This document shows, piece by piece, positions 1 to 32,000 of a DNA stretch of 32,000 nt. The notes under the pieces are model-generated. The model was not told where the DNA came from. It was given only the letters and a program-made list of their open reading frames with translations, and ran no database searches. Origin of the DNA: Zygophlyctis sp. KS116 (taxonomy: Eukaryota; Fungi; Chytridiomycota). Every line of letters begins with the position of its first letter. Positions within the stretch are counted from its first letter, which is position 1. Location: the NCBI GenBank assembly GCA_054661495.1, contig BAAFSQ010000017.1:1-32000 (forward strand), in the 5' to 3' direction. The translations under genes and the position numbers were made by a program.

Positions 1-28
1 AGAATTTATAAAATAAGAGAAAAATAAG

Positions 29-162
29 CTATAAATTAGTTAAATGATTGATCAGGTCAGATTGGACACTGGCTAAAGTGAATCTCTAAAATCAGAGTCG
101 TTCATTTAAAAGGAAAGAAGAGATAAAATAAAATCATCACTCCTGATCTTCAAGTTTCTTAC
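29..162 (-). other. 134-nt spliceosomal intron hosting the snoRNA
   Basis: GTAAGA donor at 162, ACTAAT branch-like motif and TAG acceptor at 31-29; flanking exonic sequence shows no usable ORF. Confidence 0.6.
50..148 (-). ncRNA. Box C/D snoRNA (intronic, target unassigned)
   Basis: Minus strand reads GATCAGG-A-GTGATGA (box C, 140-134) ... CTGA (box D, 60-57)-CCTGATC: a perfect 7-bp terminal stem with canonical kink-turn spacing and an internal CTGA as possible D'. Confidence 0.75.
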
Positions 163-287
163 TTTTTTTTTCTAAAACCCTTGACAACCCTGGATTGGAT
201 TGTTGGCGTAAAACCTATTTACAATGACAAACCCACAGCGTACATGACCACTGAGCGTCGAGTTAGGGCATGGACGCGTGTCTAAAA

Positions 288-3200
288 ATGTTGGCAAAGT
301 TTGAGACAAAGGTGAGTCAACGCTCTTTAAACCAATAGTCAAATAGAGTCAAGGGACTCTCGTTTCATCCAAAGCGCCCTTGGATTCTGGCGTCTTTGCA
401 CAATGGAGCTGTACATTTGTGGGATTATCAGTTGGGTGCGCTCATTGATAAGTTTGAAGAGCATGAAGGTCCAGTGAGAGGTGTCTCCTTTCATTCTTCT
501 CAGCCTCTTTTTGTTTCTGGAGGAGACGATTACAAAATAAAGGTTTGGAATTACAAGTCTAGAAAATGTCTTTTTACCTTGCATGGGCATATGGACTATG
601 TACGTACAGTCTACTTTCATCATGATTTACCGTGGATTATTTCTGCTTCAGATGATCAGACAATTAGAATTTGGAATTGGCAGTCTAGGTCATGTTTGGC
701 AATTATTACAGGTCATAATCACTATGTCATGAGTGCAATGTTTCATCCAAAAGAAGATTTGATTATAAGTGCAAGTTTAGATCAAAGTGTTAGAGTCTGG
801 GAATTTGGAGGTATTTATTAAAGTCTAAAGGATAGGATTGAAAAAGAAGCATTCTACGGCTGGTGGAAATAGTCTTGATGCAGGAATGATGGATCCACGT
901 TTACAAAGCATGAATGCGCAATTAAATCAAGATCCTTTTGCAAATACAGATGTTATGGTAAAGTTTGTCTTGGAAGGGCATGAAAGAGGTGTAAATTGGG
1001 CTGCTTTTCATCCAACGGCTCCATTGATTGTAAGTGGAGGGGATGATAGAGTTGTAAAGATTTGGAGAATGAATGGTATGCTCATTACTTTACTGAAATC
1101 TAAAGAATACAAGGCTTGGGCTGTTGATACTTGTAGAGGACATTATAATAATGTGTCTTGTGCTCTTTTTCATCCAAAGGCAGACTTGATTCTTTCGAAT
1201 TCTGAAGATAAAACTATAAGAATATGGGATTTAAACAAGAGAAATACTATTCAGACATTTAGGAGAGAAAATGACAGATTTTGGATGCTTGTTGCTCACC
1301 CAGAGAATAGTTTATTTGCTGCCGGTATTTTTGAAATAATTCATAAAAAGGTCATGACAATGGATTTGTGGTCTTTAAGTTGGAAAGAGAAAGACCTGCA
1401 ATGACTATTCACCAGAATCGATTGTTTTATGTAAAGGATAAAGTAATCAAGGTCTTTGATATGGATTCCGGCATTGATTCTCCTCTATTGACTTTTCGTA
1501 GGGGTACTTTAGGACAAGTGCCTCCTCCAAAATATCTTTCTTATAATCCTTCTGAAAATACTTTACTAATGACATCTGATCATGAAGGTGGAATCTACGA
1601 GACTTATCCTTTGCCATCAGATATATCCGGTGGGCCTTATGAAGCAACATTTGATCTACGTCGTGGTCCTGGGAAAAATGCATTGTATATTGCTCGAAAC
1701 AAATTTGCTGTTTTTGAAAAGGGGGCAAATGTAAAATATTTTAGAATGTACTAATCTTAAAAGGTTGTAAAAATAAAGGATAGTAACAATTCACAAATCA
1801 AAGAGTTCACCCCACCAGATGATTCACAAGAGCTTTTGTGGGCCGGTCCTCGCCTTTTTTACTTTGCTACTCCTTCTGCAGTTGTTTTGTATGATGCAGA
1901 AACAAAGTCTGTAGTTCATGAATTGCAAATGAGTGGTGCCAGATATTGTTCCTGGTCAAAAGATGGGAATTTAATAGCTCTTATTAGTCGTCACAGTATG
2001 TTTTAGTGAAATTAAATTTAAGTGGTATTTTTGGCAACTAAAAATCTGGATCAACTCGCATTTGTTCATGAAACTATGAAAATCAAAGGAGGTGTATGGG
2101 ACGATATGGGAGTGTTTTTATACTCAACATTGAATCATGTGAAGTTTGTTTTACCCAACGGCGACAATGGGACCATTAAAACACTTGACGAACCACTATA
2201 CCCTGTCCAGAGTTTAGGAAATAAGCTAATTTCTTTGAACAGGCGATCAGAAATTGTTACTATATCATTTGATCCAACCGAATATCTATTCAAATTGGCA
2301 TTAAGTATGAAGGATTATGACCGAGTTTTGCAGATAATTAGAAACTCGAATTTGGTTGGTCAGTCAATCATCAGCTACCTTGAAAAAAAGGGATATCCTG
2401 AAGTTGCCTTGCAGTTTGTTAAAGATGTAAAAACAAGGTTTGAACTCGCTTTGGAATGTGGAAATTTAGAAGTTGCATTAGAAAGTGCTAAAACGATTGA
2501 TAAAGATGCTATTTGGATTAAACTAGGAGAAGAAGCTATAAATCAAGGAAATCATATGGTGATTCACTTTAGTACTCATTTTTAGATTCTAGAAATGGTC
2601 TATCAACGCACCAAAAATTTTGATGCGTTATCCATGCTCTATTTGATGACTGGAAATATACAAAAACTGAAGAAAATGCTGAAAATTGCTGATGTTCGTG
2701 GGGATATAATGTCACATTATCATAACGCCATGCTCTTAGGAGATGTAGAAGATCAAATTCAATCCCTGAAGGGAGTAGGACAACTATCACTTGCATATCT
2801 AGCTGCTAAAACACACGGACTAGATGATGAGGCTGCTTCAATTTTAGAGGCTGTCGGCTTGGAGGAGCTTCCTCAACTTTTACCCAATAGTCAATTACTG
2901 AAAGTACCTACACCCATAAATCAGCTTCCAGATGAAAATTGGCCTTTGCTACCTGTGTCCAAGAATATCTTCGAGAGCGGACCTGGTGCCGTGACCGTAC
3001 CAATGAATTCTAAAGATAGTCCAAAGAATAATATTATTGTACCAGATGCGAATGGGGTCGACTGGGGGGATGATCTAGAGTTTAAGTCTGATAATATATC
3101 TACCAATGTGCAGTCTATTGCAGCGGCCAGTTATGAAATAGATGATGAAGATGATGAAGGATGGGGGCTTGATGATGATCTGGACATCCCGGCCATCAGC

Positions 3201-4259
3201 CCAGTTTCGAATGGAAATATTACAGCATCTTCCACTAATGGGGGATTTGTCAAGATTCCTAGTAATGGAGTCTCTCTTACAGATCATTGGGTGAGAAATT
3301 CCGGCCTTGCAGTAGATCATTGTGCTGCTGGCTCGTTTGAATCCGCTATGCAGGTATACATTACATGACTAATTCTTTTAGCTATTGAATCGTCAAGTCG
3401 GTATTTCCAACTTTGCCCCTTTAAAGGAATATTTCCTAATGATATGGATGGCATGTAGAGCTACTGTACCAACTATTCAATCTGTGTCATCCCTGTACGT
3501 CCCAATTCAGCGTGTTTCAGAAAAAAACGACGCTTTGCCTCTAGTCCCCTTCAACTTTGCCGCATTGGAAAGCAAACGCCGGGAAGCGTACGAATTTACT
3601 ACTAAGGGTAAATTTCTAGATGCGTTATCTTCTTTCCGAGAATTATTATATCTTATTCTATTCACTGTGGCTGGATCTCCTGCGCAAGCTAACGAGGTAC
3701 TACCCCATGTCTTAAATATTAGATTAAGGAAATGGTACAAACTTGTCGTGAATATATACTTGGAATGCGATTGAACTTGGCTCGTAAAGACGCCAGCCCT
3801 GAATCCTTAAAAAAGGGTCTAGAAATGGCAATTTACTTTACGCATTGTAATATGGAGTCTGTTCATTTGTCACTGGCGCTTCACTCAGCCATGAAAACTA
3901 TGCATAAAGCCAAAAATTTTGCTACAGCTTACCTTTTAGCGGGCCGTCTCTTGGAACTTAATCCTCCTCCCCAAATAGCGCAAACTGTAAACTTTTGTTA
4001 ATTAACTATAAATTAGGCAAAGAAAATACAAATTCATTGTGAAAAAGCTAGCGTAGACGAGGTTCCTATGGATTATGACCCATACAATCCTTTTGTAACC
4101 TGTGGAGGGTCTCTTACTCCAATTTACCGTGGTTCTCCTAGTATTTCATGCCCATTTTGCGGTACCCTCTATCTCCCTGAATACAAATCTTCTATTTGTA
4201 TAAGTTGTGAAATTGGTCGTGTTGGGAGTTCTGGAACCGGCTTAAGAAATACTAATTGA
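288..4259 (+). CDS. COPA: Coatomer subunit alpha (alpha-COP), 11 exons
   Basis: MLAKFETK^[15 protein letters not shown] start, WD40 repeats, coatomer WDAD region, C-terminal YDPYNPF..CPFCG. Introns 312-338, 811-835, 1076-1105, 1325-1350, 1731-1763, 1996-2022, 2559-2585, 3354-3381, 3697-3722, 3987-4016 restore one frame. Confidence 0.97.
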
Positions 4260-4267
4260 TTTTATTA

Positions 4268-4867
4268 TTAATCAGAATCAAAAAGTTGGTCTTGATCATT
4301 ATTCTTTTTCTGAGTCAATACTACAGGAATGTTAGAGACACCAGGAAGTGCAAATGAAGATCTATCAGTCGGTGAAAATGGCGGAGGTACGGCAGATACT
4401 GGAGTTGATTGAGTAGAATTCATTCTCTCTCTTGCTCTAGCAAACAACTCTTCTTGTGACTTTAGTAATTCTTCAGTTGATAGCCCAGAATTCTCCAACC
4501 TAAAAGGCTTCCTTGCCGTTTCCTTTGTAGTTTTCTGAAAGAGTTCAGACTCTTGAGATACCGCCGTTACAAATCCTTCAAATCCAAGAGACTTTAGCGC
4601 CCCAATAACATGATCACTCAATATTGTCTTCTTTTTTTCCTGTTCACAAACAACATTGGCTTCGGACGAGAGTAAATGCACAAATTCAAGACTAAATTCC
4701 CCAATCATATCCTTTGCTTCCTTTGCCATTGTAACTCCGGTCGGTAAAAATGAAGATATCAGTTTATTCAGAGTAGCTAGCATAAGTATTTGTAATTTAC
4801 CTTTTGGAAGCACAGGTTCTTCATCATTAGCAGTAGATTTATAGTTTATGTCTTGATCGGAATCCAT
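4268..4867 (-). CDS. NCB2: Negative cofactor 2 beta subunit (Dr1), histone fold
   Basis: LPK^ATLNKLI ... EFVHLLSSEANVVCEQEKKKTI..HVIGALKSLGF ... EELLKSQEELF; in-frame 24-nt intron 4777-4800. Confidence 0.93.
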   Translation of the reverse strand: MDSDQDINYKSTANDEEPVLPKGKLQILMLATLNKLISSFLPTGVTMAKEAKDMIGEFSLEFVHLLSSEANVVCEQEKKKTILSDHVIGALKSLGFEGFVTAVSQESELFQKTTKETARKPFRLENSGLSTEELLKSQEELFARARERMNSTQSTPVSAVPPPFSPTDRSSFALPGVSNIPVVLTQKKNNDQDQLFDSD

Positions 4868-4924
4868 TGTGTTTGTATTATACAAAGGTTTTCGTCAGTC
4901 AGCGCTACACCCAACGCTAAGTGA

Positions 4925-6743
4925 ATGCTAGCGACTCTCATCAATAAATGGATCATGTATGATGGATCTGCCAATTTGGAAGGAATATTGTCAGAGATCA
5001 AGAGGATAAATGATTACTCAATCGTACTACAAGAATACATGAAACTTTATAACAAGTATAAACATGCACAAAAGAGATATTTGTTATTAAAATTGTTGGA
5101 TCATCTACTATACAGATTTAAAGGGGAAATTGGGGCTCAAGTGTCAGAGTTTTTAATGGAAATTGTTCAAGGGAATCAAGGAAAATTGGTTCCTAAAGAT
5201 TGGTCTATAAAATTAAAAGAATTTACATTTCAGAGTCTGGAGAAATGGTATAAAGATTTTCCTCAATTTAGAGCTTTTAAGATCGCGTATCAGCAGATTC
5301 TTGATCTGAATGGTGGTAATTTTAAGATTTATGATAGAAAGGAGATAGATCTAGGATTTATTTTCCAAAAGAGGAAATTCCAAAGAAATTGATGCAGGTG
5401 TATGAATCTTCTTTTCAGGCAATAAGTACAAATTTCTACAAGGAAAAGGAGGAATTGGATGAAATTCAACAAAAATTAGAAACTAGTATTGAGTTATTGT
5501 TGGAGACTCAAAATTTATTTGATAAAAAAATTCTTGTTAAAGAGAGCAAGTCTGGAAATTCTAGTCTAGGATTACCAATGAAAAATGATATTTATAGATA
5601 TGGACTTGGCTCATCTTCATATAATTTAAATCTTTCGATTGATGTAAAGGCACTAGTACTAAGTGAAATTGAGGATAATTCTGTATTGTTTTTAGAAATT
5701 AGGGAAGGTTGCAAATGTAAAGAATTTATTAGAAATTTATAAAAGTTAGTGATTGAAAAGAAATATTTGCCAAATTTGATTAAATGGACAAGGAAAATTG
5801 CAAAAATACAAATGAATGCAAATCATCAAGAGTTTTTGAAGAAATTGATAGATTCAAAAAACTGTTTAGATCAAATATTACTAAATGTAAGGAATTTAGG
5901 GATTTCTTGGGATGCTCCAAGAGCTGTAATACCTCTTGAAACAGTTGAATCAGAGGAGGATGAAGAATTTATGATGGTTTCAAACGAAAATCAGGAACGA
6001 GACGCGGATACTGAGGTGATTCAAGATTTTGAAAATTATCAATCCAGTCAAAAAGTATCAGACTCATTAAAAGACTCCTCTTTTGATGATGAACGTGTAA
6101 ATTCAGAGAAAAGTGATGCCGCAACACTCCAGAATGATCTTAGAATGTCAAACGAAAAAGCAAGTAAGACTGTGATTTACTTATTGTTCTAGGACTTTTT
6201 GAAAAGGCTCCCGTTGTTGAATATGGCGAGGATCTAGAATACTGGGATAAAGTAGAGGTTCCATTTAGTACTTCAGGTCTTGAATTTCAACACAGGTTTT
6301 TAGGAGAGGGACCAAGCGATCGTATGCTCTCAAAAGAAACAGTGCAAAAATTAAAGATGAGAACAGTTGCTCTTCCACCTCTAGATCAACCTAGTACCTC
6401 AAGGCCATGTAATGCGCCTATTAAAAATGGTAAACTTTGCCAGAGAAGAGATCTTGAAAAATGTCCGATTCATGGTGTGATTGTTGAAAGGGACTTGGAG
6501 GGAGTTCCATTAGAAGGAATAAATGTTTCCGTATCAGATACAATCCCGGAATGGCAAAAGCTAGAAGATATGGTGAACAGAGCACATCCAATGGAAAAGC
6601 GACAGTCTCAAATTGAAGCCATCAAGAAAACTTCCAAGGAGAGAATCGACACAAAACTGTCCAAAAGTGAAAGAAAGAGGAGTTCATCAGAAGATTTCGA
6701 AGCAAATTTAAAATTAAGAGATCGAAAAGCATTCAAATGGTGA
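4925..6743 (+). CDS. UVSSA: UV-stimulated scaffold protein A homolog (TC-NER)
   Basis: VHS-like N-terminus, KAPVVEYGEDLEYW and C-terminal CNAP..NGKLCQRRDLEKCPIHG..VERD (DUF2043). Introns 5316-5341, 5717-5749, 6164-6192. Confidence 0.85.
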
Positions 6744-6762
6744 TCAAATTTATTATTCTCCA

Positions 6763-8736
6763 TCAATCCTTAGAAGTCGTGGCAACATCATTTGGGAGTC
6801 CTAACAATCTACAAATGGTGTTACACTTATGGGACTTGAAGAAATCAAATATTCCATGCTTTCCTCTATCAGTCCTGCCATATATGTGTTTTCGATTAGA
6901 ATCTATAGAATTATGATGTATCACGGGATCTGTAAATTCAAACTTTGGTTGCTTTGGATTACTTGTATCATAAACTCCTTGTAAATCACATACCAAGAGT
7001 TGCCTCTTGCTTTGATAATAAGAGTAATGAGAAAACGCTTGCGGCAAATCATCCGGTTTAAAAGATTCAGCCAAAACCGGATGTCCTTCTGAAGCTGATG
7101 ATCGTCTGACTAACATTACATTGTCTTTTGGATTTGAAATTTGCAAGTGCTCAAACAGTTCATTTAGATTTACAGAATATTCTCTATCTTGTCCTGCAAC
7201 AAAACCATCATTTCCATTCCATTTTTTATATTTTCCCGGATCCAGCATTTTCTCAACCAACACTCCCCTTACAAAACCATCTCCCTGCGACATTTCATAA
7301 ATTTCGCAATCCAAAAACGTGATTGTTGGAAGCTCAATTGTTGCGAATCGTGCTCTTGCTTTCAAGTCCTTATTAAAAGAATCCGCAATCGACTTTGCCT
7401 TTATCTGAGTCTTACAAAATGTCTTGTGGAAATTGATCTTTAAATTTTCATCTTCAACATATCTGCTTTCTTTCGCAACCAATTTCAAACCAGCAAATTT
7501 ATAATTACCCTTTGAAAGAAATATAGCCTCATCAAATTGAAACACAATCCGTTCAGCTCCATCCCCAAACGGAAGTTTTCGTATTACAACAGCAGAAGAT
7601 AGATTTGAAGCCAAACATTCATGAAATATCCAATCATTATCTTTTTGAGACCACCGAACTCTTGCCAAGTCATTTGTATAGAAATTCCAGCCCTCTTTTG
7701 AAAGTTTACCAACTTCCATATTATATTCTTCTTTTCCATAAATTCTTAGAGCACCTCTAGTAGATGTTAGACTTAAACTTGTTCTAGTAGCACTTAATCG
7801 TGTACTTAATGATGAGATTGCATTTCCTAGAGCCCTTGCACATAAATCTGATTTCTGAAATATTCCAATACAACCAGGAAGATTAAACAATTTTGGAGCA
7901 TTAGCCATTGATTCTAAAACAGAAAAATCCGTATTTTGAGCAAACCCAATAGTTCCTAGAGTCAGTCTTGATCCAAAACTTTCATATAATCCCTGAACCC
8001 GTCTAAGAACAGCCATATTAATATCTATATGACCTTGATCACTTGGTTTTCCATCCGATAAAAATAACAATAAGAGAGCACAATTCTTATTTGCTTTATC
8101 CTTGTTTAGTACCTTTTCCGCCATCAAGAGACTTGGAATATAATTTCCATGAGAGTAAGCACGATTCGTATGCCTTAAATCTAATATTTTGTTGAATAAA
8201 ACATTAGTAATTGGTTCTCTATAAAGTAAAATATTCCCTTCATCTCTCATTTCAATTAAAGAAAGAACATCTGTGCCTCTTATCTGACCAGAATCCATTT
8301 GAGCCCCAACAAAATCCAATGCAATTGTCCCATAAACTGCATCTATTCTAGATTTATAATGATCGACATCACTAGTCCTCATCGAACCACTATGATCAAT
8401 CACAAGAACTGTATGAGAAGTACAAAGAGCCGGTTCCTTGTGCAACTTTTTCTGTAACAAATCATGACTGGCAACATCATCAGATCCCAATTGAATCTTT
8501 TGAATTTCTAGCGGCAAAACATAACAAGTAATTTCCTTTTTACAAGAAGCATCTGTAATATAAACGATATTAGCAAAAGTAAATTTCCATCTTGGCTCAC
8601 CAGTTCTTGGATCGGGATGAGCTCTCGTTTTCTCTCCATATTGTACTGCAGCTAATAAATCCTTTTTCCCTATTTGACGTTGAGCTCTTCTATCTCTTCC
8701 ATGCACACTAGAGATCAGCGTCCCTTGCAATTGCAT
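6763..8736 (-). CDS. vWA-domain alpha-kinase (eEF2K/MHCK family) with N-terminal DUF4258-like domain; intronless
   Basis: vWA MIDAS VIDHSGSM and LFLSDG; alpha-kinase motifs PFGDGAERIVF, VAKE, KKWNGNDG, PQAFSHYSY, LLVCDLQGV, FTDPVIH, YGRTDRG..G..FF..HKCNTIC. ATG at 8736 (ORF track starts at upstream GTG). Confidence 0.9.
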   Translation of the reverse strand: MQLQGTLISSVHGRDRRAQRQIGKKDLLAAVQYGEKTRAHPDPRTGEPRWKFTFANIVYITDASCKKEITCYVLPLEIQKIQLGSDDVASHDLLQKKLHKEPALCTSHTVLVIDHSGSMRTSDVDHYKSRIDAVYGTIALDFVGAQMDSGQIRGTDVLSLIEMRDEGNILLYREPITNVLFNKILDLRHTNRAYSHGNYIPSLLMAEKVLNKDKANKNCALLLLFLSDGKPSDQGHIDINMAVLRRVQGLYESFGSRLTLGTIGFAQNTDFSVLESMANAPKLFNLPGCIGIFQKSDLCARALGNAISSLSTRLSATRTSLSLTSTRGALRIYGKEEYNMEVGKLSKEGWNFYTNDLARVRWSQKDNDWIFHECLASNLSSAVVIRKLPFGDGAERIVFQFDEAIFLSKGNYKFAGLKLVAKESRYVEDENLKINFHKTFCKTQIKAKSIADSFNKDLKARARFATIELPTITFLDCEIYEMSQGDGFVRGVLVEKMLDPGKYKKWNGNDGFVAGQDREYSVNLNELFEHLQISNPKDNVMLVRRSSASEGHPVLAESFKPDDLPQAFSHYSYYQSKRQLLVCDLQGVYDTSNPKQPKFEFTDPVIHHNSIDSNRKHIYGRTDRGKHGIFDFFKSHKCNTICRLLGLPNDVATTSKD

Positions 8737-8814
8737 CACAGTGACAATCCCAAGAGAAATTTCAAGTCAAGGACAATAAAAGGCCTTTTACTCACTAAAA
8801 TATCTGTAAAACTC

Positions 8815-9532
8815 TTAATTTATTCTTGTAAATGCATTCTTTAGTCTCCATATATCTCTAGAAAAACTAACCAACTGCTTACCATCTGCATCTGTCCCAC
8901 TATAAGCAACAAAAACCTAAAATTTACAATATAAAATACATACTGTAATATTTGCATTACATCTATTTGTAGTATCACATTGATAACCACAAATTTCATC
9001 AATTGTTAATGATGTAACATCACCAATACAAGTTGTCGGAGCCCAATCAAATTTAGTAATTACACCTATAATTATTTTTAGAGAAATATACCTTTATCAA
9101 CATTAATTAATAGAGTCCGATTAAAAACCACAAAATTTCCACGATTATTGTCTCTATCCTTGAATTTCTTTAAGCTAGTTTTTTTAATTCCAGATGAAGC
9201 CTTGAAACTAGTCACCATTTGAACTTGAGTATATTCATCATCACTCTTTGTCAATAGTCCAGTTGCTATAGTCGCGTTAAATCAATGTAATTACAACCAG
9301 GAATTACCAATTGAGCATAATTATCAACTTCTACAGAGAATGCAGTCACAAATTTACTAGAGTTTTTTGTATTAGTTACCATCATGTAAATCAATTGTTC
9401 TTCTGATTTTCTAATTAATACAGATTTTGAAATATTTGGTAGAGCATACGACGTAGAAGGAGAAATTACTTTAAAATCATCAGACTTGATCATTGAGATA
9501 ATCATTAAAATCAAGATGTAGTATTTAATCAT
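8815..9532 (-). CDS. Uncharacterised secreted protein, 4 exons
   Basis: Hydrophobic signal-like N-terminus MIKYYILILMIISMIKS; introns 9266-9294, 9066-9091, 8917-8943 give a continuous ORF ending ...CNANITVFVAYSGTDADGKQLVSFSRDIWRLKNAFTRIN*. Confidence 0.75.
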
Positions 9533-9533
9533 T

Positions 9534-9898
9534 TTATTGTTTAATTTCAGAAAGAAATAATTCCGTAGATTTTAGAAATTCCTGCAACTTTGAATTTAGT
9601 ACTTCTACTTTATTAGATTAGAGAAATTACCTTGATGTCTCAAAGACTCTTGAATTTTTCCAACTTTATTTTCCAATTCAAATCCAATATTTTCCAATTT
9701 TTTATTTAAAATACTAGTAGAAATATCTTGAATTTCCTTTAAAATATCTTGAATTCTAGAAAATATAGAGGCTTGAGCGTTTATATTCTCATTTTGGAAC
9801 TCAAAAAACAAGTTTTCAATCTTTTCAATTTGGAAATTCTCATGCAACTCATTCAACTCATTCAGGGATTTATTAAAGATTTGTGTAGAATCAGTCAT
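9534..9898 (-). CDS. Small coiled-coil protein of unknown function
   Basis: 97-aa ORF extended by intron 9605-9630 to ...EVLNSKLQEFLKSTELFLSEIKQ*; heptad-like helical composition. Confidence 0.6.
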
Positions 9899-9994
9899 TT
9901 TTCTTAAATTTTCTTAAGCTTTTAATTTTAATATAAGATGTAAGTATGATGAGGATCAGGAGGATCAGGAGTTCAGGAGATCAGAAAAGTAAAA

Positions 9995-11852
9995 ATGGAA
10001 ATTGCAAAAAATGTAAAATTCAAACTAAAAGAAGGGAAATCTGTCCAAGAAATTCTAGACTTGATTTCTTGTGATTCTAGTAAATCTCTTTCAGCAAAAA
10101 TGAAGTGGATTTCAAGTTTATTTGTAAAAATTGGAGTTTTTTCACTAGAAAATCTCTTGATGCAAAGGAGAATGGAAAAGAAAATGGAAGAAAATTCCAG
10201 TCATTTAGATAAAGTCAGAAATTCTGGTTTTTTTGTAAAAATATTTGAAAATGAAATTTCAACACAATGCGTGAAAATGGGATTTAGACTGGAAATTGTA
10301 AAAGACTCTTTGATTTCTGAAAATTATCTCAAAATTGTAAAGGAATTACTAGAAAAAATTGAAATTTACGAGTCTAAAAGGACAAATATAGGATCTTCTC
10401 TAGGATCTTCTCTAGGATCTACAGGAAAAACTAAAGATGCTCCAAAATCAAATAATACAAATAATAATGTTGGGCATGTACACGATTCTGATTCAATCAA
10501 GGGATCAGTTAAAACTAGAAAAATAATTCATGATATTCCAAAAACACTAGAGAAATCTGGGCAGTTGCAAAAACTCAATCAGTTGGAATCAGAAGTTACG
10601 GAAATTAAAAATGACTACTTAAATTTAACTAAAAAATATAATCAATTAGAGTCGTTGTATAAGGAGGCTTTGGAATTTTCAAGTGGGAAAGAATTGCAAA
10701 AAAAGCGTGTATTTCTATTAAAATCTCAGAATATTCAACTTGCAAGATATTTAAATGATACTGTGAATGAGCTCAATTCTAAAGAAGGTTTTGTGCATGA
10801 AGTAGATGAAGATATATACAAGATTAGAGATATTTTAGCTAGAACATTGGGTTTAGTATCTTCAGGAAAACCTGAAAAGGTTTTAAATGGGATTTCAGAG
10901 CTTAAATTAACTTGTCAGTATTTAGAGGCTTTACAAAGGCAGATTCATAGGAGGATAAAGGATCATACTCGAGAGACAAGGATAGAAGACAAAACTCCGG
11001 ATTTTGAGTTTATGTCTGAATTTATTAATACTCCTAAAAGTCCTGAAAAGGTATCTCTAGCGGATATTTGCTCTGGAAGTATTGCTCATTTGAATTTAAA
11101 GCATGTTTCTCGTTTAGAATCACAGTTGCATACATTATATGATTGTAAAGCTATTATTTTTACTTAGTATAATAGGTTTATTGGAACTTTTGTATTCTAT
11201 AAATTCTTGTTTAATCCCAAATATTCATTCTGAAATATCAGCTCATCAGCAAAGTGTAATAGACAAGGCTCAAAAGGAATTAAGTAGCTCAATTAATTCT
11301 CTACTCTCACTATCTGTTTTGATTCCTGCAGCACCATATCCGAAACTAGACACTGTTAGATTGGTTGGGTATCCCTCTCTGCCTTCAAAACAAGATTTAA
11401 TAAGCAGCCTTCCTTCTTGCTCTGCTGGTGTAAAGTAAGGCTTAAAGATTTAACTTTAGAGCAAAAATGGGAGAGTTTTGGGATCACCTGCTTCATGGAT
11501 TAAATTCATTTATAGATCACAAGAACTCTGAATTTGTTGCGATTTCAAAAGAATTGGAATTTCATAAAAACTTGTACCGACAATATGTAGGCAGATTTTT
11601 AGATTGATGATATTAGAATCAAAAAATTGGAACCGTTGTTGAAAGCTTAGAAAAGAAAAAGAGTGATTTAGATTCAAATCTCGAAGGTATCCATCTTCCA
11701 GTTATGTTATAGAAGTTATTGTTCCTTTGGAAAAAATCAGAGAGAATATTGCATCTTTAGAGTTTAATCCAGTTAAAGTTGGGGATTTTCTCGCCTCAAC
11801 AGATAAAGCACTGGAGAATGTGCTTAATTGTTTGCACAGAAACAATTTGTAA
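9995..11852 (+). CDS. Coiled-coil protein of unknown function, 5 exons
   Basis: 390-aa ORF continued via introns 11145-11175, 11435-11459, 11587-11616, 11687-11712; true start uncertain. Confidence 0.7.
10391..10420 (+). repeat. Short coding tandem repeat (GGATCTTCTCTA)x2.5
   Basis: ggatcttctcta ggatcttctcta ggatct, encoding GSSLGSSLGS. Confidence 0.8.
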
Positions 11853-11866
11853 ATAATTATTTGTAT

Positions 11867-13048
11867 TTATAACGTTCCGAGTTTTGTGACAATTCCAATG
11901 CGAACACTCTGATCAAAAGCAGTAAATGCACAAAGACCTTGCTTATCTGGAGACCAGTCAAAAGAGTTAACTGGTTGCTCTGCCACATTTGCCTTTTGAA
12001 TCATCTCAATCGTTCCAGCCACTCCTACATTCTTTCCTTCCTCGTCTTTTCGAACTCGTGAAGATGGATAATGGTACTTATAAAGATGTAAATTCCCGTT
12101 CCCACCAGACGTTATAAAAATATCTCTATTTTGAGGCAAATGCTTTGCTGTCCAGACTGTCGACGTCCCTTCAGTCTATTTTTTAAAATTTTCAAAATGA
12201 TTTACCTTTTCCGCAACAGAAGCAAATCCATTTGTTGGATGCAGAGTTCTCATATCCAAAACTTGAAAACTAGCTTCCAACCCAGCAACCAAGAGTTTAT
12301 TCATTGGAATATCCTTTCTATCGAATTCAAGAGAACAAACCTATTCTAAATTTGAGAATAAATACCCCATTTTTAACATTTGTTTCCCATAATAAAGACA
12401 TATTCCTTAAATCGAAAAGTTTAACATCACCATTATCATATCCAGCGGCAAGAGTTCTCTCTTGATTATTGAAAGAATTTCCTAAAATCTTAAAAAATCC
12501 ATAAATACCAAATGCAACAGCCCAAGTATCTCTTTTTCTTTCCCCTTGAGCAGGAGAAATACATAGTACAGGCTTATCCGAGACTCTTACATCCCATACC
12601 TTTACAAACCCATCCCGTGAACCAGTAGCAACTTCTGGCTGTCCATTTTCTAGTCCGATCCCACCAGCCCCATCTATAGTATTAATAATATCTGTATGAG
12701 CTTGAACAGAATAGACTGGATTTTTCAAATTTTCTAAATCCCAAATACATAATCTCCCCTTAAAATCACCAGTTGCAACTCTTTTATTTGAGAGTGAAGA
12801 TGCACCCATTGTACAAGACTTGAACGCAACCGGTTTTTCCATTTCTGATTTTAAGACTATTGTATTTCCAGTTAATTCATAAACTTGTACAATCCCACTT
12901 CCTCTACCGAATGATTTTAACGTTTGTACCTTGACGACTGTCCAATGACAACAAATTTAGCAGAACATGGTATCCACTTGACTTCAAATGGCGTAAAACT
13001 CAAACTATGAGTAATATGAGTGATTATTTGGCATTTATCAAGCGTCAT
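11867..13048 (-). CDS. WDR92: WD repeat protein 92 / dynein axonemal assembly factor 10
   Basis: [66 protein letters not shown]; introns 12904-12929, 12482-12508, 12341-12365, 12176-12205. Confidence 0.95.
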
Positions 13049-13236
13049 TAAGAATAATTGGAATTTATTTCGCGATCGGGTTTTAATGGATCAATGATTT
13101 TATGTCAAACGGAATAATTACAATAGCCATATGCATTGGCATACATTGGATTGATCGCCATCTACTAAACTCTAATAATACATGGCCAGAAATCAACCTC
13201 AGACGCGAAGTAGCGGAACTTAAAAATCAAATTCAA

Positions 13237-13836
13237 ATGAATTCATCGTTTATGCAGGAAGAACTAAATGAATATTGTCTATTTCCTAGATCTATCTATG
13301 TTCCGGAAGAGTCAAATATTCTGCCGGCGGTAATTTTATTCTTTTTATTCCTAGGAACCTGCAGTGGCCAAGTCTGACAAGAAAAAGGCGTATTATGTGA
13401 ATAAAGCTTGTGTACATTGTAAAGCATCGCATGTCGCTTGTGATGCTCAAAGGCCTTGTAAGCGGTGTATAAGGAGGGGGACGCAGGCCACTTGCGTAGA
13501 TGCAGAATCAAAAAAACGCGGACGACCAAAGAATTCAGCGAATTCTAAAAGGTCCTATGTGTTAGACTCTCTAGAGTCTTCAAATTCAACTGTTGTAAAT
13601 GAACCACTACTTATACCTAATATCATGGATATTAATGATTATGCTCAAAATGGACATCTATTTGATGTATCAGATGTTTCAAAATTATGTCAAGACTATT
13701 TATTTAATACTACAGAAAATGGGCATGTAGAACACGTTTCTGATGATGTAATTAGGGCAGTAAATGCCTTGAATAATATGCTAGGTAAAGATTTTATAAA
13801 TTTTTTTAACTTAAAGATGCAACTAATCAAGGCTAA
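13237..13836 (+). CDS. Small Zn(II)2Cys6 transcription factor (ERT1/RDS2/GSM1-like cluster)
   Basis: [22 protein letters not shown]...C followed by KKRGRPK; intron 13330-13354 and probable intron 13785-13816 (unspliced stop 13840); in-frame upstream ATG at 13102 is an alternative start. Confidence 0.8.
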
Positions 13837-13861
13837 GTAAAATATATTTTATTTGATTTTA

Positions 13862-15526
13862 TTAAAGAGTTTCTGATGGGATTTCCACAATTTGCATTTT
13901 AGTAGTGGTTCCCTCTAAAAATCCAATAATTTGTCCAGATGTAATAACTGCAGTTTGTCCAGGTTGACATAGTCCCAAGTCTACTGCAAATTCTAAAATT
14001 AAAACAAGAAAAATTACTTAGAGTATCAGTAATCACATCATCGGGAGATCCAGTATGGAAATATGGTACTAATCCAAAATGGAGGTTTAATTGCTCAGCA
14101 GTTTGTTTAAACATTGTGGCAGCAATTACAGGTATTTGAGGACGATATTTTGCTACTAAACGTGCAGTACCACCGACTTCAGTAACAACAACAATCACAC
14201 TATTTTTAAATGATTTTTCTTACCTTGCATTGACTTGACGAGCAGTAGTAACTGCAGAAGAGGCAATAGATTCTGAGACATTTAGAGGTTTAGCAACATT
14301 TCGCATGGCTCGGATTTGATAATCAAAATAATTGGTATTTTGTTCAGAAATGTATGAAATTCGACGCATTACCTGAATTGATTCTACTACATAGTCACCA
14401 ATTGCAGTTTCAGCTGAAAGAACTAAACCATCAACACCATCCATGACTGCATTAGCAATATCTAAACTAAATTAAAAGTAATAGTACCTGCAGCTTCAGA
14501 TCTCGTTGGTCTGGGGTGTGATCTCATGTTTTCCAACATTTGATTTGCAACTAAAATTGGTTTTCCAGCAGAATTTGCCTAAAATATTAGATTTTAAATT
14601 CAAAAAAATACAAGTGAGATCATTTTCTTTTGTGCTATTGCAACAATTGCAACATCCACTTCAGCCCCTAAATATCCTCTATCAATCACAATTGCATCAC
14701 ACATTTTCAAAATCGGTTCAAAGTTATCCATCCCAGTCTTATTTTCAATTTTTGCAATTAATTTGACTCTAGAATTCCCTAATAAAAGCCGTACTTCTTC
14801 TACATCTTCAATATCTCTAATACAAGAAATCGAAACATAGTCCACTTCCTGCTCAATACCAAAAAGAACATCAGCCTTATCCTTTTCCGAGACTGCTGGC
14901 AAATCTTGTATAGTCTTTAATGGAAAATTTATCCCCTTTACTTTGACTTTTTCAAAATACCTTGTTTGGACTTAAAACCCCTGAATTCTCTACTCTAGTC
15001 TTTACACCTTCTGGAATTCTTTCTAAAACTGTAAATGTAAGTATTCCATCATCAACTGCAATTGAATCCCCAACCTTTAACAATTCTCTAGTATAAGTCG
15101 TTGCAACCTAAAATTTTTAAAAATTTAAAAATTACTCTTGTAGAATCTCCAATCACAGACTTGTCATTAACAAAATTAAATTCATCGCCTTTATGTAGTT
15201 GAATTGGTTTATTATCTACTGTCGCTCCAGTTCTAACCTATCATTTTTTAAAAAATTTGAAATACCTTTGGACCATTTAAATCCAACCAAATCGCAACAT
15301 GAGCTTCTGTATCCACTTCATTAGAAATTCTTTTAACAGTTTTAATCATTTTCTCTACAAATTCATGATCGCAATGAGCCAAATTAATCCTAGCAACAGC
15401 CATACCATTTAGAATCATTTCTCTAATAACTTGTTCAGAGCAAGATGCTGGACCTAGTGTACATACTATTTTAGTTCTAACGATTGACAATGAATCTTGA
15501 GAGTATAAAAGCGGATGTTTAGTCAT
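13862..15526 (-). CDS. Pyruvate kinase-like protein with divergent active site, 8 exons
   Basis: RTKIVCTLGPAS, AKIEN, RPTRSEA^DIANAVMDG, ARLVAKYRP; introns 15238-15265, 15108-15135, 14936-14960, 14579-14611, 14462-14487, 14200-14223, 13993-14017 give an intact frame. Confidence 0.92.
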
Positions 15527-15592
15527 TTTTTTAAAAGTTTTTGTGTAGTTTTGTGCTTATGTTGAGAGGTTTAAGAGCCATGGGTGTTTAAT

Positions 15593-15666
15593 AGAGTGGT
15601 TGCGTTTAAAAACACAGTGCCGTAACAAAGTACAGTGTATAAAACAGAGCGGTTGCGTTCAAAACC
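15593..15666. promoter_or_regulatory. Pair of 21-nt direct repeats in the divergent PK-like/PP1 promoter
   Basis: agagtggttgcgtttaaaaac (15593) versus agagcggttgcgttcaaaacc (15646), 18/21 identical. Confidence 0.5.
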
Positions 15667-15725
15667 ATCAATGACACCGCCAAGGTCCGTCGTCAGTTGT
15701 TAGGAGATTTAAAAAAAGTCAAGAG

Positions 15726-16832
<1,107 letters not shown>

Positions 16833-16879
16833 GGGCAATAAATTTGATTTTTTTCTAATTTTAATTGGAAATTTTAAAC

Positions 16880-17945
16880 ATGACGGCGACAATGACTTGT
16901 ACAAACAAGGGATGTGGACAAGATTATTCAGATGGACCTTGTAGTTATCATTCTGGCGTTCCAGTCTTTCATGAGGGACTCAAGGGATGGTCTTGTTGTT
17001 CAAAGAAGACGGTGGATTTTGATGAATTCTTACAAATCAAGGGATGCACTCTGGGAAAGCATTCTACAGAGACACCAAGACAAGATCCTGTTCCTGAAAA
17101 ACAGACTCTGAAAGTTCCTACAAAAGTTGAAGATGGTATATTATTTAAATTTATTTTAGGAGTTGAAGTCTATGGAGCGTCTGCTGGAATTGAGAAAATA
17201 TCATTACAATCTCCCCCATCAACCTCAAGCAAGGAAATTATAAAGGTTGAGGAACCGGTCAATGATCCAGAAAATGCAGATATTACAATTGGAACAATTT
17301 GCAAAAGAAAGAGTTGCGGAAATGTGTTTGATGGTAAAAGGGAGAAAAAGACTTGCATTCATCATCCTGGGACTCCAGTCTTTCATGAAGGAAGTAAAGG
17401 ATGGTCTTGTTGTTCTAGAAAAGTATTGGAATTTGATGAATTCTTGAAAATCAAAGGTTGCACTATTGGAAATCATCGTTATTTGGATACGGCTACTTCT
17501 GTTATGGTAGAATGTAAGAGGGATTGGTATCAAACACCAGATAAAATTATAATTTCTTTTTTTGCAAAAAAAGCTGATAAGGAGAAAACAAGTATAGTTT
17601 TTGAAGAGTCAAAGGTATATTAAAAGGTTTAATCTTTTAGCTGTCTGTGAATGTAACATTTATGGATGGTAAAAAAAGTTTTTGGGAAACTGATCTCTTT
17701 CAACCGATTCTTCCTAATGAATCATCTTTTCAGGTATTGACTACAAAAGTTGAAATTATACTGAAAAAGGCAAATGGTCTGTCTTGGGCATCTATTGAAC
17801 CAAATTCAAATGTTACATCGTGGACTACATTTGGAACTAAAGGTATTTTTTTAATTTAAGAAATATAGGGACTGTAGGGACTGTTGGTGGTAAGGAAGCC
17901 ATGATTGCAGGGGATGCCCCAATTTCATTTTTAAAGAATCACTAA
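16880..17945 (+). CDS. CHORDC1: CHORD-CHORD-CS domain Hsp90 co-chaperone
   Basis: Two C..KGC/KSC...H.G.PVFHEG.KGWSCC..FDEFL.IKGCT.G.H domains, then CS domain DWYQT; introns 17136-17159, 17615-17640, 17843-17868. Confidence 0.93.
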
Positions 17946-18072
17946 ATTGTGGTGATTAATATCTAGAAGAAAAATAATATATATAAGAAAAATAGATTGA
18001 TCAGAAATTTTTCAATGATTCTTTAGGCCTTTGATTGTTAGTTTCGCGTTCAAGAGAAAACGCGAACGCTAA

Positions 18073-20241
18073 ATGGAAGCGTTTAAATCTGATTACTTGG
18101 ACAAATGCAATGATTTAAGACTAGATCCCAATCCAGCAATACTAAGCATCCTCTCTAGACTAAATGCTGAAAATATAAGTCATGCTAAATTAGATCTTTC
18201 CGGACATTCTCTCTCTATCAAGGAAATTACACCAATTGCTCACGCACTAGCAAAAGATGTTATATTTACAAAACTTATATTTTCAGATGCATTCATCGGC
18301 GATGATGGTATATTGAGATTTTCTTAAGCTTAGGCTGTATAATACTTGCAAATGCTTTAAGAACTAATACTTCAGCTACTGTGTTGGATTTGAGGGGTAA
18401 TTCGATCCGATCAGAAGGTGCAATAGCTTTGGGTCAGATGTTAAAAGTAAATGGATCATTGAAAAGGTAAAATTAAATTATTCTAAATTTAAGGCTGCTT
18501 TTAGAATGGAATTGGTATTTTCTTACGAGTATAATCGCGATAGTATTGGTATTTGGGACAATGGAATAAGTAATCTCTCAGAATCCCTCACTTTAAATAT
18601 GACATTGGAAGAACTTGATCTTCGAAATAATAAGATTGGGCCCCAAGGAGTCCAGATACTAGCGACGTCTTTGAAGCATAATACTTCTTTACGAAGGCTC
18701 GGTAAATTAGATCAGGTTTATAAATAGATTTGAGGTGGAATAGTGCAGGGCTGATTGGAGCAAGAGCATTTGTTGATGCTTTGAAATCAAATTTCACAAT
18801 AACAGAAATTGATTTGACTGGAAATGAAGTTCCAGAAGATGTGCATTTAGCATTAGGTAATGCCATTATTCTAAATTTAAGTCAGTGCGTTAGAAAGAAA
18901 TAAAGATAAGTTTAAGCATGAAATAGCCACAGCTGTTCATACAGAACATTTAACTTGTACGTTACAAACTTTAAGTTCTTCGCATCAGGAAGCAATACAA
19001 GATCTATCAAAAAAGTTGACAATGGCTGATTCAAATTCTATTTCTCTTTCTACGAGGCTGGCTCTAGCATCAAATGAAATTCAAGAATCACAAGATGCAT
19101 TTAGAGATTTGGAAGCAAAATATGATCGAGTCAGTCGGGAAAGAATGGAATTAGAAGAAATCATCATGCGGGAAAGAAAAGAAACTACAAATAGGATCAC
19201 TGATCTTCAAAGAGAACTCGCTAGAGAAAGAGAAGTACTTATTCTCCTTTTAAAATTAGAAAGTGTTTGAAATGCAAGATGAGCATGCTAATTCTCTTTC
19301 ACAAGTCAAAACCCAGACTTTAGAGACTGAGGCCTCACTACGCGAACAAGAACTCAAAGTTGAAGTCTTGAGAAGAGATAAAAAAATGTTATTAGAAGAG
19401 TTAAATAAATCAAAAGAAACACAAGCCTCAATTATTAAATTATGGGAAGGTATTTCTTTATTTTTACAATCTAGATAAACTGATTCATATGGAAAATCAA
19501 CATCATAATCAATTAATGTCACTACAAGATTTAAAAGATAAAGAAAGCTTGGAAAAAATCAAAAAGCTAAATGATCGCTTAAGACTTTTAGAAACTGAAA
19601 GATCTAATTTAGAGGAAGAATTTGATTCATACAAATCTAAATCTTGTGTTGATAAGAGACATTTATTGGATAAAATCTCTGATGCTGAAGTCAGAATAAG
19701 ACAAGAAGAAGAGAATAAAAGAAGAGATCTAGAATCCAAATTATCTCAATTAACCCAATCTAGAGATCAAATTGCATCAGATTTGACTCAAAGAATAAGT
19801 CAACACTCCCAATCTCTAAAAGAAAAGGAAGTTCTTTGTCAAAAAATATCTGAATTTTCTCAACAAATTGCAGATTTCAAGTCCAAAGAAGCACAAAACT
19901 TTAATCTCAAGATTCAATTAGAATCAAAGATTGGAGATTTACAAAATGAAATTTCAAAGATAAATTCAGAGGTTCAACGTCTATTATCAGTCAACAAGAC
20001 TATTGAAATGGAAAATAATACAATCAAAAAAGAAAAACACGAATTAGAAAAACAACTTTCAGCAAAAGATTCTCTCATAAATCGTCTTAAATCATCCATG
20101 GAAGATGCAGATGATGATTACATGTTACAGGTAAATTTTTTGATTAGCTGATTGTAATAGATGAAAGAATTACAGCTCTCAATCAATGGACTACTAAGTC
20201 AAAAAGCCAATCGCATTCGTCGTCATGAAGAATTAAAATAG
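18073..20241 (+). CDS. LRRC45: Leucine-rich repeat + coiled-coil centrosomal protein (LRRC45-like), 9 exons
   Basis: RI-like LRRs LDLRGNSI, LLEWNCIG.WD, LDLRNNKIG, LDLRWNSAG, IDLTGNEVP followed by a long coiled coil; introns 18308-18333, 18467-18493, 18515-18543, 18702-18727, 18857-18881, 19235-19259, 19450-19474, 20131-20160. Confidence 0.8.
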
Positions 20242-20374
20242 TAGAAATTAAAGACTGCGAACCGTCGTAATAAATTACAGACTATTCCGTTTCCGTTAAA
20301 TTTTCAAAGTTTCCGTCAAATTTCAATCTTTTCCAGTTAAAATTCTAACTTAAGCCTAAACTAGAAAAATTAAA

Positions 20375-22531
20375 ATGCAGATGATGACTGAAGAAGTTGC
20401 TAATGCCCCCGCTGTTCCTGGCGAGGGAAAGGTAAACCATAAAACTGCTGATCGTTTAGCCTCGAAGACTCTTGGGCTATGGAAATACTGATCTGGTCTC
20501 TACTTTTCCCGATGCTTCCTCTCTCTACGAAAACTTCTTGCACGGAGTTAAAGTATCAGGGGATAATTCATTCTTGGGAACTAGAGCTGTTATTAATGGA
20601 GCGCCCGGACCTTTTGTATGGCAAACTTATAATCAGGTCTACAAAAGAGTAAAGAATCTAGCGTAAGTTTTGATTAGATCTTAATTTAAGATCTGGATTG
20701 ATTGGATTAAATCTTAAAAAGGATGCTGCTATAGGTCTTTTTAGTGTCAACAGAGCTGAATGGGTATCTTTATTTTCCTTTATGGTATAGATGATGGGTG
20801 AGCATGCTTGCTTCATGCAAACTCTTACTACAGTTCCTCTTTATGATACTTTGGGTGTTGAGGCGATTGGTAATCATCAGAATATCTTACAAAATAGAAT
20901 ATATAATCAATCAAACGAAAATGACTACAATTCTAGCTACAATGGATAAAGTCAAGGTGCTTTTAGGAATTGGTTCCAAACTTCCAACATTGAAGAATGT
21001 TATATTCATGGATACTATCGATGAGGATTTAGTCAAGAAGGGGAAAGAATTTGAGTGGAATATGCTGTCCTTTACTGATGTTGAAGCTAGTGGGGCTGGA
21101 AGTCCTGTTGAACCCAATCCTCCCACTAAGGATGATATAGCTACTATTTGCTATACTAGTGGTACAACTGGTCTTCCAAAAGGTGTTGTTTTAACTCATT
21201 TGAATATTCTGTCTTTTGCGGCTGCATCTTTGGAATTGATGAAGAAGGGAAAATTGAAAAAGTTTGGAAGTAGTGACTCTTATTTATCGTATCTTCCTCT
21301 TGCTCATGTTTTTGAAAGATGTGTTGTTACAGCCTTGGTTTATGGTGGTGCTCAGATTGGTTTCTATCAAGGAGATACTTTGAAGCTATTGGAAGATGTT
21401 GCAGAATTAAAGCCTACAATCTTTGCTTCTGTTCCTCGTCTCTATAATCGAATTTATGACAAGGTAATGTTGGGAGTGAATTCTGCTGGTCTCATCAAGT
21501 CTTGGCTATTCAATACAGCTTACAAAGCGAAAAAGGCTAATCTTGAGAATGGTGTAGTAACACACTTTTTATGGGATTGGTTAGTATTTGGAAATGTTCG
21601 CCAAAAATTGGGTGGTAGAGTTGAATTAATGATGTCTGGAGCAGCCCCTATTTCACCTGATGTGTTGGACTTTTTAAGAATTTGCTTTTCTGCGACTGTC
21701 CAAGAAGGGTATGGACAAACCGAGACATCTGCTGGAATGACTTTAGTAAGAATTTTAACCTGACTTTAGACAACTGCAGATGATGTTAGTTCTGGACATG
21801 TCGGAGTTCCTTTCCCCAATTGTGAAGTTAAACTTGTAGACTTGCCAGAGATGGGATATACTTCAGAAGATAAACCATATCCCCGTGGTGAAATATGCTG
21901 TCGTGGAAATAATGTATTCCGAGAATATTACAAACTTCCTGATAAAACCGGTAATTTCTTTACCACATTAAAATATAGCTGAGACCTTGGATAAAGATGG
22001 ATGGTGTCATTCTGGAGATGTTGGACAATGGGATGAAAAAGGTCGTCTCAAAGTCATTGATCGAGTCAAGAATATGTTTAAGCTTGCTCAGGGAGAATAT
22101 GTTGCTGCCGAAAGAATTGAAACAATTTTGACAAAACATGAACTTTTATCACAAGTTTTTGTCTATGGTGATAGTTTACAAGCTACTTTAGTTGGTATTG
22201 TTGGTAATTTTCTAGTTTTTTTAATTATACAGTTCCTGATCCTGATGTAATAAAGCATTGGGCTCTTTCTAAAGGGTTTTCAGGAAAGTCTGTTGCAGAG
22301 TTGGTCAAGGATGATACTTTCCGTAGCGCTGTTCAGAAATCTCTGCAAGATCATGGAAAATCCAATGATCTTAAAGGATTTGAATGTCTCAAGTCTGTTC
22401 ACTTGGAAATGTCACCCTTCTCTGTTGAAAATGGACTTTTAACTCCTACATTTAAATTGAAGCGTCATGATGCTAAAAAGTATTATAAAGCTCAGATTGA
22501 TCAAATGTATGCAGAACAGGCGAAATCTTGA
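20375..22531 (+). CDS. Long-chain fatty acyl-CoA synthetase (ACSL1/5, FAA2-like)
   Basis: [60 protein letters not shown]; introns 20432-20459, 20663-20690, 20764-20790, 20870-20897, 21746-21769, 21951-21978, 22204-22232. Confidence 0.96.
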
Positions 22532-22545
22532 AATTTTTTAAGAAA

Positions 22546-23112
22546 ATGATTACTGAACATTTGATTTCTCCACCGACAGCCTCTGAATTCTATGACCATG
22601 ACCGAGGCTCTCAATCTACATGTTATACAGGTCCAAAGGGAGTATTAGCTGATTACAAGAACCAAATCGTAGTCTCTCATCTACGCGAGTATTCTGATTC
22701 TACGACATTTGAATATAATTCTGATATCAGAGCTTCAAGACCTTTATCGAGAGTCAGAGACTTAAATTTCAACACATTTGTATCTGCTATTGAAGACGCT
22801 TCTCCAACAACAACTGTAATTATTCATGTCTATGAGCCTGATCTGTCTATTTCTCATCAGACAAATGAATTACTAGAAAAATTGGCACTCAAAACATCTT
22901 GTTTATTATACAAGATTCAAGCTACTGAATTAATTAGCGTCATGTTTTTTGATCCTGTTGCTCTTCCTGCCTTGTTGGTCTATGTAAATCAAAATCAGAC
23001 GCATTGTCTATTAAGAATCAAGGATGATATCTCAGAGTGGACTGAAAATGCAAGACCTCAAGAACTTTCTTATGCATTTGAAAAGTATTTAGAAGATGAA
23101 GGAGTACTATAA
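22546..23112 (+). CDS. Phosducin-like protein (PhLP1-type, thioredoxin fold)
   Basis: TGPKGVLADY motif, VIIHVYE and ALPALLVY; first ATG at 22546. Confidence 0.8.
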   Translation: MITEHLISPPTASEFYDHDRGSQSTCYTGPKGVLADYKNQIVVSHLREYSDSTTFEYNSDIRASRPLSRVRDLNFNTFVSAIEDASPTTTVIIHVYEPDLSISHQTNELLEKLALKTSCLLYKIQATELISVMFFDPVALPALLVYVNQNQTHCLLRIKDDISEWTENARPQELSYAFEKYLEDEGVL

Positions 23113-23161
23113 TTTAAATAATTGCTTCAGATTAAAAAGAAAAATATTCTAGATTTCTTCT

Positions 23162-24092
23162 TTAGTCTGTTAATATTAAAGCACCATCTTTGGTAATCAA
23201 AATTGTATGTTCAAATTGAGCAGCACGTCCATTATCTAGAGTTAATATAGTCCATTCATCAGGTGCCTTTATAAAATCACTTTTACCCTGAGTTAAAATT
23301 GGCTCTATATATTAATTCTATAGAGTACCTATAGTAAATACCATTCCAGGTTTCATTAAAACATCATAATCATTTTCAAAATGTTCTATAAGAGGAGCTT
23401 GATGAAAACTTGATCCAATCCCATGTCCACAAAATTCCTTTGAGATTGAATAATTTGAATTTAAATCAACATATTCTTGTATTGTATTTCCTATTGTACA
23501 AAATGGTACACCAGGTCCACATTTAGATATAGCAATTCTTAAAGATTCTCTAGTTTTTTCAACCAAATCTTTTCCTAAATCATCTACTACTCCAACTAGT
23601 ATTGTCTTTGAACAATCTCCATGAAATCCATTCTTAAATACTGAAACGTCTACATTTATAATATCACCATCTTCTAAAGGTCTATTATCTGGAACTCCTA
23701 ATAATAAGATTTGTAAATTTACCATGACAAATTACATTATTAACAGACGTACATATTGATGCAGGATAGTTATGATAAAACAGCGGTGATGGGTATGCAT
23801 TACTAGAAATTATTTTGTCATACGCCAATTGATTTAATCGTGCAGTTGTAATTCCAGGTTTGACATGATCGCTAATCCATTCTAGAGTATTTCTAGTCAA
23901 TGCATTAACTTTTTTAATTTTTTCCAGAGAATCATTGTTGTAAATTGGAACATGTACAATCAAATCTTGAGGGATCCCACTTTTAAAATATTCAGGTTTT
24001 TCAATACTTGCAGGAATACTAGATTTGCATGAATTAAAGTCTAAATTAAGCTGTTTTGGCTTTAAAATTGAGTATTTTCCAAATCTTTTCAT
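23162..24092 (-). CDS. Methionine aminopeptidase type I (METAP1D-like, likely mitochondrial)
   Basis: CTSVNNVICHG^VPD, DIINVDVSV..GFHGD, GHGIG..FH, FTI^EP, AAQFEHT; no N-terminal zinc finger; introns 23698-23722, 23305-23328. Confidence 0.92.
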
Positions 24093-24108
24093 TTAAAATT
24101 TGTTTAAA

Positions 24109-25304
24109 ATGGGAATTCACGGCCTCACAAAAGTGATTGGAGATCATGCACCGCTAGCTATTAAAGAAGGAGATATTAAAAACTTTTTTGGAAGGAAAGT
24201 AGCGGTTGATGCGTCAATGTCTATTTACCAATTTCTTATTGCTGTCCGACAACAAGATGGACAACAATTGGTAAACGACGCTGGTGAAACTACTTCGCAC
24301 TTGATGGGATTGTTTTATAGAACTATAAGAATGGCTGAAAATGGAATAAAGGTCTTGTATTGCTTTGATGGGAAGCCACCAGACATGAAGTCTTCTGAAT
24401 TGGCTAAAAGAGGAGAAAAAAGATTAGAAGCTCAGAATGCAGTTGATGCCGCTACAGAAGCAGGGGATGTTGAAAATGTACAAAAATTTGAGAAGAGAAC
24501 AGTCAAAGTTACTAAAGAACATAATAAGGAATGTCAAAGACTCTTGGGTTTAATGGGAATTCCATTTGTTGAATCTCCAGGAGAAGCAGAGGCTCAATGT
24601 GCTGCTTTAGCTAAAGCTGGGATTGTTTATGCTGCTGGAAGTGAGGATATGGATACATTAACTTTTAACTCTCCTTTTTTACTTCGTCATTTAACATTTT
24701 CTGAAGCTAGAAAGTTGCCAATTATGGAAATTTCTCTTGAAAAGGTTTTAAAAGGTTTAGATTTTAGTATGGATCAGTTTATTGATTTATGTATTTTACT
24801 TGGTTGTGATTATTGTGATTCAATTCGTGGTATTGGTCCTACTCGTGCTGTTCAACTTGTTCGTGATCATGGATCTATTGAAGGAGTAATAGCGGCTTTA
24901 GATCCTAAAAAGTATAAAATTCCTCAAGATTGGCCTTTTGAAGAAGCTAGAAGACTCTTTAAGAATCCTCTAGTCACTCCTCCTTCAGAACTTGAAGTAA
25001 TTTTATAGAGATTTTAGTAATATTTTAGATTAAATGGAAAGATGCAGATGAAGAAGGGATTGTAGAATTTTTATGCAAAGAAAAACATTTTAATGAAGAA
25101 CGTGTAAGAAAAGCAGTACAAAAGTTTGCAAAAGCAAAGGCTAGTGGTACACAGGGTAGACTTGATTCATTTTTCAAAGTATTACCAAAGACTGGTGATT
25201 CTAAAAAGAGTGATGGGACTGAAAAGAATATCAAGGCCAAGAGTGCTGGAAAGAGCAATGCAAGAAAGGGCGAGGTGGGAGGCAAACCAAAGAAAAAGAA
25301 ATAA
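24109..25304 (+). CDS. FEN1: Flap endonuclease 1
   Basis: [37 protein letters not shown] box QGRLDSFF; intron 24997-25028. Confidence 0.98.
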
Positions 25305-25326
25305 ATTTCGCGTTTAAAACCTATAA

Positions 25327-27135
25327 ATGGAAGACGATTGGAGGAATTCATACAATCCATACTCTCGACCGCATTCTCCGCCTGTTATGTATCCACCACA
25401 GTCCAACTTTATAAAGGATAGCTATTCTAATAATGGTCTATTGAGCTCTGGGCTTATAAAACCTTCAAGTAATTTTATGGGTCCATGGCACACTATACAA
25501 CTGGACAAAGCTTCTTCCGCTAGGAATATGATGGGGCAGGCTCATGTTCATTCTAGGGAGGCTACTTCTGCTGCTAAAAGTTCTAGTAAATTAAAGGAAA
25601 CAGAGTTGATCATTGGTGCGGATGAGACTGTTTGGTCAGCATTGGATATCGGTGGACTTGGCTTGACAAATATTTCAAAGGAATTGTATAGATTTTCCTT
25701 TTTAACGCATCTGTACTTGAATCATAATCAACTCGGCTTTCTTTCTCCAGATATTTGTCTATTGAAGAATCTTAAATTTTTAGACTTGACAGGAAATAAA
25801 CTGTCTACTCTACCGCCAGAGATAGGTCTATTGACATCTTTAGTAGAATTATGGTTGTTTGATAATCAGATTACTTTTTTACCAAATGAAATGGGACAAT
25901 TGTATCAATTAGAATTTCTAGGGATAGAAGGGAATTTGTTGGGAGATCCTTTTGATGTATTAATAAGAAAAGAAGGTACTAGTGCAGCAATTGCATATCT
26001 TCGAGATACTTGTCCAGGTATTATTATTTTACTTTAATATTTTAGTTCGTCCTATGCCAGCAGAAAGAGAATGGATTCAGTTGGAAGAAGAAACATCGCA
26101 AGAAGTGTTTACAATAATGTGTTATAATACGCTTTGTGAAAAGTATGCAACTCCTCAAGTTTATGGTTATACACCTTCTTGGGCTTTGGCTTGGAGCTAT
26201 AGAAAAGATTTATTACTGCAAGATATTTTGAATTATAGTGCAGATATTGTTTGTTTGCAGGTAATTTTAAAGACCTAAAAAGTGTAGGAAGTTGAGGCTG
26301 CTCAATTTGAAGAGTTTTTTAAAGAACAATTGTCACAATTGGGAGAATACGCAGGAGTCTTTTATCCAAAGTCTAGGGCCCGTACAATGTCTGAATCTGA
26401 TAAGAAATATGTAGATGGATGTGCTACATTTTACAAAACATCAAAGTATTTTATCTAATTGTTAATTTTAGATTCCGCCTGCTGGAACAGCATCATGTAG
26501 AATTTCAACAAATTGCAATGCAAAGGCCTGATTTGAGAAAAACAGAAGATGCATTTAATCGTGTAATGGTAAAGGATAATATTGCTGTAGTGACTCTACT
26601 GGAGCATAAGGTTTCTGGCCAAAGATTGGTAGTTGCCAACGCTCATCTTCATTGGGATCCTGCATTTAAAGATGTAAAACTGATACAGTCTGGAATGTTA
26701 GTGGAAGAGCTGACAAGACTAATCACTGAGTGGAGTCGTAATCAAAGAGGAAAGAATTATCCTCTCCTAATTGCTGGAGATTTCAATTCTCTTCCTGATT
26801 CTGGAGTCGTAGAATTCCTAAGTCAAGGATCTGTCATTGCATCACATTCTGATTTGGGATCTTATTCCTATGGAGAATATACCGAGCGAGGATTATCTCA
26901 TTCATTTTCCCTAAAGTCTGCTTATTCTCATACTGATGCAATTGATTTTACAAACTTTACTCCTTCCTTTAAAGGTGTTATAGATTATATATGGTATGCA
27001 ACAAACTCTATTGTTGTATGTGGACTTTTGGCCCATGTTGACCGGGAATATATGCGACAGTGTGTTGGATTTCCTAATGCACATCATCCCTCTGATCATA
27101 TACCCCTTGTTGTCGCGTTTCGATGCAAAAAATAG
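25327..27135 (+). CDS. CCR4: CCR4 deadenylase (LRR + EEP)
   Basis: LRRs, YNTLCEKYAT..YGYTPSWAL, CLQ^E, HLHWDP..DVKL, GDFNS, PSDH; introns 26018-26045, 26261-26287, 26446-26471. Confidence 0.96.
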
Positions 27136-27198
27136 TTTTTAGAATAGATGAACTCATGTAAAAACTTGATAGACTCAAATAAAACCTTTTTTTTAGTT

Positions 27199-27929
<731 letters not shown>

Positions 27930-28070
27930 TTTAAGCTTTTTTTTTCCTGACAAGGGTTTGAACCCTAAAGATGGGCTAAACAATTTTGATTTCTGACAAT
28001 TTCATCTCAAAGAGATCTTTTTAATCTTGGAATTTTACAATAAAATTTAAATTATTTTTTTTGAGAATAT

Positions 28071-28526
28071 CTAAGAATCTTCCATTCCTGCCAATAGTAA
28101 AGATAATTGATTTTGTAGGGCTTGAACTTGTTTTACAACTGCTTCTCTTGCCTCTTGTCCAACAATGGCTTTAGAAAAAAAATCTGGCTGGAGATTAGTT
28201 GGGTCAAAGTCCAAGACTGTGTTTTGTCCAAGGGGTAGAACAACTGAGCATGTGGAATTTGTAATATCAGTCCCAGAAAATACTTGTGATCCTCGTAATG
28301 TGATTCTCCTTTTTTCAGACTGCTCTTGTAAAAGGTTTGGATGAGTCAGGTTTCCTTGATATTTGTCTAATAGTTCACCAACAGAGATTTCACGCGCTTT
28401 ACACGGAAGAGATTCCAAGACTTTAGTGTGGTTATTAGATATTGTTTTTAATTGTTTTTTAACTAGTGCTTTTAAGGCTCGTATTCTAGTCTGCCAGTCT
28501 TTTGTTGTAATCTTCTTCTTTGCCAT
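28071..28526 (-). CDS. Putative Borealin/Nbl1-like chromosomal passenger subunit
   Basis: Helical N-terminus ending VLESLPCKAREISVGELLDKYQG resembles Borealin_N (L.rLP..lRem); C-terminal helix EAREAVVKQVQALQNQL. Pattern resemblance only. Confidence 0.45.
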   Translation of the reverse strand: MAKKKITTKDWQTRIRALKALVKKQLKTISNNHTKVLESLPCKAREISVGELLDKYQGNLTHPNLLQEQSEKRRITLRGSQVFSGTDITNSTCSVVLPLGQNTVLDFDPTNLQPDFFSKAIVGQEAREAVVKQVQALQNQLSLLLAGMEDS

Positions 28527-28595
28527 TATGTAAATCTCTTTTTTTTAAATTCCGCACACAATTAAAAACTAGAAATCTGTATTTATATACTAAAC

Positions 28596-30010
28596 TCAAC
28601 ACATGCCCTGACTTGACATTTCTTGCTTTACTAAAGCAAAAACTTTGAGCATTTTCCTGCGGGCTCCTAGAGCTGCAACACCCTTATCAATCAAATCTTG
28701 ATCAGTCAAATCAATCATATCCTGCCAAATCATACTCTCAAAAATTGGAGTGTATTTATGAAGCCTTAGACTTCGAAGCCATGAAGGAATGTCTAATATT
28801 TTAATTTTATAAAATTACCTGATAAAGCAGAGAGATCGACTTGGTCTGGAATCTTTCCTTTTTCCTTGTGAGATGCTCCAGCAGATCCACTTCTCTTAGA
28901 GGACTCACCCACAGATCCACTTCTTTTTGAGGAACTGCGGTTTGAGACTCGGTCATCATCCGACGTCTCAAACTTTGGAGAAGAAGGTGAGGAACCTTGC
29001 CTCATTCTAGTTGGGGATGGTTTAGAAGATCCTGAATATTTTTGTGCGTGTGGTGTCACTAGTGACAGCGGTCGGAATGCCAAGTCTCCCATTAATAGAG
29101 GAGAATTGGCTGCATCAATATTTTGTTGTGATTTTGTAAGATTTGGAGGATGAGATAGTTGAGTACTGGGCAAAGAAGGCCCTCCAGGCGCCATTGTAGT
29201 TAAAGGAAATCCGCTGTTTGATGTGGCTTTTACAGACCAATCCGCTGAAGATATTGCTTCATCAGCTGGAGTCGACGGCCTATGAATTATTGTGGGGATC
29301 CCGCTCAATGAACTATTTGCTGCATATGAATGAATTGGAGAAATGTGATTCCCTGAATTTATGCTATTTCTAACACTATCCAGTGGAGATCCCAATCCTT
29401 CCAACTCCTCAAAATTTGGATTAGAGTATCTATCATATAATCTTCTTGAAGGTCTTGAAGGTGCGGTAGGAAGCATTGGAGAGATTACATTCATTCCTGG
29501 AAAGTATGAGTCTTGATCATTAACTGCAAGTGTTGGATCTGCAGATCTAGGACCAGCCATTCCCATTGTGGTGGAAATAGATAAATTGGATAATTTCTTT
29601 TGAAGTTTGGGAGATGATCGAAAATTTACTGGATTTTCCTTCTCTGAGGAGACTCCCAGTCCAACTGATTCCTTTCCTGACATTTGTTGTAGAAGAGTAA
29701 GAAAGAATTTAACTTGCTCTGAATTTAAGTTTCGGACAAGAGAAAACAATGCAGTTGTTTTTTCTGATTCAGATAGTACTTCGAACCATCCCTGTATAGC
29801 AGCCAACTCTTCTTTGAATGCATCATCCACTTGGGAGGCATGGATTTGAGATAATGTACCCTCATAAAGAGTCAAATCTTCAAACCATTTGTCAATTACT
29901 AAGTTGTTAGGGGGAAAATTTAGTCTACCCTTTGATTCAGGCGCATTGAAGGATGGTAGTGAATCTGAAGTGTGCCGGGGAAATCGGAAATGTGGACCTT
30001 TTCTATCCAT
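28596..30010 (-). CDS. VTS1: SAM-domain RNA-binding protein Vts1/Smaug
   Basis: [17 protein letters not shown] region and SAM domain [30 protein letters not shown] after intron 28793-28818. Confidence 0.93.
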
Positions 30011-30108
30011 TCAGTATTAATTGTTCACAAAAATTTAATCGCTTCTATAAATAGAATTGTCTGGAAATAGACTTGCCACGAGAATAGCACAACACGTCCA
30101 AATTTAGA

Positions 30109-31543
30109 TTAAAAACGAAGCGCGTACGCGTTTCTTAACCAAGAACCAACTAATAGCACAGCAAGACTCAAAGAAATTACAAAGATCCAATTAAGATTTT
30201 GGGATTGCAGTACTAATTTCAAATGATTCTCCAAAGATAAACTAAATGAATCAGATGAAAAGAGTTTCTTAACCCGCTCTGCACCAGCCTTTTTAAATGC
30301 AACCAATTCATCATTTGAGAGTGACATAATTTTATCCATTGCAACAGCAAATGCATCCGGATTAGGCTCAACTAAATAACCTGTACTTCCATTAACTACA
30401 GACTCTTTAGGACCACCATTATTGACAGCAATCACTGGTAAACCCGAGATCATTGCTTCCACTGGTACAATACCAAAATGTTCAAACGAAGGAGTGTATA
30501 GCAAACACAGAGATGAAGAGAAAAGAAAAGACCTTTCAGATTTTGTAAATGAAGGAAGAAATAAAACTGGAGCATCCTTTAAACAGTCTCTATCCGAAAA
30601 TTCCATTTTAAGATCAACCACGAGATTCTTTAATTCTCTTAAATATTCTACATTTTCAGCAACTAGTGAATCATAACCTCCTTTGACTAATGAAATTTCT
30701 AATATTACCTGCAATCACCAATTGATAATTCTTTAAAACTTTTGAACCTAATAAAGCAAAAGCCTTTATAGCCAATTCAATACATTTTTTCCTTTCAAAT
30801 CTATTAATTGACAAAAACCTGATTCTAAATCTAAAATTATAAATTACAATATAGAAAATTACGTTTTTAATACTGTTAATTCTACGTGATCTTGACCATA
30901 AGATTCTATATTGATACATGGATATAAAACCTTTGGAATTCTAGAAATTAAAGGAAATGCATCTTTAAAAACAGTTGCTGTAAACTGACTATTCACTAAA
31001 ATTTCATCAGCCATTCCTATTCTTAAATATTTCCCTCTTACCTGTTGTCCATTGTTCTAGCGCATCTATAGGCAACCTATAAACTTTTTTAATCCAAGAT
31101 TCTCTTTTAGCAAGTAATTTATCTGGAAAATGACAATAAAACAAAATCTAGAATAAATTTCCACTAAATTACTTTTGTACTCGGACAAATTATTTTGAGT
31201 AATACTAGCCCAGCAGACAACTGATCAACAAAATACACGTCTCTCTTATACCGCCAACAATATAAAATAAGAGAAATCTGTCTAATAATCGCAAAAACAA
31301 TTTTCCCCTTTCCCAATACTTGTTGAGGCCAAAAATCACCAAAGACTCTTACTACTAAATCTTTTTTAATTAATTAAATTGTAGTCAAATACCTCTAGTC
31401 TCTTCAAAACAATGATCCTTATCATGATGAGAAGTAAATATATCAACTTGATGACCTAATTTCTGTAATCCAATTGCAGCATCCACAACAAGCCTTTCTG
31501 CCCCACCAATCCCTAGATCTGGATGTATAAATGCAACTCTCAT
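30109..31543 (-). CDS. ALG2: Alpha-1,3/1,6-mannosyltransferase
   Basis: [53 protein letters not shown]-terminal TM helix; introns 31361-31392, 31148-31172, 31017-31041, about 30831-30862, 30681-30708. Confidence 0.96.
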
Positions 31544-31592
31544 CAATTTCAAATTAGGTTGTAAATCTACACACAACTCTAAAACTATAGTA

Positions 31593-31910
31593 ATGAATCA
31601 GTCACTCATTGAAATCCTTGATCTTGTGGGAGAATACCAATCCATTTCTAACTCTAGAAATCTCCACTTAAAAAAAGCATATATCCTCTTGTCTAAATCT
31701 AAAATCTCAATGGGGACATTTGATCTATCTAGTTTTTATGATTATAGATCCATTAAATCTAAAGATCCATTAACCCAATTTGGCCTTCTTCTCCCTCCTT
31801 GTCTTTTAGAATCCTCTAAAATCTTTAAAAAAGCCATTGAATATAATTTACATTTGGCAGAAATTTCTAGACAAATTTCCTGTAAATTAGCAAATTTCAA
31901 CAAGATTTAA
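31593..31910 (+). CDS. VMA22: V-ATPase assembly factor Vma22/CCDC115-like
   Basis: [16 protein letters not shown] and [14 protein letters not shown]...FKKAIE match the family pattern (L.kA...mG; DPl..FG.l.P..L). Confidence 0.7.
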
Positions 31911-32000
31911 TGTCTTTTAACTTTATCTGACACATTTTTTAAAGAATCTTGATAGTCTTGATCTTCTTTTTTCCAATTTTCCATATAAAGAGACATTTTA
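31907..32000 (-). CDS. Probable 3' end of a gene entering from the right edge
   Basis: Open frame ...[29 protein letters not shown] ending at TAA 31909-31907. Confidence 0.45.
   Translation of the reverse strand, partial: KMSLYMENWKKEDQDYQDSLKNVSDKVKRH

Follow-up and report, generated by a model that had tools for sequence, protein, structure and literature searches.

Gene structure and domain layout

The window analysed here, 32,000 nucleotides at the start of contig BAAFSQ010000017.1 of the chytrid Zygophlyctis sp. KS116, carries on its reverse strand a complete gene whose product divides into three predicted domains.

6763..8736, reverse strand: complete intronless coding sequence, 657 amino acids plus stop (stop codon 6763-6765, ATG 8736-8734; ORF list and sequence)
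8515..8718, reverse strand: predicted BECR-fold domain akin to DUF4258/Ntox49, residues ~7-74 (sub-threshold Pfam match, hhalign, AF2, PDB fold searches, ESM Atlas)
8437..8484, reverse strand: ordered linker helix between the BECR domain and the vWA, residues 85-100 (full-length AF2 model)
7846..8424, reverse strand: vWA domain, residues ~105-297 (MIDAS D114-x-S116-x-S118 ... D228; Pfam, AF2, Foldseek)
6775..7689, reverse strand: alpha-kinase domain, residues ~350-654 (Pfam Alpha_kinase, Foldseek, residue conservation)

The open reading frame (6763..8739) would encode 658 residues if read from a GTG; its first ATG lies at 8736-8734, and an in-frame TGA is found 10 codons upstream. Full-length homologues cover 97-100% of the 657-residue protein, and a syntenic metagenome scaffold encodes a protein (P0001) of the same 657 residues that is 98% identical and has the identical start. 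Only one copy of the gene occurs in the 12.7 Mb genome, with eukaryotic housekeeping genes on its flanks, and neither a signal peptide nor a delivery domain was found in the protein. The product is best explained as a cytosolic three-domain enzyme with, from the N to the C terminus, a small BECR-fold domain, a metal-binding vWA, and an alpha-kinase. An earlier sequence-only reading had quoted residues from the N-terminus; these are present in the uninterrupted frame, with Ser10-Tyr72 (numbered from Met1) at 8521-8709. That reading placed the N-terminal domain at 8545-8736. The domain is real, but the range ends at residue 64 and therefore misses the last beta-strand with Glu68 and Thr70.

The vWA and alpha-kinase domains

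The C-terminal region matches Pfam Alpha_kinase (PF02816) with an E-value of 7e-37 and 127.8 bits against a cut-off of 21.3 bits, and Foldseek with the full model retrieves MHCK-A (E 1.5e-14) along with EhAK1, eEF2K, and the TRPM7 kinase. K422, D584-L-Q586-G587, T602-D603-P604, and the zinc residues H636/C638/C642 are all in place, each conserved to 90% or more across 96 homologues. Score, catalytic residues, and zinc residues together place the region by sequence in the alpha-kinase family. The vWA region falls just under both relevant Pfam cut-offs (VWA_2, 26.2 bits against 27; VWA, 21.9 bits against 23.8). In the AF2 model, residues ~105-297 alternate between beta and alpha elements, vWA-containing entries such as ITIH1 and PitA are among the Foldseek matches of the full model, and the MIDAS residues D114, S116, S118, and D228 either do not vary or are kept in at least 90% of the same 96 homologues. 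A predicted Rossmann-like alpha/beta fold with a MIDAS thus identifies this region, at the level of the model, as a vWA. Intact kinase lysine, DLQG, TDP, zinc-binding, and MIDAS motifs had been noted from the sequence, and the conservation data bear this out.

The full-length AF2 model has a pLDDT of 88.5 and a pTM of 0.79, with block means of 94-96 across residues 81-110. The ordered linker helix in this model suggests a defined arrangement of the domains. A complex prediction of the N-terminal domain against residues 84-657, run without controls, scored 0.00 and speaks neither for nor against intramolecular docking.

Sequence kinship of the N-terminal domain to DUF4258

The isolated domain matches Pfam DUF4258 (PF14076) best, with an E-value of 5.7e-4 and 20.6 bits where the gathering cut-off is 25 bits, and the match is limited to profile positions 2-34 of 71; the whole protein reaches 16.8 bits against the same cut-off. 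DUF4258 is also the top Pfam match for 73 of 105 homologous eukaryotic domains, with a best E-value of 1.7e-5, again under Pfam's cut-off. For comparison we used 32 bona fide bacterial DUF4258 sequences, drawing on genes from Chloroflexota genomes. Aligned to these with hhalign, the eukaryotic family gave a probability of 87.6% (E 3.5e-6) and, at lower stringency, an end-to-end alignment. With an HMM of the 32 bacterial members, every one of the 105 eukaryotic domains receives a score, the median being 12.5 bits and the highest 17.7 bits; reversed copies reach at most 2.0 bits and shuffled ones at most 4.9 bits. The reciprocal HMMs score well above both kinds of control. The domain thus has profile-level homology to bona fide DUF4258 members, and its H...R...R pattern is more than chance.

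Other searches returned little. Neither the domain sequence nor its profile retrieved a real match from the PDB by sequence, the sole one, to a de novo designed TIM barrel, being spurious; Pfam matches to Lenti_VIF_2 and MotB_plug were weak and inconsistent, and we regard them as noise. NCBIfam, PADLOC, and PHROGs held no meaningful match, tblastn against plasmids gave chance-level matches only, and a profile word search found short eukaryotic fragments and no bacterial proteins. A word-based search with residues 1-90 only returned 5 close relatives, and a language-model atlas search scored below 0.9, which we treat as a lead only.

Predicted fold of the N-terminal domain

The AF2 model of the domain (pLDDT 91.9) consists of a short strand, two helices, and four strands. 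When compared with the PDB by VIA-align, ranks 1-28 are all BECR toxins, with Z scores of 4.7-6.8, where 5-7 is "middling" on the program's own calibration; among them are a Salmonella TA toxin (7vd7), BrnT, colicin E5, CdiA-CT NC101, RelE, ParE, MqsR, YoeB, HigB, and colicin D. Foldseek also puts CdiA-CT NC101 and colicin E5 on top, at E-values of only about 0.02. The best non-self match in the ESM Atlas, a DUF4258 cluster, aligns over 75 residues with a TM of 0.71/0.64 and an rmsd of 2.7. With helices followed by a four-stranded antiparallel sheet, and BECR RNases as its nearest structures, the modeled domain belongs to the BECR superfamily. The proposal that the N-terminal ~65 residues are DUF4258-like, for which an AlphaFold and Foldseek comparison had been suggested, is therefore upheld by the top Pfam match, hhalign, the HMMs that stand clear of their controls, and the BECR fold of the model.

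We consider it very improbable that the likeness to DUF4258 is convergent or accidental, which would make the domain a small alpha+beta module of separate origin. Such a reading could draw on the Pfam score below the gathering threshold, an hhalign probability that does not exceed 95%, the lack of a PDB sequence match, and the modest Foldseek E-values. It has to contend with two-way sequence profiles with controls, a consistent top Pfam match, a PDB structure list headed exclusively by BECR proteins, the DUF4258 cluster in the Atlas, and an invariant His and Thr at matching positions.

Conserved residues and the putative active site

Two short segments encode the predicted catalytic residue and the motif of the last strand.

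8701..8703, reverse strand: codon of His12, start of the first helix, predicted catalytic residue (invariant in 105 of 105 eukaryotic domains)
8524..8535, reverse strand: last beta-strand motif E68-I-T70-C71 (family consensus E-I-T-S)

Across the 105 eukaryotic domains, His12, Gly34, and Thr70 are 100% conserved, and Gly13, Arg16, Arg17, Arg20, and Glu68 are 99% conserved. His12 and Thr70 align as a pair with H4, the invariant His, and T69 of bacterial DUF4258, the counterpart of Thr70 being a Thr that hardly varies in the bacterial I-I-T-v-Y strand. A second His that is common in the bacterial third strand (R-P-L-H-V-V) is absent from the eukaryotic strand (I-V-Y-I-T-D), and the eukaryotic domain is strongly basic, with a median pI of 9.7 versus 6.0 in the bacterial set. 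The 99-100% conserved residues map to the first helix and the last strand of the model, as do the active sites of colicin-like BECR proteins, for which a conserved His is also named (bioRxiv 10.64898/2026.08.28.747851). A conserved His is likewise given as characteristic of Ntox49 in Zhang et al. 2012 (PMC3482391). DUF4258 is without an experimentally characterized member (Gerdes 2025, PMC11980606), so the ribonuclease activity is a putative one, predicted from superfamily membership. A shut-off of translation through RNA cleavage, as the sequence-only reading suggested, would then be a reasonable proposal.

A rather unlikely but serious alternative is that the BECR domain has lost its nuclease activity and now serves as a module that binds RNA, the ribosome, or a translation factor, or as an intramolecular regulator, steering the alpha-kinase to a substrate such as a translation component (cf. 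eEF2K). Some BECR members, the gyrase-inhibiting ParE proteins for example, are not nucleases (PMC11980606); the second His of the bacterial domains has not been kept here; the top Foldseek match, CdiA-CT NC101, was solved in a ternary CdiA/CdiI/EF-Tu complex; eEF2K is among the nearest structural relatives of the kinase; and a high pI suits binding as well as catalysis. The 99-100% conserved His, Glu, three Arg, and Thr, however, form a classic acid-base/transition-state set located exactly at the BECR active-site positions, and docking surfaces are usually less conserved over such distant eukaryotic lineages.

Distribution of the family

A profile search gave 964 matches at E<=1e-3 and 575 at E<=1e-10. 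The family occurs in chytrids, oomycetes, brown algae, diatoms, chrysophytes, green algae, a dinoflagellate, and Paulinella, and so in several eukaryotic supergroups; free-living algae are among the carriers. We sampled 10 matches with odd lengths or domain positions: four have vWA and alpha-kinase, four the vWA only, and two no Pfam match. Identity to the query is highest in the N-terminal domain, at 0.50, ahead of the vWA (0.42) and the kinase (0.38), which makes this domain the best conserved segment. The family tree agrees with taxonomy only in part, and transfers or paralogy must therefore have occurred. The protein thus belongs to an old eukaryotic family that is widely conserved and numbers hundreds of proteins. 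The best conservation of the N-terminal domain, the hundreds of members, and their wide spread therefore fit a domesticated, kinase-coupled RNase.

The toxin-like domain, joined to a vWA and an alpha-kinase, each of the three having its motifs intact, had been read as a single-gene conflict or stress system, or as a host-directed effector. The fusion stands, and we find a self-contained conflict or immune system, in which the vWA/kinase senses an invader such as a virus and the toxin RNase stops translation (abortive infection), or an effector aimed at a host, to be distinctly improbable. Toxin-antitoxin and polymorphic-toxin families are indeed where the domain originates, those bacterial homologues that we examined carry an MqsA-type antitoxin partner, vWA domains recur in bacterial conflict systems, and there is some incongruence between tree and taxonomy. 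Ntox49 is also reported from secreted toxins (PMC3482391). Against this, the gene is single-copy, has not diversified, and has housekeeping genes as neighbors; no part of the protein evolves more slowly than the toxin domain; a signal peptide, delivery domain, antitoxin or immunity partner, and PADLOC match are all absent; and free-living algae carry the family. Since fungi, algae, and further protists share the three-part protein, a kinase-linked putative RNase is more likely than a weapon confined to one lineage.

Comparison with known systems

The N-terminal domain shares with bacterial DUF4258/Ntox49 the predicted fold and the order of elements; in both, the N-terminal His is invariant, the first helix has a conserved Arg, and the terminal strand has a conserved Thr. 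The bacterial members are stand-alone toxins of ~75-130 residues followed by an MqsA-type antitoxin, whose gene in the bacterial comparator overlaps the stop of the toxin gene, or are the C-terminal tips of secreted toxins. Here, in contrast, the domain is N-terminal in a cytosolic protein of 657 residues without an antitoxin, has the higher pI noted above, adds Arg16, Arg17, and Glu68, has no second His, and stays under the Pfam cut-off. Pfam finds no antitoxin family for the protein and the neighbors are eukaryotic, so the gene does not qualify as part of a type II toxin-antitoxin system.

In Ire1 and RNase L, a sensor and a kinase-type domain share one polypeptide with an RNase, which cleaves cellular RNA once activated. 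The likeness of our protein to them is one of logic only, without homology, and with a domain coupling that is hypothetical here; they have a classical protein-kinase fold and a C-terminal, all-helical KEN RNase, whereas here an alpha-kinase follows an N-terminal BECR domain. Colicin E5, colicin D, and the CdiA-CT tRNases are among the nearest solved structures to the N-terminal domain, at a sequence identity of about 10%, and are, unlike our protein, exported antibacterial toxins with immunity proteins. DUF4258 has been assigned to the colicin-like BECR branch, whose characterized members are mostly tRNA cutters (bioRxiv 10.64898/2026.08.28.747851); by VIA-align Z score, colicin-like neighbors cannot be told apart from RelE- or BrnT-like ones.

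Dictyostelium VwkA, a kinase characterized as activated by Ca2+/calmodulin, has the same layout of a vWA and then a C-terminal alpha-kinase, a likeness drawn from layout. Its vWFa motif begins at residue 121 (PMC2827801), so that the stretch before it is about as long as that before the vWA here. It is described as vWFa plus kinase only and is compared here by its description; since the 120 best full-length matches include no protein from Dictyostelium, animals, or Dikarya, any orthology to VwkA would be tentative. That vWA-alpha-kinases are described without a DUF4258-type domain was already part of the sequence-only reading, and the literature searched agrees, giving vWA plus kinase only (PMC2827801, PMC1420674); we found in it no description of a BECR/DUF4258 fusion to vWA and alpha-kinase. 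The occurrence of Ntox49 in eukaryotes is not wholly new, because Table 2 of Zhang et al. 2012 (PMC3482391) already lists the domain in stramenopiles and viridiplantae.

Proposed function and implications

The reading we prefer, to which we give about an even chance, is a domesticated, toxin-derived, kinase-coupled RNase. The domain identities, predicted fold, conservation, and spread in this proposal are computed; catalysis, substrate, and coupling are what we infer. The BECR domain would descend from the bacterial DUF4258/Ntox49 toxin lineage and then have been domesticated. The MIDAS site of the vWA would bind a ligand or partner, the alpha-kinase would (auto)phosphorylate, and the two would jointly gate a putative metal-independent RNase site composed of His12, Arg16/17/20, Glu68, and Thr70. 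Its target may be a conserved cellular RNA, with tRNA as the first candidate. The logic would be that of Ire1 and RNase L, from a different ancestry. A bolder generalization, possible though tentative, is that the family forms a pan-eukaryotic class of kinase-coupled RNases, a third type beside Ire1 and RNase L, in which a bacterial DUF4258/Ntox49 domain was captured onto a vWA-alpha-kinase, would be switched by ligand binding at the MIDAS and by (auto)phosphorylation, and would cut a conserved RNA, e.g., a tRNA, to tune translation.

With Ntox49 in eukaryotes already known, our results point to the three-domain fusion and the kinase-linked putative RNase as what is new. Current Pfam annotation misses the DUF4258-type domain in every family member examined. 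If VwkA carries the domain as well, it could account for the unexplained effect of VwkA on myosin II protein levels. The DUF4258 toxins, a large family with ~6,000 proteins, are without a characterized member, and the vWA-alpha-kinases are a widespread kinase group without known substrates or purpose; their joining in hundreds of eukaryotes, where the toxin-derived putative active site is conserved best, gives both groups a concrete, testable function. If the proposal is true, it would clearly exemplify how an RNase from a bacterial toxin was domesticated for eukaryotic signaling.

Gene Model and Genomic Setting

An in-frame TGA stands ten codons ahead of the first ATG of the kinase gene (8736-8734), which opens a protein of 657 aa in which we number this Met as residue 1. 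The N-terminal residues quoted in the sequence-only reading are all found in this protein. The range proposed there for the toxin-like domain, 8545-8736, stops at residue 64 and therefore misses its last strand.

The kinase gene and its neighboring ORFs in the window
2595-3368, neighboring ORF, COPI alpha match
4268-4885, neighboring ORF, NF-YB-type (NF-YB-like) histone-fold protein
6763..8739, minus strand, uninterrupted reading frame of the kinase gene (ORF list)
8515-8718, minus strand, folded N-domain, residues ~7-74
16865-17623, neighboring ORF, CHORD match
20798-21763, neighboring ORF, AMP-binding enzyme
24100-25008, neighboring ORF, XPG/FEN1-type nuclease
28793-30010, neighboring ORF, Vts1-like RNA-binding protein

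The window is AT-rich (~30-40% GC) and belongs to an assembly of 12.7 Mb in 1,175 contigs, which holds one copy of the kinase gene. Its surroundings are typical eukaryotic housekeeping genes by Pfam, a WD40 protein among them, and this compact, ordinary eukaryotic neighborhood argues against contamination. A 98% identical copy on an 11 kb environmental scaffold (GROS21-1_SAMEA9561430_METAG-scaffold_1230) is syntenic, with the same NF-YB-like and COPI genes adjoining, so that metagenome sample contains this organism or one very closely related to it. In the window, a 390-aa ORF beside the kinase gene (9995-11167, plus strand), with many Lys, Glu, Leu, and Ser residues, matches no Pfam family at E<=0.001 and possibly encodes a protein specific to this lineage. 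Upstream of the kinase gene, 8740-9900 holds several short minus-strand ORFs of 53-97 aa with very tight intergenic spacing, which could represent either separate small genes or the exons of a single one; one of them (9266-9532, minus strand) has a hydrophobic, signal-peptide-like start.

Domain Architecture and Family Distribution

Pfam identifies the alpha-kinase at E 7e-37, while the vWA region scores just below the cut-offs (VWA_2, 26.2 bits; VWA, 21.9 bits). Foldseek with the full-length AlphaFold2 model (pLDDT 88.5, pTM 0.79) retrieves MHCK-A (1.5e-14) as well as EhAK1, eEF2K, and TRPM7, confirming the modeled C-terminal domain as an alpha-kinase. A helix at residues 85-100, ordered in this model, joins the BECR domain to the vWA and hints at a fixed domain arrangement. 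The motifs described as intact from sequence are so: the MIDAS residues D114, S116, S118, and D228, kinase residues K422, D584, Q586, G587, D603, and P604, and zinc ligands H636, C638, and C642 are each invariant or at least 90% conserved across 96 homologues.

The protein has over 250 full-length homologues, most of them covering 97-100% of its length; in nearly all of the best 120, conservation extends over the first ~85 residues. A full HMMER profile search against 1.84 billion representatives gave 964 matches at E<=1e-3, of which 575 reached E<=1e-10. Ten sampled matches with odd lengths or domain positions carry vWA plus alpha-kinase (four), vWA only (four), or no Pfam match (two), and are consistent with the same architecture or fragments thereof. 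Named carriers among the matches listed include chytrids, Aphanomyces, Ectocarpus and other brown algae, Chrysoparadoxa, diatoms, Epipyxis, Chlamydomonas, Pyramimonas, Cymbomonas, the dinoflagellate Polarella, and Paulinella. In a maximum-likelihood tree of full-length homologues, the window protein clusters with four of five chytrid sequences (support 91/97), and monophyly holds for brown algae and for oomycetes. Some mixing among the algal lineages makes a degree of paralogy or transfer likely; Polarella groups with prasinophyte green algae and Chlamydomonas with Paulinella, and diatoms appear in two places, a hint of paralogues or of transfer between algae.

The N-Domain and DUF4258/Ntox49

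Ntox49 was defined as a predicted BECR RNase with conserved His and Lys/Arg (Zhang et al. 2012, PMC3482391), with a table entry reading "eukaryotes: stramenopiles, viridiplantae"; the available part of that text contains no mention of vWA or alpha-kinase. DUF4258 (~6,000 proteins) is counted among the BECR toxin families whose activity is unknown and is called "undescribed in the literature" (Gerdes 2025, PMC11980606), and a 2026 preprint equates it with Ntox49 in the colicin-like branch, whose characterized members mostly cut tRNA (10.64898/2026.08.28.747851). As the sequence-only reading held, vWA-alpha-kinases have been described without such a domain: reviews give VwkA as vWFa (aa 121-233) and kinase (aa 398-592) only (PMC2827801, PMC1420674). 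Our literature search found no searchable paper combining alpha-kinase with BECR, RelE, colicin, or DUF4258.

Against the Pfam cut-off of 25 bits, DUF4258 scores 16.8 with the whole protein and 20.6 with the isolated N-domain, the match being confined to profile positions 2-34 of 71. In A1, the N-domains of 105 full-length homologues, DUF4258 is the top family for 73 (best E 1.7e-5), and the next-ranked family matches only 12. For comparison we searched PF14076 in 151 Chloroflexota and five other genomes, reached through a 16S pattern, and aligned 32 over-threshold bacterial domains as A2. A2 includes at least one canonical toxin gene with an MqsA-type antitoxin; in a Chloroflexota genome (G041), one such gene (L128:1480-1988, 90 bits) runs with its stop into the start of an MqsA-type zinc-ribbon antitoxin of 75 aa, in the order toxin-then-antitoxin. 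hhalign joins A1 and A2 at 87.6% probability (E 3.5e-6), end to end at lower stringency, and pairs the invariant His of each, Arg20 with a conserved Arg, and last strand E-I-T-s-Y with I-I-T-v-Y. With the A2 HMM every one of the 105 eukaryotic domains receives a score, the median being 12.5 and the maximum 17.7 bits, versus <=2.0 bits for reversed and <=4.9 for shuffled copies; the A1 HMM reaches a maximum of 14.3 bits on the bacterial set versus 0.0 and 2.0 for controls.

AlphaFold2 on A1 (pLDDT 91.9) gives a short strand, two helices, and four strands. When this model was scanned exhaustively against 48,161 PDB representatives with VIA-align, ranks 1-28 were all BECR-fold toxins (Z 4.7-6.8), among them a Salmonella TA toxin (7vd7), BrnT, colicin E5, CdiA-CT NC101, RelE, ParE, MqsR, YoeB, YafQ, HigB, and colicin D. 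Foldseek likewise places CdiA-CT NC101 and colicin E5 on top at weak E-values (~0.02). The best ESM Atlas match beyond the family itself is a cluster of which 96% is PF14076 (TM 0.71/0.64; 75 residues aligned, rmsd 2.7). Because these individually modest lines from profiles, HMM controls, and structure combine, homology to DUF4258/Ntox49 is very likely and the original domain call was right; a chance likeness is highly improbable. Since the score stays below the Pfam cut-off, we describe the N-domain as a divergent eukaryotic branch of this lineage, not a strict PF14076 member.

Predicted Active Site and Function

Across the 105 domains, His12, Gly34, and Thr70 are 100% conserved, Gly13, Arg16, Arg17, Arg20, and Glu68 99%, Thr61 93%, and Asp62 91%. 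The first helix carries His12 and the three arginines and the last strand Glu68 and Thr70, which is where the 2026 preprint puts colicin-like active sites, on the pre-alpha helix and last strand and usually with His plus Lys/Arg (10.64898/2026.08.28.747851). The eukaryotic domain is strongly basic (median pI 9.7, net charge ~+4.6), in contrast to the bacterial set (median pI 6.0), and lacks the second His of the bacterial third strand. A rather unlikely reading, though the main rival to that of an RNase, makes this domain a catalytically inactive module that binds RNA or ribosomes and directs the kinase.

The suggestion of a conflict system or host-directed effector fared less well: the gene is single-copy, its "toxin" part evolves slowly and is the best-conserved region of the protein (mean identity to the query 0.50, versus 0.42 for vWA and 0.38 for kinase), the protein has no signal peptide or immunity partner, and the family is common to free-living algae and fungi. 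An immune or abortive-infection role is correspondingly improbable, and for these same reasons the kinase gene looks like a domesticated enzyme. Our preferred reading, to which we give about an even chance, is a putative kinase-coupled RNase, resembling Ire1 and RNase L in logic only, in which the vWA would sense a ligand or partner, the alpha-kinase would act as the switch, and the BECR domain would be the effector acting on a conserved RNA.
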